A stretch of 64,000 nt of DNA from an uncultured virus (IMG/VR IMGVR_UViG_3300034021_001069) (IMGVR_UViG_3300034021_001069); one strand, 5' to 3'; positions 1-64,000 are shown, numbered from the stretch's first letter. Program-made: numbers and translations. The notes: generated from the letters alone by a model not told the origin.

Positions 1-581
1 TCAGCGATTTCCATGTGCTCTTTCTGAGTGCCATTAGCGGTTCTCAATTGAATATAATGAACCCATGACCTGCAACTGCCAGTCATGTAAATTTTTGTGG
101 GAGTTGCCAAAGGCAATACAAAACGAGCTGACTCCTTTGCCACACCATTAGCTAAAAGATGATTATAAAGAGAAACCCCTTGCTCAAAATAAGTATTAAT
201 TTTATCTGTCATTAATTTGACAAATTCGGGATCCAAATCATCAATACTATTCTGACGATTCTTAGTATCTTGGCGGCGAAGTTCTGGTGCTAAAATCTTT
301 TCCGTTAGCAAATTGGTATCTGCATATCGCTGCGAAAATTCTTGATATGTAAAGCTTCTATGACGTAAAATTTGAGCTGCGATACCACGAGTTGTGTTAA
401 TTTCCAAAGTCATATATGACTGCTCAAACACTGACCAATGATTATGCTTAATGCAATATTGCAAAAGTCTTGCGTAATTGGTGTTATTTTGATTGCTAGG
501 ATTACTAACCCTAGCAATGTATGCCATAGACTCCTCAGCATTAGGAGTCATGGTTACAAATTTAACTGACTGTTCACTCAT
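1..581 (-). CDS. thyX: FAD-dependent thymidylate synthase ThyX (3' end outside window)
   Basis: Not in ORF track. Manual translation MSEQSVKFVTMTPNAEESMAYIARVSNP...HWSVFEQ...AQILRHRSFTYQEFSQRY contains the ThyX RHR-x7-S motif. GAGG RBS. Confidence 0.95.
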   Translation of the reverse strand, partial: MSEQSVKFVTMTPNAEESMAYIARVSNPSNQNNTNYARLLQYCIKHNHWSVFEQSYMTLEINTTRGIAAQILRHRSFTYQEFSQRYADTNLLTEKILAPELRRQDTKNRQNSIDDLDPEFVKLMTDKINTYFEQGVSLYNHLLANGVAKESARFVLPLATPTKIYMTGSCRSWVHYIQLRTANGTQKEHMEIA

Positions 582-588
582 GTTGACC

Positions 589-852
589 TCATTTAATAAT
601 TTTAATTAAATTGAACAAAATAAAAGACTTAAGGTAGTTCAATGCAAGAGCTGGAAAAATATAATTTAATGCCCACATCATAAAAAGAGGAGCAGTGAAA
701 TACAAAATGATTTTAACAATTGTTTTGCCAAGTTCCTGATATTCTTGTTCCTCTTTTTCTTTTTTCTTTAGATACTCTTGATACTCAATTGCATCAGTTT
801 CTTGCTGGGAAATAGCAGCTTTAGGATCAAAATATACACTATCAGGCTTCAT
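589..852 (-). CDS. hypothetical membrane protein
   Basis: Start moved to MKPDSV (ATGA overlap with upstream stop). Hydrophobic C-terminus. Confidence 0.7.
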   Translation of the reverse strand: MKPDSVYFDPKAAISQQETDAIEYQEYLKKKEKEEQEYQELGKTIVKIILYFTAPLFMMWALNYIFPALALNYLKSFILFNLIKIIK

Positions 853-1163
853 TTTTGCTTCTTGCTTTTCTCTTGAGTTGATTGAGTATATAGTTTTGGA
901 TTTATTTTTCCTTTTGTCCATGACATCTTTTTAATTACACCGCCAAAATTATCGTAGTATGCATCAAATATATCAAACCTAGAGCCCATAACAATATCAT
1001 ACCACACAGTATCATCGACTTCACAATAAATTAGATATGAATTTCTAGGCAAATTAGTATCTTCTGCATAATCTGGAGAGCAATTCATATGAAGTATGGT
1101 GACACCATACTTTTTAAATACATCATGGTGCTCTTTTGAAAGTAACATATCAGGTTCTTCCAC
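849..1163 (-). CDS. hypothetical cyanophage protein
   Basis: ORF tiled in operon. Confidence 0.7.
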   Translation of the reverse strand: MEEPDMLLSKEHHDVFKKYGVTILHMNCSPDYAEDTNLPRNSYLIYCEVDDTVWYDIVMGSRFDIFDAYYDNFGGVIKKMSWTKGKINPKLYTQSTQEKSKKQK

Positions 1164-1581
1164 CCCACTGAATCTGAGGGAATGCCTCTTCTACGCAAGC
1201 TTTTGTAATCCTAAATTTAGACTGAAGATCTTTATCTTTTACTAAGCATAATACTTCAGCTTCCTCTGCATGTAGCCCTTCACACATGGCGATAAACATT
1301 GATTCTTTTTTTAGAGCTGGGATATTAGAACCACCTTTAACAAAATAGTAAAGCTTCCTACCTTCATGCTCTAACAGAGTATGCTCTGTTCCCTTTGGTG
1401 AAGTATTTGGCTTATATGGAACTTCTCCATCTGGAATTTCGGAAGTAACACTATCGTCAAAATTCCAGATTAAAAGTGATCGTAGTGTTTGTGAATTATA
1501 CTGGCGAAGCAATTGAACCTTCTCTGCTTTGGTTTTTGCATTGCTTACCTTTTGTAAAATTTCAGAAATTAATAGTTTCAT
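1150..1581 (-). CDS. conserved T4-like phage hypothetical protein
   Basis: ORF coupled to RNase H, LLISEILQKV...EGLHAEEAEVL. Confidence 0.75.
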   Translation of the reverse strand: MKLLISEILQKVSNAKTKAEKVQLLRQYNSQTLRSLLIWNFDDSVTSEIPDGEVPYKPNTSPKGTEHTLLEHEGRKLYYFVKGGSNIPALKKESMFIAMCEGLHAEEAEVLCLVKDKDLQSKFRITKACVEEAFPQIQWGGRT

Positions 1582-2456
1582 CAGAATTCTCCAATCTTTT
1601 CAAGTAAATCCTTTAAGTTATGTTGCATTAAATACGGATATATGGCACTTCTTTTTGGTGGATTAGCCATCTCATAAGTATCTATAATAGCATCAACAAT
1701 TTGAGTTGGAATACACTCGAAATCAATTAGAGTTTTATTCCTTTCGTAGTTTTTTAGTTGTTGCTCACTAGAACAAAATTCTTCTGGAGAAAGATCTGTG
1801 TATTTTACAATGTTCTTTTTCGATAGAGGTCTCTGACGTTTTTCATTTACAAATGTATCATCGTCTGAAAGATAATTCGGAATTCCATCTGATCGATCAC
1901 CTTTCATAATATGCTCCAAGACATATTGCTTAGGATCTGAACCATTAATAAACTTCTTCTGAATAGGATTATATTGATTTACAAACTTATACTTTTGCAG
2001 TTGAATGAAATCTTTATCCCCAGAAAGAATAAGAACCTTAACGATGGGCTGCATATTATTATGCAACCTAATATTTTTTAATCCTTGATCTTTACAAAGA
2101 ACTGCAATGCAGTCATCAGCTTCAGCTCCGTCAACTTCAATGACTTTGTATGGCAGATGATCTTTGATTTCATCTCGGATTTGATTGAGAATCTTGAAAA
2201 TTTCGCTCCAGTCTAATTCAGAATTCTCTCTATCTTTTTTTCTAGTTCCTTTATAATACTTAAAATATTCTTTTCTCCAATAATGTTTGGAGTCATAACA
2301 AAGAACTAACTCACCATATTTTTCATAGAATTTACTGCGATTATACCGCAGGCTATTCAGAACCATATGGCGAATTAGTTTAACGTTAATCTGTTTGTCA
2401 ACCAAGTGTGCCATCATGTTTGAAATCATCACTTGATTCATGTCAACAAGAATCAT
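1581..2456 (-). CDS. rnh: T4-type RNase H (5'-3' exonuclease)
   Basis: MILVD, EADD, SGDKDFIQL and GDRSDGIPN motifs. Confidence 0.95.
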   Translation of the reverse strand: MILVDMNQVMISNMMAHLVDKQINVKLIRHMVLNSLRYNRSKFYEKYGELVLCYDSKHYWRKEYFKYYKGTRKKDRENSELDWSEIFKILNQIRDEIKDHLPYKVIEVDGAEADDCIAVLCKDQGLKNIRLHNNMQPIVKVLILSGDKDFIQLQKYKFVNQYNPIQKKFINGSDPKQYVLEHIMKGDRSDGIPNYLSDDDTFVNEKRQRPLSKKNIVKYTDLSPEEFCSSEQQLKNYERNKTLIDFECIPTQIVDAIIDTYEMANPPKRSAIYPYLMQHNLKDLLEKIGEF

Positions 2457-2462
2457 GAGTCT

Positions 2463-2705
2463 TCAGTCGTCTTCGTCTAGTATTGTATCATCGTCTTCAA
2501 TAAAACGCAAGTAAATCAGCTCATCATTTCTAATATTGCCTTCTTCATCAATCATTTCTGGATGTAAAATATGTTTTGCATATCCAGCATTTTCATACCA
2601 TAGATCGAAAATATCTTTAAGATTCCAAGCTAGGATTCCACCAAGAATAAAACTGCCTATAGTTAAAAAAAAGCAAATGAAAAGAAAAGTTGTGGATGCT
2701 TCCAT
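2463..2705 (-). CDS. small membrane-anchored hypothetical protein
   Basis: N-terminal TM, HPEMIDEEG, acidic tail, GGAGG RBS. Confidence 0.75.
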   Translation of the reverse strand: MEASTTFLFICFFLTIGSFILGGILAWNLKDIFDLWYENAGYAKHILHPEMIDEEGNIRNDELIYLRFIEDDDTILDEDD

Positions 2706-2779
2706 GGGTTTCCCTCCGTAGTTTGTTTAGATAACGAGATAACGAAACCCTACCTCCTAATTTTTTACTTCATAATTAT

Positions 2780-3154
2780 TTATGATTCTTTCTGGATTTT
2801 CTTTTTTCTTCCAGGTTTTCTCTCTTCAGAATATTTCCAACAATCTTCTAGCATACCATTCAAATAATCTTTAATTTTTCTGGCTCTAGGTTTGCCAAGG
2901 TGACCATATGCCTCCCTAAGCAATTGATGCTCTTTGTCGGAACCACCTTCAAGATACTCTTCAAGGTCATAAATTACATTTGTAATATTAGCTGCGCTGG
3001 GGCTTTCAGTAAATTTTTGAACTTCTGATTTGGTGAATTTATTGAGCTTTAAATAATCATACATTTTAAATAGATACTTATCTCTAGTAAATGCATGATC
3101 AATTGCATTCTCAACCAGACCTAAAAGCTCAGTTTCTCCAAATGGGTTAATCAC
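2780..3154 (-). CDS. hypothetical cyanophage protein
   Basis: ORF coupled to nrdC. Confidence 0.75.
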   Translation of the reverse strand: MINPFGETELLGLVENAIDHAFTRDKYLFKMYDYLKLNKFTKSEVQKFTESPSAANITNVIYDLEEYLEGGSDKEHQLLREAYGHLGKPRARKIKDYLNGMLEDCWKYSEERKPGRKKKIQKES

Positions 3155-3405
3155 AGATGCTTATTCTCCTTCAAATAAGTAATAGTTTCGCTGCAACCAC
3201 CAATTTTACTATTGTTAATAATTACTTGAGGGAATGTAGCATTCGGACCAAACTCAGCATAAAATTGATCTCTAGTGAAATGTGTATTCAAAGAGTATTC
3301 AGTATAGTGCCAGCCCTGAGCCTCATAAAGTTCCTTTAGCTTAGTGCAGTATGGGCATCCAGTTCTTGAGTAAATTGTAGTTCTAAGTGCTTTAATTGAT
3401 GTCAT
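3151..3405 (-). CDS. nrdC: glutaredoxin
   Basis: CPYC, TFPQV and IGG motifs. Confidence 0.92.
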   Translation of the reverse strand: MTSIKALRTTIYSRTGCPYCTKLKELYEAQGWHYTEYSLNTHFTRDQFYAEFGPNATFPQVIINNSKIGGCSETITYLKENKHL

Positions 3406-3427
3406 AATAACTCCTATAAGTTAAAGG

Positions 3428-3501
3428 TCGGGGTGATAGGATTCGAACCTACGGCCCCTCGCTCCCAAAGCGAGTGCTCTACCAAACTGAGCTACACCCC
3501 G
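3428..3501 (-). tRNA. tRNA-Pro(UGG)
   Basis: CGGGGTG acceptor, CTCGC-TTTGGGA-GCGAG anticodon arm, TTCGAAT T-loop. Confidence 0.95.
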
Positions 3502-4088
3502 ATAACATTAAACGCAATAGACACTCTAATTGTATCAGAAATATTTTCTTCTGTCGAGTGTTCAAGCCATGATGGAAATAATATTAGTGTTGATGGAATT
3601 GGTTCAAAACACTTTCCTTGATCTTCTGCTCCAACCATAGCCATTTTAGAAAATGGGTTTGGATTGTAAAAAATAATACCTCCGTGTTCTTTTATTGTTT
3701 GGTGATAATAAACTCCAGAAATTAAAGAATTAGTATGAGTATGTGTAACTTGTCTTTTTCCTGGTGGAGTTAAGTTAATCCACGAATTGATTATACTATG
3801 CTCTGGTGGTTTGCCCAATCTCATCAAATAATCTTTAATGTGAGCATCAATAAATGCAGAAAAAGTAGGAAGGTATTTACGATATTTATAAATTAAATTA
3901 TCGAGCTTATTCATTCCCTCATGCGTTCCTACTTTGATGTCATCTCTGGCTCCTGGAGAAAGATAGGAACGAACATTGTTGTCATCCGTTCCCATAATTT
4001 GAAGAAGAGTTTGCTCAACTTCAGACACAATCTCTTCCTCTTTGTGTGTTACTGCTTTAATTGCTGTTGGAAATAGTTCTATCATCAT
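3492..4088 (-). CDS. putative 2OG-Fe(II) oxygenase
   Basis: SWIN, HTH, SGVYY, FPSWLEH, RVSIAFN. Confidence 0.85.
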   Translation of the reverse strand: MMIELFPTAIKAVTHKEEEIVSEVEQTLLQIMGTDDNNVRSYLSPGARDDIKVGTHEGMNKLDNLIYKYRKYLPTFSAFIDAHIKDYLMRLGKPPEHSIINSWINLTPPGKRQVTHTHTNSLISGVYYHQTIKEHGGIIFYNPNPFSKMAMVGAEDQGKCFEPIPSTLILFPSWLEHSTEENISDTIRVSIAFNVIGV

Positions 4089-4275
4089 TTGGTTTATAAT
4101 CAATTCTATCAATTTCAGCCAAGGTTGAACGATAATATCGTTTCATTTTTTTGAGCATTTTGCGTTTGCCATTTTCATCATCAGCATATTTTGTCATAAC
4201 ACTCTTAAGCATTTTCAACTCTTGCTGTGATTGATATAGTGATCTATCTGCCCAATTTTCGTTACGTTTTACCAT
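4057..4275 (-). CDS. hypothetical protein
   Basis: ORF coupled to upstream gene. Confidence 0.6.
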   Translation of the reverse strand: MVKRNENWADRSLYQSQQELKMLKSVMTKYADDENGKRKMLKKMKRYYRSTLAEIDRIDYKPNDDRTISNSN

Positions 4276-7200
4276 TAACTAGAAACCTCCTTAATTTTAA
4301 ACTTAACCCTCAATCTATTTTGAGGATCCAAAAATGTCAAATACCAAACTAGAGATTGGGTATCATGTGACTTTTGGTAGAACCCCATCTTAACAGGTAT
4401 TGGAGAATTTTGCAATTCCACATCATACTTGTTTATTTTTACGTTAGGCAATGAGACTGTTTTTGGTAGGCTAGATGGATTAACATAATAGGGAGGGTTC
4501 AATGGATCGGTTCCTTCTCTATTATCATTTTCCGCTTCAGGCCAGACCATAGAAAACTCAGCATCATCTGAGTATCCATCTCCAGAGTTTACAACATTGA
4601 CAACATCTATGACAACAGCATATCCATCATAACCAGGATCTGTAATATTAAATGATTGTAATAGCTGTTGAGATGGTTTAGGAACAATCTTAAATTTCAA
4701 TCTAATTCTAGCATTTCCACTTCTAGAAAGAACAAAGTCATGGTAGAAAGTATCATAATCTTGTCCAAAGATAGACTGCCTTGTATTTGCAATATCTTGT
4801 GTCAAAAATTCATATAAAGTTTTTGGTTTTTTCCAATCTCTAGTCATAGAACTGGGACCTCTTTGGAAGTCACTAAAGATCATTCTTCTAAACATGTCTC
4901 CTCTTCTCAGCAAGATATGTTCAGAGTTAGATGCCTTTTGACCATTTATCCAAGCTGGTTTCCAGCTAGTAGTCACATCATCATTTTCTATTGCCATATC
5001 AAATGTCAAGATCGATCCACCAACTGAAGTAGTTGATCCTGGAGCTGCAGCAGGAATTGGATACTGCTCTTTGTCTAGAGATAATGTAGTAATAGTAATC
5101 GGAACAACCTGCTCAAACATTTTCAAGTCTTCATCAAACAAACTAATAGAAAGATTTGACGTTGAATAGAAAGATCCAGATAAAACTTCAGGGATGACTA
5201 TCCTCAAAGTATCACCAGCAGATACTGGTATTGTAGCAGATAATTTATATCCTATTGTTTTCCAATCTGCCCCACTATGAGTCTCTTCATATACCAAAGT
5301 CTGATTTCTATACATCCTAATTGTAAAGATTAGACAATCTCCACCTCTAGTGAATATTCCACCATAAGAGCGAAGTGATATATTTCCATCGTTTACGATA
5401 TACAAAGACTGATCATTCTTTTGCAGAACTGTATAATCACCTGTGCATGTTCCACAATTGTTTTCTTGATATGAACTACCACAGCCCGATCTTGTGATCT
5501 GCATTGGTTCCAAATCTGTAGAAAAAATTCGAGGATCACAATCAGTTTTATTTTGAATTGTTAGATAAACTTTTTCTGGTGCTTGGGTTCTGTAAACATA
5601 ACATTGAATACCTTCATGAACATATACCCCATCTCCCCAACCCATCTTATAGAAAGCTTTAGTATCATCATAGTCATTGTCACCATTCAATAAATCTTCC
5701 CACCATTGCCAGTCATCTGATTTTAAGAGACTATATCTTTTTTTATTTGGATTTAATTCACTTTCACTAAAGAAGACTCTACCCTCTCTGGAAGATACCT
5801 GATCACACACATATCCATTGCCTACTGAACTAAAAGTGACATTTTGCTGATCACTTGCTCCACGATTTCCACCATCAGATATCAGAAAGAATCCAATTCT
5901 TCCATTTAAATTTTGCCTCAGAATACTTATTGGGATAATTGTTTGAGTATATCCCTCTGATGTTGTTGCCTGAGCTTCAATAATTCTACCAAAAGTTATA
6001 ACTCCAGAAGAATTTCTTAAATAAACTCCCAATGAGTTTTGATATCCAGCACTACCTTTATGTAAATCGAAGCCAACAAATAAATTAGTATAAATTTCAT
6101 TCGGAATATGATAATACTGACCATTAGCACTTAGTTTAGGTGAGGCATTATCTCCGATATATTCAAGTTGATACTTATGATCAAATGCAGTTGGTGGACC
6201 ATATGGCTGGAAATATCTATGCAATGGTTCTATTATCTCATCATTTGCTAGATGCGTCACAGCATCATTCGGAGTTGGAAATACATATCCCAATATTTCA
6301 ACAAACTGCATACCTGCAGCATCCATGGTTGCACTTTCTCCAACACCAGGAGAATCTGGTTCACCTGGATTTGTAGTTAAAAATGTATCTACATTTGAAG
6401 ATGAATAGTATTTAAATAAAGGAACGGATCCTTGAACTTGCTCCTTTAGAAGATAAAAAGATATTCCGAGCGAAACATATCCTGCTGGAGGGTTTGGGGA
6501 TGTTCCATATGCGTGGTCAGTTCCTGAAGTAACACCAGCAATTAAAGTGAAGGTAACTGTCACATTACCTCTACCACCATTTAAAGATGCAGTAAAAGAG
6601 TCTCCAACAACTCCACCACCACTTACATTTGATATCCACCAATTACTATCCCACTCTCCATTATCATCAATTGGATCAGCATTAATAGTGACTGTTACTC
6701 CAGCACCAGATGCAGTCCACGTTCTAGTAGCACCACTATTAAATATTTTATTTCCACATTCTCTTCTTATTTTCTTACCATTCCAGGTTCCATCTGGATT
6801 AGTAGTTACTGAGGATCTACCACAAACATTAAATTGAACGACGTTTGATGTAGGAGAACCACCTTTTAAATATTCGTAAATTGGTATTCTATCTGGAACA
6901 CAATTCTCAACACATACTTTATCTTTATTTCCATAAAGTTTTGGTGTAATAAAAGTTTCACAAGTTACTGGAGCAGGCTTCCAAGTGTTTCCGATATACT
7001 TTTTGAACATACAGTTCAATGCATCAGAAACACACTTATCCCAGTCATCATTTTTTTGACCACCTATGTCACTACCATCAATTATTATATTAGGTGATGT
7101 TGGGTCTTCTGGGTTTGGAAATCTTACAGAAATACTACTTGGTGTTGGTGGAGGATCTATAATAAGAGTTTTTAAAACATTAAGTAGTGGGTCTATATTT

Positions 7201-7439
7201 AAATCAAACCCATCTGGTGGTGGTAGTGGTTTTTCTACAGAAGAAACTGATTTTGGTGCCTGATCTGGATAGCAATTACCATATAATTCCTTAATTACAT
7301 TTGGTAAACTATCAATGGCTTCTGCAGCAAAATCATCTGGGGTTAAAGGTTCTCTACTTGGAACTTGACCTTGAAGATCTCCAGAGTCTGGCGTTAATTC
7401 TAAATCATCACCATAACAGTTATTTCCAGCTTCAGACAT
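4275..7439 (-). CDS. large late, probably virion-associated protein (DUF4114-like segment)
   Basis: 1054 aa, late-promoter ATAAATA upstream, WWEDLLNGDNDYDD motif, Gly/Ser/Thr-rich. Confidence 0.65.
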   Translation of the reverse strand: MSEAGNNCYGDDLELTPDSGDLQGQVPSREPLTPDDFAAEAIDSLPNVIKELYGNCYPDQAPKSVSSVEKPLPPPDGFDLNIDPLLNVLKTLIIDPPPTPSSISVRFPNPEDPTSPNIIIDGSDIGGQKNDDWDKCVSDALNCMFKKYIGNTWKPAPVTCETFITPKLYGNKDKVCVENCVPDRIPIYEYLKGGSPTSNVVQFNVCGRSSVTTNPDGTWNGKKIRRECGNKIFNSGATRTWTASGAGVTVTINADPIDDNGEWDSNWWISNVSGGGVVGDSFTASLNGGRGNVTVTFTLIAGVTSGTDHAYGTSPNPPAGYVSLGISFYLLKEQVQGSVPLFKYYSSSNVDTFLTTNPGEPDSPGVGESATMDAAGMQFVEILGYVFPTPNDAVTHLANDEIIEPLHRYFQPYGPPTAFDHKYQLEYIGDNASPKLSANGQYYHIPNEIYTNLFVGFDLHKGSAGYQNSLGVYLRNSSGVITFGRIIEAQATTSEGYTQTIIPISILRQNLNGRIGFFLISDGGNRGASDQQNVTFSSVGNGYVCDQVSSREGRVFFSESELNPNKKRYSLLKSDDWQWWEDLLNGDNDYDDTKAFYKMGWGDGVYVHEGIQCYVYRTQAPEKVYLTIQNKTDCDPRIFSTDLEPMQITRSGCGSSYQENNCGTCTGDYTVLQKNDQSLYIVNDGNISLRSYGGIFTRGGDCLIFTIRMYRNQTLVYEETHSGADWKTIGYKLSATIPVSAGDTLRIVIPEVLSGSFYSTSNLSISLFDEDLKMFEQVVPITITTLSLDKEQYPIPAAAPGSTTSVGGSILTFDMAIENDDVTTSWKPAWINGQKASNSEHILLRRGDMFRRMIFSDFQRGPSSMTRDWKKPKTLYEFLTQDIANTRQSIFGQDYDTFYHDFVLSRSGNARIRLKFKIVPKPSQQLLQSFNITDPGYDGYAVVIDVVNVVNSGDGYSDDAEFSMVWPEAENDNREGTDPLNPPYYVNPSSLPKTVSLPNVKINKYDVELQNSPIPVKMGFYQKSHDTQSLVWYLTFLDPQNRLRVKFKIKEVSS

Positions 7440-7466
7440 ATAACAAATTATCTTTTGTCTTATTTA

Positions 7467-7829
7467 TTATGATACTATACCCCTCTTAATCAAAGAAACA
7501 CTTGAGCTAGTTGATTTAAATGCCTCCTTTAAAAAGTCACCAGCTTTACTTGGAGAAGTGTGATCCCCACAAGTAAAAATATCTACAGCCGCATAAGACT
7601 TTTCTGGCCAGGTGTGAATTGAAATATGACTTTCGGATAGAAGGCACACCATTGTTATTCCTTGTGGTGTGAATTCATATTTCAATTCATCAATCAAAGT
7701 TGCGTTAGCTTCCACTATTGCATGTTTTAACATTAAAGAAATGTATTCTGGATCGTTCAATAAACTTGAATCACAATCACACAAATCTAAAATATAGTGG
7801 GTTCCCAGATGTTCTTGTAACTGTAGCAT
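7467..7829 (-). CDS. speD: S-adenosylmethionine decarboxylase-family pyruvoyl proenzyme
   Basis: LSESHISIHTWPE and AVDIFTCG motifs. Confidence 0.9.
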   Translation of the reverse strand: MLQLQEHLGTHYILDLCDCDSSLLNDPEYISLMLKHAIVEANATLIDELKYEFTPQGITMVCLLSESHISIHTWPEKSYAAVDIFTCGDHTSPSKAGDFLKEAFKSTSSSVSLIKRGIVS

Positions 7830-7894
7830 TTCATAAAAATCCGCAACATTCAAAGTATTTAGTTATAAAAAAGCCCTCCTAAGAGGGCTCAATT

Positions 7895-8539
7895 TCACCG
7901 AAAAGAAACTAATTGATCTCGATAACATACATACCAATCAATCCCCTTTCCATCAGTATCACCAGACATTTCAATATCTTCACCATCATATTGGGCTCCA
8001 GTAACAATACTAAAGTCTTCAGCAATTTGCCTAATACTTATAACAAGTTTGTTTGGATCAAATTCTTCATCATCTGGAAGTTCAAACGTTCCAGTATAAT
8101 TACCCTTTTCTATGGAATTATAGAGAATCCAAACACCATCAGGGCAAGCCAATTCTTCTTCATATTCACAGATAGCACCATCCTGGTCATCACTGTCTTC
8201 AATTTCTTCAGTGCTGTAATAGGGAAGAGATTCAACTGAGCTATAAAATACAGGTGTTTCTTCATCACTTTTACATACACCAACATATTGATCTGTGTAT
8301 GCACCCCATCCTAAGCAACCATCTGTAATCGTATCCCATGTAGGAAGATCGGTTTCTTCGTCTCCCCAAGCATTTGTTTTTTCTGCGATCAATTCTTGAT
8401 CAAATTCAATTTCACCCTGCTCATTAAAAGTAAAATACTTTTCAATTTGCTCTTGAGACAGTTCGACAGCTCCAATTTCACCCAAGTAACTACGATGAAA
8501 AGCACTTTCGCCACCAACCCAAATAGTATATTCAGTCAT
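7895..8539 (-). CDS. highly acidic hypothetical protein
   Basis: Start moved to MTEYTIW. Has its own sigma70-type promoter. Confidence 0.7.
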   Translation of the reverse strand: MTEYTIWVGGESAFHRSYLGEIGAVELSQEQIEKYFTFNEQGEIEFDQELIAEKTNAWGDEETDLPTWDTITDGCLGWGAYTDQYVGVCKSDEETPVFYSSVESLPYYSTEEIEDSDDQDGAICEYEEELACPDGVWILYNSIEKGNYTGTFELPDDEEFDPNKLVISIRQIAEDFSIVTGAQYDGEDIEMSGDTDGKGIDWYVCYRDQLVSFR

Positions 8540-8546
8540 TAGTAAT

Positions 8547-8592
8547 AAAAAAACCGCCCACATATTGTAGGCGGTTTTGAGGGTTTTGTCAA
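8547..8592 (-). terminator. psbA terminator overlapping a sigma70 promoter
   Basis: AAAACCGCC/GGCGGTTTTTTT stem with TTGACA-17-TACAAT superimposed. Confidence 0.75.
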
Positions 8593-8620
8593 ATCTCAGA
8601 GAGCATTACCCTCCGTTTAT

Positions 8621-9700
8621 TCAGCCGATTTCTGGTGCAGTTAGTGCAACAGGTGTCATATCAGCAGCAGCAAGATCGAGAGGGAAGTTGTGAGCATTGC
8701 GCTCGTGCATCACTTCCATGCCCAGACCACCACGATTAAGGATATCTGCCCAAGTATTGATCACATGACCTTGACTATCCTGAATTGACTGGTTGAAGTT
8801 GAATCCGTTCAAGTTAAATGCCATGGTGCTAACACCAAGAGCAGTGAACCAGATGCCAACAACAGGCCAAGCAGCCAGGAAGAAGTGCAGTGAACGTGAG
8901 TTATTGAAGGATGCGTACTGGAAGATCAAACGACCGAAGTATCCATGAGCAGCTACAATGTTGTAGGTTTCTTCTTCTTGGCCGAACTTGTATCCATAGT
9001 TCTGGGATTCGTTTTCAGTCGTCTCACGTACAAGACTAGAGGTGACAAGAGATCCGTGCATAGCAGAGAAAAGAGAACCACCGAAGACACCAGCAACTCC
9101 CAACATGTGGAAAGGATGCATGAGAATGTTGTGTTCTGCCTGGAAAACAAGCATGTAGTTGAAAGTTCCCGAAATCCCAAGAGGCATTGCGTCAGAGAAG
9201 GATCCTTGACCAAAGGGATAGACCAGGAAAACTGCAGAAGCAGCAGCAACGGGTGCAGAGTAGGCAACACAAATCCAAGGACGCATACCCAGTCTGTAAG
9301 AGAGTTCCCATTCACGACCCATGTAGGCATAGATACCGATTAGAAAATGGAAGACGACCAGTTGGAATGGTCCACCATTATATAGCCACTCGTCAAGTGA
9401 ATTTGCTTCCCAAATGGGGTAAAAATGGAGACCGATAGCATTGCTAGAAGGAACAACAGCACCAGAGATGATGTTATTTCCATACATCAGTGAACCAGCA
9501 ACAGGTTCACGAATACCGTCGATATCGACAGGAGGAGCAGCAATAAAAGCAACAATGAAACAGATAGTAGCTGCAAGTAGGGTGGGGATCATAAGAGTTC
9601 CAAACCAACCAACGTAAAGACGATTGTTGGTAGAAGTCACCCACTCACAGAATTGTTCCCAAGTGTTGCTTCCACGCTGTTGAGCGATGGTTGCAGTCAT
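8621..9700 (-). CDS. psbA: photosystem II D1 protein (Glu130 form, intron-free)
   Basis: Full-length D1: [30 protein letters not shown]. Confidence 0.99.
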
Positions 9701-9772
9701 AGTTTTAAAACTCCGTTAGATTGAGTATGTAATGAAAGATTAGAAAACTTTACGTTTCGTAACCTTTCAACT

Positions 9773-9806
9773 TATTTATAATAGCATTGTCAGGAAATCC
9801 TGTCAA
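9773..9806 (-). promoter_or_regulatory. psbA composite promoter (sigma70 plus T4-type late)
   Basis: TTGACA-17-TATTAT overlapping TATAAATA. Confidence 0.75.
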
Positions 9807-10012
9807 TAGGTATTTTCACTTCCCTCTTGAGTCTCTTGAGACTTGTTCAGTTGTCTCATTTGCTTCATCAATTTCTTTACAATTTTATTTTGACGTATTT
9901 GATTTAATAATCTGGAGGCATAACTTATATCTGCTTCAGTGTACCAGTCTGGATGCTCTCCATATTCTTCTAAGATTTTTTTAGCTAACCTCTTTTGTTC
10001 TTTCTTTTTCAT
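9803..10012 (-). CDS. hypothetical protein
   Basis: Tiled ORF. Confidence 0.6.
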   Translation of the reverse strand: MKKKEQKRLAKKILEEYGEHPDWYTEADISYASRLLNQIRQNKIVKKLMKQMRQLNKSQETQEGSENTY

Positions 10013-10175
10013 TTGTTTCTACCATCCTTAATTCTCTAAATTCTGTTAGATAGTTTTTAGCCATATTGGTAAGATCGATATACCATTTAGCTTTATGTTC
10101 TGATAATTTTACATAATTTTTGAGAGTTATCCAACCCCTATCTTCATAATAGCATTGAATATCATATTTTTTCAT
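9981..10175 (-). CDS. hypothetical protein
   Basis: Start MKKYDIQ, ATGA overlap, GGAG RBS. Confidence 0.65.
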   Translation of the reverse strand: MKKYDIQCYYEDRGWITLKNYVKLSEHKAKWYIDLTNMAKNYLTEFRELRMVETNEKERTKEVS

Positions 10176-10573
10176 TTCTGATTCTCCTCTGGGCAATCGG
10201 AAACCCAAGATGCACATAGTCTCATTTCTCCACCAAGTAATTTTTGTGCTTCACTGCCGTCTGGTGGTAGCTCATGATATCTTGGCTTCAATGTATGATC
10301 TGGTGGTAATTGATTCCAATAATCTTCGATGGCTCTATCCACATCTCTTTTAATTCTTCTTCTCAATAAAGCATCATCTTTTATAATATAATCATTTAAA
10401 TCTGTTTGTGGAAAATATTTTCTCTGAATCTCATCAACAAGATCATATATTCTTGTTTCATCAACCCCAGAGCAATAAGAAAGACCAGCAACAACTGATG
10501 TGAGTATCACACCAATTAGAGCCAGTCTGAAGATAGTGGGTTTTTTCTTTCCGAAATTAAATTTAAATTCCAT
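10172..10573 (-). CDS. membrane-anchored hypothetical protein
   Basis: Start MEFKFNF, single N-terminal TM. Confidence 0.65.
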   Translation of the reverse strand: MEFKFNFGKKKPTIFRLALIGVILTSVVAGLSYCSGVDETRIYDLVDEIQRKYFPQTDLNDYIIKDDALLRRRIKRDVDRAIEDYWNQLPPDHTLKPRYHELPPDGSEAQKLLGGEMRLCASWVSDCPEENQK

Positions 10574-10605
10574 AACTGGGGAAGTCTCCTCCCCCATATT
10601 TAGGA

Positions 10606-10968
10606 TCAGACTCTCGCATAACAAACATCAGCAACACCTTGACCTGGGTGAGCAATAGAAGAGAAGGCACCATAAGACAAGTCAAGGTCTCTCCCACCAA
10701 TGTAGGGACCACGATCATTTACACGCACAATTACTGACTTACCATTTCGCTGATTCGTAACTCGCAATCTAGTTCCGAATGGCAGCCATTTATGTGCTAC
10801 CGATTTTCCATATGCATTGTATCGTTCTCCATTGGCAGTTGTCTGCCCATGATATCCATCACCAACTCCATAATGTGATGCGAGGGAACATCCGCTCGCT
10901 GCCTTTGCGGAAAGGGGTGCTAATCCCACCAGACCAAAAGCAAGAATTGAAATTGTTTTAAAAAGCAT
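10606..10968 (-). CDS. rlpA: RlpA-family (DPBB) lytic transglycosylase with signal peptide
   Basis: ASHYG, TANGE, AHKWLPFGT, VRVNDRGP, DLDLSYGAF. Confidence 0.9.
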   Translation of the reverse strand: MLFKTISILAFGLVGLAPLSAKAASGCSLASHYGVGDGYHGQTTANGERYNAYGKSVAHKWLPFGTRLRVTNQRNGKSVIVRVNDRGPYIGGRDLDLSYGAFSSIAHPGQGVADVCYARV

Positions 10969-10977
10969 TAATTTTAA

Positions 10978-11072
10978 TAGAACTCTACATCCCAATAGAA
11001 GGGGGGTATACCACCCCTCTCGGGGGGCACCTTCCTGGGCTCTAAATGTCACTCACTTTCTCATGACTGATT
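10978..11072 (-). ncRNA. structured 5' leader of rlpA (possibly manA-motif-like)
   Basis: Nested stems GAGC/GTTC, CCCAG/TTGGG, GAAGG/CCTTC, CCCC/GGGG. TTGACA-17-TATATT promoter at 11077-11105. Confidence 0.5.
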
Positions 11073-11139
11073 TCATAATATAGCAGTTATTTAGCATTTT
11101 GTCAAGGATCAAATAAATAGAAAAGAGTGTTGTAAACCG

Positions 11140-11307
11140 ATGTATTCATTTAAGGAACATGACATTTTAAGGCTCTTGACTGCCTGTGAATGGTATAAAG
11201 GAGAAACGGGCTCAGAATTTATTTGGGAAGAATATAATAAGCTTACAGAAAAATTAAAACTTTATTTGGAGCAAAATTTCCCAGATGGAAGAGAGAAGAA
11301 CATTTAA
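11140..11307 (+). CDS. small hypothetical protein (55 aa)
   Basis: Manual translation MYSFKEHDILRLLTACEWYKGETGSEFIWEEY..., ATAAATA upstream. Confidence 0.65.
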   Translation: MYSFKEHDILRLLTACEWYKGETGSEFIWEEYNKLTEKLKLYLEQNFPDGREKNI

Positions 11308-11482
11308 TACACCACATAGAGAGTGTTGGAATAAACCCATACACAGCATCTTGGGTGCTATTGATAATCACACGAGATTATTCTTACAAACAAAAGATCC
11401 TTGGCATGAAGAACAAGCAAGGATCTTAAGAGAGTATGTAAGAAATTTAAAAACGTGGATACATAAGCAAGAAGAAAATTAA
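11285..11482 (+). CDS. small hypothetical protein
   Basis: ORF track, GGAG RBS, converges on lysozyme. Confidence 0.65.
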   Translation: MEERRTFNTPHRECWNKPIHSILGAIDNHTRLFLQTKDPWHEEQARILREYVRNLKTWIHKQEEN

Positions 11483-11922
11483 GATATCCAAAGTTTTCCT
11501 TCTGCTTTACGTCTTCTAAGTAATCCTGCTTCCACTTTACTACCAGGATTACGATACATCTCTAATGTTTTTGGGATGTATCCCCAATTCTTTTCACGCA
11601 GATGGCGAGAAATAGTATCGAAGTTGCTTGCATTGTAAAAGCTAGCACCGAGATTGTAAGCAAATGATAAAAGTGCTCCTCGTTTATTATCATTCATTTC
11701 ACTCCAATAAGGTATCTTAGATAAAATAGGAATAAATTCCGTTTTAATTTGATGAATAAGTAGATCATCTGCTACTTTTTGTGAGATCTTATCTCCAAGT
11801 TTAAATGGCTTTCCATTAAAATCTTTAGTGCTACCCCAACCAATTGTAATTGGGAGCCCACCCGTAAGTGGATCAGGATATGCCGAGAGATGACATCCTT
11901 CAAATTCCTTTATTAACGCCAC
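11479..11922 (-). CDS. GH24 lysozyme domain (probably the -1 frameshift extension of the upstream ORF)
   Basis: LIKEFEG, YPDP, TIGWG, FAYNLG, GLLRRRKAE. Confidence 0.92.
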   Translation of the reverse strand: MALIKEFEGCHLSAYPDPLTGGLPITIGWGSTKDFNGKPFKLGDKISQKVADDLLIHQIKTEFIPILSKIPYWSEMNDNKRGALLSFAYNLGASFYNASNFDTISRHLREKNWGYIPKTLEMYRNPGSKVEAGLLRRRKAEGKLWIS

Positions 11923-11948
11923 CCCACTATTGGGTATAGTGGGGGAAT

Positions 11949-12650
11949 TTACTTTTTTGCTTCAAAAATTCTACCCCAGCCATCATTACTCTTTGGGCAC
12001 CATCTACGGGCAAGATCTCCACGCTTATATACAGCACCCTTTCCATTGGTCACAGCACCCGTATAACCGTCGTTGAGGCTACCATATGGATCATTAACAA
12101 CATAATCTCCTGAAGGAGTCTTACCAATAACTACAACCATGTGACCACCAGTAGGAGCAGATAAAGAGCCCCTATGGAGAATACCAATAACAACAGGTCT
12201 CCCAGCAGCAAGCTCACGATCAAGGTCAGCGAAAGAAAGACCATAGCTAAAATGTGACTTAATACCATAAGATGCCAACACACGGGTTTGAACCAAGTGA
12301 TCAGTTGTGTCTCCCACTGAGAAAACTTTTTGAACATAAGCATCATCGCCTTTTGTCCCCTTTAACGTGCCTGGTTTAAAATACTCAAGACACATAGCAC
12401 AACTAGAACTGTTACAAGTACGGTCAGCATCTCTATAATTATCTGTTTGTGGAAAAAATGGAACATCGAGAATTGATGATTTTGGTTTTTCCACTTTTGC
12501 TCTAAATGTTTTTACCCATCCAGAATTATCATCAATTTCTTCTGGTGCTTTTTTTGAAAGCACTTCTTCAAGTTGCTCTACTGCAGCAACATGCTTAGGG
12601 TTATTCTCGTCAAAATGCTTAAAGAAATTATGCAGATCTACTCTTGCCAT
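11949..12650 (-). CDS. C39-like cysteine peptidase (endolysin N-terminal part)
   Basis: QTDN...CNSSSCAM, GGHMVVVIG, VNDPYG (Cys-His-Asp triad). Confidence 0.85.
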   Translation of the reverse strand: MARVDLHNFFKHFDENNPKHVAAVEQLEEVLSKKAPEEIDDNSGWVKTFRAKVEKPKSSILDVPFFPQTDNYRDADRTCNSSSCAMCLEYFKPGTLKGTKGDDAYVQKVFSVGDTTDHLVQTRVLASYGIKSHFSYGLSFADLDRELAAGRPVVIGILHRGSLSAPTGGHMVVVIGKTPSGDYVVNDPYGSLNDGYTGAVTNGKGAVYKRGDLARRWCPKSNDGWGRIFEAKK

Positions 12651-12709
12651 TGTAATTTTCAAATCTGCCTTTATTTATTAAAAAAGGAGCCGTATAGCTC
12701 CTCCATCAA

Positions 12710-12796
12710 TTAGAATGTTTCTGAAAGCTGATTTACTGCATGAAACATCAAAACTAAAAAAGCAATTGATGTAATAGTAAATAAGAGTTCAACCAT
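12710..12796 (-). CDS. 28-aa single-TM peptide coupled to hli
   Basis: MVELLFTITSIAFLVLMFHAVNQLSETF, TGATG overlap with hli. Confidence 0.55.
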   Translation of the reverse strand: MVELLFTITSIAFLVLMFHAVNQLSETF

Positions 12797-13014
12797 CACC
12801 ATACACCAGGAATGATCTGACCAGTCAGTGCATAAGCACCAATGGCAGCAACAAATCCAAGCATAGCCAGGCGACCATTCAGGCGCTCAGCTTTTTCATT
12901 ATGGGTTTCGTATACACCGTTATCCATTTGTTCTTGTACCTCCGAATCAATATACATAGTGGGTTCTTTGGCAAACATATTCTGTTGACCAAATTCATTA
13001 GTAGTTATAGTCAT
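12796..13014 (-). CDS. hli: high-light inducible protein
   Basis: AERLNGRLAMLGF...TGQIIPG. Confidence 0.95.
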   Translation of the reverse strand: MTITTNEFGQQNMFAKEPTMYIDSEVQEQMDNGVYETHNEKAERLNGRLAMLGFVAAIGAYALTGQIIPGVW

Positions 13015-13049
13015 TATCGTTCAAGTAAACATTAAGTAAGTTGGTAAGA

Positions 13050-13298
13050 TTAATCTTCGTCGTCGTAATGCCTTTCACGATAACACGGAACTCCTTCTGG
13101 ATCTAGCCAACGTGCGTAGTCTATGTCTTCCATTGCAATAGTGCATTGCATACCATTATCAAAAAGATAAATATCGTTCCAACGCTTGGTGTAATAATTT
13201 TGCTTTTGCAGCCTAAAATCAGGCATACCATTTAATTCAATAATACCAGCATCAACAAATCGATACCCTTCTCGCTCCAAAATGACTTTTGGTTTCAT
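13050..13298 (-). CDS. hypothetical early protein
   Basis: ORF behind TTGACA-17-TATACT (13322-13350). Confidence 0.75.
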   Translation of the reverse strand: MKPKVILEREGYRFVDAGIIELNGMPDFRLQKQNYYTKRWNDIYLFDNGMQCTIAMEDIDYARWLDPEGVPCYRERHYDDED

Positions 13299-13350
13299 GG
13301 TGAAATTTCGACTACCTGAGTAGTATAGGGCAATGCGCCAGCCGTGTCAA

Positions 13351-13424
13351 CACCCTCTGCAGGATTCGAACCTGCGACACATCGGTTCGTAGCCGATTGC
13401 TCTGGTCCACTGAGCTAAGAGGGT
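13351..13424 (-). tRNA. tRNA-Arg(ACG)
   Basis: ATCGG-CTACGAA-CCGAT. Confidence 0.92.
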
Positions 13425-13427
13425 AGG

Positions 13428-13499
13428 CGGAGGGTGAGGGATTCGAACCCCCATCGCAAGGTTTTGGAGACCTGCATCTTACCATTAGACCAACCCAAC
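13428..13499 (-). tRNA. tRNA-Trp(CCA), two acceptor-stem mismatches
   Basis: CAGGT-CTCCAAA-ACCTT. Confidence 0.8.
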
Positions 13500-13500
13500 A

Positions 13501-13577
13501 TGGTATCCGTGAGAGGATTTGAACCTCCAACACCCACCCTCTCAAGGTGGAGCCTCTTCCAATTGGGCTACACGGAT
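13501..13577 (-). tRNA. tRNA-Leu(GAG), short variable loop, CCA encoded
   Basis: CCACC-TTGAGAG-GGTGG. Confidence 0.85.
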
Positions 13578-13581
13578 ATAG

Positions 13582-13653
13582 TTCCAGAACTAGGATTCGA
13601 ACCTAGATAAACTCCTTCAAAGGGAGGTGTCCTGCCAGTTAGACGATTCTGGA
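13582..13653 (-). tRNA. tRNA-Gln(UUG)
   Basis: CTCC-CTTTGAA-GGAG. Confidence 0.9.
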
Positions 13654-13658
13654 TTAGG

Positions 13659-13734
13659 AGTTCAGGGTGGGATTTGAACCCACGGTGAAAGAAGTTTTGC
13701 AGACTTCCGCATTCGACCACTCTGCCACCTGAAC
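13659..13734 (-). tRNA. tRNA-Cys(GCA)
   Basis: GAAGT-CTGCAAA-ACTTC, U73. Confidence 0.92.
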
Positions 13735-13767
13735 ATTTGAACTATCTGGAATTTCCAGATAGTTGAG

Positions 13768-13839
13768 AGCCCAATGTCAGACTTGAACTGACGACCTATT
13801 GTTTACTAGACAATTGCTCTACCACTGAGCTAATCGGGC
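13768..13839 (-). tRNA. tRNA-Thr(AGU)
   Basis: ATTGT-CTAGTAA-ACAAT, G1-C72/C2-G71. Confidence 0.88.
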
Positions 13840-13841
13840 GG

Positions 13842-13913
13842 GGTGACGTATGGGAATCGAACCCATCTACCCAGATTCACAATCTGGTTCCTTAGCCGCT
13901 AGGATAACGTCAC
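13842..13913 (-). tRNA. tRNA-His(GUG)
   Basis: CCAGA-TTGTGAA-TCTGG, C73. Confidence 0.9.
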
Positions 13914-13914
13914 A

Positions 13915-13986
13915 AGGCAGTGGGTAGAATTGAACTACCGACATAGAGGGTATGAATCTCTTGTTCTACCACTGAACTACACTGCC
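13915..13986 (-). tRNA. tRNA-Met(CAU) (elongator Met or Ile2)
   Basis: AGAG-ATTCATACC-CTCT. Confidence 0.85.
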
Positions 13987-13989
13987 AAA

Positions 13990-14070
13990 TGGACGCTGAC
14001 CTGCTGGTTACTCTTTCTGAAGAGGGAGGCGTCAGTCTTTTATATCCTAGCAAGCACCTTGCTGGAGTCC
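13990..14070 (-). ncRNA. tRNA-sized structured element of unknown function
   Basis: GGAC/GTCC closing stem, AGCAAG/CTTGCT, CTGAC/GTCAG, CTCTT/AAGAG. Confidence 0.45.
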
Positions 14071-14072
14071 CA

Positions 14073-14157
14073 CGGAGAATAGAGGATTCGAACCTCTGGT
14101 GGTTTTACCCACACAAACTTTCCAAGTTTGCACCATAAACCTCTCGGACAATTCTCC
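14073..14157 (-). tRNA. tRNA-Ser(GGA)
   Basis: CAAAC-TTGGAAA-GTTTG, long variable arm. Confidence 0.92.
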
Positions 14158-14161
14158 AAGG

Positions 14162-14244
14162 CGGAAGATGTTGGATTCGAACCAACGGAGGTTTTATCCT
14201 CACGGTTTAGCAAACCGCTGCATTAACCACTCTGCCAATCTTCC
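14162..14244 (-). tRNA. tRNA-Ser(GCU)
   Basis: GCGGT-TTGCTAA-ACCGT, long variable arm. Confidence 0.92.
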
Positions 14245-14248
14245 AAAG

Positions 14249-14320
14249 TGGAACCGACAAGATTTGAACTTGTGACCGCTCGGTTATCAGCCGAGTGCTC
14301 TACCACTGAGCTACGGTTCC
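14249..14320 (-). tRNA. tRNA-Ile(GAU)
   Basis: CTCGG-CTGATAA-CCGAG. Confidence 0.95.
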
Positions 14321-14324
14321 AAAG

Positions 14325-14398
14325 AGGGAACAATCGGATTTGAACCGATAACACCATGATCTTCAATCATGTGCTCTACCAATTGGAGCTATGTTCCC
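14325..14398 (-). tRNA. tRNA-Phe(GAA)
   Basis: CATGA-TTGAAGA-TCATG. Confidence 0.92.
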
Positions 14399-14401
14399 GA
14401 G

Positions 14402-14476
14402 TCTGGATGGTAGGATTTGAACCTACGACCTGAGCTTTCCAAAAGCCCCGCGCTGACCAAGCTGCGCTACACCCAG
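14402..14476 (-). tRNA. tRNA-Pro(UGG), second copy with A37
   Basis: GGGCT-TTTGGAA-AGCTC, C1-G72. Confidence 0.88.
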
Positions 14477-14477
14477 T

Positions 14478-14552
14478 TGGTATTCCTAACGGGATTCGAA
14501 CCCGTGCTACCACCTTGAAAGGGTGGTGACCTAACCGCTAGTCGATAGGAAC
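14478..14552 (-). tRNA. tRNA-Glu(UUC), CCA encoded
   Basis: CCACC-CTTTCAA-GGTGG. Confidence 0.93.
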
Positions 14553-14577
14553 AAAATGGGTTGCTGCAGCAACCCAA

Positions 14578-14649
14578 CGACCCTAACGAGATTCGAACTC
14601 GTGATACATCTTGGACAGAGATGCGTGATAGCCACTTCACTATAGGGTC
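14578..14649 (-). tRNA. tRNA-Asp(GUC)
   Basis: CATCT-CTGTCCA-AGATG. Confidence 0.92.
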
Positions 14650-14653
14650 AAGG

Positions 14654-14742
14654 TGGGAGAAGAGGGAATTGCACCCCCAACGGTTCTTATGTAACAGTTT
14701 TACAGACTGCCGCCACACATATCTAATAGTAGCCTTTCTCCC
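14654..14742 (-). tRNA. tRNA-Tyr(GUA), atypical D-arm and T-loop
   Basis: GCAGT-CTGTAAA-ACTGT, T-loop TGCAATT. Confidence 0.8.
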
Positions 14743-14780
14743 GAACAGTTTATGTTTAACGACCGAACTGTGGCGGTCGA

Positions 14781-14852
14781 TGGGTCTGGTGGGACTCGAA
14801 CCCACAACTTCCAGGTTAAAAGCCCGTTACTCTACCATTGAGTTACAGACCC
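14781..14852 (-). tRNA. tRNA-Lys(UUU)
   Basis: CGGG-CTTTTAA-CCTG. Confidence 0.92.
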
Positions 14853-14866
14853 ATTAAAGGTTTAAA

Positions 14867-14900
14867 TTTTCGAGGTGCGCTGGGAGGGGGCTGCCCCTCC
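14867..14900 (-). promoter_or_regulatory. boxB hairpin plus boxA-like antitermination signal
   Basis: GGAGGGG-CAGC-CCCCTCC followed by GCACCTCGAAAA. Confidence 0.65.
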
Positions 14901-14908
14901 AACAAATT

Positions 14909-14948
14909 AAGAATAAAATAGGGGGGTGGTTTTGTCAACCGCCCCCCT
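14909..14948 (-). terminator. attenuator-type terminator with an embedded sigma70 promoter
   Basis: GGGGGGCGGTT/AACCACCCCCC plus TATTTT. TTGACA(14933-38)-17-TATTCT(14910-15). Confidence 0.7.
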
Positions 14949-14978
14949 GATAAATCTTGCTTATGTGTCAGATGTCTT

Positions 14979-15080
14979 TCATCGTTTACACTTATCAGCA
15001 AGCAGGAGGAATTGAGCGGGATGCCAATAGCGGCAATCGCTAATCTTAATTTCCATAAATTGCTTACTGAAAGTAGACAT
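14979..15080 (-). CDS. putative leader peptide of the tRNA operon (33 aa)
   Basis: MSTFSKQFMEIKISDCRYWHPAQFLLLADKCKR, GGTGA RBS, TATAAATA late promoter at 15101-15108. Confidence 0.65.
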   Translation of the reverse strand: MSTFSKQFMEIKISDCRYWHPAQFLLLADKCKR

Positions 15081-15131
15081 GTTGTTCACCAATGTAATTT
15101 TATTTATACAAGATTTACCAAAAAATGGTAA

Positions 15132-15203
15132 TGGGCGAAGAGGGGATCGAACCCCCGACCGACTGGGTGTAAACCAGTAGCTCTACCGCTGAGCTATTCG
15201 CCC
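15132..15203 (-). tRNA. tRNA-Val(UAC)
   Basis: ACTGG-TTTACAC-CCAGT. Confidence 0.95.
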
Positions 15204-15206
15204 TTT

Positions 15207-15278
15207 CCCTCTGGCTGGGAATCGAACCCAGTTTCCATGTGTGTTATCCACCCGTCATTACCAATAGACTAACAGAGG
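15207..15278 (-). ncRNA. tRNA-like RNA with non-canonical anticodon arm
   Basis: CCTCTG/CAGAGG acceptor, D-loop TGGTA, CTGGG-TTCGATT-CCCAG T-arm, anticodon arm disrupted. Confidence 0.65.
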
Positions 15279-15352
15279 TGGGAAGAAGTTTCCCCCTTCC
15301 CTAGCACCATCACGGCATTTCGGTTTATCTTTCCGACGCAAGTGATGGTGGA

Positions 15353-15425
15353 CTCCCCCACCTGGACTCGAACCAGGAACCCCAGAGTTAACAGCTCCGT
15401 GCTCTGCCAATTGAGCTATAAGGGA
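15353..15425 (-). tRNA. tRNA-Asn(GUU)
   Basis: CGGAG-CTGTTAA-CTCTG. Confidence 0.93.
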
Positions 15426-15457
15426 ATGAAGTGGTGCTTTAAAGCACCACAAGTATA

Positions 15458-16303
15458 TCAGAACTTAAATCCGAGACCCGTAGTAAACACGGGGGAATAG
15501 GTTCCATTAGTTGCACCATAGCTGTTGCCAGCATTGGTGGTAGGGAACTTAAGATCAGCAAAACCAACCAGAGAGTTAGTCAGACGACCTTCAATACCCA
15601 GAGCAAGCACAGCTTGACCACGATTACCAACTGCTGATTGATAGTTAGCATCGGTGTTGTTTACGAAAGGAATCTGGTAACCAGCTCCAGCATAAACATT
15701 AGCACGGCTTACGCCAGACTTAGCACGGGAAACGCTCCAATCGTAAGAAACCAGAGCACCGCCGCCAGCACCGATTTGACCAGCAGGAGAGCCTACGAAG
15801 TTAACGTAGGGGCGAACCGAAACAGCGTTTTGATTGGTAAAAGTCTTCACAGCATAACGTGCTTGAATGGTTCCACCAGACACAGTGCGTTGAGCACTAT
15901 AGCTGTTACCAGCAACACCTTGCTGATTGAGAAGAACACCAGCACCAAGATAGTTACCAACACCTTGTGCTTTTTGAGCTGCAGCAACTTCAAGAGCAGT
16001 TACACGAGCATTGGTTGCACGAAGGGCAGCAGCAATCTTAGCATCTTCTGCATTCTGAAATGCAGTAATGTGGTCAAGGCAATGATTTACGAGAGCAGCA
16101 AGCTCTGCTCGGGTTGCAGCTTGACCAGGCTTGAACGTGCCGTTGGGATAACCAACGAGACAGCCATAACGAGTATTAAGATTAACAATTGCTTGATATG
16201 CCCAGTCAGTAGGCTGAACATCAGAGGGGACTGCAGCCATAGCAGGAGCAACTACAGAAGTAGCAGCAATAGCACTGGTAGCAATAAACGAACGAATCAT
16301 CAT
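15458..16303 (-). CDS. SLH-domain outer-membrane beta-barrel protein (cyanobacterial porin-like N-terminus)
   Basis: Signal peptide, SDVQPTDWAYQA...YGCLVGYPNGTF...TRAELAA SLH motif, coiled coil, beta-strands ending GLGFKF. Confidence 0.85.
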   Translation of the reverse strand: MMIRSFIATSAIAATSVVAPAMAAVPSDVQPTDWAYQAIVNLNTRYGCLVGYPNGTFKPGQAATRAELAALVNHCLDHITAFQNAEDAKIAAALRATNARVTALEVAAAQKAQGVGNYLGAGVLLNQQGVAGNSYSAQRTVSGGTIQARYAVKTFTNQNAVSVRPYVNFVGSPAGQIGAGGGALVSYDWSVSRAKSGVSRANVYAGAGYQIPFVNNTDANYQSAVGNRGQAVLALGIEGRLTNSLVGFADLKFPTTNAGNSYGATNGTYSPVFTTGLGFKF

Positions 16304-16356
16304 AGTTTTGTATTAATAACTACAAGGGTTATTTAGTTCAAAGCAAGTGCTTTGAA

Positions 16357-16428
16357 AGCGAGGTAGGGGATTCGAACCCCTGACGTTCTGCTTGGAAGGC
16401 AGACATTCTACCACTGAATTAACCTCGC
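16357..16428 (-). tRNA. tRNA-Gly(UCC)
   Basis: TCTGC-CTTCCAA-GCAGA. Confidence 0.95.
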
Positions 16429-16450
16429 ATATGGATAATATATTATCCAA

Positions 16451-16524
16451 CGCCTTTGGCAGGACTCGAACCTGCGACCAACCGCTTAGAAGGCGGATGC
16501 TCTATTCCGCTGAGCTACAAAGGC
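16451..16524 (-). tRNA. tRNA-Arg(UCU)
   Basis: CCGC-CTTCTAA-GCGG. Promoter TTGACA-17-TAGACT at 16534-16562. Confidence 0.95.
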
Positions 16525-16565
16525 AAGAATTAGAGTCTAGACCATAAAGCTAGACTTGTCAAGGG

Positions 16566-16733
16566 CTAGGCAGCCAACTGCTGAAGTTCCTTGATGCGAT
16601 CTGCTACAGCTATAGCATCTGCATAGTTTCCATCAGAAACAAGAGAATGCAATTGATCGATCATGATCTCTACAGACTCTTCCAGAAAAGAACGGTCATC
16701 ATTGATTTCAGTAAAGAAGCTCTCAAAGTTCAT
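16566..16733 (-). CDS. small acidic early protein (55 aa)
   Basis: Manual translation MNFESFFTEINDDRSFLEES...KELQQLAA. TTGACA-17-TATACT at 16759-16787. Confidence 0.7.
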   Translation of the reverse strand: MNFESFFTEINDDRSFLEESVEIMIDQLHSLVSDGNYADAIAVADRIKELQQLAA

Positions 16734-16783
16734 TGCTGTGTCTCTCGATTACCTTAGTAGTATATAGCAGTTGGAGCGGGGTG

Positions 16784-17125
16784 TCAAGCGATCGATTGAT
16801 TAAAATTCTTAATGAACCACTCAGCATCGATAACTACTAATGGTTTTTTATTGTTTTTCTTTATAAAAAGAATAGGAGTATGATTACCTGAATTTGCACA
16901 TGCTTGAGCATATGCTTCCCAGATATTCAACTTTTCCTGATTTTTACATTCAATGCTAAATGGAAATTTATTCCTGGCATCTCTAGCCATAATTAGATCT
17001 TCTCCACCAGCGCCCATAGATCTAGATTCGATATCTTCTGGGTGGATACTTCTGTGCTCAATAAGCATATCCCTAACCCATTGTTGGAATCTTCTACCTT
17101 TGGCTTTTGCTGAACTAGGATTCAT
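16784..17125 (-). CDS. PD-(D/E)XK Holliday-junction-resolvase-like nuclease
   Basis: SAKAKGRRFQ, GEDL, SIECKNQE. Confidence 0.8.
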   Translation of the reverse strand: MNPSSAKAKGRRFQQWVRDMLIEHRSIHPEDIESRSMGAGGEDLIMARDARNKFPFSIECKNQEKLNIWEAYAQACANSGNHTPILFIKKNNKKPLVVIDAEWFIKNFNQSIA

Positions 17126-17250
17126 CAATCATCATCGTCATCATATCTTATATATTGTGGTTTTTCATCTACTAATTCTAGCTCCTTTTCAAGCTGATCT
17201 AAGAGTAGTTTCATATTTCTTATAATCAACTTCAATCTATCATTTTTCAT
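17125..17250 (-). CDS. small hypothetical protein (41 aa)
   Basis: Manual translation MKNDRLKLIIRNMKLLLDQLEKELE...DDDDD, GGAG RBS. Confidence 0.65.
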   Translation of the reverse strand: MKNDRLKLIIRNMKLLLDQLEKELELVDEKPQYIRYDDDDD

Positions 17251-17293
17251 ACGATTCTCCAAATAAAAATGGAGGGGATATCCCCTCCTGTAT

Positions 17294-17440
17294 TCACTTC
17301 ATTGCCATGGCAAGTTGAGCTTGCTTTAGTCTATTCTCCTTTTCAATTTGCTGCCTGATAATCGGCAACCAATTAGAAACAATTTCAGCTTTACGAATTT
17401 CAGTGTCGTAGCTAGCACCACGATAAGTTGCTTGTGACAT
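17294..17440 (-). CDS. DUF4278-like small protein (48 aa)
   Basis: Manual translation MSQATYRGASYDTEIRK...AQLAMAMK, YRGxxY motif, AAGGAG RBS. Confidence 0.8.
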   Translation of the reverse strand: MSQATYRGASYDTEIRKAEIVSNWLPIIRQQIEKENRLKQAQLAMAMK

Positions 17441-17471
17441 TAGGTTTCTCCTTAGTTTTTTAGGTTAAAGA

Positions 17472-17568
17472 GCGTTCCTTCAGTCGGCTTTTGCGTTCGC
17501 TATTCTCAAATAGCGAATGAACGATCCGTTCCGAGTCGGCTTACTTCCGTCCCATAGGGATGAACGAT
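17472..17568 (-). ncRNA. tandem glutamine (glnA-type) riboswitch
   Basis: Two units ATCGTTCAT-[hairpin]-ACG..AAGCCGACT..GGAACG. Confidence 0.85.
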
Positions 17569-17605
17569 AGGGACAACTTAGCATCCCTATCATATCTAGT
17601 CAACT

Positions 17606-17764
17606 CTAATTGTATCGTTTGATACTGTTTTTATTCTTTTTGTATTTCTTTTCTCTTTTATACTTTTTATTTTCAGTTTGCTGTTGATTTTTGGATTCTA
17701 TAATATCCTTTTTAACTTGTCGCAAGTATCTATAAAATGATTGAAAATCAAAGTCGGGCTTCAT
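17606..17764 (-). CDS. small basic protein (52 aa)
   Basis: ATGA-coupled to nrdB, MKPDFDFQSFYRYLRQ... Confidence 0.45.
   Translation of the reverse strand: MKPDFDFQSFYRYLRQVKKDIIESKNQQQTENKKYKREKKYKKNKNSIKRYN
17612..17625. promoter_or_regulatory. NtcA box
   Basis: tGTA-tcgtttga-TACt (GTA-N8-TAC), 17 nt upstream of a TATGAT -10. Confidence 0.6.
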
Positions 17765-18903
17765 AGTTTAAAACCAGCAAAAGTATCTTTCTTCACATCT
17801 TGTTTGATGCCACCTACAATGTAAGATTCAATTTCAGTTTCTTGTGGTGCGTTTTGTTGCCCTTTACTATTAAGCCAGTGTTCTGTCCAAGGGAGAGGAT
17901 TATTCTTCGAGGAGATATCATACTCAGGCTTTAATCCAATAGCTTTCATTCTACGATTAGCTACCCATTCTACATAGTTACCAAGTAGCTTTTCATTCAA
18001 TCCAATCATGCTTCCATCCTTAAACAGATAGCTTGCCCATTCTTTTTCTTGGTTGACTGCTTGAATAAACATATTTCTAACATTATCTCTTTCTTCTTCA
18101 GCAATCTCTTTCATCTGAGGATCATCACCATTCTCCCAATTCTTAAGAATGTTCTGGGTAAGCACTAAATGCTGACTTTCATCTCTAGCGATTAGCGAAA
18201 TAATCTTTGCAGATCCTTCCATGAGTTTAAGCTCACCAAATGCAAAGCTGCAAGCAAAGCTCACATAAAAACGAATGCCCTCAAGAATATTGACGTTTGC
18301 AACTGCTCTATACAGTTTTCTCTTTACGTCTTTGAGTGTATCAATGCTAGAGGGAACACCTTCATTGACAAACATCCATTGATTGCTTCCACCATATTCA
18401 TAGGCACAATTAATGAATTCATTATATGCAGAAGTTACACTTTCTGCCCTTGCAAGAATTTTATCATCTTGCAAGATTGTATCAAATACTTCAGTTGGGT
18501 CAGAGTAAACATTCTTAATGATATAGGTATAAGAACGTGAATGGATCATCTCCATAAATTCCCACACCTTCATAGCGCCCTCAAGTTCAGGTAGTGAGCA
18601 GTATGGGGCAAAAGCCATACTAGGCCCACGCCCCTGCACAGAATCAAGTAAAATTTGATATTTAAGATTGGAGGTAAAAATATGCTTTTGTTGATCACTA
18701 AGTTTTTGGTAATCTGCTCTATCTCTCTGTAGAGAGATTTCTTCTGGTCTCCAAAAATATCCAATTTGAGTTTGCGCAAGCTTTTCAAAAATAGGATATT
18801 TATATTCATCATATCTTTGTATACCTAAAGGAGAGCCAAAAAACATTGGCTGAATTTTGGAGTCTCCTTTTGTTGTATTGAAAACTGTCATCCCTTTAAT
18901 CAT
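17761..18903 (-). CDS. nrdB: ribonucleotide reductase class Ia beta subunit
   Basis: FWRPEE, LLDSVQG, EMIHSRSY, LEGIRFYVSF, RDESQH. Confidence 0.97.
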   Translation of the reverse strand: MIKGMTVFNTTKGDSKIQPMFFGSPLGIQRYDEYKYPIFEKLAQTQIGYFWRPEEISLQRDRADYQKLSDQQKHIFTSNLKYQILLDSVQGRGPSMAFAPYCSLPELEGAMKVWEFMEMIHSRSYTYIIKNVYSDPTEVFDTILQDDKILARAESVTSAYNEFINCAYEYGGSNQWMFVNEGVPSSIDTLKDVKRKLYRAVANVNILEGIRFYVSFACSFAFGELKLMEGSAKIISLIARDESQHLVLTQNILKNWENGDDPQMKEIAEEERDNVRNMFIQAVNQEKEWASYLFKDGSMIGLNEKLLGNYVEWVANRRMKAIGLKPEYDISSKNNPLPWTEHWLNSKGQQNAPQETEIESYIVGGIKQDVKKDTFAGFKL

Positions 18904-18914
18904 TGATTAATCTC

Positions 18915-21203
18915 CTATACTTTACAGCTATCGCAGTCATCATCTACATTCATCAATTCATCAATTAATGATTCTACTTTTGCACTCTTTTGTGGTGCAT
19001 CTTCATCTCTCTTTGCATCATATGTATTCTGATAGTATGAAGTTTTCCAACCATACTTATAAGTCATCAAGAAATCTTGAGCCATGACACTAACTGGAAC
19101 TTGATTGTCTTCATAATTTTCTGGATTATAAGACCAGTTACCTGAGATTGCCTGATCAAAGAACTTTTGCATTACAGCAACGATATTAATATAACCAGCG
19201 TTGCTAGACATATCCCACAAAAGCGTATAATTGTTCTTGAGAGTTTGATACTGGGGAACAATTTGCTTAAGTGGACCTTTCTTTGACTTCTTAACGGACA
19301 AGTAGTCTCTAGGTGGCTCGATTCCATTGGTTGCGTTTGACACAACGGAACTGCTCTCCGATGGCATCTGTGCGGACAGTGTTGAGTTCCTAAGCCCATA
19401 TTTAAGGATAGATGCCCTAAGAGATTCCCAGTCATAGTTCAATTTATGAGATACGATTTCATCTACATCTTGTTTGTATGTATCAATAGGAAGAATACCA
19501 TCAGCATACTTGGTTCTATGGAAGTAGCCACATGCACCCTTTTCTTTCGCCAATTGATTTGAAGACTTCAATAGATAATACTGAAAAGCTTCTGTCAAAT
19601 TATGAACTGATTCCCAGGCTTCTTGCTGATCATACTTATATCCATGCTTTGCAAGATAGTGAGCTAGACCAATATAGCCGATGCCCAATGAGCGACGATT
19701 AACAGTAGAGACTTCAGCAGCTTTAACTGGATACTCTTGATAATCAATAAGCGCATCCAAACCTCTAACAGCAAGATCACAAAGTTCTTCTAAGTCATCA
19801 AGATTCTTAAGCTTACCAACATTAATTGCAGAAAGAATGCACAGTGCAATCTCGCCTTCACCATCAATGTGTTGAATTGGATCTGTAGGAAGTGTAATCT
19901 CTTGACAGAGATTAGACATATTTACTTTATCCTTAAATGATGAATGCGAATTGCAGTGATCAATGTTCATAATATAAACACGACCAGTCTCAGCTCGTTC
20001 TTTAAGAAGATCTAGAATAAGTTCTTGAGCCCCGATACTTTTTCTTGGAATAGAAGTATCTCGTTCGTAAGCCACATATAGATCGTCAAATCTATCAGTG
20101 CCAAAAGCATCATACAGACCAGGAACGTCGTGTGGAGAGAATAAAGAAATTTCTTCGTTTGCAATGAATCGTTCATAGAACAACTTGCTGATTTGAATTG
20201 AATAGTCTAACTTGCGAACACGATTATCCTCAGTTCCTTTATTGTTCTTTAATACAATAATATCCTCTATTTCTTGGTGCCAGATTGGAAAGTGAACAGT
20301 AGCACTTCCACCACGAATCCCGTTTTGTGTACAACATCTGACAGTCGATTCAAACTTTTTGAGGAATGGGATAATCCCTGTATGAGCAACTTCTCCCCCT
20401 CTGATTTTACTGTTGATACCACGGATTCTGCCTGCGTTAATACCAATGCCTGCCCTCTGAGCAACATACCTACCAATAGCCATGTCACTGCTAAAGATAC
20501 TGTCGAGGGTATCATCAGAATCAATAAGAACACAACTAGCAAACTGTTTAAGTGGTGTTCTAACTCCTGCCATGATGGGAGTTGGAATGTTGATTTTGTG
20601 CTTTGAGATTGCATTGTAATATTTTCTGATGTATGTCAATCTAATATCACTAGGATAATTGCAGAATAAAGTAGCAGCAATCATAATATACATGAACTGA
20701 GGGGTCTCGTATATTTGACCACTACTCCTATCTTGCACAAGATATTTATCTGCAACTTGACGTAACCCAGCATATGTAAAGAGAAGATCTCTTTCATGAT
20801 CAATCATATCATCTAGCTGTTCGATTTCTTCTTCAGTATAGCTATCTAATACTAAACTATCATATACACCAATGTCTACAGACTTTTTAATATGTTCTAG
20901 TAGTGTAGGGCGGCGATCTGGATGTTCACCATACACAGACTTCCTAAGACCAAATAATAAAAGTCTAGCTGCCACATATTGGTAGTTTGGATTATCTAGG
21001 CTGATTAAGTCATTAGCAGATCTAACTAAGATCTCTTGAATATCACTAGTTTGAATACCATCAAAGAATTGAAGGTTGGCATTCATTTCTACTTGTGATT
21101 GCGAAACTCCTGCGAGCCCACTACATGCATGTTCTACCATAACATGTATTTTATCAAGATCTAGCTCTTCAATTGTTCCGCTTCTTTTTTGAACTTTAAT
21201 CAT
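18915..21203 (-). CDS. nrdA: ribonucleotide reductase class Ia alpha subunit
   Basis: ATP cone, PTPIM, SNLCQEI, KTSYY, C-terminal CxxC. Confidence 0.97.
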   Translation of the reverse strand: MIKVQKRSGTIEELDLDKIHVMVEHACSGLAGVSQSQVEMNANLQFFDGIQTSDIQEILVRSANDLISLDNPNYQYVAARLLLFGLRKSVYGEHPDRRPTLLEHIKKSVDIGVYDSLVLDSYTEEEIEQLDDMIDHERDLLFTYAGLRQVADKYLVQDRSSGQIYETPQFMYIMIAATLFCNYPSDIRLTYIRKYYNAISKHKINIPTPIMAGVRTPLKQFASCVLIDSDDTLDSIFSSDMAIGRYVAQRAGIGINAGRIRGINSKIRGGEVAHTGIIPFLKKFESTVRCCTQNGIRGGSATVHFPIWHQEIEDIIVLKNNKGTEDNRVRKLDYSIQISKLFYERFIANEEISLFSPHDVPGLYDAFGTDRFDDLYVAYERDTSIPRKSIGAQELILDLLKERAETGRVYIMNIDHCNSHSSFKDKVNMSNLCQEITLPTDPIQHIDGEGEIALCILSAINVGKLKNLDDLEELCDLAVRGLDALIDYQEYPVKAAEVSTVNRRSLGIGYIGLAHYLAKHGYKYDQQEAWESVHNLTEAFQYYLLKSSNQLAKEKGACGYFHRTKYADGILPIDTYKQDVDEIVSHKLNYDWESLRASILKYGLRNSTLSAQMPSESSSVVSNATNGIEPPRDYLSVKKSKKGPLKQIVPQYQTLKNNYTLLWDMSSNAGYINIVAVMQKFFDQAISGNWSYNPENYEDNQVPVSVMAQDFLMTYKYGWKTSYYQNTYDAKRDEDAPQKSAKVESLIDELMNVDDDCDSCKV

Positions 21204-22198
21204 ACTCGTCTCCAACTGTTTAACTTAACTTTTGCTTCTAATCCTGAGTAGATTGATGATTCTATCACAGTTTGAATATTATAACCAGCTATTACCATGT
21301 CATTAATATCTTTCTCTTTTATTTCGTTCGACCAAATCACAAGGGAATCCCCTCTGTCAATGCAGTCTGACATTCGATCAACAATTTGTCTGTTTCGTGG
21401 CTCGTTGTCGTATATATACACAACGTCGCTAAAATTAAAACTGTCAAGAGACACGTCAGATCCACACATTGCAAGGGAATTTCTGAGGAAAAGTGAATCA
21501 AATGGTCCTTCTGTAACATAGATTCTTTCCTCCTTGTTAATACGATTTAATCCAAATACTTTAGATGTAGCATCATCGAACATAATACTAATGTATCTAA
21601 GTTTTGCCTTGGGCTCTAAGGATCTACCTTGTATGCCAAACCAAGTTCCATCAAAGTCAATCAAAGGAATAATAATTCTTGGTCTATCATTTTGCAGATT
21701 TTCAAATGTTCCTGGCTTTTTGGTATTAACCCATCTTTTAAATCTTTCACAGTAAAATAGATTAGATAGAGATTCTTGTGGTATTTTTCTAGAAAGTAAA
21801 TATTGTTTTGCTGGATGATCATTATTTAGATCTACTATCGATACCAGATCTGCAGATTTAAATCTTTGTTTTGTATCTGTCTGTTTAAATTTTGGCGTAG
21901 GAACAACTGTTCCCTTTCCTGTCATTCCCTCTTTATATCTTTCTAGGAGGTATTCGTCATACAAATCTGGAGCGTTGTCTTTGAGAAAGTTTCCTATAGT
22001 TCTACCAACACCACAATTATGACATTTGAAAATAACATCATTTGTTTTCAGAAAAAAATATCCTCTAGCTTTGCTCTTATGCTTTTGCGAGTCGCCACAA
22101 TATGGGCACCTAAAGTTATAGAGGTTTGATTTTTTTACAGTAAATTTATCTAAACGAGAAGATACCAGCTTTACATATCTATCGTCAACTATGTTCAT
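21200..22198 (-). CDS. DNA primase gp61
   Basis: CPYCGD...CHNC zinc finger, EGPFD TOPRIM, KDIND. Confidence 0.95.
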   Translation of the reverse strand: MNIVDDRYVKLVSSRLDKFTVKKSNLYNFRCPYCGDSQKHKSKARGYFFLKTNDVIFKCHNCGVGRTIGNFLKDNAPDLYDEYLLERYKEGMTGKGTVVPTPKFKQTDTKQRFKSADLVSIVDLNNDHPAKQYLLSRKIPQESLSNLFYCERFKRWVNTKKPGTFENLQNDRPRIIIPLIDFDGTWFGIQGRSLEPKAKLRYISIMFDDATSKVFGLNRINKEERIYVTEGPFDSLFLRNSLAMCGSDVSLDSFNFSDVVYIYDNEPRNRQIVDRMSDCIDRGDSLVIWSNEIKEKDINDMVIAGYNIQTVIESSIYSGLEAKVKLNSWRRV

Positions 22199-22607
22199 GA
22201 TTTAACAAACACGCCAATTGCGTTTCACCATTTCCTCTCATCATATTCTTTTTGTGGTCTGGTGTCAATAGGTCAGCGAAAAGATTTGAAGCTGTAATGA
22301 TCACGGTCGCGGCTGTGGCTACACCAACAGCAATCCATCTAAATCTAGAAAGATCATTCACTCTATTTTCTATCTTATCTAGATCTGATCTTTGATTTTT
22401 AATTAACTCCAATAGAGCTTCATCAGCCTTCTCAGTTTGATCTAATCTGGCTTCATGTTTTGTCAAGATCATAGAAATATTTTGATTCGCTTCAGATATT
22501 TTAGATACAGCACTTTCTAATTTATAAAGCATTTCTCTAGAAAGCTCTTCATAGATATTAAGCTTTTCCTCAAGAACTGCCAATCTCTCGTCTGATCTTG
22601 GTTGCAT
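22185..22607 (-). CDS. coiled-coil protein with C-terminal TM
   Basis: RLAVLEEK heptads, WIAVGVATAATVII. Confidence 0.65.
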   Translation of the reverse strand: MQPRSDERLAVLEEKLNIYEELSREMLYKLESAVSKISEANQNISMILTKHEARLDQTEKADEALLELIKNQRSDLDKIENRVNDLSRFRWIAVGVATAATVIITASNLFADLLTPDHKKNMMRGNGETQLACLLNHEHS

Positions 22608-22611
22608 CTGA

Positions 22612-22974
22612 TTACTCCGCTTTAGGGTTTGCAATATGATGAAGTGCCGCCATTCTTTTATCATAGAAATACTTTATAACTTCATTAGGCTGCAATCTAG
22701 TAATTTTAGCAACAGTAATTGCTTCAGGTCTGTATATTTTTCTTAAAACCAATTTGATTTCAGATACACTTTTTCCATATAAAATAAATTCACTAAAATC
22801 AATTTCAATTTTAAATGGAAAGTAACCAACAGACTCTTGAATTGATTCTGATACGGGAGATTTAAACTTTCTCTTTTTCTTTTTCTGTGATGCTAGTTTA
22901 CCTGGAGGTTCATGAGCTGGAGGCAGTGCAACTTCAGAACCAGTTCCTACAGAATTAGTAATTGCACCATCCAT
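22612..22974 (-). CDS. hypothetical protein
   Basis: Tiled ORF. Confidence 0.65.
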   Translation of the reverse strand: MDGAITNSVGTGSEVALPPAHEPPGKLASQKKKKRKFKSPVSESIQESVGYFPFKIEIDFSEFILYGKSVSEIKLVLRKIYRPEAITVAKITRLQPNEVIKYFYDKRMAALHHIANPKAE

Positions 22975-23342
22975 TAAATCTTCTCCAACTGTTTTTGTGC
23001 TTCTATCTCAATTTCTATGTTTGCTAATGTTCCCAAGTCACTTGGATATCTATCTAAAAATAATAAAAATGTCTTTAATAGGCTCCAATGCTTATACTCT
23101 AACTTGTAGAGTAAAAGAGGTATTGTCGCCTCATTAAAGACATTAAATAAAATGATTAAATGATTTAGTATTAGATGAACTCTTAAAGTTCCAGAATTCA
23201 AATACTTATTAAATAATCTTTTTAGATACTTAAATCTATTAAGATCTTCCAAGAAATCATCCATAGTAACAGACTGTGGATTATCATAATGTTTAATAGC
23301 AAACATCATATAGTTGCTTTCATTCAGTTCATTAAATCTCAT
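22974..23342 (-). CDS. conserved T4-like hypothetical protein
   Basis: FAIKHYDNP...EDLNRFKYLKRL...LILNH. Confidence 0.75.
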   Translation of the reverse strand: MRFNELNESNYMMFAIKHYDNPQSVTMDDFLEDLNRFKYLKRLFNKYLNSGTLRVHLILNHLIILFNVFNEATIPLLLYKLEYKHWSLLKTFLLFLDRYPSDLGTLANIEIEIEAQKQLEKI

Positions 23343-23377
23343 ACCAGTATATTACTATTTATTTTTTGTTTTATTTA

Positions 23378-24220
23378 TCAGGTTCCAAAGGTTAGCGTTG
23401 CAGAACCATTGGAAATAACCTCTTCAGTTCCACCCTCAGATGTAACCTTTACTCTATACTTGTAACCATTAAGTGCAGTATCAGCTAGACCACTGTATGA
23501 AAGTGTAGCTGTAGCCATTCCCGAATATGTAACTCCAGAATCTAAAGATGCAGTAACATTTCTCCAGGTTGTTCCTGAAGCAGTTTGACGCTGCCACTGA
23601 TAGATAAGAGTTCCAGGAGTTCCTGTTGTTGTGGTGGTAAGTGTAAATGTTCCAGCACCACTTGAAGAAGTTGAATTGGCTGGCTGAACACTGATAGTAA
23701 CTGCAGAAGCAACGTCTGCAGCTGGATTATCAGAGTAATCTCCAGCAACTGCTGCAGTTGCTTTGACTACTGCAATACACTCTGATTTGTGTCTGGTCTT
23801 ACCAGCAGCATCTGTATATGTCTTATATACCCACCAACCAGGAGAAGTGAGACCTCTGACTCTGTTTTCGTTTAAAGCTACCTCAGTAGTATCGACAAAG
23901 ATTAGTGAACCTACATTAGTATCACCACCTTTTACTACATACTCAGCAACTGCCTTTGGAGCTGTTCTGCGAATCGCATTTGCAGCAGTTACAGTTCCAG
24001 TAGATCCAGCATATGCTTTATGAAGCTCTAAGGAAGTAGCACTTGTGACTTCTCTTACAATATACTGAACACCAGATAGAGCAAGGATGTCTCCAGGTTC
24101 AATATAATCAGCAGTTGCAGTATTAGTGAAACTTCCAGTAGTAGTTACTGTAGCATCTCCGTTAACTACAGCAACGTTTGTTGCTAAAGCTTTAGCATCG
24201 ATTTTTCCGAAAATTGCCAT
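23378..24220 (-). CDS. virion structural protein with C-terminal Ig-like domain
   Basis: Thr/Ala-rich, YQWQ...YKYRV Ig motif, TATAAATA at 24249-24256. Confidence 0.75.
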   Translation of the reverse strand: MAIFGKIDAKALATNVAVVNGDATVTTTGSFTNTATADYIEPGDILALSGVQYIVREVTSATSLELHKAYAGSTGTVTAANAIRRTAPKAVAEYVVKGGDTNVGSLIFVDTTEVALNENRVRGLTSPGWWVYKTYTDAAGKTRHKSECIAVVKATAAVAGDYSDNPAADVASAVTISVQPANSTSSSGAGTFTLTTTTTGTPGTLIYQWQRQTASGTTWRNVTASLDSGVTYSGMATATLSYSGLADTALNGYKYRVKVTSEGGTEEVISNGSATLTFGT

Positions 24221-24282
24221 GTTTCTTTTTTAAACAGTTCCTAAAAGATATTTATAAAAACAGGGAGTCAGAGACTCCCTGT

Positions 24283-24441
24283 TTACTTTACTTTGCGAAC
24301 CAAAGCTCTAAGAAAACTTCTAAGTAATTGAAATATACTATTCGACTTAATCCAAGGTATTAAAGCCAATATCTCTGATATTAGCCATAAGGTAGCAAAA
24401 ATAACTGTTACTCCATGAGCAACAACTAGACATGTTATCAC
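24283..24441 (-). CDS. small holin-like membrane protein (52 aa)
   Basis: Manual translation, GTG start overlapping upstream TGA: MITCLVVAHGVTVIFATLWLISEILALIPWIKSNSIFQLLRSFLRALVRKVK. Confidence 0.55.
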   Translation of the reverse strand: MITCLVVAHGVTVIFATLWLISEILALIPWIKSNSIFQLLRSFLRALVRKVK

Positions 24442-24611
24442 TTACAATTCTTAAGAAGAGCTGCTCTTACTGAGCTTGCAATAACATCATCGATATCATT
24501 ATCTGTAGTCTTTACATATCTATCAACAAGATCTACCACTAGTCTTTTGGTGTGGCAGGAATTTAAAAAAGCAAATAAAATTGGTCTTACTAATTCTACA
24601 ACGTTTGCCAT
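24438..24611 (-). CDS. small hypothetical protein (57 aa)
   Basis: Manual translation MANVVELVRPILFAFLNS...TDNDIDD, AAGGAG RBS. Confidence 0.7.
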   Translation of the reverse strand: MANVVELVRPILFAFLNSCHTKRLVVDLVDRYVKTTDNDIDDVIASSVRAALLKNCK

Positions 24612-24658
24612 GATTTTCTCCTTAAAGCAAATTTAACTTTGGAGGAACCCCTTTTTAT

Positions 24659-25426
24659 TTATGATTTTTCGTCTTCTTTCTTGAGCTTAACCTTCTTTTT
24701 CTTTAAAGAAGCATTATGTGCTTTAACATCGGGTCTCCAATCTTCTTCCCCAGGCTCATCTCTATCTTTATAGTGCCCAGAATAAGTTTGATATCTACCA
24801 TAATATCTTTCGGAAACTTGTTCTGATTCCTCCGACATACCATGAAGGGTTTTCCCTCTGGTTAGCTTATCAATAGCATGAGCACTTCTTAGGGTCTTTT
24901 CTGCGTAATCAGCACCATCTCTCTTTGGTAATTTAGTTGTGCTGTATTTCGGACCTGTTTTCTTTTCACCTGGCTTACTAGTAGATCTCCACTCTCTCTC
25001 ATGCTTTTTTTCTGCTGCTCTTTCTTGTGCAGCTAACTTTCTTAGTTCTTTTCTTTCTTCACTGCTCTCTTCAACATATTCAGTTTCTTCAAAATGCTTG
25101 CTAGCTGCCTTGACCATATCACGATGTGCTTTGGTCTTTTTCATATCAGCAATAGCCTTTTCATTATTTTTTTGACGCTTGTTCATATCAGTTTCTAGAT
25201 ATGAATCGTCTTTCTTTGCTTCTTCAATTTTATCATCATGTGTGCTGCAGCCTTCATCTTCCTCCCCCTTTTCCTTTTTCTTGAGGGATGCTTTCGCTTT
25301 GGTTTTCATCTCTTCGATTAAACCTTTAATACTGTCTCTATAAGTTTCTTTCATGAGATCTTCTGTTTTAGGATTTACAACTACACGTTTAAATTGCTTT
25401 CTCTTGGTGCTGTTATTATTCTCCAT
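24659..25426 (-). CDS. highly charged, probable head-internal protein
   Basis: K/E-rich modules separated by (I/V)xE motifs. Confidence 0.6.
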   Translation of the reverse strand: MENNNSTKRKQFKRVVVNPKTEDLMKETYRDSIKGLIEEMKTKAKASLKKKEKGEEDEGCSTHDDKIEEAKKDDSYLETDMNKRQKNNEKAIADMKKTKAHRDMVKAASKHFEETEYVEESSEERKELRKLAAQERAAEKKHEREWRSTSKPGEKKTGPKYSTTKLPKRDGADYAEKTLRSAHAIDKLTRGKTLHGMSEESEQVSERYYGRYQTYSGHYKDRDEPGEEDWRPDVKAHNASLKKKKVKLKKEDEKS

Positions 25427-27065
25427 CTTCAATCCCCATTGCTTGACGCCAAGAATATGATTCTCTATTAAGTTGCTTCTTCTCAGAAGGAGTTAGGGCA
25501 CCTCTCTGAGCACCTCTTGCTGCTTGCTTTGCTTTTACAGCAGGATCATTTGACTTGTGAGCATAACCATGGAGACCAGGAGATGATGATGTTGTCTTAC
25601 GGAAGTCACCTCTTTGCTTTCTCGCAAGTTCTTGTCTCGCCTTTGCCTTCTTATCGTCACCATAGGTTGGTCTGTTCTCAAGTGCAGTTGCTCTATCTGC
25701 AGACTTACCGCCACCAGTAGACTTAGCAATCTTATTACGAATAGGTGCTTCATCATATCCACGCTTTGCCATTGCAGTTGCTTCATCAATTTCAAACTGC
25801 TCCTTAGCAATCTCACCCATTGCCTTTTGCTTACGCAGTTTCTTAGGATTCTTGGTTACTGAACCACCATATCCCTCTCCATCATATCCAGTATGACCAT
25901 AATCATCAGCACCTCTAGACCAATTTCTACGAGCTTGATCCATTTCACCTCTTGAACCGTAGCGAGTACTTCCACTTGCTAGTCGATTCTGTCTGCTTGC
26001 GTGCTTTTCTGCTTCCTTTACTTTTTTGGTTTTCTCACCCCTTTGTGAATACTCACTTGCAGGTTTACGCATTCTACTAAGAGTCAGTTTACTCATTGCA
26101 GATCTAGCATTTGGAGTTTGACCATAAGAACCCTCTGCTTCAGCAATTACCTCATCATCAATTTCAAACTCTTCTTTGCGAGTTGTCATTGCTTTAGCAA
26201 TCGCAGCACGGCGATTCTTTAGATACTTATCGTTCTTATCATTCTTCTTGCCATCATTATCAACGTCGGAATCTTCCTTACCTACAGCATCTAAAGCTTC
26301 TCCAAGCTTTCTACCACCTCTACGAGCAGTTAAGACTGCTGCAATTGCTGCCTTTCTTCTTTCTTCTTTAGTTCTTCCTGCTAGTTGAGCAGACTTCGAA
26401 GATTGGAAATCTTTGATTGCAGTTCCCATATCAGTTTTAGATGTAATCTTTTCATCTAAATGCTCTACTGATTCTTTGGGAACACAGTTGGGAACATCTC
26501 TACTACCTTTCTTTTTCATCCCAACCATTTCATATCCTTTCCAGCAAGGATCATCTTGCTTTCCTTTATTTCCAATATATTTTTTCTTTTCATCTAGCAT
26601 CTGCTGATGTAGATCTTCAATATCAATTCCTTCCTGAACGCCAATTCCCATTGCTGCCTTGATGCCAAGGTCAGAAGGCTTTCTTGCAGACTTGTTGCCC
26701 TTCTTGTCTGTAATCATATAGCTACCATCAGATCTCTTACTGGTAACTACAACTTGCTGACCATTGTATTGATATACTCTACCAATATTTCTATCTTCAG
26801 TTTCTTCTCTCTTCTTCATCAACTTATCTTTTTCAACTGGAAATCCAGCATAACCTTCCATAGGCTCATCATACTGCTCCACTTCAGAATAAACTTTTAA
26901 TGCAGCATCCTTTAATCTCTTTGTTGGAAGAGCTTGATTGTTAGCAATAAACTCAGAAAAGCTGATCTCTTCCATAAGACCAAGCTCAACCTGTCTGAGA
27001 ATTTTTGTTTGCTCTTCAATAGAATAGCCAATTAATGAAGAGGCTAGGGAAAGTGAAAGACTCAT
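25416..27065 (-). CDS. modular charged, probable head-internal protein
   Basis: DPCWKGYEMVG...NCVPKE, DVDNDG, repeated FEIDE/LDE/IAE motifs. Confidence 0.65.
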   Translation of the reverse strand: MSLSLSLASSLIGYSIEEQTKILRQVELGLMEEISFSEFIANNQALPTKRLKDAALKVYSEVEQYDEPMEGYAGFPVEKDKLMKKREETEDRNIGRVYQYNGQQVVVTSKRSDGSYMITDKKGNKSARKPSDLGIKAAMGIGVQEGIDIEDLHQQMLDEKKKYIGNKGKQDDPCWKGYEMVGMKKKGSRDVPNCVPKESVEHLDEKITSKTDMGTAIKDFQSSKSAQLAGRTKEERRKAAIAAVLTARRGGRKLGEALDAVGKEDSDVDNDGKKNDKNDKYLKNRRAAIAKAMTTRKEEFEIDDEVIAEAEGSYGQTPNARSAMSKLTLSRMRKPASEYSQRGEKTKKVKEAEKHASRQNRLASGSTRYGSRGEMDQARRNWSRGADDYGHTGYDGEGYGGSVTKNPKKLRKQKAMGEIAKEQFEIDEATAMAKRGYDEAPIRNKIAKSTGGGKSADRATALENRPTYGDDKKAKARQELARKQRGDFRKTTSSSPGLHGYAHKSNDPAVKAKQAARGAQRGALTPSEKKQLNRESYSWRQAMGIEDGE

Positions 27066-27092
27066 TTTTTAGTTTTACCTACTTTTATAATA

Positions 27093-28124
27093 CTATTTAT
27101 TTTTTCTAAACTCTGAGAATTTTACAACAGGTTGCCCTGGTGTCATTTTTTGAACATCCTCTCTATACTTATCGCCTCCAACATACCAATTATTTCCTGT
27201 CGATGATTGATCTGCAGACTCTTTCTTATTTACTTCATTCAATGAAGTAAGCCAAGCTCTATGAGAATTATTATCCTGATCAACAAAAATCAAATAGTTG
27301 GTTCCTCTGTGTAATACTTCTCCTCTAATTCCAGTATCCATGTGCTCAACAATGGCACCAATCTTATAGATATTTTCTAGAATATAGTGATGGCGTAGTG
27401 TTTCATAATCTAAGCTAGGAGCAATCTCCCATACTTCATGAATTGATTCGACCTTTTTCTTTTTGGCAGCAGGCTTCTTTTTCTCTTCTTTCTTAGCCAT
27501 TGCTGCCTGAACATCTTGCATTAATTTTTTCGAATGCTCTGGATCTGTTCCTTTTGGCATCCCAGTATGAAAGCTTTCATGATCATCTTTTTGAGCATGT
27601 AATCTTTGCTTAGATGCAGAAAGTGTTTCAATCGGATCCGTCGATTCTTCATCTCGGGCTCCTGCAGATTGAACATCAATCTTTTTAATATTTGGATACT
27701 TATCTTTATACTTGTCGAATAAAGATTGGAACTCTTCTACACGATCGTCACCTACTACCATCTTTACATGAGTATGTCCCTCATCGTGTAGACTTGACAT
27801 AATATCAAACACATTTCTGTGCTCTCCAGTAGTATCAATTTTATCCGCATGTTTTGGAAACAAATTCTGCATATGCGTAACCTTAGTCTTATGATCTAAG
27901 GGATTCTTTTTTGCGTCTTGTGATGGGCTAGCATAAACTCTATAGTTCTTACAAGCTTTACCACAAGAATCTAAAAGTTTACCATGACCAGCATGTGGAG
28001 GATTGAATCTTCCAAAGGTAAAAGCAATTTCCTTTTTCTCGGTAGGTTTTTTGGGGGCAGCTTGACCAGTTGTGGCTTTCTTTAAAGTCTCTACTGCTTC
28101 AAGAATAAATTGCCTAAATTTCAT
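27093..28124 (-). CDS. HIGH-family (cytidylyltransferase-like) nucleotidyltransferase
   Basis: FGRFNPPHAGH, VVGDDR, SASKQR. Confidence 0.85.
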   Translation of the reverse strand: MKFRQFILEAVETLKKATTGQAAPKKPTEKKEIAFTFGRFNPPHAGHGKLLDSCGKACKNYRVYASPSQDAKKNPLDHKTKVTHMQNLFPKHADKIDTTGEHRNVFDIMSSLHDEGHTHVKMVVGDDRVEEFQSLFDKYKDKYPNIKKIDVQSAGARDEESTDPIETLSASKQRLHAQKDDHESFHTGMPKGTDPEHSKKLMQDVQAAMAKKEEKKKPAAKKKKVESIHEVWEIAPSLDYETLRHHYILENIYKIGAIVEHMDTGIRGEVLHRGTNYLIFVDQDNNSHRAWLTSLNEVNKKESADQSSTGNNWYVGGDKYREDVQKMTPGQPVVKFSEFRKNK

Positions 28125-29317
28125 TTTTTCCAATCCTTAGCTACTGTAAAATTTGCTCTAGAAAATTCAAGTCTGTCTACAAGTTTCATTGCCATCCCAT
28201 CTTTAATTGCAACAAATCCTTCTGGAGAAGTCGCACGGTATCCATTTTCATCCTCTAAAAATGTTCCCACACCTTCAATCTTCTTAAGCTTATTGATAAG
28301 CTGAATTTTTGCAGCCATCAAATTTTTAAATCCAGATAGTGCTGCAAACATAGTAGATTTATTACTATTTAGAAATTTGAGAGAATCTGCACGTTTCTTT
28401 TCCCACTCTAGTTTAGCTTTTTCTGTTTTCTTTTTGGTGATTTCTGCCTTATATCTTGCCTCAACAAAGGAAGCAAAGCCAGCAGCCATTGCACTAGAAT
28501 TACTAGGAATGACTCCCTTTTTAATTACATCGTTGAAGTAAATTTTAAATAAGGCTGCATAGTCAAATGACTTTGTGCCCCCGCCAATAATATCCAGAAA
28601 TGGTTTTCCCTGCTTTAAGTTTCTTTCAGCAACAGTAATGCTATTGTTGAGTTTTGCTTTTTCAGTTGTGCTCAAATTAGCTGCACCCCCAACATTTTGG
28701 AATGTTGCAGAGAATACAGCAACTTTAGAATATCCCTGATATGGAGATACATCAACACCAAACCCAGCATTCATAGTTGCCATACTAGTTCCAGTATAGT
28801 GAGTATGAAATACAATACCCATTTCACTATTGCCTACTTTTTTACCAAGCTCCGTATTTGCGTCAACACAATAAGTAATTGTGTTTGGTCTAAATCTATA
28901 GCAATCTTTACCCCCCATCTTTGCTAACGGAGGGGTTTGAGTATATAAAAGATCTCCTTGAATTACTCCTTTAATTCCAAGCTTGGATAAATGTGCTAAA
29001 CACATCTTTAATTTATCTTTAATTGGATGATCTCCATACCAAAGATCTATGTCTGCATCATCGTAGCATATCTTCGGTTCAGTTTTTGCAAAAACAGATT
29101 TCGTGCCAACAAAGAAAAATCCTGTTTCAGGATCAGTTCCACAAAAAATAGCAGGGGCGCCATCCCATTTAACAGTTACTTTCGTTCCTGTTCCATTTCC
29201 ATTTTCAGTAAGCATATCTCGAAGAGACTTTAAAAATGTCAATGCATTCTGAGCACCAGCATATCCATTATTAAAGATGTCATCTTCTAAGTGTTCTAGG
29301 TGAGTGTTTTTTGCCAT
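28121..29317 (-). CDS. ligase-superfamily nucleotidyltransferase-like protein (DUF6267-like)
   Basis: TVKWDGA (KxDG), IQGDLL, PEGFVA, MKLVDR. Confidence 0.7.
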   Translation of the reverse strand: MAKNTHLEHLEDDIFNNGYAGAQNALTFLKSLRDMLTENGNGTGTKVTVKWDGAPAIFCGTDPETGFFFVGTKSVFAKTEPKICYDDADIDLWYGDHPIKDKLKMCLAHLSKLGIKGVIQGDLLYTQTPPLAKMGGKDCYRFRPNTITYCVDANTELGKKVGNSEMGIVFHTHYTGTSMATMNAGFGVDVSPYQGYSKVAVFSATFQNVGGAANLSTTEKAKLNNSITVAERNLKQGKPFLDIIGGGTKSFDYAALFKIYFNDVIKKGVIPSNSSAMAAGFASFVEARYKAEITKKKTEKAKLEWEKKRADSLKFLNSNKSTMFAALSGFKNLMAAKIQLINKLKKIEGVGTFLEDENGYRATSPEGFVAIKDGMAMKLVDRLEFSRANFTVAKDWKK

Positions 29318-30666
29318 TATGGTTGAACTCCAATTGTATCTCGATATGGATTGCCGATAGAAGACTTAACTCTCAAGTAAAAGTTATCAGAGGGATCTAA
29401 TCTATTTCTTAGATGGTTTTCCATGTAAAACTCAGGCAGCCCCCTAACAGTTCTAAACTTATAGTATACAACTTCCCTCATAACAAACTCTTCCATCACC
29501 TTACGGTATGTGAATTTTTTCTTCACTGAGCTAAGTTTGCCGATAGAAGTTTGAGCAATAAGAGAAGCTAATGATACATATCCTTTAGCTTGAATTGTGG
29601 GATGACCCTCCCTCCAGTATGTCACTCCTTCATTATAATACTCTGCAGCGAGGTCAAGCCATAGGTCTTGTGCCTCTTGCACAACTGTCTCCTCGGGATC
29701 GCCATCTACAGGAACCATAGAAGTTATACCGTTTACCACTGAAGTTGGAAATTCACTAGGATAAGTCTCAACTGCAAATTTCAAAGCTTTGAATGATCCA
29801 ACTCTAACACCATCTCCAGCAAGTATCTCTAACATCTTAAAATCTGGTGTTGATCTATATTCAACTGCCCACTGATCATGATCATATCTAGATAATAGAT
29901 TTACAATATCTGATGTTTTTACTACGTTAGTGGTTCCAGATATCTTCTTAACTGAAAATTTATATTCTCTTTCTTTATCATCATAGATCAAAAAGTCAAC
30001 CAGAGGAAAGTTCCCTTCTATTGGTAAAAATACTAATCCGTTTCTTTTGTTTAGTTCAGGGAATCCATAGCTAGCTAAATCAGCTTCTGCTCTATCTAAT
30101 ACACAAAGTGGAGCAATAATCTCAGAAAAATCTTTATCTACTGCATTCATGCAGTCAATATATTCAGAATTTTGAAGTTCATTAAATGCAGCTACTAATC
30201 CAGGTCTATCTGATGGATCATGATTAATACAATATTCCGTCAATTCCTTTAAATAATTTTTAAGAATCATTGGAACTTCATTATCTGGTCTCAAGTCGAT
30301 AGCCTTAATGACGGCATCATAATATTTTTTGACTGTCATTTTTGAACCTGTGATCCCAACAAATCTTTCTGGCTTTAAATCACAAGTAACTTTGACTTTT
30401 CCTCCAGTGGATACTCCAGGCTTATTTAAATTTGGTGTTGCAATCCAACCTTCTTTATTTGAGTCGAAAGTTATCTTCACCCTAGGAACATAATTTGTAG
30501 CATCGATCGGATGAACATGCACAACAGCAGCCCTAGGAAGATCTGCAATTTTTGTAGCTCTTGCCCCGTCTCCATTATATATTGGGCTCTCTTTCCTAAG
30601 GGTTATTTGAAAACCCTCAGAATAATATCTGGTATACTTATACCAAGAATCCCTAATACTTGCCAT
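29317..30666 (-). CDS. hypothetical protein, possible PD-(D/E)XK nuclease with SH3-like N-terminus
   Basis: KEGWIA, NFPLVDF...KFSVKK, CTAAATA upstream. Confidence 0.5.
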   Translation of the reverse strand: MASIRDSWYKYTRYYSEGFQITLRKESPIYNGDGARATKIADLPRAAVVHVHPIDATNYVPRVKITFDSNKEGWIATPNLNKPGVSTGGKVKVTCDLKPERFVGITGSKMTVKKYYDAVIKAIDLRPDNEVPMILKNYLKELTEYCINHDPSDRPGLVAAFNELQNSEYIDCMNAVDKDFSEIIAPLCVLDRAEADLASYGFPELNKRNGLVFLPIEGNFPLVDFLIYDDKEREYKFSVKKISGTTNVVKTSDIVNLLSRYDHDQWAVEYRSTPDFKMLEILAGDGVRVGSFKALKFAVETYPSEFPTSVVNGITSMVPVDGDPEETVVQEAQDLWLDLAAEYYNEGVTYWREGHPTIQAKGYVSLASLIAQTSIGKLSSVKKKFTYRKVMEEFVMREVVYYKFRTVRGLPEFYMENHLRNRLDPSDNFYLRVKSSIGNPYRDTIGVQP

Positions 30667-30700
30667 TAAAAAAGAGGGGAGTTTACCCCTCTATTTAGAA

Positions 30701-31234
30701 TTAAATGTCTCCGTCTTTCCTGTTTTCGGATCGCTCTACACTAAAATTTCCTTCAGGATATCGAGCAGCCAATTTAAGCGTATTGATAAAGATAACTTCA
30801 TCAAAGCTAACACCAAGTGCAAGACATGCTTGTGCAGCATACCACATAATGTCACCCAGTTCTTTGATAAGATGTTCGTGATTGTCGTCATTCCACGGCT
30901 TTCCTTGGAAAAGCATTTTCTTTACAATCTCTTGAAACTCTCCAGCTTCTGCAGATAGACCAGCAGCAGCGGTTGCAAGACGAGATACTTTACATCCCGA
31001 TTCTTCAAGATCTAAAACACGCTGAACAAAACTAGAAGTTTGCTTCGTGCATTCACTAGTAGTGAGATCTACAAACTCAACATATTTATGGAAGTCTGCT
31101 TCAAATTTACCATCGGTAGCATCTTCAGTTTTTGCTTGGGCTTCTTTAACACGCTTTGATCCTTGAGGAGCAAAGCCTTTTTTGTTAGCAATATCTTCTA
31201 CTGTAGGAATTTTATTTTCTTGTTGTTCTGACAT
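30701..31234 (-). CDS. mazG: MazG-like NTP pyrophosphohydrolase
   Basis: GLSAEAGEFQEIVKK, KELGDIMWY, KLAARYP. Confidence 0.9.
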   Translation of the reverse strand: MSEQQENKIPTVEDIANKKGFAPQGSKRVKEAQAKTEDATDGKFEADFHKYVEFVDLTTSECTKQTSSFVQRVLDLEESGCKVSRLATAAAGLSAEAGEFQEIVKKMLFQGKPWNDDNHEHLIKELGDIMWYAAQACLALGVSFDEVIFINTLKLAARYPEGNFSVERSENRKDGDI

Positions 31235-31236
31235 AA

Positions 31237-32610
31237 TTAGACTTTGAACTCTTCGAATTTGGTGAAAGTTTTAAATTTCGATTGCTTCTCTTCTGGTTCT
31301 TGACCAGAATTAAGAATCCCATCTTGGGCAGACTGCTCGCAATCATACAGTCTCATTTTCGCTCTGTCAATACCAACGACAAATCTTTTGTTGATGGTAG
31401 GATCATTATACCTGTTTTTTAATTGCTTTACAAGTATCTGACCTAGTTGTTCTAGTTCTTCTGTGCTGATCAATGCAAACATAAAGTCTGCAGTGGCAGG
31501 AAGACCAAAAGATTCGGAAGTATCTGTAAGTTCAACATCAGAGTTTCCATATCCACTACGAGTGGTTTGGGTAGCAGAAACAATAGGAACATTTTCCTCT
31601 ACAGCTAATCCACGAAGTTCTTCAGCAATTGCTTTGACAAAGGTATAGCTATTTACAATGTTTCCTTTGTATCTACTGCTGCTACAGATGTTCAGATAGT
31701 CGATGAAAATAATATCAGGAGCGAAACCCTTTTTCATCAATAGCTCTTTAATCAAAGCTTTAAAGTGACCAACGTGAGCAGAAGCAGTAGGATATTCTTT
31801 GATAATTAGTCTACCATGCGTCTTCTTGGAGATATTATCAACTTTACTTTCGAACAATGTTTTAGGTAGATCAGTAAGTTGACGGATGTTTACATTCATC
31901 AAGTTAGCATCAATACGTTCAGCAATTCTTTCTTCTGCCATTTCCATGGTAATGTATAAAACATGTTTACCTTGCAGTAAACATGCTGATGCCATATGGC
32001 ACATAAAAAGTGATTTGCCAACTCCAGTTCCTGCAAGTGCAATGTTCAGAGTTTTTTTTGGTAATCCACCTTTTGTAATTTTATTAAACATCTCCAAATC
32101 AAATGGAAGCTTTTCTTCTTTCTGATGGTAGAACTCGTATCTTTCTAATGAATCATTAATATAATCGTGACCCACATGCTCATCAAAAGAAGTAGATAAT
32201 GCCTCGCTCAATATAGTAGGGATTGCATCCTTAGATCTAGTCTTGTCTTTACCATCAGCAATCTTAACTGCATCCAATAAGGCAAGATATACTGCTCTTT
32301 CTTTGCACCACTTTTCTGTAGTATCCAAAAGCCATTCGTGATTATATTGATCACCATCTAAAGATGACAAGAATCCATCTATACTTTTGAATACTTCATC
32401 ACTGAGATCTCTACGCTTTTCTATTTCAATCTTTACTGCATTTTCTTTTGGGAGGGAATCATACTCAGTGACATGCTTATAGATCTCCTGAAAAATAATT
32501 TTATTTGAAAGAGTTTCAAAGTATTCCTCTTTAATATAAGGTAAAACTTTTCTTGTATACTTTTCTTCAAGTAGCAATTTTGAGATGATTATGTTTTCAA
32601 TTTTTAGCAT
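31237..32610 (-). CDS. replicative helicase gp41
   Basis: AGTGVGKS, IDYLNI, ATQTTR, SESFGLPATAD, KNRY. Confidence 0.96.
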   Translation of the reverse strand: MLKIENIIISKLLLEEKYTRKVLPYIKEEYFETLSNKIIFQEIYKHVTEYDSLPKENAVKIEIEKRRDLSDEVFKSIDGFLSSLDGDQYNHEWLLDTTEKWCKERAVYLALLDAVKIADGKDKTRSKDAIPTILSEALSTSFDEHVGHDYINDSLERYEFYHQKEEKLPFDLEMFNKITKGGLPKKTLNIALAGTGVGKSLFMCHMASACLLQGKHVLYITMEMAEERIAERIDANLMNVNIRQLTDLPKTLFESKVDNISKKTHGRLIIKEYPTASAHVGHFKALIKELLMKKGFAPDIIFIDYLNICSSSRYKGNIVNSYTFVKAIAEELRGLAVEENVPIVSATQTTRSGYGNSDVELTDTSESFGLPATADFMFALISTEELEQLGQILVKQLKNRYNDPTINKRFVVGIDRAKMRLYDCEQSAQDGILNSGQEPEEKQSKFKTFTKFEEFKV

Positions 32611-33182
32611 TATCGATAATGTAAATAGGTTCCTAAAATAAGCTTATCATCACTCACTGCCATTTTACCAGAATGTGGATACATCCACATAGGAGGAAAC
32701 ATTAGTAATCTACCTTCAACTGGATTGACAGAATAAGAAATGTTATCAAATACAGTCTCTCCACCAACCTCTACTGTATTGAGATACCAAAACATCACTA
32801 AAAATCTTCTGGCAGAATCATGATTGCCGACATCGACATGGGTATCGAACCTGTCATCAGTTCCTTTACGATAAAGCTTCAATCGTATTTGTTCTAGGGC
32901 GTTCTCTGGAGGCCAACTGTCTTTGCAATTAGTTTCTTCCATATAGGTGTAACTATACTGCCTAATGTTGTCTACTAGTTGCGAATGAATTTTTGCCCAA
33001 AAATCATCATCTGAATTTGTTTCAATGTGATTTGTGATATTGAAACTAGTGAATTGAGGTTTACCCTCATGCTCCCACCTCTCATGTAGGGATGGGGTTT
33101 CCTTAAATTTTTTAACAATATTTCTACACACATTAGAGTCTAAAGCATTATCATAGACTCTAATATAATCTTTAAGCTCCAT
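32610..33182 (-). CDS. 2OG-Fe(II) oxygenase (prolyl-hydroxylase-like)
   Basis: HVD, WYLN, GGET, FPPMWMYPH. Confidence 0.88.
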   Translation of the reverse strand: MELKDYIRVYDNALDSNVCRNIVKKFKETPSLHERWEHEGKPQFTSFNITNHIETNSDDDFWAKIHSQLVDNIRQYSYTYMEETNCKDSWPPENALEQIRLKLYRKGTDDRFDTHVDVGNHDSARRFLVMFWYLNTVEVGGETVFDNISYSVNPVEGRLLMFPPMWMYPHSGKMAVSDDKLILGTYLHYR

Positions 33183-34176
33183 AGGAGAATTTCTTTCTCG
33201 CAATTTCATCTAGTTTCTCCATTACTTCTGGGGTAAAATATTCATCGGGATTTGCAAGAATTTGCTTAGCGTAGATTTTCTTACCATCCATTTCATATCT
33301 TCCTGCCACGTTCTTCCACATTCCACCTTCTTCTCCAAGCTCAAGAAGACCATAATACCTATCTAATCCACGCTGGTCATAAAATAAACGAACCTCAACA
33401 TCTTGATTTTCTTTACTTAGACGCGACTTAACAGCCTTTGCTTTGATAATATTTCCAACGACTTCTGTTCCATCTTTTTCCTTTTTCTTACTAAGATAAA
33501 TGATAGTAGAGCTGGCATACTTAAGACCACTGCCACCACCCATCTCTTTAGTAGGAACGTAAGCACCAATAACATCATAAGTATGATTCGTAACAAGCAT
33601 TGGAATATTTGCCTGCCCAAGCTTTAAAGTTAACATTCTAAATGCACCCTTAATAAGTTGCGATTTAGTCATGTCACGAACTTGCTTATCATTTAAAGCA
33701 TCCGTAATTTCCTTTTCAGTTGAGAGCATCCCCAAAGAGTCTAGCACAAACATGCAGGGCTTGCGCTCAAGTACAGCTTTCTTCATATAAATGTCAACTG
33801 CTTTGAGAGCTTTGCTTCTGAAGTCTTCAACTGTAACTACGTTAACGATAACTGTTCTAGTAATATCAACTCCACGAGACTCTAGAAGTGATTTAGTGAT
33901 AGCAGCCTCAGTGTCAAAGTAGAGACAGTAACCATCGGGATTATTATCAAGAAAGTTCTTAACAACGGCGAGAGAGAAAAAAGTCTTTCCAGTAGAAGAC
34001 TCTCCAGCAATAGCAGTAATCTTATTCCCAGATACACCGCCAAAAATGCTACCTGAAACCAGTGCATTAAAAATGTATGAACCCGTGTCAACATAAGTCT
34101 CTGTTTCATCAATATTGGAAGCTAGTTGTGTGAACTCACCACCAATTTCTTTTACAATGTCATTTAAAAAATTCAT
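33172..34176 (-). CDS. uvsX: RecA-like recombinase
   Basis: GESSTGKT, FDTE, LDSLGML, MGGGSGLKY. Confidence 0.95.
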   Translation of the reverse strand: MNFLNDIVKEIGGEFTQLASNIDETETYVDTGSYIFNALVSGSIFGGVSGNKITAIAGESSTGKTFFSLAVVKNFLDNNPDGYCLYFDTEAAITKSLLESRGVDITRTVIVNVVTVEDFRSKALKAVDIYMKKAVLERKPCMFVLDSLGMLSTEKEITDALNDKQVRDMTKSQLIKGAFRMLTLKLGQANIPMLVTNHTYDVIGAYVPTKEMGGGSGLKYASSTIIYLSKKKEKDGTEVVGNIIKAKAVKSRLSKENQDVEVRLFYDQRGLDRYYGLLELGEEGGMWKNVAGRYEMDGKKIYAKQILANPDEYFTPEVMEKLDEIARKKFSYGA

Positions 34177-36662
34177 GAGAATAAAAACTCCAAAGATGCT
34201 TGCTTTTCTGTCTTCCAGCCAATAGTGGTCAATATACCCTTTAGTGGATCTAGGAAACTTTTCTCAAATTGTAGATCATAATCAATTGATTTGTCAACAC
34301 CAAACTCTGGCGGAAGATTTTGGAAGAATGAAATTACATTCTCATTGATTGAATTTGGTGTCTTGAGGTAAAGAAATTTAATTTTTTCTCCTTCCTGAAT
34401 TAATGGATACTTACTAGTTAGTTTCTTTTTCTTCACCCAAAAGTTATAAAGAAGTGCTCCCCTAACATGGATTGGTGTTCCCTTACCATAAATTAAAACA
34501 GGGTCACTAAATTTAAGTATATTATTAACTCCCCTAGGAAAAGCAATTTCTTCTGGCGACATTGTTTTAAATTCTTTCCTGAAAGAAGAAATAAACTGTT
34601 GAACTTGCTCTTCTGTTCCAGACATAATAAGTTTGAGCGCATCAGTAATTTTACTTCTACACGCAGCTGGAGTAGAAGACTTTACAGCTTCAATGCCCAT
34701 AATCTTGAGTTTTGGTTCATGAAACCTAACCCCTTCAATATCCCAAGCATTTAGAATATAACGTTTCTTCGCTGTCCAGATGCCCTTGTCTGCAATTGTC
34801 TCTCTCTTCATCTGCATCTTTTGATCATATGCATTTACATATGTCGCCAGCTCTTGGTAAGAACTTTCAATATATTTTTCAAGTTCCACATCACAGACCT
34901 TATCAAGGAAAGACACAATGCTTTCAGGAGTTTTCGTTCCCCCCTTGAATACAGCTTTAACCAGAGGACCCAGATTAAGATAAATGGAATCAGTATCTGA
35001 AGCAATAACATAATCAACATTCTCAGTTTTTAATGTTTTATTTAGATACAGATTCATTTTGTTCTCGATCCAACGAATCGAGACTTGACCAGAGAGAGTA
35101 ATCGCCTCGGCATTCGCCAAGTTGTAATAGCGAAAGTATTGATTTCCGATGGCACCATAGGCAGAGTTGAGTTGAATCTTTCTTGCCATTTGGATGTTGT
35201 TACATCTGGAAATTTCTTTTTGAAGTGCCACGGTCGGAGCTTCTTCATATTTTGATTTCGCATCCAACATTTTACGTTTGTATATTTTTCGTTCATCATA
35301 GATTTTCTGCATCATTTTTGGCAAAAATCCTTGGATTTTTGTTGTATACATTGCACCATTTGCACATACAGTGACTCCATCCAAATTGGATAGATCCACT
35401 TGTTTGTTTAGAATTTTATCTACAGAAACATAAGGATGCTTTTCATCTAACAATGTTTCTGGAGAAATATTGTATTGCATAATCAAGTGCGGATACAGAG
35501 AATTAAGGTCAAAAGAAACTACCCAATCGTATATCCCAGGAACTGGTTCCTTAACATATGCTCCTGCATATTTGTCATCTTTGTTCCCACCGAATTTAGG
35601 AGGAACAACAACATTCTCCTTTTTCAAGTAATTGTAGATAAGGGTATCCCACATCCTAACTTGTGAATATACATCCTCAAAGTTAACCTTTGCATCATAT
35701 GCCATAGTAATTGCAAGTTCAATTAGCTTCATCTTATCTTCTAGTTGATCGACAAGATTAACGTCATGAATATTATACTCAACAAACCGTTGCCAGTCTG
35801 ATGTGTAGAACTCTTTAAACGTTTCATATTCACTGTGGTCGAGTTTTCTTCCACCCAGTTCAATGAAAGCAATATGATCCAAGCGATACGATTCTTGATT
35901 TGTATAAGTAAACTTTTTATACAAATCTAAGTAGTCAAGAATATTAACTCCAACAATATTATACTGAAGATTCTTTCTACCCTTAACTGTAATTTCTTCC
36001 ATGGATACTCTATTCCATGGGCTGAGACTCTTCATCCACTTTTCACCCAGAACACGATCTAATCTTCTGCAGATATATGGAATATCATAAAGGTTACAAT
36101 TCCATCCAGTAACAACATCTGGAGTATTTTGTGACCACCAAGCATGAAAGTCGGTGAGCATTTCTTTTTCATTCCAAAAGACTCGATACTCAATATCAGA
36201 TGGAGTGACAAATTCTCTGGTTCCCCAAGTAATTGTTTTTTTGGTGCTGAGGTCTTTAATAGTAAAACATAAGATTTCTTCTGCAGCACTTTGCACATCG
36301 GGGAATCCATTTTCGGATGCAACCTCAATGTCGATGGTGTAGATTTTCATTTGATTCATATCAAAATAAATCTCATCTGGGTATTCTTCAGATATGAATT
36401 GATATAGAAACCTATCATATCCATAGACAGAAAAGTTTCCAATATTTTCATATTTTCTTAGGAAATCCCTAGCATCTCTAGCACCATCAAATTGTATTGG
36501 CTTTACGGAAGTTCCATTTAAACTTTTATATTCGGAGGGCTTATTTGATGGCACAAACAAAACTGGAGACGATTTTGTTCTATATGAAACTGGAATACCA
36601 TCTTCATAACCACGATACAAAATATCGTCTCCAAAGAGCGTAATGTTTGTGTAAAATTTCAT
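34173..36662 (-). CDS. family B DNA polymerase gp43
   Basis: DIEV, SFDLNSLYP, KIQLNSAYG, SDTDS, KKRY. No intein. Confidence 0.97.
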   Translation of the reverse strand: MKFYTNITLFGDDILYRGYEDGIPVSYRTKSSPVLFVPSNKPSEYKSLNGTSVKPIQFDGARDARDFLRKYENIGNFSVYGYDRFLYQFISEEYPDEIYFDMNQMKIYTIDIEVASENGFPDVQSAAEEILCFTIKDLSTKKTITWGTREFVTPSDIEYRVFWNEKEMLTDFHAWWSQNTPDVVTGWNCNLYDIPYICRRLDRVLGEKWMKSLSPWNRVSMEEITVKGRKNLQYNIVGVNILDYLDLYKKFTYTNQESYRLDHIAFIELGGRKLDHSEYETFKEFYTSDWQRFVEYNIHDVNLVDQLEDKMKLIELAITMAYDAKVNFEDVYSQVRMWDTLIYNYLKKENVVVPPKFGGNKDDKYAGAYVKEPVPGIYDWVVSFDLNSLYPHLIMQYNISPETLLDEKHPYVSVDKILNKQVDLSNLDGVTVCANGAMYTTKIQGFLPKMMQKIYDERKIYKRKMLDAKSKYEEAPTVALQKEISRCNNIQMARKIQLNSAYGAIGNQYFRYYNLANAEAITLSGQVSIRWIENKMNLYLNKTLKTENVDYVIASDTDSIYLNLGPLVKAVFKGGTKTPESIVSFLDKVCDVELEKYIESSYQELATYVNAYDQKMQMKRETIADKGIWTAKKRYILNAWDIEGVRFHEPKLKIMGIEAVKSSTPAACRSKITDALKLIMSGTEEQVQQFISSFRKEFKTMSPEEIAFPRGVNNILKFSDPVLIYGKGTPIHVRGALLYNFWVKKKKLTSKYPLIQEGEKIKFLYLKTPNSINENVISFFQNLPPEFGVDKSIDYDLQFEKSFLDPLKGILTTIGWKTEKQASLEFLFS

Positions 36663-36931
36663 CAATCCTCTTCCGATTTTGAAGCTTCCAGATAAAGGTC
36701 TAAAAGCTGCTTGTTCGGATCCACTATAGTCAAAATCGATTCCGATGTCAAGAACAAATCTCTCTGGTCACACATCTTCGGATATTTCTCCATAATTGGA
36801 TGTGTGCTGTCATGAGCATAAGTTATACTATAACATTTTTCAATCAGAAGAGATGGTTCCTCATCCAATTCAACTACAGAGCCAATTAAATAAAATTGAG
36901 GATTACTCTGCAATACTACTATCTTTACCAT
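36662..36931 (-). CDS. hypothetical protein
   Basis: Tiled ORF. Confidence 0.65.
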   Translation of the reverse strand: MVKIVVLQSNPQFYLIGSVVELDEEPSLLIEKCYSITYAHDSTHPIMEKYPKMCDQRDLFLTSESILTIVDPNKQLLDLYLEASKSEED

Positions 36932-37262
36932 CTGATTTCATCTCCGCAATTAATTCGTTATACTTTTCTAAAACTGAAGTATGGGGCTCATAGATAGATG
37001 TGATCTGATGTAAAGATACAAATACACTATCTCCACTAGAAAGAGGAACCCAAGGGTATAATTCTAGCTTTAAATTATTAAGTTTTTTTGGTCCTTCCTG
37101 GTATTCTTCAAATAAAACTTCAGAGTTTTGCTGAATCATTACCATGTAAGGAAGGGTAAATGAATAAGCAATTGGTCTTTCACTTTCCGAGGAATCCCTG
37201 ACTTCTTTAATGTCAGCTATTACGTCTTCCCCGTTTTGAAGCCTTGCGATTTTTACTGTCAT
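36903..37262 (-). CDS. conserved hypothetical protein (Sm-like)
   Basis: KIARLQNGEDVIAD...PWVPLS. Confidence 0.7.
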   Translation of the reverse strand: MTVKIARLQNGEDVIADIKEVRDSSESERPIAYSFTLPYMVMIQQNSEVLFEEYQEGPKKLNNLKLELYPWVPLSSGDSVFVSLHQITSIYEPHTSVLEKYNELIAEMKSDGKDSSIAE

Positions 37263-37455
37263 AATTTTTCTCCAAAAGTTGATCGAGAGTTCCTCTAATT
37301 ATATCAGATAGTGCTCTCTTTTCTGTAATATTCTTTTCATCTGCTAGGTATCTTGCTAATGCTAGAACTTGATTCATATATTCACTAGGAATATCCAAGG
37401 TTAACATTTCCGAGTCTTCGCAGAATTTAGGGCATAGATTGATGTAATAATTCAT
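37213..37455 (-). CDS. hypothetical protein
   Basis: Start MNYYINL, GGGAG RBS. Confidence 0.6.
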   Translation of the reverse strand: MNYYINLCPKFCEDSEMLTLDIPSEYMNQVLALARYLADEKNITEKRALSDIIRGTLDQLLEKNYDSKNRKASKRGRRNS

Positions 37456-37580
37456 AGTTTTCTCCCAATAAAAAAGGGGTGGTCGCACACCAGCCCCTAT
37501 TTAATTTTATTACTACCATAATGAAAGGAAATTAATTGGATTTTGCCAACGATTTCCTGCGGCGACGATAGTAATATTAT

Positions 37581-38039
37581 TTATACAATTCCATAATATC
37601 TTCTTTTCTGTTGATCAGGAATGACTCTCATTAGTTCAACTTTCAGTAGACCATCAGCATAAGTGATATTACCAACTTCAACATCACTTGCAAGATTGAA
37701 CGATCTTGTAAATGTTCTCTTAGCTAATCCTCTATGAACATATTCATCGGATTCACTTTCTTCTGATCCTTTGCCCTTAGAGGAAATAACCAGAACATTG
37801 AATTCTGTGGTAACTTGAATCTCTTCTTTCTTCCAGCCAGCTAGCGCCATTTCAATATACCATTTCGATCCAGATTCCTTCACAATATTATATGGAGGAT
37901 AGCTAGTCATAGTGTTCGATCCAAATGCATGAACTCTGTTGACTACATCTTCTAAGCCAACACTATATTTGTGAACACCGTTTAGAATTGCTTCTAGGTC
38001 TTTAGTTGTGTATTTGTTGCTTGTAATATTCCAAGTCAT
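37581..38039 (-). CDS. hsp20: small heat-shock protein
   Basis: YPPYNI, EMALAG, HRGLAKRTFTRSF, DGLL. Confidence 0.93.
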   Translation of the reverse strand: MTWNITSNKYTTKDLEAILNGVHKYSVGLEDVVNRVHAFGSNTMTSYPPYNIVKESGSKWYIEMALAGWKKEEIQVTTEFNVLVISSKGKGSEESESDEYVHRGLAKRTFTRSFNLASDVEVGNITYADGLLKVELMRVIPDQQKRRYYGIV

Positions 38040-38193
38040 TGTTATTCTCCTATTAAGCGAGTGGTTTACATTACGGATCTAAAAGACTCCGCTTTAGCGA
38101 ATGGGTAGCTGTGCCTCTTCCCATCACTACTAATTATAATAGTTTACAAAAAAAGCGGGGTTCGGAACCCCACCATCAATAGTTCGGTTAATG

Positions 38194-38337
38194 TCACCCA
38201 TATTCAATAAACGACATTAATATATGGTTACCATCTTTCCTAACTTCATCTAAGTATTTTTTGCCCCAGCCAATGTTTTTCCAGAAAACTTTACCATCAG
38301 GCTGCAGTAGCATGACTCTAAGATATCTGGAAGCCAT
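38194..38337 (-). CDS. small hypothetical protein (47 aa)
   Basis: Manual translation MASRYLRVMLLQPDGKVFWKNIGWGKKY... Confidence 0.55.
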   Translation of the reverse strand: MASRYLRVMLLQPDGKVFWKNIGWGKKYLDEVRKDGNHILMSFIEYG

Positions 38338-38338
38338 A

Positions 38339-38770
38339 TTATGCCGTTGCTTCTACTTTCTTTTTACCAATATTATACTTGCTCTCTAGAGTCCACTCAT
38401 GCTTTTCTTTATAAGCAATGATCTTAATTTGATTGAGAGGTGCAATATCTTCAATAGAATCTTGATTGACAATATCAATCAATCCCCAATCAGAAAGAAG
38501 TCTCGCAATGCGATTTCTCCTTTGAACATCATTAGCAGAAAGATTTGCAATTTTACCATCAAGAGCAAATAATTCCTTGAAGTGAACAATATAATACTTT
38601 CCTCTTTTATGAAGAATATGGCAAGACTGATAAAGCTTCTTTTCTTTTCTTGACGCAACTCCAATACGAGTTAACGTCTCACGAACTTTCAAGAAGTCAT
38701 CAGGTTGTTTGAGAATAACCTCAACCATTTTATCCTGCGACCAATCATAATCTGTTTCAATGTTACTCAT
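38339..38770 (-). CDS. regA: translational repressor RegA
   Basis: DDFLKVRETLTRIG, QSCHILHK, HFKELF. Confidence 0.96.
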   Translation of the reverse strand: MSNIETDYDWSQDKMVEVILKQPDDFLKVRETLTRIGVASRKEKKLYQSCHILHKRGKYYIVHFKELFALDGKIANLSANDVQRRNRIARLLSDWGLIDIVNQDSIEDIAPLNQIKIIAYKEKHEWTLESKYNIGKKKVEATA

Positions 38771-39168
38771 GTTTTTCCTCCACGATATAATTTCTTTTTA
38801 ATTAAATCTATCTGTTGTCTATTTAGAAGCTTAAGAGCAGATTTTGCTTTATCTTGACTATACCCAAAATACTCTTGAATAATCAAAACATCATCTTCTG
38901 TTTCTTTTTTACTCCAAGGAGAAAACCTTTTGTTTTTCCTCACACTATTTAGCAAATAATCATAATGAAGTTTTTTATCAATATGATATTTAACATTCAT
39001 TTCATTGACATGCATAATAGTATCAATGAAATTTGCCAAGCACTTATTAATAATAAAAGGAGGATAGTTTTTTTCCCACCCTTTGTCTTCGGTTTCTAAA
39101 AGATTATTCTTAACATGATTAATCGAATTGAGATAATCTTTTAATGGGTAGTTTTTATCAAATGACAT
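38767..39168 (-). CDS. clamp loader small subunit gp62
   Basis: YLNSIN, YPPFIIN, KRFSPW, synteny. Confidence 0.9.
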   Translation of the reverse strand: MSFDKNYPLKDYLNSINHVKNNLLETEDKGWEKNYPPFIINKCLANFIDTIMHVNEMNVKYHIDKKLHYDYLLNSVRKNKRFSPWSKKETEDDVLIIQEYFGYSQDKAKSALKLLNRQQIDLIKKKLYRGGKT

Positions 39169-39682
39169 TCAAGTTACCAGCTACACTAATACGAGTTACA
39201 TCAGATTTAAAGGGATATACCTGATGAGTCAACCACGAAGGAAAAATATATATTTCATTTTCTTTTGGTAGAAAAGGACCATACTCAAACCTATTAAACT
39301 TCTGAGGTTCTCCATATGTAAATGATATCTTACCAGAAAATTGACCTTCTTCAAATTGTAATTCTTTTGGTATTTGTAAGTATATAATAAATGATAGATC
39401 TGAATTATGTCTGTGTGGAGGATTCCATTCATACCTTTTCTGGTAGTTTACCCAGCAAGATGTTATTTCATAACAAAATTCAGATAGATATTTGTTAGTG
39501 TGAAATTTAATTTCCTCTTCTGCTTTATGAGGCAAGTATATATACCTCTCATCTTCTATCTGACCAACTAAGTGTGGTCCTACATGTAAATCAGACTCAT
39601 TAGAAATATCTAATAATAGAGTTTTAATGTCGTCTGATATTTTGTCATAATATATCTTAGGACCAAAGGGAGTTAGGATCAT
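39158..39682 (-). CDS. putative 2OG-Fe(II) oxygenase
   Basis: WVNYQ, NPPHRH, FPSWLTHQV, RISVAGN. Confidence 0.85.
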   Translation of the reverse strand: MILTPFGPKIYYDKISDDIKTLLLDISNESDLHVGPHLVGQIEDERYIYLPHKAEEEIKFHTNKYLSEFCYEITSCWVNYQKRYEWNPPHRHNSDLSFIIYLQIPKELQFEEGQFSGKISFTYGEPQKFNRFEYGPFLPKENEIYIFPSWLTHQVYPFKSDVTRISVAGNLNVI

Positions 39683-39885
39683 AATTCTTTCACATCAATT
39701 ACTCGTATTTTACGTTTAAACTCAGGTATATGAGCTTTTGTCATAACAATTGCCTCCGCTTCCTCTGGAGTAGCTGCTTCAATTACAATTTTTTCGGTAT
39801 AGAAATCTCTGGTTTGCTCATTACAATAATCAAAATCGCATGAGTAACAACCAGATTCTTTTTGATAGGTTACTTGAAACTGCAT
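39679..39885 (-). CDS. hypothetical protein
   Basis: Tiled ORF. Confidence 0.55.
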   Translation of the reverse strand: MQFQVTYQKESGCYSCDFDYCNEQTRDFYTEKIVIEAATPEEAEAIVMTKAHIPEFKRKIRVIDVKEL

Positions 39886-40820
39886 CGTAGCATTACCTCT
39901 GTTAAAAATGCAACTAAGTTAATTTCTTGGTCTGCAACAAAGGAAGATTTATATTGATATTCACCAATAATTAATACTGCTTCAGGAATACTTTTTGGCT
40001 CAAAATAAGAATACAGATTGTCATAGATTTTTCTCATGATAGTATTTGGATCGTTATCCATATTAGTAACAACCCACTTCTTCATGTTTGTGAATTCTCT
40101 GTTGCGCAAATATTTAGCTAGCTCTGACATACTGTTATCAGAGAGAGCAGACAGAACGCCAACATCAACTTTCCCATTCGTCGAATATCTTTGAAGTTCA
40201 TTAATACAACGCCTAAAATCTGGGAAGTATTTTAGGATCAGTTCTGCAATAACTTTTTCAGAATATTCAACATTTTCTAGAGAGAGAATTTCTTTAATTC
40301 TCTCCATGAATTTAATTGCCAATTCTTGCTTTGCCTTTCCCCTGATAGAAAAATCTACGACACTGCAGCGAGAATGAAGTGGATCGATGATTTTATTTTT
40401 ATAATTGCAAGTAAAAATAAATCTACAGTTACCATGAAATTCTTCCATGGCAGAACGAAGCAAAAGTTGAACGTCAGGGGTGGTATTATCAGCCTCGTCA
40501 ATGATTAGAACTTTGTGCTTGCAAGAGCCAACCAAGGATACCGTTCCCGCAAATGTCTTAGCGGTATTGCGTACCGTGTCAAGAAATCTGCCTTCGTCTG
40601 ATCCGTTGATAACATATACATCTGCTCCCAATTCTTGACATAGTGCTTTAGCTACAGTCGTTTTTCCAATACCAGGAGTTCCGTGAAGGAGGAGATTAGG
40701 GATTTCTCCCTTCTCTAAAAATCCACGGAATGTTGTTTTTGTTTCTTCTGGTAGGATACAGTCTTCAATTGTTTTGGGTCGATACTTTTCAACCCAAAGA
40801 AAATCATGATATGAACTCAT
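39870..40820 (-). CDS. clamp loader large subunit gp44
   Basis: WVEKYRP, GTPGIGKT, DEAD, SRC. Confidence 0.96.
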   Translation of the reverse strand: MSSYHDFLWVEKYRPKTIEDCILPEETKTTFRGFLEKGEIPNLLLHGTPGIGKTTVAKALCQELGADVYVINGSDEGRFLDTVRNTAKTFAGTVSLVGSCKHKVLIIDEADNTTPDVQLLLRSAMEEFHGNCRFIFTCNYKNKIIDPLHSRCSVVDFSIRGKAKQELAIKFMERIKEILSLENVEYSEKVIAELILKYFPDFRRCINELQRYSTNGKVDVGVLSALSDNSMSELAKYLRNREFTNMKKWVVTNMDNDPNTIMRKIYDNLYSYFEPKSIPEAVLIIGEYQYKSSFVADQEINLVAFLTEVMLRCSFK

Positions 40821-40833
40821 TTATGCCTCACAA

Positions 40834-41517
40834 TTAATTTGGTTCTAGTGCGATAAAATATTCGAGTTTTGATTTACTGTCAACAAATTTAGCAGCATTT
40901 GCATCACTAATTTCCACATCATAGAAGAGTGGTGATTTTTCAGCTGCCATGACTCTCAAGTTTTCCATTTTCATGCAAAAACAAAATTCTCGATCATCTT
41001 CACCAACTATAACAGAAAATGCATTAGAAGTATCATTCTCTTTATCTCTTACAGAGGCAACGATCGATCCAGTTCCATCAGAATAAAAACAAAGATCTTT
41101 TACTTGATAGATTGAAGCTGCTCTCTGCAACTTAGCAATGTCATTGTAACTTAGCCTGAACTTACAATATGTCGAAGGGAATCTGATCTGATCTGGTGCC
41201 TTCTGAATAATTTCAGGATCTGCGTAAAAGATTTCAGTATGAGATTTGGAATTGTTATCTCGAATGATCAAACACTTCTCTTTACTAAGATCAAATACTG
41301 GATTTTCGAACAGAGCCAGACCATTAATCACAAATCCCAAATCGTAAATAGGAATCTGCTTGGTGAAATCTTCCTCAACTTCCGCGTAAGCAATAATGGT
41401 TTTACTTACTGACATTGTTGAGATTTTATTTCCAGGATTTATTACAATCGATTTATTAATAGAAATAAAGTTCTTAAGAATATTGATTGTATTTTTAGAG
41501 ATTTGAACATTGCTCAT
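40834..41517 (-). CDS. sliding clamp gp45
   Basis: LKNFISINKS, IYDL, C-terminal YFIALEP. Confidence 0.92.
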   Translation of the reverse strand: MSNVQISKNTINILKNFISINKSIVINPGNKISTMSVSKTIIAYAEVEEDFTKQIPIYDLGFVINGLALFENPVFDLSKEKCLIIRDNNSKSHTEIFYADPEIIQKAPDQIRFPSTYCKFRLSYNDIAKLQRAASIYQVKDLCFYSDGTGSIVASVRDKENDTSNAFSVIVGEDDREFCFCMKMENLRVMAAEKSPLFYDVEISDANAAKFVDSKSKLEYFIALEPN

Positions 41518-41825
41518 GGTTTGAACTCCTGAAGACCGTTTTGTGTACGAGAATAATGCTTATCAAAATGAAGTAATAGCATAGCATAGTGAATTACTTT
41601 CATTAAGTCTCGCTTGTTGCGACCTTCTTTATCACCATAACGACTCCCATACTTTAGGATATTTGCCTGACAAAAGGCAGAGGCAAGACCTTTGGCTGCC
41701 ATCAGATCAATAGTCTGAATATCTTCATACTCTTCCTCGTCACCACAGTAATGACCTCGATATGTGCTAACTACATATTCTTCAATGTCTTTAAGAATTT
41801 TTTCTTCATTGTATTTCCACTGCAT
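41514..41825 (-). CDS. conserved protein (DUF3310-like)
   Basis: FCQANILKYGSRYGDK...DLMKVIHY. TTGACA-17-TATAAT at 41866-41894. Confidence 0.75.
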   Translation of the reverse strand: MQWKYNEEKILKDIEEYVVSTYRGHYCGDEEEYEDIQTIDLMAAKGLASAFCQANILKYGSRYGDKEGRNKRDLMKVIHYAMLLLHFDKHYSRTQNGLQEFKP

Positions 41826-41890
41826 AATAATTCTCCAAGTAAAAAGGGGAGTTAACCTCCCCTGTATTATAATAGTGTCTTAGAACTTTG

Positions 41891-43009
41891 TCAATTCTCC
41901 TCCGTGATTTCGATTTCGATTTCTGCAGAATTGTTAATATCTACAGTCTCATCAACTTTATCGTAAAGTTCTAGGAACGATTGCTTAGTCTCATCATCAA
42001 ATCGATTCAAGCAAACTTTGATTGCTTTAGTTCGATTCTTGAAGATACTGTAAGCCCGAATGATATGAGTCAAACGACGAGTGCTGATAATCTCATCGAT
42101 ACCACCATCGTAAAACGTTTTACGAATGATATCTGCCCAGTCGGAAAGTTTTTGAGTAAAGCCAGGATCATCAATTTTAAGAGAATCACAAAGCTTATCG
42201 AGAATCTTACGCTCAACAGAGCTGCTGGGATATTCTTGCTCAAAGGTTACACAGAAACGCTCAAGGAAAGCTTCATTCAGAACATTAGTGCCGATGAAGC
42301 GACCGTCATCAGAACCCTTGCCCTTGGTATTGGCAGTAGCAACAATATTAAATCCTTCAGAAGGCTTAATGAATTTACCTGTCTTCTTCAGAAAGATACC
42401 TTTACCTTCAAGAATAGACTGGAGGCACAAGATCTTGTTAGAAGCAAGGTCAATCTCATCAAGCAAAAGAACAGCACCACGCTCTAGAGCTTCAATCACG
42501 GGACCGTTGTGCCACACAGTCTCACCATTCACCAGACGGAAACCACCGATCAGATCATCCTCATCAGTTTCGATGGTGATGTTCACACGAATCAGTTCGC
42601 GCTTCAGTTGAGCACAAGCTTGCTCAACACAGAACGTTTTACCATTACCCGAAAGACCAGTAATAAACGTAGGATAAAAAAGACGGGATTGAATAATTTT
42701 TTTAATATCGCTAAAATTACCAAACTTTACGAAGGTATCATCTTTTTTAGGAATGAGATTTTGAACTGGAACTTGCACTTCTTGCAGTTCAACTGCAGGT
42801 TCTGCTGCAGGAGCATTATAAGTATTTTCAAGCTGCTCTGCAGTCAAATTCCAGACACCCCGTTTAACTTTGTAAGGTTCAAGATGCTTCGTGGCTGTTG
42901 CATAAGAAACACCAACAACATTACAGTATGCTCGGAGCTGAGCAGTATTCAGTTCAGAGCCAAACTGAGCTTGAACGTCAGAGATTTCAAAATTAACTTT
43001 GCGGGGCAT
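41891..43009 (-). CDS. MoxR/CobS-like AAA+ ATPase
   Basis: GLSGNGKT, LLDEID, TANTKG, FLERF, STRRL. Confidence 0.9.
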   Translation of the reverse strand: MPRKVNFEISDVQAQFGSELNTAQLRAYCNVVGVSYATATKHLEPYKVKRGVWNLTAEQLENTYNAPAAEPAVELQEVQVPVQNLIPKKDDTFVKFGNFSDIKKIIQSRLFYPTFITGLSGNGKTFCVEQACAQLKRELIRVNITIETDEDDLIGGFRLVNGETVWHNGPVIEALERGAVLLLDEIDLASNKILCLQSILEGKGIFLKKTGKFIKPSEGFNIVATANTKGKGSDDGRFIGTNVLNEAFLERFCVTFEQEYPSSSVERKILDKLCDSLKIDDPGFTQKLSDWADIIRKTFYDGGIDEIISTRRLTHIIRAYSIFKNRTKAIKVCLNRFDDETKQSFLELYDKVDETVDINNSAEIEIEITEEN

Positions 43010-43088
43010 TGGATCTCTCCTTGTTTACTGTTTAAGTATAGCAGAAAAAGAAAGGGCTGAGCCAGGGCTCAGCCAGTTTGAAAATTGG

Positions 43089-45299
43089 TCAAGACACAAG
43101 AGAGGCAAAGGAAGACAGCAGCTTTTTATTCGTAGTCTTAGCCTTGAGCATCTTACGAAATGAAGTCTTAATATCATTAAGAGATGCATTAGTGTCTATG
43201 GAAAATGCTGCATTTTCCGAAAGATTACTAGATGAAATCACATAGAGAGAATCATATTTTGATTGTTTGATTTCGTATGATCCATCTTTCTTCCAAATTT
43301 TAGATACACCTTCGACTTCAGAATTATTACCATAGGTTGTAATATTCATAATGTCTTTATAGAGCCTGGTAAATTCTGAAGTTTTAGCAACCCTGAATCC
43401 GATGATATTTACATAAGGAAAACGATCCTTAAGATTTTCCAAAAGAATAGAAGTTACAGAACTATTATATTCATAGGCGAATGAACGATATACATTTCCC
43501 GTTTTGCGATCACGGAGAATACAATCATTACCAACAGAATTAGTTCCAAACTTATCTTTATCAGAATACTTACAATGGTAAGTCATGTTGTAAGCAATAC
43601 CATTAGACTCACCATCGGTAAGTGTAATCAGATTGACCTTTTGAACTTTGTTCTTTTGTTGGAATTTAGGAATGATTTCACTCATTGCAAGAATGGATTC
43701 ATTCAATGGGGTTCCACTGAGATCCAAGCCAGAAGGAATAGTATAACGAATATTATACCGAATGTCTGGGCTCATATCATACATGCTCACAATTCTCCAA
43801 ACATTTTTGGCTTGACTATCAAAGTCTTTATTGTTTGCAGTTGAAGAGAGGAGATTAATGAGATGGAAATATTCTGGAATGTGGAAAGTATTTACCACTT
43901 TCTCAGAACTTTGCATCATCAACTTTCCTACAAGCCTAGGATTCCAATCATAAGTAAATGCATAAACATCAAAGGGAATTTGAACTTTCTTACAGAACCA
44001 GCAAAGATTTAGAAGTTGCTTAAATGTATCGAAGATTGTTCCAGACATAGATCCAGACCAATCAAGGAGAAATAGCAATCCGTGATTTTTGCCATCAGGA
44101 ACAACTGTTACTTTTTTAAAGAGATCCTCATTGTATTTGTAAGTGTGAAGCTTAGACGTATCAAGAACACCAGTTCTAGAAACTGAAGATCGTTGATATG
44201 CATCAGCAGACTTTTTACATTCAAACTCTTTAACCAGATAGTTGACTTCTTTTTGAGACTGTTTTTTGTATGCCTCAAAACTTTTATCGACTTCACCAAA
44301 AGTATTGTTGGTGATAGCATTCTCTTTATTAAACTTTTCTTGAGCATTAAACTGCTCTGAAATGTAAGAATGAATTTCCTTATTATCAACAACAATATTA
44401 TCAATGAGCAATTTAGGATGCTCAATGTAAACTGTTCTAGATGAATAAAGATTGCTTTTATTTAGTTTTTGAGCTTCTTGATCAAAAGACCTTTGAGTGA
44501 CAGATACATCTTCATCAGCTTTATCTCCCCCAAGATCTCCATCTGGAGAAAGATCTTGATCTTGGTTTTGGGATTCTTGATCGCCTTTAGAATTACCAGT
44601 AGTTTCAGTATTAGAACCAGAGGTATTTTCTTGTTCAGATGCATCATCTTGGGATTCTCCCTGTTCAACATCAGAGGCAGTTCCACTACCTTGACGATTG
44701 GTATTTACACTCTCACTAGAAAGTTCTGAGGGAGTTTCAAGTTGATCTTTTTGTTTTTCTTTAACATATTCATAAATCTTCTTACAAGCTTCCAACACTT
44801 CGCTGAAAGTTTCAGTATTCAGAACAAGATCAACAAATACTTTTTCATCTTCAGAAAAAGGAATGCAAGAGTATGCACCCACTTTAAAATGAAGATTAAT
44901 TCTATCAATCAGGCTAAGTTTGGCTACGTCAGTTTCTTTGATGCCAAAGAAGTCATCCTGATCAAGTTCATTGTATCCACGATAAAAAGTCTTAGATAGA
45001 CCAGGATACCTACGTTTCATCAAACGCTCTACGCGAGCATCTTCCACGACGTTAACATAATCTCTGGGAACATCAGCAATAGAACTCCAATCTTCATTAG
45101 GAGTATACAGAGCATGACCAACTTCGTGACCAACCAGAAGGTCATAAACAGTAGAAGATGCACGTTCCCAAAGAGGAAGAGTGAGAACCCTAGTGTCTAC
45201 ATTGAAACACGCAGTTTCTACTTTCTTGTGTTCAATGACAAGATTTTCGGTAGCGAGAAGCTTAGCAAGCTGACCTTTGACCTCGTGATTAATAGACAT
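43089..45299 (-). CDS. CobT-like protein with HExxH domain and VWA domain
   Basis: HEVGH, EDARVE, DWSGSM MIDAS, GTPL, LTDGE. Confidence 0.85.
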   Translation of the reverse strand: MSINHEVKGQLAKLLATENLVIEHKKVETACFNVDTRVLTLPLWERASSTVYDLLVGHEVGHALYTPNEDWSSIADVPRDYVNVVEDARVERLMKRRYPGLSKTFYRGYNELDQDDFFGIKETDVAKLSLIDRINLHFKVGAYSCIPFSEDEKVFVDLVLNTETFSEVLEACKKIYEYVKEKQKDQLETPSELSSESVNTNRQGSGTASDVEQGESQDDASEQENTSGSNTETTGNSKGDQESQNQDQDLSPDGDLGGDKADEDVSVTQRSFDQEAQKLNKSNLYSSRTVYIEHPKLLIDNIVVDNKEIHSYISEQFNAQEKFNKENAITNNTFGEVDKSFEAYKKQSQKEVNYLVKEFECKKSADAYQRSSVSRTGVLDTSKLHTYKYNEDLFKKVTVVPDGKNHGLLFLLDWSGSMSGTIFDTFKQLLNLCWFCKKVQIPFDVYAFTYDWNPRLVGKLMMQSSEKVVNTFHIPEYFHLINLLSSTANNKDFDSQAKNVWRIVSMYDMSPDIRYNIRYTIPSGLDLSGTPLNESILAMSEIIPKFQQKNKVQKVNLITLTDGESNGIAYNMTYHCKYSDKDKFGTNSVGNDCILRDRKTGNVYRSFAYEYNSSVTSILLENLKDRFPYVNIIGFRVAKTSEFTRLYKDIMNITTYGNNSEVEGVSKIWKKDGSYEIKQSKYDSLYVISSSNLSENAAFSIDTNASLNDIKTSFRKMLKAKTTNKKLLSSFASLVS

Positions 45300-45335
45300 G
45301 GTGTTCTCTCGAATACCCCTGTAGTATAGGGCATC

Positions 45336-45869
45336 CTATCGAGAGAACCTAGACCAGCGGACAGTTTCTGGAATGTCCATCATGAAGGATATGCTGACCC
45401 TCAGATCGTCGCTCTTATTCGGGGTGACTTCATGCTTCATATAACCATGCCAGAATACTATATCGCCATTATTCGGAACTTTAGTTGAAGTAAATTCAAC
45501 ATAGGGTTTTAATCTATGAAGTGTCTCTACTGCTGGAGCTGGATTGTAAAATTTCAAAACTCCAGAATTTTCTGGAACACAAACGTAATATGTTCCAGCA
45601 ACATCACATTCAGAATGATCATGAACTGATTGGTATCCATTTTTAGGATTTACATTAATCCAACATTCTTTTATAAAAAGATCTTTGTCATCACATAGAT
45701 CTAAAATATATTTTTCAAAATCTGGATACTCTTTGTGAATTTGATTTCTAGATCTAATCGTAGAATAGCCAGAATAAAATAAATTATCCTCAACCATAAT
45801 ATGGTCTAGCTGTTCAATAACCCAATCATTGAATTCATTAAATATACAATTCTTATGAGATAAAATCAT
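45336..45869 (-). CDS. putative 2OG-Fe(II) oxygenase
   Basis: WININ-like WINVN, HDH, GTYYV, HEV, RVSISF. Confidence 0.82.
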   Translation of the reverse strand: MILSHKNCIFNEFNDWVIEQLDHIMVEDNLFYSGYSTIRSRNQIHKEYPDFEKYILDLCDDKDLFIKECWINVNPKNGYQSVHDHSECDVAGTYYVCVPENSGVLKFYNPAPAVETLHRLKPYVEFTSTKVPNNGDIVFWHGYMKHEVTPNKSDDLRVSISFMMDIPETVRWSRFSR

Positions 45870-47578
45870 TACTCTTCAACCATTTTAGAAAAATCTTGAA
45901 CTTTCTCAAATTTAATAGTTCTTTCAAATTTATCAATAAGAACTTCTCCCTTATGAGAGATAACAAATAAATTAGTTTCTGATCCTAAGGTTCTCAAGAT
46001 CTTCATCAATTCATCTGTAGCTTGCGAATCCAGCGAGCTATCAAACACCTCGTCAAGTAATAGAAGATTTGTGTTTGTGCTATTTTTCATCTTAGCAATA
46101 GATCTCCAAGTAAATAACAATGCTAGATCAATCTTTTGCTTTTCTCCTTCTGAAAAGGAAGCATATGAGAATTCATCTCTATATCTAGATTTAATTATTT
46201 CATTAAATTCTTCATCCAATGTAAAGTTCACATAGAAATCCATTTCTTGGAGATATGAATTAATTCTATTGTTTATAGTAGGAATATACTTACTAATAAC
46301 TTTAGATTTAATTCCACCATCTTTTAATAGATTAGCAATAACCTTAAATGAATTTAAATTTTTATTAATTTGACTAAGTTCAGATTCCCATTTGATATGT
46401 TCTTCTTCATACTGACCAAGCTTTTGGATTTCTCTATCCAAATCTGGTTGCTCTTTCATTATTTCACTAGTGAGTTGATTCGACTCTAAAGCTAACCTTT
46501 GCTCTTCTTTAAGAAGAGAATTAACTTCATGCCTATCATTTAAAAGTTTTTTTGATAGCTCTTGAATAGTATTCACTTCTTCAAGAATAGCATTAAGCTT
46601 AATTTCTATTTCTTCAATACCAGAAGAATATTCATTCTGCTTTTCCTGCAATTCTAGTTTTCTTGATGATTTCCATTCTGTGGAAATTGATTGTTTGCAT
46701 GTTGGGCAACTATCATTATCATCAAAAAAATTATACTCTCTACTAAGCTTATCTTGATTTTGGGTTATCTTAACTTTTAACTCTTTAAGCTTATCTAAAG
46801 TCTTTTGCTTCTTAGTTAATTCTTTTACTTTTGGTTCTAACTCTACAATCGAGATATCCAAATCAAACATTTCTGTTTGGATTTCTTGGATCCTATCAAG
46901 ATTTGATTGTATCTTTACCTTCAACTTCTCAACATGCTCATCACTTACTTGCTTAAGATTATCAATATGATCCTTTTGCATGGTAAATTTTTGTTCAGCT
47001 AAACTTAGCTGATACTCACAATCCTTTAAATCTTCTTTAGTTATTTTAATTCGATCTTTTAAAATAACATTCATGTGAGTGAATATCTGAATATCTAAAA
47101 GATCTTCAATAACTTCTCTTCTATGAGCAGCAGGAAGTTGCATGAATGGAACAAATGTAGAACTACCAAGAATTACTACTTGAGTAAATGATTTGTAGTT
47201 TAATTTCAATACTGTCTGCTCTAGCCACTTTTGTTGATCTGTAGTAGCTGCAGCTTGATCTAATAAATTCCCATCACGATATATTTCAAAGACAGCAGGC
47301 TTAATGCCCCTACAGACTTTCCAAGAAGTAGAACCAATAGAAAAGTTAACCTCAACTAAGCAATCCTTTTCATTTATAGAATTGACTAATTGAGGTTTAT
47401 TAATTTTCCTGAATGGTTTGTTAAACAGACAAAAACACAAAGCATCAAGAATAGTTGACTTTCCAGCACCGTTTGCTCCAACAATAAGAGTCGATGGGGA
47501 TTCATTTAATTTTACCTCGGTAAAGTGGTTTCCTGTTGATAAAAAGTTTTTCCAGCGAATAGTTTCAAATATAATCAT
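45869..47578 (-). CDS. recombination endonuclease ATPase subunit gp46
   Basis: GANGAGKS, CPTC hook, FSEGE, LDEVFD. Confidence 0.96.
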   Translation of the reverse strand: MIIFETIRWKNFLSTGNHFTEVKLNESPSTLIVGANGAGKSTILDALCFCLFNKPFRKINKPQLVNSINEKDCLVEVNFSIGSTSWKVCRGIKPAVFEIYRDGNLLDQAAATTDQQKWLEQTVLKLNYKSFTQVVILGSSTFVPFMQLPAAHRREVIEDLLDIQIFTHMNVILKDRIKITKEDLKDCEYQLSLAEQKFTMQKDHIDNLKQVSDEHVEKLKVKIQSNLDRIQEIQTEMFDLDISIVELEPKVKELTKKQKTLDKLKELKVKITQNQDKLSREYNFFDDNDSCPTCKQSISTEWKSSRKLELQEKQNEYSSGIEEIEIKLNAILEEVNTIQELSKKLLNDRHEVNSLLKEEQRLALESNQLTSEIMKEQPDLDREIQKLGQYEEEHIKWESELSQINKNLNSFKVIANLLKDGGIKSKVISKYIPTINNRINSYLQEMDFYVNFTLDEEFNEIIKSRYRDEFSYASFSEGEKQKIDLALLFTWRSIAKMKNSTNTNLLLLDEVFDSSLDSQATDELMKILRTLGSETNLFVISHKGEVLIDKFERTIKFEKVQDFSKMVEE

Positions 47579-47832
47579 AATGGGGGGAAGACAATATCAT
47601 TCTGAGTAATTATTGCATAATTATAACCATATGCATTGCAATTATCAACAATTATATCCTTTTCAACTTCATGCAATTCCAGTTCATCATCGAACATATC
47701 ACTGGCTTGAAGTAAATTGCAATATCTTTCAGCGTCATCTTTTTCTTCAAATATCTGAACAACGCGATCTAAGGTATCATCATCTTTAACTGCATATACG
47801 CCCTTGCTTTCGGGATGAACTAAAATATACAT
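47575..47832 (-). CDS. hypothetical protein
   Basis: GVYAV...FEEKDDAERY. Confidence 0.7.
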   Translation of the reverse strand: MYILVHPESKGVYAVKDDDTLDRVVQIFEEKDDAERYCNLLQASDMFDDELELHEVEKDIIVDNCNAYGYNYAIITQNDIVFPPL

Positions 47833-48857
47833 TACAGTTCCAGTGCCTCCAAGTAAAGTGATTTAAGTATCACAAAGATTTCATCTTTGTTTTCCATTTC
47901 ACTTACACATTTTTCTAAAATAGTAAGAGTATCTTCGGTTTCAATATTTTCTTGATCTTCTATTTCTACTCCAACATCTTCGACAATTTTTAAATCGGCA
48001 CATCCTAAGCCTTGTAATTTTTTTATAGTCTTATTAAATAAGACATGATCATTTTTACTTTGAACAATTAACTTTACATAGCTTCCAGAGTATTCATATT
48101 GTGGAAGTTTAAACTCTTCACTATCATCATAGTATACCTTATAAAAGGTATCATAAGGATTTTGATAAAACTTTAGATCTAAAGTCTCAGTATCTAAAAC
48201 ATGGAATCCCCTCTTCTGTGCATAATCATTCCAATATAATTGATATGGATTACCAAGATATGTTATATTTCCACGCTTAGACTTCATGTGAAAGTGACCA
48301 GAACATACCAATTTAAATTTTTTAAATCGTTCTGGATCATCACCATGATCCATGACATGACCAGGAAGAGGCTCAAATCCATTAAGTTCTAAATGACCCA
48401 TACAAACATTTGCCGTTGTATTGTCAATTAGCTCAAATGCCTCTTGTCTATTCTCGTCACAAATCCAAGGCAAACATAATATATCTATACCCCCAATAGT
48501 AGTCACGTTAGGTTTTGCAACAACATTTATGTTGGAATACTCACCTAAAAGCAACTCTGGGGCATTTACAGAAAGAGTATTTTTAAAATAAATATCATGA
48601 TTTCCAACAAGCATAGTCATGGTAACTCCAAGCTCTTCCAATGGAGTGAACCACATTTCTTTTGCTGCTTCTAAGGAATTGAAGTTAATTGATTTACGAC
48701 GATCAAAAGTATCACCTAAACAAATAACATGTGTGATACCTTCTTTTTTAATAAAGGGTAATACTACATTACCGTAATACTTTCTATATCTATCAATATA
48801 AGAAGTATTGTCATTTCTAACACCGAAGTGTTGATCAGTAATCAATAGAACTTTCAT
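47832..48857 (-). CDS. recombination endonuclease nuclease subunit gp47
   Basis: TDQHFG, GDTFD, GNHD, SGHFH. Confidence 0.96.
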   Translation of the reverse strand: MKVLLITDQHFGVRNDNTSYIDRYRKYYGNVVLPFIKKEGITHVICLGDTFDRRKSINFNSLEAAKEMWFTPLEELGVTMTMLVGNHDIYFKNTLSVNAPELLLGEYSNINVVAKPNVTTIGGIDILCLPWICDENRQEAFELIDNTTANVCMGHLELNGFEPLPGHVMDHGDDPERFKKFKLVCSGHFHMKSKRGNITYLGNPYQLYWNDYAQKRGFHVLDTETLDLKFYQNPYDTFYKVYYDDSEEFKLPQYEYSGSYVKLIVQSKNDHVLFNKTIKKLQGLGCADLKIVEDVGVEIEDQENIETEDTLTILEKCVSEMENKDEIFVILKSLYLEALEL

Positions 48858-48858
48858 A

Positions 48859-49347
48859 TTAATTATTTCTCATGCTAGTTTCTACTCGATTCTTAATACT
48901 ATTCATATCAGAGTATGAACCCGAATTATCATCTGCATAAAAAACTTCATCAAATCCAGATTTTTCTAGAAGCTTTTCCTTTATCTCCATTTGTCTTTTT
49001 TCTTTGCTTATTCTCCTTAAGAAAGCATAGTAAATAACTTGAGTGAAATATGCAAAGGGATTCGAAGATTTTGCTGGATCAAAATTATCAATATACTGCA
49101 CACAATTTTCTACCCCATCACAGATCATATCTTCCCTATACATATAGTTAATAAAATTTGGTTTATATGATAGGTGCGTAGCTATTTTTAGGAAGCACTC
49201 TCCTAGATAATTATCTATTCTAGGTCTAGCCTTTTCTAATTCTTTAGCTGCATTAACTTTTTTCTTGTACACAACAAGGGCTTCCAAGAACTTTTTGTTA
49301 TCAACGTAATGCTCTTTCTTTTTCATGGGTAGTCTGGTGATGGGCAT
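48859..49347 (-). CDS. late sigma factor gp55
   Basis: HYVDNK, SNPFAYFTQ, AFLRRI. Confidence 0.95.
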   Translation of the reverse strand: MPITRLPMKKKEHYVDNKKFLEALVVYKKKVNAAKELEKARPRIDNYLGECFLKIATHLSYKPNFINYMYREDMICDGVENCVQYIDNFDPAKSSNPFAYFTQVIYYAFLRRISKEKRQMEIKEKLLEKSGFDEVFYADDNSGSYSDMNSIKNRVETSMRNN

Positions 49348-49375
49348 CTTAACAAAAAATCTTTTTCACCTCAGT

Positions 49376-49439
49376 AGTATAGAGAAAAATCAATCTTTCG
49401 TCAAGGGGGGTTGACAAGCCCTAATAAACTAATTATAAT
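49376..49439. promoter_or_regulatory. back-to-back divergent sigma70 promoters
   Basis: Minus: TTGACG-17-TATACT for gp55. Plus: TTGACA-17-TATAAT (49411-49439). Confidence 0.75.
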
Positions 49440-49461
49440 CAACACTGTAGAGGGTTGAAAC

Positions 49462-49884
49462 TTATAGTTTCTTAAAGATATCTTCTAAAAGCATTCTAGC
49501 TTCATTGACAGATGATACTTTTCCCATGTTCTTATTTAATGGAACTTCTTTGACTTCAGATTCTTCTAAGTTCTCATTCTTCAGCCATACCTTATACATG
49601 AATAATGATTCACTACTGAGAGGTGCAATAGTTAGAATTCTGTCTTCAGGAATAATATAAAGAATCTCATCAGAGAATGGGTACCACTTTACTAGTGTGT
49701 ATCCCATTCCTTTTACGTTTTCTTTTTTTATTTCAGTAGTAACTATTTTAGCTGGATTCTGAATATAGACACGTTCAGATTCATCATCCATAGTGACAAT
49801 GGTTTCACCTATAATTTCTTCTCCATTGAGAAGTTTTATACAGGCATAAAATTGCTCATCATGTTTGATGTAATCTAAACTCAT
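49462..49884 (-). CDS. conserved hypothetical protein
   Basis: IKLLNGEEIIG, lies between uvsW and gp55. Confidence 0.75.
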   Translation of the reverse strand: MSLDYIKHDEQFYACIKLLNGEEIIGETIVTMDDESERVYIQNPAKIVTTEIKKENVKGMGYTLVKWYPFSDEILYIIPEDRILTIAPLSSESLFMYKVWLKNENLEESEVKEVPLNKNMGKVSSVNEARMLLEDIFKKL

Positions 49885-51341
49885 TTTAGTTTAATCTCAG
49901 TAATTTCGTAATTGAATTTCTCTTCGTTGTATATCTTTATTCTCTCTATTAAATGTTTTAGTGTATAGTTTTGGAAATTTTCTTTTGACATATCATCAGC
50001 GATATCGTATAGAGTTGCTTCAGTTTTGTTATTTCCTTTTCTTAATACCCTACCTATTGACTGAAGATTTCTAACTCTTGATTTGCTTGGTGATGCAAAT
50101 ATAACATTATGTAAATTTTTGATATTGATACCAGTTGAAAATGTTCCATACGAAGCAATAATTATTGCGTCTTCCTCATTTTCACAAATAGCCCTAGCAG
50201 ACTCTCTTAGTTCTGTTTCCACTCCACCATGAATAAAAAAGACCTTTCTCTTGTTTTTTACTTTATTATTTATCATCTCATACAAGACCTCACCATGGCG
50301 TTCAACGTATGAGAATAGAATTAAAGTGTTACCAGATATATCACAAGCTAAATTTTTAATTAAGTTATTTCTCTTTTCGTGGGAAATAATATAATCAATC
50401 TCATCTTGATATGTTTCATGTTTTACATAACCATGTTTCATCACAAGAATATTAACTTTTAGATTTGCTAGATATCCCTTTTCCTGCAACTCTTTAGTTT
50501 TGATAATTCTATTGCATTTGCCAAATAGCCCTTCTAACACTAATTTATTAGTGTGTGTTCCATCTAATGTTCCTGTTAATCCAATACGATATTTACAATC
50601 GTGCAATTTTGTTAGTATAGAAGTTAATGACTTTGCTTTAAATAAGTGAGCTTCATCTCCAATGATCGCATCGTATCTGTCGAAAAATCTTTTTGGTTCT
50701 TTATAAACTGATTGCCATGTGGAAATAACAACCTGAGCATCTACCCATTTTTCTTTACCAGAGTAAATTTTATGGCAGTATGCATCAGCCTTCCAGCCAT
50801 AGTCTATGAAGTCTTTATAAAGCTGTTCGACCAAAGATGTAGTTGGAACAATAATTAAAATATTCCTATCTCTTTCAACATGCCATCTAACTAATCCATA
50901 AATGATTAAAGATTTTCCAGATGCAGTTGGAGATAGTAGAAGTCTTCTATTATTTTTTAGTGCTTCATAGATAGCTTTTAATTGATAATCTCTAGCTTTA
51001 AATGGTAAGCCAAGAGTTTTCATGTAAGCAACTATAGATTCTGGAGTTACAAATTCTTCAGTATCTTCTGGATGACCATAGAATTTTGAATCTTGAATCT
51101 CATATTGATAATTCCTCTCATTAAGCCATTCGATTAGATAATCGAAAAGCCCAACATACATTTCTCCAGTTCCTGGTGAATAAAGCCTAATTTTTCCATC
51201 CCAATATTTGTACCGATCATTTTTCTTCATGAACTTGGCTTCAGGAACTTCAAATGTGAAGTAATCTGATAGCTCTTTATGAACATGAGGTTCAGCGTCA
51301 ATTCTTAGATAAACCTCATTCTTCTTTACTATCTTGATCAT
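49881..51341 (-). CDS. uvsW: SF2 helicase UvsW
   Basis: RDYQ, PTASGKS, DEAH, QSIGR. Confidence 0.96.
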   Translation of the reverse strand: MIKIVKKNEVYLRIDAEPHVHKELSDYFTFEVPEAKFMKKNDRYKYWDGKIRLYSPGTGEMYVGLFDYLIEWLNERNYQYEIQDSKFYGHPEDTEEFVTPESIVAYMKTLGLPFKARDYQLKAIYEALKNNRRLLLSPTASGKSLIIYGLVRWHVERDRNILIIVPTTSLVEQLYKDFIDYGWKADAYCHKIYSGKEKWVDAQVVISTWQSVYKEPKRFFDRYDAIIGDEAHLFKAKSLTSILTKLHDCKYRIGLTGTLDGTHTNKLVLEGLFGKCNRIIKTKELQEKGYLANLKVNILVMKHGYVKHETYQDEIDYIISHEKRNNLIKNLACDISGNTLILFSYVERHGEVLYEMINNKVKNKRKVFFIHGGVETELRESARAICENEEDAIIIASYGTFSTGINIKNLHNVIFASPSKSRVRNLQSIGRVLRKGNNKTEATLYDIADDMSKENFQNYTLKHLIERIKIYNEEKFNYEITEIKLK

Positions 51342-51763
51342 GCACCGCTCTCAAACCTTCTGTGTTCGATTGCATTCTTAATTTGATATGTTCTATTTGT
51401 TAATTGCTTAAGAATGCTTTCAATATAATTTATAAGTGTTTCAAGATATGAAATTTTTAAAGAACCTTTTTGGAACTCTTCATCCGCTTCAATATACATT
51501 GGAATGTCATTCTTCATGACTTTATGATCAAAAGGATTATCCCTATAAACTTCTTTTGGTGCTTTACCAGCGTAGTATTCGTATTTTTCTTTGTATAATT
51601 TTTTCTGTTTCATTTGAGCTTCCTTGAGCATCAAATAAAACTGATTATATAAAATCATATACTTTTGATGAAGTTGTGGTATTTTTACTGATTCTAAATC
51701 GAGATTAAACTCATTCATTTTCGAATCGGTTTCCCACAATTCTTGTATCTTTTCAAGATTCAT
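51338..51763 (-). CDS. uvsY: recombination mediator UvsY
   Basis: IPQLHQKY, YYAGK, RTYQIKNAIE. Confidence 0.9.
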   Translation of the reverse strand: MNLEKIQELWETDSKMNEFNLDLESVKIPQLHQKYMILYNQFYLMLKEAQMKQKKLYKEKYEYYAGKAPKEVYRDNPFDHKVMKNDIPMYIEADEEFQKGSLKISYLETLINYIESILKQLTNRTYQIKNAIEHRRFESGA

Positions 51764-51774
51764 AGTAATTTAAA

Positions 51775-52323
51775 TCAAGTTAGTTTAGTAATTTTAGCAC
51801 CATCTATAGTTCTTATTTCATAGTAAGAATATTGGAATGATGCCTGAGCTACAAAGTAATTAGTGCTATCTTCGTTGGCTGAGAATTCCAAGGTTTGTAA
51901 ACTTGTTGGGATTAGATCTTTAAATGACACATCAAACTTTGCCGAAAAGTTACTATTCAAAATAGCCAGAGAACCATCTGCAGTTAATGAGTCATTACCA
52001 AACTCTTCTTTCATTTTTTCACGATATGCATTACGATCTCTAAATTCATTCGGAACACCAATTCCCTTAAGCCAGTTATGTAAAATAATATAGTTGTCTA
52101 AGTTTTCATCAACTAGGAATGTAATATTCAATGAATCATATGCAAAGCTACCATCTAAAGGAATAGATCTAAATGGAGTTGGCTGCATGGGAGTTCCAAC
52201 ACTAATTCCTGGTATATTTGCACTCTGACAAAAGTATGCAATTTTTGGGAACTTAGCTAGGGTAAACTTAAATCCAGAAGGAGATAAGAAATTTCTGTTT
52301 TCAATCTGTTTATTCCAAGACAT
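51775..52323 (-). CDS. tail completion/sheath stabilizer gp3
   Basis: NFLSPSGFKF, QSANIPG, FLVDE. Confidence 0.88.
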   Translation of the reverse strand: MSWNKQIENRNFLSPSGFKFTLAKFPKIAYFCQSANIPGISVGTPMQPTPFRSIPLDGSFAYDSLNITFLVDENLDNYIILHNWLKGIGVPNEFRDRNAYREKMKEEFGNDSLTADGSLAILNSNFSAKFDVSFKDLIPTSLQTLEFSANEDSTNYFVAQASFQYSYYEIRTIDGAKITKLT

Positions 52324-52353
52324 GGTGAAGTGTCGTTTATTTTTATTTAGATA

Positions 52354-52382
52354 TAAAAAAAGATCCCCCGAAGGGGATCTTT
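52354..52382 (-). terminator. gp23 terminator
   Basis: AGATCCCC-TTCG-GGGGATCT followed by a T-tract. Confidence 0.85.
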
Positions 52383-52406
52383 GAATTGAGCCCTATAGGG
52401 CTTAGC

Positions 52407-53780
52407 TCACATGAGGTTAGCGATTCTAACTCTTCTGTAGTAGCGGTTTGCGTTAGCATTAAGAGCACCTTGACCCTGGCTAGTGCCTTCTGCGAATGGG
52501 TTTGCAACCATTCCGTAACGGGTCTTGAAGCCGATCTTAGGCTGGAAGGTATCCTGACCAACTGCACGAACCATCTGAAGAGGAACGTATGGGCAGTAGA
52601 AGAGACCAGCATCATAAGGAGTTGAACCCTTATAACCAGCAACATAGAAGTGAGTATCACTGATGTTTGCTGAGTAAGGATCAACGAATACCTTAACACG
52701 ACCGAATAGAGTACCAGCAAGGGTGCTACCATTGTCATCGATATTGTTGCTGATTCCACCAGTTGCAGCTGATAGACCAGATGAATAATCGAGAACACCA
52801 GCCATTGCTAGAGCGGATGCTACGTCTGCTGAGCAGATTAGCATGTTGCCCTTTCCTCTACGAGTCTCATGACCGATTGCATTTAGATCGCGCTCGATTT
52901 GGAACATTAGACCCTTGAACTTCTCAACAGCCCAACGACCGTTTGAGTCAACATCAAGGTCAAAAGTACCAGCGGTAGCAACGTTGTTCTGAGCACCAGG
53001 GCGAGCAATTCTATATACGGTTCTTACTACCTCGCGGTTGATTTCAGCAAGAACTTCAGTGCTGAGGATGTTTGCTAGCTCGCTTTCAGCATCTAGACCG
53101 TGAACAGCCTTAAGATCCTGAGCTAGTTCTAGAGTATACTCAGCTTTTAGTGCTCTTGACTTAACACCAACTTGAATCTTCTCGATTGAGAAGCCCATTT
53201 CGCGGAAGTGATTACCCGAACCATCACCTAGAGCTTCCGACTGAGCGGTTGTCATGCCCTGACCACCAATGGTGTAGGTTCCGCTGTCGTTTAGAACTGC
53301 AGGGTTAGTTCCAGTCATATCATTGGAAGCCAACGAATCACCACTGTTCTCAGATGAGAACTCAGAATCTGCTTCGTTGAAGAATGCTTCGGTTGCACCA
53401 TTCTGCATATCACGATTGGTGCCATAAGTAGTTCTCATTGCGAAAATGAGACCTGTAGGACCTTGGAGAGGCTGAACACCACAAATGTCATAAGCAATAA
53501 GCTTAGGCATTGAGCGGCGAATTAGGCTGATTAGAACAGGATCGAAACCAGCGACAGGACCAGTCGATGTAGCTGCGCCAGTGAAGCCGTTGCTTGAACC
53601 ACCTAAGTTCATGGTTGGAGCAGCTTCTGAGAGGAATCCACGCTCTTCTCTGAGGAACTTCTCTTGGTTTTCGAGCAAGATTGAAGTAACAGCCTTTCTA
53701 TAAGGATCAGAAATCGATTCGATTTCCGAATGCTCAAGAATAGGTGCCCACTTCTCTTGCAGATGCTCTGTATTGAACAT
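52407..53780 (-). CDS. major capsid protein gp23
   Basis: EKWAPIL, CGVQP, ELAQDLKAVHG, FYCPYVP, FKTRYG. TATAAATA at 53831-53838. Confidence 0.98.
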   Translation of the reverse strand: MFNTEHLQEKWAPILEHSEIESISDPYRKAVTSILLENQEKFLREERGFLSEAAPTMNLGGSSNGFTGAATSTGPVAGFDPVLISLIRRSMPKLIAYDICGVQPLQGPTGLIFAMRTTYGTNRDMQNGATEAFFNEADSEFSSENSGDSLASNDMTGTNPAVLNDSGTYTIGGQGMTTAQSEALGDGSGNHFREMGFSIEKIQVGVKSRALKAEYTLELAQDLKAVHGLDAESELANILSTEVLAEINREVVRTVYRIARPGAQNNVATAGTFDLDVDSNGRWAVEKFKGLMFQIERDLNAIGHETRRGKGNMLICSADVASALAMAGVLDYSSGLSAATGGISNNIDDNGSTLAGTLFGRVKVFVDPYSANISDTHFYVAGYKGSTPYDAGLFYCPYVPLQMVRAVGQDTFQPKIGFKTRYGMVANPFAEGTSQGQGALNANANRYYRRVRIANLM

Positions 53781-53854
53781 TGCTTGTTTCTCCTAAAAAG
53801 TTTAAGTGAGTGTTATTGTATAACTAAAAATATTTATAAATTACAAAACTTCAA

Positions 53855-54895
53855 TCATTTCCAGCGAGATAATGCTGTGACGTATCTAGACATAGAATCT
53901 GATACTGGAGCATTTTGTGCTTGAGTCTCTTCTGAAATTACTTCTCCGCCAGCCTGAGGCTTGCTTGAGAAATATGATTCTTTGAGAGTCTTTACTTTTT
54001 CGCGGAATGATTCTTCGGTTTCAAACTCAACTGCTTCTGCTAATGATGAAAGCTTTTCCTTTTGGGAAAGGCTCAAACCTTCAGAAATTTCTGCCACAAT
54101 CCCATTCTTGATAAATCCTCCAAGTGTCTTATGGAGTTCTACATTTTCTGCGATTTGCTCGTTGAGCTTATCTTCCATAACATCAAGTTGATCTACCATT
54201 TCATCTACAAGATCAACTTTCTCATCGGGAATACTAATGTAATTCTCGACGAAAACTTGCTTGAGACCTTCTAGAACAGATTCTGCCATTTCACTCTTAA
54301 CGCCATGCTCAATAGCAAGTGCGTTATTTTCGATCCACTGTGAAACAGCATATGAGAGATAGTCATCTACCTGCTCAGCTAGTTCTTGCTTTACGGTCTC
54401 AATTTCTTCTGCTAGAACTTCTGCATATTGCTCGTGAATATACTCAAGCTCTTCATTAAGACGAGAGATAACTGCAGCTTCAAAGATAGTCTTTGCTTTC
54501 TCTTTGAACTCTTCAGTTAGATCTTCACCTTCTGTCAAAGCAGCAACATCTGCAGAAAGATCGATTTCGATCATTTCTACTTCATCTTCAATTTCCTCTT
54601 CTAGAGTTTCACCTTCAACTTCAGACTCCTCAAAGGTAGGCTTCTTCTGAATGGTTTCCTGCTTATCAGCAGATGCATCAGAAGGCTTATTCTTTGGAGA
54701 TTGAATCTGACCCTTAGATGGTGTTCTCAATTTATTTGATTCATCATCTGGCTTGCTGTTTTGTGGTGTAGGTCCGCCTAGATCCTCAACAGAACCTAAA
54801 CCTGAACCTTCATTCTCAAGCTTGCCTTGAGGATCTGCAGCCTTTGCGTTTGCAGTCACTTGGTTTTCCTCTAGATTTTCAAAGCCCTTTGACAT
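53855..54895 (-). CDS. prohead core scaffold gp22
   Basis: KAKTIFEAA, acidic coiled coil, synteny. Confidence 0.92.
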   Translation of the reverse strand: MSKGFENLEENQVTANAKAADPQGKLENEGSGLGSVEDLGGPTPQNSKPDDESNKLRTPSKGQIQSPKNKPSDASADKQETIQKKPTFEESEVEGETLEEEIEDEVEMIEIDLSADVAALTEGEDLTEEFKEKAKTIFEAAVISRLNEELEYIHEQYAEVLAEEIETVKQELAEQVDDYLSYAVSQWIENNALAIEHGVKSEMAESVLEGLKQVFVENYISIPDEKVDLVDEMVDQLDVMEDKLNEQIAENVELHKTLGGFIKNGIVAEISEGLSLSQKEKLSSLAEAVEFETEESFREKVKTLKESYFSSKPQAGGEVISEETQAQNAPVSDSMSRYVTALSRWK

Positions 54896-54949
54896 TTCTC
54901 TTGTCTCCTGTTGCTACTATTATAGGAACTTTATATAGTTATTTATGTT

Positions 54950-55594
54950 TTACAGATTTTGGATAAAATCTGCAAATGCTCGAATCTTTCGCTCAGTCAA
55001 TTCACTAACTGGTGAATTGTCAATTGACTTTTTATATGTTTCAATTCTTTTTTCTGTTAGTCTATTTCCCTGCCAAATCCATTCTTTACCTTCCATAATA
55101 CCTTGAACAAATGCATCAGGGGCAGAAGGATCTGCTACAATATCAGCAGCAGTTGCAAGCATAAAGTCATCACTAACAACTTTCATTCCGTTCTCTTCTT
55201 TAAGAGTTCCCAATCCTCTAGATGAAACTCCTAACTTAACTCCTTCATCCAGTAAATTCTTTGCAATATTCCCCATAGGAGTGTCGAGAATTCTTGCTTT
55301 ACCTTTAAAGTTGTTACCCTCTCTATTTAAGGAAGTAATTAAATGTGATACTCTATCTAAATTAATAGTTGGTCCGTCTGGATGACCTAGTTCACCCAAA
55401 GCTCTACCACTCTTAATAAAAGAGTCTTCATATTTTTTTACTTCTCTTTCAAGAATATCAACGGGATAATATCTACCGTTTCTATTCTTCAGATTACCTT
55501 GAAGAAAAATACCTTCAATTGTATATGATTTTTTACCATTCTTATTTTCTACAATAAGTTTGGCTTCTTCAACTTTCTCCGTAATCAGCTTCAT
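54950..55594 (-). CDS. prohead protease gp21
   Basis: NRNGRYY, GELGHP, GVSSRG, DPSAP. Confidence 0.96.
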   Translation of the reverse strand: MKLITEKVEEAKLIVENKNGKKSYTIEGIFLQGNLKNRNGRYYPVDILEREVKKYEDSFIKSGRALGELGHPDGPTINLDRVSHLITSLNREGNNFKGKARILDTPMGNIAKNLLDEGVKLGVSSRGLGTLKEENGMKVVSDDFMLATAADIVADPSAPDAFVQGIMEGKEWIWQGNRLTEKRIETYKKSIDNSPVSELTERKIRAFADFIQNL

Positions 55595-55796
55595 CGTCGG
55601 TTTCCTCTTCTTCGGTTTCTAGTTCATCGTCTCCCTCTTCTTCTTCAGTCTCAAACATATTCATACCAATTTGCTGTTTAAGATCATCAATTGCATCTAA
55701 TGCAAGAGTTTTCATACCAGCATCTACATAATCTGATAGGTCTTTTTGACCAGAAAAAAGAGCATTTACGATATCTTGTGCATATTCACTAGGCAT
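55569..55796 (-). CDS. small acidic prohead core protein (gp67-like position)
   Basis: Between portal and gp21, acidic tail. Confidence 0.6.
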   Translation of the reverse strand: MPSEYAQDIVNALFSGQKDLSDYVDAGMKTLALDAIDDLKQQIGMNMFETEEEEGDDELETEEEETDDEADYGES

Positions 55797-55819
55797 AATT
55801 GTTCTCCCACTATTACTAT

Positions 55820-57415
55820 TTAGAATTCTCCTTTTTTATAATCCTTAGGATCAATTTCAGTTGTTTCTGGTGTTTGTTGATCTTGTGGTGGTTGCTGTTC
55901 CGCAGCCATTTGTTGCTGCATCATCAACTCCTGTTCATCAACAATGATTCCTGTTTGTTTTTCTTTTTTAATTTGCTTATCAATATCTTTCATTTCATTA
56001 TCAGTTTGCTTAAGTATTTGACGACGAATATATTCAACAGAGAAATACTTTCCAACATAAGCATCCATTCCAGTAACTAAATTCATTCTCTCATTGAGAA
56101 TTTCTTTTTCTTTCAGTTCACTGAAATAATTATCTGCAATGAAGTCATATTGAATATGCTCTTTATAGTCATCCCATTCTTCTAAGCTAATTATTCCTTT
56201 TAGAACGAGTTGAGTTTTTAATAGATCACTAAACAAATCTGCAAATTTCTTACGAAGTCTAATAATAAATTTTTGAAACTTAACTTCGTCTCTAGTAATC
56301 TCTGCAGATCTTCCAATATTAAATGCACTATCAGATTCAATTCTAGACTCAGGAACGTTTAATGAACGATATAACTTCTTTTGGAAATATTTAATATCTT
56401 CAAGTTCACCAAGATTCTGACCACCAGGAAGAGTAGTAATTTCGGTTCCTCTACCACCTTCGCGGCGAGGGAGCCAAAAATCTTCAAGCATACTCATGAA
56501 TTTCTTGTCATCACGAATTTCACCAGTGTCTGCATTGTATACTAACTTGTTTCTATAGCGAGACATTACTTCCTTTAAGTATTGCTCGGCTTTTTGTTTT
56601 GGTAAATTACCAACGTCAATATAGAAAATGCGTCTCTCTGGCGCTCTAGAGAGTCTATAAATTACTAAGCTGTCTTCAACCATTCTTAATTGGTTGAGTG
56701 ACTTAATAGCTTTATGTAAATGTGATAGAACCATATTACGATTCATATCAACGATTCCAGAATGAGCATAACAAATTGCATCTGGTGCAACTCTTACACC
56801 TTGGCTTTCATATCCACTGGTATGCCCCTTTGCATTATAAAGATAATATTCTGCGGATTTTGGAACTAATACAGTATTAGAATTTGGAGGAGTTTTACTC
56901 TTATCCTTTTCAAACTCTACTACCTTTCTAATTTTTCTTGGATCAATATATCTTAATTCTACAATTCCGTCTTTAGGATTTTGTGGATTTATTACTTTAT
57001 GATAGAAAAGTCTTCCGTCGATATACCAGCGTCTAAAAATATCATACGCTTTTCTATCAAAGTCTAATAGTATTAAAATATTTTCAAATTCTTCTCTTAT
57101 TTTTTCTTTTAAATTATTGCTTATTGATAAATTAGTCAAATCAAGAGATACTGGAGTATCATCTAATTCTCCAGCAATTGCTTCATTAACTACATCATCG
57201 ATTGCTCTATCACATTCTGGGTGTATTGACATGTCACGGTATCTCATGATTAAGTCATTTTCATTTTTGACATAACCATCAATATCTACATACTGACCAA
57301 AATAACCCCCAGCAACTATAGGAGATGCTGCGTCATCCGATTCTTTGCGAACAAAAGAAGGGCCAGAGCCCTTCTTCTTCGCCCTCTCAAGTGAAAAACC
57401 AAACAATTGAGACAT
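55820..57415 (-). CDS. portal protein gp20
   Basis: YRLSRAPERRIFYIDVGN, EDFWLPRREGGRGTEI. Confidence 0.98.
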   Translation of the reverse strand: MSQLFGFSLERAKKKGSGPSFVRKESDDAASPIVAGGYFGQYVDIDGYVKNENDLIMRYRDMSIHPECDRAIDDVVNEAIAGELDDTPVSLDLTNLSISNNLKEKIREEFENILILLDFDRKAYDIFRRWYIDGRLFYHKVINPQNPKDGIVELRYIDPRKIRKVVEFEKDKSKTPPNSNTVLVPKSAEYYLYNAKGHTSGYESQGVRVAPDAICYAHSGIVDMNRNMVLSHLHKAIKSLNQLRMVEDSLVIYRLSRAPERRIFYIDVGNLPKQKAEQYLKEVMSRYRNKLVYNADTGEIRDDKKFMSMLEDFWLPRREGGRGTEITTLPGGQNLGELEDIKYFQKKLYRSLNVPESRIESDSAFNIGRSAEITRDEVKFQKFIIRLRKKFADLFSDLLKTQLVLKGIISLEEWDDYKEHIQYDFIADNYFSELKEKEILNERMNLVTGMDAYVGKYFSVEYIRRQILKQTDNEMKDIDKQIKKEKQTGIIVDEQELMMQQQMAAEQQPPQDQQTPETTEIDPKDYKKGEF

Positions 57416-57453
57416 TCAAATACACCAAAATAATTTACTAATGTATTTATATA

Positions 57454-58149
57454 TCAGCCAGCAGTAGCTCCAGAGCCATTGCCTCTGCCATCAGTTTGAC
57501 CGTTTGCTGTATTTGTGTCGTCTACAAAGTCAATATGCTGAACTTGGAATTCAACAGTATATTCTTCAACCGTATCATTGGTTTCCCAAGCAAGATCGAT
57601 TGCAGAAATTGCAGATGGCCAAATACCTTCAAACTTATATGATCTAACAACAGTTCCCTGTCTGCTCAATTGACGAACAATTGCATTTGATTGATAATCA
57701 GCAATCGTTGCAGCAGTCTGTAAGTTTACATCTAGTCTTTGGATATATGAAGACCAGATTTCAAAATACTTACGAATTGCAAATGCTTGATCGTTGAGAA
57801 CAGTAACTGTCCATGGCTCATATGATCTATCACCAGCAATCTTAAGCATTCTTCCTCTGAAAGGAACTTCAATAACACCAACAGTAGATGCTGGGATATT
57901 GGCTGCTTTAACTAATACTGTTGATAGTGCTAATGCGCTTGCATTAGAAGTTGTTGCTCCACCATTTGTTGAAGTATTCAATCCAGAAGCATCGTTTCCA
58001 GTGGCAATAGTTGAACTATTTCCTAGGATTGGAGGCGGGATAATTTCAACTTGGAAGAGATTAGGTCTTGCAAGTTCTCTAATTTGATCTCTGAAATTAG
58101 TAATTGATGTTGCAATTACTGCGTTTTCTTTTTGAACTGGATCTGCCAT
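57454..58149 (-). CDS. tail tube protein gp19
   Basis: ARPNLF, FRGRMLKIAGDR, WTVTV. Confidence 0.93.
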   Translation of the reverse strand: MADPVQKENAVIATSITNFRDQIRELARPNLFQVEIIPPPILGNSSTIATGNDASGLNTSTNGGATTSNASALALSTVLVKAANIPASTVGVIEVPFRGRMLKIAGDRSYEPWTVTVLNDQAFAIRKYFEIWSSYIQRLDVNLQTAATIADYQSNAIVRQLSRQGTVVRSYKFEGIWPSAISAIDLAWETNDTVEEYTVEFQVQHIDFVDDTNTANGQTDGRGNGSGATAG

Positions 58150-58182
58150 TTTTAGTTTCCTCTTGTAAACTTAATAAATTGA

Positions 58183-60951
58183 TCACGAAGTAACTTCAGC
58201 AAACGAAGCGCCAGTTCTTGTTGCAGTAAAGGTTAATGTAATGTAGTTAACTGACTTCGTTGGTTTTACAAAAATTTCAGCATAGAACTCTCCTCTATCA
58301 ATTGCCTCAGGAGGATTATTGCTTGCATCACAAACAACAAGGAAATCAACAATACCTCTTCTTGCCTGAACCGATCTTAGATAAGGCTCAACAAGATTCT
58401 TGAATGATGATCTTGTGAATTCATCATTTAGTTCGAATAGCTGACTTCTAGCAGAACCAGAAATTGCTTCTTCGATAACGAGGAATAGACGACGAATATT
58501 AATTCTATCAAATGCAGATTGATATGCTAATGCAGTCTTGTCACCGAACAGAATAATTCCTTGACCAGGGAAGCTTACGATTGGATTAACTCTTGCATTA
58601 TAGAGTTGATCTCTCTGATCTTTTAGAGGTGAATATGCAAGCTTAATTGCATTTTTTAGATTACCTCTATTAAATCCAGCTGGAGAATACCAAGGCTCCT
58701 GATTAAGAGTAGTTGACAAGGTTAAACCTGCAACGTCAGCATTACATGGGATGTAACGATACTTATCATTATACTTATCATAAACATACTTGTAGTTATT
58801 ATCAAATACTGCATATGATGTAGACGTTAGTTGATTAAAGAAAGTGATAGTTCTATCAACAATTTGTGCAGTGGTTGCAACACCGACAACATCAGATCTT
58901 TGTGGAGATACAAATGCGATACAATCTTTTCTATTTGCTGCAATGTCAATTACTTTTTGTGCCTTTGCAATGCTGTCATTGACAGTTGACATGCTAGGTC
59001 CACAAAGAATGTAATCTACATTCTCAGTCTCAGCATCAGAAATTAAATCATATGCCGAGAACACATCTGGTCTTGAAAGCTCATATCCATCAACACCACC
59101 CTGTAATGAATACTTGAGAGTTGCATTATTTGCAGTTCCAATTAAAGCAACTGCTTGAGCATTAGTTCCAGATGGATTGTCGATGTCTACAAGAGCTACA
59201 CCCTTGAAAATATCAAAGTTTCTATTGATTCCACTCAAACCAATAGATCCATTAATTGAAGGATTTACATCATGTAGATTTGCTGTTTCATGTGATCCCC
59301 AATATAGATAGTTGGAAGAATTTTTTAGAACTTCCTTATAGTAGATTGACTCACCTTGATTGCCTTTCGCATCAGATGCCTTAGATACGAATAGATGCTT
59401 TTCAAGTAATGAACCAGGAGTTCCAGTTAGAAGACCATCACCATCAATAACTAGAATGTGGAACTGGTCTCTGCTACCACCACGATCTGCTACCCACTGT
59501 GAAGTTGCAGGCTTTGGTGCAACATTAATCCACTTCTGGTTTTTACCGTAAGTTCTCTCCTCATATTCATCTCTAACTGCGCTAATTAAAATATTAGCTG
59601 CATTAGAATCAACGATAGTTTGGTTTGCCTGGAAAGCAGGTGAACCTTGGTTTAGATAAACATATAGTTTTCTTTCAATCGATTCAATAGAAGCTGAGTC
59701 GCCAGTAGCAGATCCAGCAACACCATTATTATTGGAAAGTTCAGTAATTGCCTGATTAGCTGATAAAACTGCAGATGATGTTGAGCTAATAGAAATTTCT
59801 AATTTTCTGGATACTCTATCCCAAGCAACAATTCTACCAGTAGTATTACCAGAGTTTGCAGTAAAGAAATTTCCAGCAGCAAAATCACCAACTAAAGTGC
59901 TATCAGCTTTTAGTGTTAACACAACACTGTAATTGTATACCTTACCAAAGATATTTGCTGATGCATATGAAACTTCAGAATTATTTGTGAACTCCCACTC
60001 TGAAGTTGTTGGCTGATTCAATGCGAGAATTTGATCTGCGCCAGCATCAGTCATGACAACTCTTAGAGAATTGCCATATTTTCCAGGGTTTCTAGCAGCC
60101 CACTTCCAGTTATTAGCTGCATCTTCAATTGTTGATTCGTAAGTTTCGATATTCTTGATTAAAGGAGCAGCAACACCAGTAGTTGTGCTTTCATTAATTG
60201 TTGTCTTTGCTGTAGTTACAGTTAATAGATCTACAGTAGATCCATTTGTATGAGCTGCAGCAGTTGTATTCAACTGTGCTCTTACTACAGTAAGATCATT
60301 TCCAACAATCGCAGAAACACGAAGAATTTCATCATCAATACGAATATAGTCGTTGGTATTTACAGCAAGTGTTGCTGCAGAAGTAACAGTAAGAGTTAGA
60401 TCTGAACTGCTGAATGTCGCACCCTCATTAACTGTTGTTGAAGTTCCAGTCTCTTCAATTAAAGTGATGCTTGCACCAGCAGCGTGAGATGCTGCAGATG
60501 ATGCTAACTGACCTCTCGCAACGCTAATGTTGTTTCCAGAAACAGAAGATACAGTTAAAATTTCAGCATCGATTAACAGTAGATCCCCAACAGTAATATC
60601 TGTAGGAGATGCAACGGTTAAGGTTGTATCTGAAGCACTAAAAGTTGATAGAACAAACTGTGCAGTATCAATAGCATTTTTCAATGCACTGTTATTTGCA
60701 CGGATAACTTTTAATGATCCTCCGTAAAGGAGAAACTGAGCTGCAGAAAACCAATACTCGTAGTTAAAGTCATTTGGTCTACCAAAGACTGAGAGTAATT
60801 CCTTTTCTGATGTAATGTTAACGATCTTCTCGATTGGTCCTTTCTCGAAAGATCCAACAATTGCAGCAATGTTATCTACGGTTGCATTTGCTACAGAAGT
60901 TAAATCTCTTTCAAGAACGACAACCCCAGGGGATAGTTGCGTTGATGCCAT
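58183..60951 (-). CDS. tail sheath protein gp18 (922 aa, with inserted repeats)
   Basis: SPGVVV, WYSPAG, FDRINIRRLF, FELND. Confidence 0.96.
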   Translation of the reverse strand: MASTQLSPGVVVLERDLTSVANATVDNIAAIVGSFEKGPIEKIVNITSEKELLSVFGRPNDFNYEYWFSAAQFLLYGGSLKVIRANNSALKNAIDTAQFVLSTFSASDTTLTVASPTDITVGDLLLIDAEILTVSSVSGNNISVARGQLASSAASHAAGASITLIEETGTSTTVNEGATFSSSDLTLTVTSAATLAVNTNDYIRIDDEILRVSAIVGNDLTVVRAQLNTTAAAHTNGSTVDLLTVTTAKTTINESTTTGVAAPLIKNIETYESTIEDAANNWKWAARNPGKYGNSLRVVMTDAGADQILALNQPTTSEWEFTNNSEVSYASANIFGKVYNYSVVLTLKADSTLVGDFAAGNFFTANSGNTTGRIVAWDRVSRKLEISISSTSSAVLSANQAITELSNNNGVAGSATGDSASIESIERKLYVYLNQGSPAFQANQTIVDSNAANILISAVRDEYEERTYGKNQKWINVAPKPATSQWVADRGGSRDQFHILVIDGDGLLTGTPGSLLEKHLFVSKASDAKGNQGESIYYKEVLKNSSNYLYWGSHETANLHDVNPSINGSIGLSGINRNFDIFKGVALVDIDNPSGTNAQAVALIGTANNATLKYSLQGGVDGYELSRPDVFSAYDLISDAETENVDYILCGPSMSTVNDSIAKAQKVIDIAANRKDCIAFVSPQRSDVVGVATTAQIVDRTITFFNQLTSTSYAVFDNNYKYVYDKYNDKYRYIPCNADVAGLTLSTTLNQEPWYSPAGFNRGNLKNAIKLAYSPLKDQRDQLYNARVNPIVSFPGQGIILFGDKTALAYQSAFDRINIRRLFLVIEEAISGSARSQLFELNDEFTRSSFKNLVEPYLRSVQARRGIVDFLVVCDASNNPPEAIDRGEFYAEIFVKPTKSVNYITLTFTATRTGASFAEVTS

Positions 60952-61018
60952 CTGCTAATCTCCTAAAATACTTCTCTAGGTGAGTTCTACAAATATTTAG
61001 TATTTGAAATATTTCTGG

Positions 61019-62671
61019 TTAGCTGTTATAATCCCACATGTATGACATGTCTCCATACTCATCCAAGTGCCATCGATCACCGTCATTATCAACAAAACTC
61101 GTATCATCTAATCCATCATCAACAAAACCAAAAGGTGCCATATCAGCTTCTATGGCTTCTCTTTGATCATCATATATTCTTTGTCTAACGTCATTATCGT
61201 GAAGCTCTTTAAAATATGGCTGAAGAGCTAACCAGGAAAATATAACTAAACACATAGCTAAGTCATCATTACATCCTTCTTCAGCTTCCCATGCCTGACC
61301 TCTTTGAATAAAGGTAGTCAATTCGGAAATTATTTCATAATCACTTAAGAGTAGTTTATCTTCTTCAATTAAAGCTTTTAAATTAGAGCAACCAGTCTTT
61401 TTAACTGTAGATGACATTTTTACCCCAAGCTGACATTTCTTTCCAGAAAAACCTTGACCGACAATTTGACCAGCTCTACCTCTCATAGAACACATCAGTA
61501 TGTTGTCATATTCCAAATCATACTGTAGAATATCAGCAATCTGACCACCAATATCATTTACCTCAATTAAGATATATGCATGGTTATATGCTTTAGCTAC
61601 ATCAAAAATTACATTAGGGAATAAAATAGGTTTAATATCACTGTTCCTATACTTTGCCACTAATTTATATGGTATTGTCGTAGTGTCAATAACAGTAAAT
61701 GCACTAAAGTCTTTACTTATGCCCCTAGCAACGTCTACTGTAATTACATACGTTTTATCTTTTATTGGGTCTTCATATACATCCAAACCTCCAGATCTTT
61801 TAATAGGATCATCGTAGGTCATCATACGAAGCTTAGATGGGCTAATCAATGTATCAACCGAACCTAAGAATTCACATTCAAATTCTACCCTGAATTGTTC
61901 TTCTGAGGTATTCTTAATTGTTTGTTCTTTCCATCTCTCATCTCTACCTGGAACTTCAGACCAATGAACCTCAGTTCTGATGTATTCATTTCTACCAAGC
62001 TCGGCATCATGCCAAAGCTTATAGAACATGTTCATACCATGTGGGGTAGAAATAATAATAACTTTTGTGGATTTACCAGATGAAATCGTCGGATATACTG
62101 ACGAGAAAAACTGATCAGAAATGTTATTTGGAACGAATGCAAATTCGTCTAAGAATATTATATTGAATGACATCCCTCGAACTGCAGATGCAGAAGTAGA
62201 TGCAGCAAGAATCTTAGAACCATTTTCCAATTCTAAAGATCCTTTATTCCAAGATAAAATACCCTGTTGCATCCACTTAGGTAGATTTTCATATGAAAGC
62301 TGCAATCTACTAAGCATCTCCCTAGCAGTTGCAGCTTTGTTAGCAAGAATAGCAACGTTAACATTGCTATTAAAAATAATATACCAAAGAAGATATGATG
62401 TGACTACGGTTGATTTACCAGACTGTCTTGGTAGTTTTGCTATATTAAAACGATGATTATGGAATCTTTCTACCATACCCACCTGAAAATCGTACATCTC
62501 AAAGGGTATTAAACCCTCATCAAGAGATACAATCTTAATATATTTTTTGATAAAGTAAACTGGATCGGCAGCGCACTTGATGAATTCTTCTACTTGATCA
62601 GATGTGAATTCTTGGGCTACGTTTGCCTTTTTTAAATTTGGATTACCAAGATAAACTTCTTCTAATGGCAT
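61019..62671 (-). CDS. terminase large subunit gp17
   Basis: PRQSGKS, LDEFAF, STPHG, DVARG, DDLAM. Confidence 0.97.
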   Translation of the reverse strand: MPLEEVYLGNPNLKKANVAQEFTSDQVEEFIKCAADPVYFIKKYIKIVSLDEGLIPFEMYDFQVGMVERFHNHRFNIAKLPRQSGKSTVVTSYLLWYIIFNSNVNVAILANKAATAREMLSRLQLSYENLPKWMQQGILSWNKGSLELENGSKILAASTSASAVRGMSFNIIFLDEFAFVPNNISDQFFSSVYPTISSGKSTKVIIISTPHGMNMFYKLWHDAELGRNEYIRTEVHWSEVPGRDERWKEQTIKNTSEEQFRVEFECEFLGSVDTLISPSKLRMMTYDDPIKRSGGLDVYEDPIKDKTYVITVDVARGISKDFSAFTVIDTTTIPYKLVAKYRNSDIKPILFPNVIFDVAKAYNHAYILIEVNDIGGQIADILQYDLEYDNILMCSMRGRAGQIVGQGFSGKKCQLGVKMSSTVKKTGCSNLKALIEEDKLLLSDYEIISELTTFIQRGQAWEAEEGCNDDLAMCLVIFSWLALQPYFKELHDNDVRQRIYDDQREAIEADMAPFGFVDDGLDDTSFVDNDGDRWHLDEYGDMSYMWDYNS

Positions 62672-62673
62672 AA

Positions 62674-62907
62674 TTATTCATTTACTCTACTTATGTCTTT
62701 ATCTAAAGATTCCATACTTGCTAATCTTTTTTCCCAACCATCCCCTTTAGTAGTTCCCTTGCATGGATTAATGCAAGTATTATCTCCAAATCTATCGCAA
62801 ACTAGACTAGCTAATTCACTTTCATTTCCTAGTTTATTGGTTCCAGACCAATAATGTTGCCCTCCAATCCAGCAAGCACCACATTTAGGGCATGTTTTAG
62901 TATCCAT
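62674..62907 (-). CDS. small Cys-rich protein
   Basis: CPKC...C...CINPC. Confidence 0.7.
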   Translation of the reverse strand: MDTKTCPKCGACWIGGQHYWSGTNKLGNESELASLVCDRFGDNTCINPCKGTTKGDGWEKRLASMESLDKDISRVNE

Positions 62908-62968
62908 TCGTCTTACCACGAGACCAATGGTATTATATAGGAAAACTAATCAAATAACAGTTACAATA

Positions 62969-63244
62969 TTAACAATTCCAAGCTCTTAATGATTTATTAA
63001 TTCTAGAATCTGGATTTGATGCAGTTTTTTTACTGGTTAACTTCCTCTTCATTCCCTTCATTCTGGCACAAAATGACGCCCTGCGGGGATTTCCAACTTT
63101 CTTTGAAGGTGCCTTAAGATCACTTCCAGGATTTTCTGCTTCGTAAGATTTGCGACCCTTTTCGTTAAGACCTCCACTTTTATTTTGACCCTCTTTTCGA
63201 GTCCATGCTGTTCCTTCTGAAATAAAGTCTTTGAATGTTTTCAT
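62969..63244 (-). CDS. small basic probable head-internal protein
   Basis: Start MKTFKDFISE (capsid-targeting-like), RRASFCARM...WNC. Confidence 0.75.
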   Translation of the reverse strand: MKTFKDFISEGTAWTRKEGQNKSGGLNEKGRKSYEAENPGSDLKAPSKKVGNPRRASFCARMKGMKRKLTSKKTASNPDSRINKSLRAWNC

Positions 63245-64000
63245 CGTTGTTCTATCCAGGTCATTGAGGCAATTGCACTTTTGTTTGCTGTTCCACAAGC
63301 AACAGCAAGAGTAAGAGTATCTGAAACAGTTCCCATGGAACTTCTTCCAATTTGATTTGCTGTTTTTGAATTAATTTGGATTGTAGAACTTACACCAGAA
63401 ACAACAAAACCAGCATCCAAATCTGTTCCTCCACTCAAAGTAGTGGCACTTACATCATATTGAGTGAATGAATTTGGATCTGCCATATCAACCCATGAAG
63501 CACCAGTTAGAGTTGTATTTAGGATTAGTTTGTAGAAGATGTTGGCATTATCAGTTGTTGCTGCCTGAAATGCCATAGGAAGAGCAATACCTTGAAGTGC
63601 AGTGCTCTTTAAACGAATGCTAACTATTGGATAAAAAGTATTAGCAAGCGCCATCGTTCTACCTGCTAGTGGAGTGATGACATTTTGAGATGTTCCCAAT
63701 TTCTCTGGCACACCCTCACTAATGATTGAGTTAGAACCTTGATACATGTAATGTGTTCCAGCAGCACCAGTTACATTTGTCAGTTCTAAACGAATAGGTA
63801 AAAATGGAGTTGATGACCAAACCGTATCCAAAACATTTGCAGTATTGAATGTATGGATATGATGAGTCTCTCCATCAATAATATACGAAAATTTTACTTG
63901 ACCAGCACCATACCATTCATATTCAATATTAATCATATGTTGTGCTGTAGGGCTAGCAATGTATCCACTTTTACCAGTTCCATCCAACTTATCACCATTC
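63241..64000 (-). CDS. hypothetical virion-type protein (5' end outside window)
   Basis: Open to window edge, YEWYGAG, LPIRLE. Confidence 0.7.
   Translation of the reverse strand, partial: NGDKLDGTGKSGYIASPTAQHMINIEYEWYGAGQVKFSYIIDGETHHIHTFNTANVLDTVWSSTPFLPIRLELTNVTGAAGTHYMYQGSNSIISEGVPEKLGTSQNVITPLAGRTMALANTFYPIVSIRLKSTALQGIALPMAFQAATTDNANIFYKLILNTTLTGASWVDMADPNSFTQYDVSATTLSGGTDLDAGFVVSGVSSTIQINSKTANQIGRSSMGTVSDTLTLAVACGTANKSAIASMTWIEQR

What the first reader, a model, noticed from the sequence alone, without database searches (positions are those of the whole stretch)
14909..15108. Candidate codon-sampling leader-peptide attenuator controlling a 17-tRNA phage operon
SEEN: A late promoter (TATAAATA, 15101-08) and GGTGA RBS precede a 33-codon ORF absent from the ORF track (15080-14979, MSTFSKQFMEIKISDCRYWHPAQFLLLADKCKR). 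It is followed by a GC-rich terminator (14947-14921 plus TATTTT) and then 17 tRNAs. The peptide contains all 16 amino acids served by those tRNAs, plus Ala. It lacks exactly Gly, Val and Asn, whose tRNAs lie upstream of the leader. The match extends to codons: TCT/Ser-GGA, AGT+AGC/Ser-GCU, ACT/Thr-AGU, CGC+CGA/Arg-ACG (no AGR, and Arg-UCU is upstream), CTC+CTT/Leu-GAG, ATT/Ile-GAU, CAA, GAA, GAT, TGC, TAT, TGG, CAT, TTY, AAR, ATG. Pro is CCC against a UGG anticodon, a weaker match. Codons 13-25 (ISDCRYWHPAQFL) are 13 different residues in a row. The ORF 3' third can pair with downstream RNA: CCTCCTG 15009-03 with CAGGGGG 14949-43, CTTGCT 15002-14997 with AGCAAG 14961-56, and GTGT with ACAC. 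This would sequester the terminator 5' arm. KNOWN: this is the geometry of trp/his-type attenuators, which normally sense one or a few amino acids. INFERENCE: stalling at any early codon, for example after host tRNA cleavage by anticodon nucleases or starvation, frees the antiterminator and induces the whole phage tRNA set. That would make it a pan-tRNA shortage sensor. Caveats: the Leu codons lie within the antiterminator arm, and a sigma70 promoter inside the terminator could bypass it early in infection.
Basis: partly seen in the sequence, partly recalled or inferred. Interest (0 to 1): 0.93.

Follow-up and report, generated by a model that had tools for sequence, protein, structure and literature searches.

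The report
Translation-sensing switch before phage tRNA genes
A short translated leader with mutually exclusive RNA hairpins, conserved in a group of viruses of cyanobacteria, probably lets late transcription run on into the virus's own tRNA genes only when ribosomes are slowed; no such control of tRNA genes turned up in the papers searched.

Summary
A TATAAATA box, a Shine-Dalgarno-like site, a 33-codon ORF (15080-14979, minus strand), a GC hairpin with a U-run and the proposed antiterminator pairing are all at the stated coordinates.

The element is not a one-off. I found 33 distinct versions in four subfamilies, always directly upstream of a tRNA array. Isolates S-PM2 and S-CREM1 carry it; the rest are uncultured T4-like cyanophage contigs.

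ORF codons 5-7 (region 1) pair with the antiterminator 5' arm (region 2). This gives a full trp-type 1:2 / 2:3 / 3:4 layout, with the stop codon at the tip of the 2:3 hairpin. Regions 1, 2 and 3 change together between subfamilies.

The frame, start codon and whole-codon indels are kept, but the peptide is not conserved as a protein. Its conserved codons are the base-paired ones.

I conclude it is a ribosome-dependent transcription attenuator that gates late or read-through transcription into the tRNA genes (about 0.75).

The "pan-tRNA codon-sampling" idea is only weakly supported. It is nominally significant in this window, but arrays differ widely while leaders barely change. A sigma70-like promoter downstream can bypass the switch. 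Nothing has been tested experimentally.

The parts
15101..15108 (-). T4-type late-promoter box TATAAATA
   Evidence: An exact TATAAATA lies 19-22 nt upstream of the leader ATG in 31 of 33 distinct loci; the other 2 have TATATATA.
15086..15090 (-). Shine-Dalgarno-like GGTGA
   Evidence: An SD-like word lies 5-16 nt upstream of the ATG in 31 of 33 loci.
14979..15080 (-). Leader ORF, 33 codons plus TGA
   Evidence: The frame is open in 33 of 33 homologues at 28-34 codons, and all ORF indels are whole codons.
15061..15068 (-). Region 1 (AGUAAGCA, codons 5-7), pairs with region 2; new here
   Evidence: 99% of cells paired in 14 type I sequences. swap test: cognate -11.5 against cross-subfamily -6.4 kcal/mol.
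15015..15041 (-). Internal hairpin over codons S-D-C-R-Y-W-H-P-A, inside the 1:2 loop
   Evidence: RNAalifold consensus with compensatory changes: GC to UA at columns 41/71 in 12 sequences, CG to AU at columns 40/72 in 10.
14997..15009 (-). Region 2 (CCUCCUGCUUGCU, codons 24-28), which pairs with region 1 or region 3
14965..14991 (-). Small hairpin enclosing the stop codon; tip of the 2:3 antiterminator
   Evidence: Types II and IV have a hairpin of different sequence at the same place.
14943..14961 (-). Region 3 (AGCAAG, a 6-nt bulge, CAGGGGG); overlaps the 5' arm of the terminator
   Evidence: 95.6% of cells paired; cognate -21.0 against cross-subfamily -15.6 kcal/mol.
14911..14947 (-). Intrinsic terminator: GC stem 14947-14921 plus U-rich tract 14920-14911 (region 3:4)
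   Evidence: -21.9 kcal/mol; consensus helix with compensatory pairs at columns 146/166, 149/164, 151/162, 152/161 and 153/160.
14910..14938 (-). Sigma70-like promoter TTGACA-17-TATTCT, with its -35 box in the terminator loop
   Evidence: 10 of 12 matches. A comparable promoter lies between the terminator and the first tRNA in 31 of 33 loci (no shuffled control).
14883..14900 (-). Second GC hairpin, about 3 nt after the predicted sigma70 start
   Evidence: Present at this position in the other loci with different stem sequences. Function not tested.
14862..14878 (-). Conserved box GCACCTCGAAAATTTAA just upstream of tRNA-Lys
   Evidence: Of 34 IMG/VR loci with this box followed by tRNA-Lys, 30 had a leader hit, 1 had a divergent leader and 3 were cut too short to tell.
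13350..14853 (-). The regulated tRNA array: Lys, (Tyr), Asp, Glu, Pro, Phe, Ile, Ser, Ser, Met, His, Thr, Cys, Gln, Leu, Trp, Arg

Best explanation
This is a ribosome-dependent (leader-peptide) transcription attenuator of the trp type, placed between a phage late promoter and the main tRNA array.

Proposed mechanism. RNA polymerase starts at TATAAATA, or reads in from the tRNA genes upstream, and transcribes a 28-34 codon leader ORF.
- If a ribosome follows closely and reaches region 2 and the stop codon, it sits inside the would-be 2:3 hairpin. Region 3 is then free to pair with region 4, the terminator forms, and transcription ends before tRNA-Lys.
- If the ribosome is held up anywhere upstream of region 2 (roughly codons 1-20), region 1 is covered or sterically blocked. 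Region 2 pairs with region 3 as soon as region 3 emerges, the terminator cannot form, and the polymerase runs into the tRNA genes.
- With no ribosome at all, 1:2 forms first and termination follows.

The net effect is that slow translation late in infection raises tRNA synthesis. I read it as a sensor of general decoding speed on the leader rather than of one amino acid.

Shown here: sequence conservation, mutually exclusive pairings, covariation between subfamilies, and signs that the frame is kept for translation. Inferred: that termination, readthrough and ribosome dependence actually occur.
For: (1) The element is conserved. 33 distinct leaders were found in four subfamilies. Of 34 loci with the conserved box followed by tRNA-Lys, 30 had a leader hit, 1 a divergent leader and 3 were cut too short.

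(2) Signals for transcription and translation are kept. TATAAATA is exact in 31 of 33, lying 19-22 nt before the ATG. An SD-like word is present in 31 of 33. The start is ATG and the frame open in 33 of 33. All ORF indels are whole codons.

(3) The peptide is not conserved as a protein. There are 43 and 38 extra amino-acid variants against 14 and 15 synonymous ones (types I and II). Variable sites are spread evenly over codon positions (16/14/17 and 14/16/19). The invariant codons are the base-paired ones. This is what a leader peptide should look like.

(4) The terminator and the internal hairpin are recovered by RNAalifold, and 10 of 16 pairs carry compensatory changes.

(5) The full-length minimum-energy fold is 1:2, plus the internal hairpin, the stop hairpin and the terminator.

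(6) In transcripts cut before region 4, at least 5 nucleotides of the terminator 5' arm pair with the ORF 3' part in 28 of 33 loci unmasked and 31 of 33 with region 1 masked.

(7) Duplex energies are 1:2 -12 to -25, 2:3 -22 to -33 and 3:4 -19 to -30 kcal/mol.

(8) Regions 1, 2 and 3 covary between subfamilies. In swap tests the cognate partner beats the mean of foreign partners in 31 of 33 loci (1:2) and 33 of 33 (2:3). It beats the best foreign partner in 29 and 26 of 33.

(9) The stop codon lies at the tip of the best ORF/downstream duplex in all 33 loci.

(10) No protein gene follows the leader, only tRNAs, so transcription is the only output available.
Against: - There is no experimental evidence for termination, readthrough or translation.
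- There is no run of regulatory codons, which is the hallmark of amino-acid attenuators.
- Within the 14 type I sequences the 1:2 and 2:3 helices are almost invariant. No pair shows a change on both sides in 2:3, and none in helix 1. Covariation for these two helices therefore rests on about four lineages. For subfamily III the cognate 1:2 energy (-6.6) is worse than with the subfamily IV partner (-11.8).
- L018, L020 and L021 have an uncompensated G/G mismatch in 2:3. In L014 an A in region 3 is compensated in region 4 but not in region 2.
- Equilibrium folds of the full leader with a ribosome mask keep the terminator in most loci. In truncated transcripts 2:3 forms even without a ribosome in 28 of 33. 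The switch therefore depends on a kinetic argument.
- Frame +1 is also free of stops in 23 of 33 loci, so an open frame alone is weak evidence.
- A sigma70-like promoter lies after or within the terminator in 31 of 33 loci and can drive the array independently.
- I know of no leader-peptide attenuator described in cyanobacteria (recalled, not searched).
Confidence: 0.75

Rival explanations
1. One reading: the attenuator is tuned codon by codon to the tRNAs it controls. It would act as a self-referential, pan-tRNA shortage sensor, for example against host anticodon nucleases. This is a special case of the attenuator, not an alternative to it.
For: In the window, 29 of 33 codons are readable by the array (P=0.005) and 16 of 17 tRNAs are sampled (P=0.0009). 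Across 24 loci with complete arrays, 257 of 270 array amino acids occur in the cognate leader. Peptide/array agreement is 313 of 480 cells against 289 +/- 6.6 (P=0.00035). Within subfamilies the null is 296 +/- 5.5 (P about 0.001). Examples: the L009-L011 leaders lack Tyr and have tRNA-Tyr upstream of the leader. L010 lost both His and tRNA-His. Gly occurs in the peptide in 8 of the 24 loci, and all 5 arrays that hold a Gly tRNA are among those 8.
Against: - Leaders barely change while arrays range from 4 to 20 tRNAs. L015, L017, L078 and L071 are clear mismatches.
- The readable-codon fraction is not enriched in types II and IV (P 0.13-0.88).
- There are 154 peptide/amino-acid cells with no tRNA in the array. 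Ala occurs in 20 loci, Cys in 19, Asn in 17 and Leu in 16.
- In phylogenetically independent pairs, about 37 of 46 show no peptide change. The rest split 7.3 to 2.0, P=0.18, on a poorly resolved tree with 3 of 21 branches supported.
- C, W and H lie in a covarying RNA stem, and the hairpin-loop codons vary freely.
- CTG in the window is not read by Leu-GAG. The CTCCTGCTTGCT string is kept even where no Leu tRNA follows.
- The leader's codon usage is ordinary for the phage: AT3 is 0.63 against 0.76, and synonymous usage sits at the 38th percentile.
Confidence: 0.2
2. It is an ordinary small late gene with its own terminator, followed by an independent sigma70-type promoter for the tRNAs. The alternative pairings would be incidental, or would serve only mRNA stability.
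For: S-CREM1's annotators called the ORF a hypothetical protein. A sigma70-like promoter follows in 31 of 33 loci. A terminator is expected at the end of any transcription unit.
Against: The peptide is poorly conserved except where the RNA is paired. Regions 1, 2 and 3 covary three ways, and the stop codon sits at the tip of the 2:3 hairpin in 33 of 33 loci. The element is linked to the tRNA array in all loci with enough flank to judge.
Confidence: 0.12
3. The terminated leader transcript of about 170-190 nt, or its peptide, is itself the functional product. It would be a late small RNA or micropeptide acting in trans, as reported for the Sinorhizobium trp attenuator RNA and peptide. This could hold with or without cis control of the tRNAs.
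For: The RNA is highly structured and conserved. Precedents appear in the listings (rnTrpL and peTrpL papers; only the starts of the abstracts were seen).
Against: No target was sought or found. The peptide is weakly conserved. There is no Rfam family match. The design is fully explained by cis attenuation.
Confidence: 0.08

Closest known systems
Leader-peptide transcription attenuators of amino-acid operons (trp, his, leu, thr, pheA of E. coli and Salmonella)
   Same: A short translated leader and four RNA regions with exclusive 1:2, 2:3 and 3:4 pairings. 3:4 is an intrinsic terminator. The stop codon is placed so that a ribosome finishing the ORF prevents 2:3. The mechanism of the known systems is recalled.
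   Different: There is no run of codons for one amino acid. The regulated genes are tRNAs, not biosynthetic enzymes. The element lies in a phage behind a T4-type late promoter. The hosts of the two cultured carriers, S-PM2 and S-CREM1, are Synechococcus. A second promoter lies downstream of, or inside, the terminator.
pheST (pheM leader) attenuator of E. coli
   Same: A component of the translation apparatus is placed under leader-peptide attenuation, so that poor decoding raises its own supply (recalled).
   Different: pheM is Phe-rich and controls a tRNA synthetase. Here the leader is of mixed composition and controls tRNA genes directly.
Ribosome-stalling attenuators without amino-acid specificity (e.g. 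B. subtilis bmrCD leader, PMC4191407; mef/mel, PMC4335068; only search listings and abstract starts seen)
   Same: Any slowing of the ribosome on a leader ORF favours an antiterminator and induces the downstream genes. This is the closest match to the logic I propose.
   Different: Those respond to antibiotics and control resistance pumps or ABCF proteins in Gram-positive bacteria. This one would respond to the state of translation in an infected cyanobacterium and controls tRNAs.
T-box riboswitches
   Same: A terminator/antiterminator choice linked to tRNA status (recalled).
   Different: T-boxes bind uncharged tRNA directly, are not translated, and control synthetase or amino-acid genes. No T-box or other Rfam family apart from the tRNA genes matched 14855-15110, and no match at all lay inside it.

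Membership tests
Ribosome-dependent (leader-peptide) transcription attenuator | Short ORF with start codon and ribosome-binding site in the 5' leader, conserved as a reading frame | tested here: met
   ATG and an open frame in 33 of 33 loci, an SD-like word in 31 of 33, and whole-codon indels only. Caveat: frame +1 is also stop-free in 23 of 33.
Ribosome-dependent (leader-peptide) transcription attenuator | Intrinsic terminator (GC hairpin plus U-run) between the leader ORF and the regulated genes | tested here: met
   Hairpin energy is -19 to -30 kcal/mol in 33 loci. The consensus helix carries compensatory pairs. A U-rich tract follows in the alignment. The simple scan did not list it.
Ribosome-dependent (leader-peptide) transcription attenuator | Antiterminator (2:3) that shares bases with the terminator 5' arm | tested here: met
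   In type I, 95.6% of cells are paired, against 31-65% when the partners are slid. 2:3 forms in 28-31 of 33 truncated transcripts. Cognate pairing beats foreign in 33 of 33 loci. Within type I there are no double changes.
Ribosome-dependent (leader-peptide) transcription attenuator | Anti-antiterminator (1:2) overlapping the translated region | tested here: met
   It is present in the minimum-energy folds. In type I, 99% of cells are paired. Cognate energy is -11.5 against -6.4 kcal/mol; cognate beats the mean foreign energy in 31 of 33 loci. It is weak in subfamily III.
Ribosome-dependent (leader-peptide) transcription attenuator | Tandem or enriched regulatory codons for the sensed amino acid | tested here: not met
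   No codon runs occur. The window leader has 17 different residues in 33 codons, which is ordinary (P=0.18).
Ribosome-dependent (leader-peptide) transcription attenuator | Readthrough depends on translation and stalling of the leader | not testable with these tools
   This needs reporter, Term-seq or Ribo-seq experiments.
T-box / other curated RNA families (Rfam 15) | Match to a curated covariance model | tested here: not met
   cmscan of 12500-17500 at E up to 1 found tRNA genes and weak chance hits. No match lay inside 14855-15110; two tRNA matches touch its ends.
Functional small protein gene | Purifying selection on the amino-acid sequence (excess of synonymous change, third-position variation) | tested here: not met
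   There are 43 and 38 amino-acid variants against 14 and 15 synonymous ones, and variable sites are spread evenly over codon positions.

The most novel reading that the evidence does not exclude
The phage measures the supply of its own tRNAs. The leader would be decoded largely by the tRNAs encoded just downstream: Lys, Gln, Ile and Glu codons over region 1, and Ser, Asp, Cys, Arg, Tyr, Trp and His codons just before region 2. A shortage of any of them, whether from the load of AT-rich late genes or from host anticodon nucleases, would stall the ribosome and open late transcription of the whole array. That would be a self-referential homeostat for a viral tRNA pool and a counter to tRNA-targeting defence.
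Probability: 0.2. Interest if true: 0.9.

Novelty: new variant of a known kind. Interest (0 to 1): 0.74.

Why it matters
Why phages carry tRNA genes is much discussed: codon compensation, replacing degraded host tRNAs, evading anticodon nucleases. How their expression is controlled is hardly known.

A conserved translation-coupled attenuator in front of the main tRNA array would be a feedback loop linking phage tRNA output to the actual state of decoding in the infected cell. It would also extend leader-peptide attenuation to tRNA genes, to a virus, and to a system whose cultured members (S-PM2, S-CREM1) infect cyanobacteria.

The idea is directly testable in S-PM2 and S-CREM1, both of which are in culture. 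Five full-text searches and passages of three papers turned up no description of it. In S-PM2 the ORF is not annotated; an opposite-strand ORF is annotated there instead. In S-CREM1 it is listed only as a hypothetical protein.

Tried and rejected
- RNA evidence. The look-up of sequencing runs gave only runs holding 5-9% of the sampled words. Laying four of them covered little but tRNA-like pieces of other organisms. There was one 151-nt contig identical to 14734-14884 and one fragment of a type II leader. All were assembled contigs, so nothing can be said about 3' ends or expression.
- Rfam had no family for the leader.
- blastn and tblastn of GenBank phages found only S-PM2 and S-CREM1.
- The window's own assembly is not held. 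The nearest record, G001, is the same 19-kb contig as L003.
- Earlier findings of the scan: none.
- Equilibrium folding with ribosome masks did not by itself switch the terminator off in most loci. I therefore rely on truncated-transcript folds and a kinetic argument.
- In one search, two loci (L002, L086) scored 0 only because my routine picked a 4-nt arm. Their 2:3 duplexes are -28.3 and -24.6 kcal/mol.
- In the dinucleotide-shuffle controls, cognate 1:2 and 2:3 energies were clearly better than shuffled (z about -2.5 to -6.6) in types II-IV. In type I they were often not (z about -0.3 to -4.0), because any C-rich string pairs with the G-run.
- The count of structure pairs within type I showed conservation but almost no covariation for 1:2 and 2:3.
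- I did not build a covariance model, so there is no structure-guided alignment across all four subfamilies.
- The codon-bias test showed no enrichment of AT-ending or rare codons in the leader.
- The independent-pairs test was underpowered and not significant.
- The S-PM2 P-stress paper (PMC10976474, section 18 read) reports small ORFs in a different tRNA operon at about 155 kb, not this one.
- Supplements of the S-CREM1 and S-PM2 papers were not opened. They could hold expression values for this region.

Full report
**What is there**

On the minus strand the window reads, in order:
- tRNA-Val (ends 15132)
- TATAAATA (15108-15101)
- GGTGA (15090-15086)
- a 33-codon ORF (15080-14979)
- a small hairpin around the stop codon
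- a GC hairpin (14947-14921) followed by a U-rich tract
- a second GC hairpin (14900-14883)
- a conserved box (14878-14862)
- tRNA-Lys (14853) and the rest of the array down to 13350.

ARAGORN at default settings finds 16 tRNAs after the leader. The 17th, Tyr, shows up only as a weak Rfam hit and at a relaxed ARAGORN threshold, and its D arm is unusual. All 8 TATAAATA copies in the window lie on the strand that carries all 58 ORFs I called as genes.

Two corrections. The middle Leu codon is CTG, which Leu-GAG does not read. By strict wobble, 29 of 33 codons are readable by the array, not all of them.

**It is a conserved element**

blastn against GenBank phages found the same arrangement in S-PM2 and in S-CREM1. 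In S-PM2 the ORF is not annotated; an opposite-strand ORF is annotated there instead. In S-CREM1 it is annotated as a 32-residue hypothetical protein.

Scans of IMG/VR and of metagenome contigs with the peptide alignment, a scan of IMG/VR with the box upstream of tRNA-Lys, and an nhmmer profile then gave 33 distinct leaders. They fall into four subfamilies:
- I: 17 sequences, including the window and S-PM2
- II: 13 sequences
- III: S-CREM1 and L086
- IV: L059

Of 34 IMG/VR loci with the box followed by tRNA-Lys, 30 had a leader hit, one had a divergent leader, and three were cut too short to tell.

An exact TATAAATA lies 19-22 nt before the ATG in 31 of 33 loci. An SD-like word is present in 31 of 33. 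ORF length is 28-34 codons.

**Translated, but not a protein gene**

The frame is open in 33 of 33 loci and every indel inside the ORF is a whole codon. However, frame +1 is also free of stops in 23 of 33.

Variable sites are spread evenly over codon positions: 16/14/17 in type I and 14/16/19 in type II. Amino-acid variants outnumber synonymous ones, 43 against 14 and 38 against 15. The invariant codons coincide with base-paired RNA. This is the signature of a leader peptide whose act of translation matters, not its product.

**RNA architecture**

Codons 5-7 (region 1, 15068-15061) pair with the 5' arm of the proposed antiterminator (region 2, 15009-14997). That helix encloses a conserved hairpin over the S-D-C-R-Y-W-H codons.

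Region 2 can instead pair with region 3 (14961-14943), which overlaps the 5' arm of the terminator. The small stop-codon hairpin forms the tip of this long 2:3 structure. In all 33 loci the stop codon lies at the tip of the best ORF/downstream duplex.

Duplex energies are -12 to -25 (1:2), -22 to -33 (2:3) and -19 to -30 kcal/mol (3:4). In transcripts cut before region 4, the terminator 5' arm pairs with the ORF 3' part in 28 of 33 loci unmasked and in 31 of 33 with region 1 masked. The two misses are a technical failure of my arm detection.

**Covariation**

RNAalifold on all 33 sequences recovers the internal hairpin and the terminator. Ten of 16 pairs carry compensatory changes.

Within 14 type I sequences, the 1:2 and 2:3 helices are 99% and 95.6% paired, against 31-65% when the partners are slid. 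They are almost invariant, though, so they say little about covariation.

Between subfamilies the three regions change together:

| Subfamily | Region 1 | Region 2 | Region 3 |
|---|---|---|---|
| I | AGCAAGCA | UGCUUGCU | AGCAAG |
| II | CAAACAG | CUGUUUG | GCAAA...CAG |
| III | CAAAG | CUUUG | GCAAA |
| IV | CAACC..AAGAG | CUCUUGGUUG | GCAAC.AAGAG |

In swap tests the cognate 1:2 energy averages -11.5 against -6.4 kcal/mol for foreign partners. It beats the mean foreign energy in 31 of 33 loci and the best foreign energy in 29 of 33. For 2:3 the figures are -21.0 against -15.6, with 33 of 33 and 26 of 33. At the level of subfamily means, the cognate partner is best in 7 of 8 comparisons.

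Weak points:
- Subfamily III has a poor 1:2 helix.
- L018, L020 and L021 have a G/G mismatch in 2:3.
- L014 has an uncompensated mismatch in 2:3.

**Mechanism (inferred)**

The layout is that of the trp attenuator. A ribosome that keeps pace with the polymerase reaches region 2 and the stop codon and sits inside the would-be 2:3 hairpin. The terminator then forms.

A ribosome delayed anywhere before region 2 covers region 1, or sits in the 1:2 loop. Region 2 pairs with region 3 and the polymerase reads into the tRNAs. Without any ribosome, 1:2 forms first and termination follows.

Equilibrium folds do not decide this. As in the classical cases, the argument is kinetic.

**The bypass promoter**

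A sigma70-like promoter lies between the terminator and the first tRNA in 31 of 33 loci. In most type I members, including the window, its -35 box sits in the terminator loop (no shuffled control). The switch therefore gates only transcription from the late promoter or from upstream tRNA genes, presumably late in infection.

**The codon-sampling idea**

In the window the match is nominally unusual:
- 29 of 33 readable codons: P=0.005
- 16 of 17 tRNAs sampled: P=0.0009
- all 16 amino acids covered and no G, V or N: about 5e-6

Across 24 loci with complete arrays, 257 of 270 array amino acids occur in the cognate leader. Agreement exceeds a label permutation: 313 against 289 +/- 6.6, P=0.00035. 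Within subfamilies P is about 0.001.

Several results count against it:
- Leaders hardly change while arrays range from 4 to 20 tRNAs.
- L015, L017, L078 and L071 are plain mismatches.
- Types II and IV show no enrichment of readable codons (P 0.13-0.88).
- 154 peptide/amino-acid cells have no tRNA in the array.
- Asn, Val and Gly all occur in other leaders, and Asn does so in leaders whose Asn tRNA lies upstream.
- C, W and H are encoded by the stem of the covarying hairpin, whose loop codons vary freely.
- The leader's codon usage is ordinary.
- With relatedness allowed for, the peptide does not change in about 37 of 46 independent pairs. The rest split about 7 to 2, P=0.18, on a poorly resolved tree.

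I therefore rate the pan-tRNA reading at about 0.2. The general reading, a sensor of decoding speed, is the better supported one.

**Known or new**

Rfam has no family for the leader. Five full-text searches found no description of an attenuator or leader peptide before phage or cellular tRNA genes. Nor did passages of the S-CREM1 genome paper, of an S-PM2 transcriptome paper, or of a survey of viral structured RNAs. These were listings, passages and one section only; supplements were not opened.

It works like a trp-type attenuator and meets four of the five sequence-level criteria. It fails the criterion of regulatory codon runs. Its logic is closest to stalling-sensing attenuators such as the bmrCD leader.

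I classify it as a new variant of a known kind. It is well supported by comparative sequence evidence and untested experimentally.

Noticed in passing
window 15458-16303 (-): A 281-residue ORF sits between tRNA genes. It has an N-terminal signal-like stretch and an SLH (S-layer homology) domain (Pfam E=7.7e-9). Its C-terminal part is rich in G, N, A and S and has no family match. It may be a phage-borne outer-membrane or porin-like protein.
   Followed up: partly
window 14655-14742 (-): The tRNA-Tyr(GTA) of the array has an intact acceptor stem but an oversized, odd D-arm region. Default ARAGORN misses it, and Rfam gives only a weak tRNA-Sec-like hit. It could be a decaying or unusual tRNA.
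   Followed up: partly
window 14862-14900 (-), and the same place in L001-L143: A GC hairpin lies right after the predicted sigma70 start, followed by a conserved box (GCACCTYGAMAATYTAA) about 8-10 nt before tRNA-Lys. The stem sequences differ between loci while the hairpin is kept. It may be a 5' stabiliser or a processing signal for the tRNA precursor.
   Followed up: partly
L001, L005, L013 versus type II loci (tree): S-PM2-type loci have a type I leader ORF but a type II-like terminator and a roughly 60-nt extra spacer module. On flanking DNA, S-PM2 (L001) and L005 group with type II; L013 was not in the tree. The element looks mosaic, as if recombined within the leader.
   Followed up: no
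L006 versus L007 (near-identical contigs): L006 lacks tRNA-Lys and tRNA-Tyr because of what looks like a deletion fusing the 5' part of tRNA-Lys to the 3' part of tRNA-Tyr. This could be real recombination between tRNA genes or an assembly artefact.
   Followed up: no
window 11949-12662, 12796-13014, 16784-17128 (-): The neighbouring ORFs are a Peptidase_C39-like protein (E=6.9e-14), a 72-residue high-light-inducible-like protein (weak Chloroa_b-bind hit, below the Pfam cut-off) and a PDDEXK_15 phage endonuclease (E=1e-6).
   Followed up: partly
LN828717 (S-PM2d) 108647-109003, seen as L001 2362-2718: The annotated CDS S-PM2d160 runs on the opposite strand across tRNA-Arg and the leader. It is probably a mis-annotation, while the conserved 34-codon leader ORF on the tRNA strand is not annotated.
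   Followed up: partly
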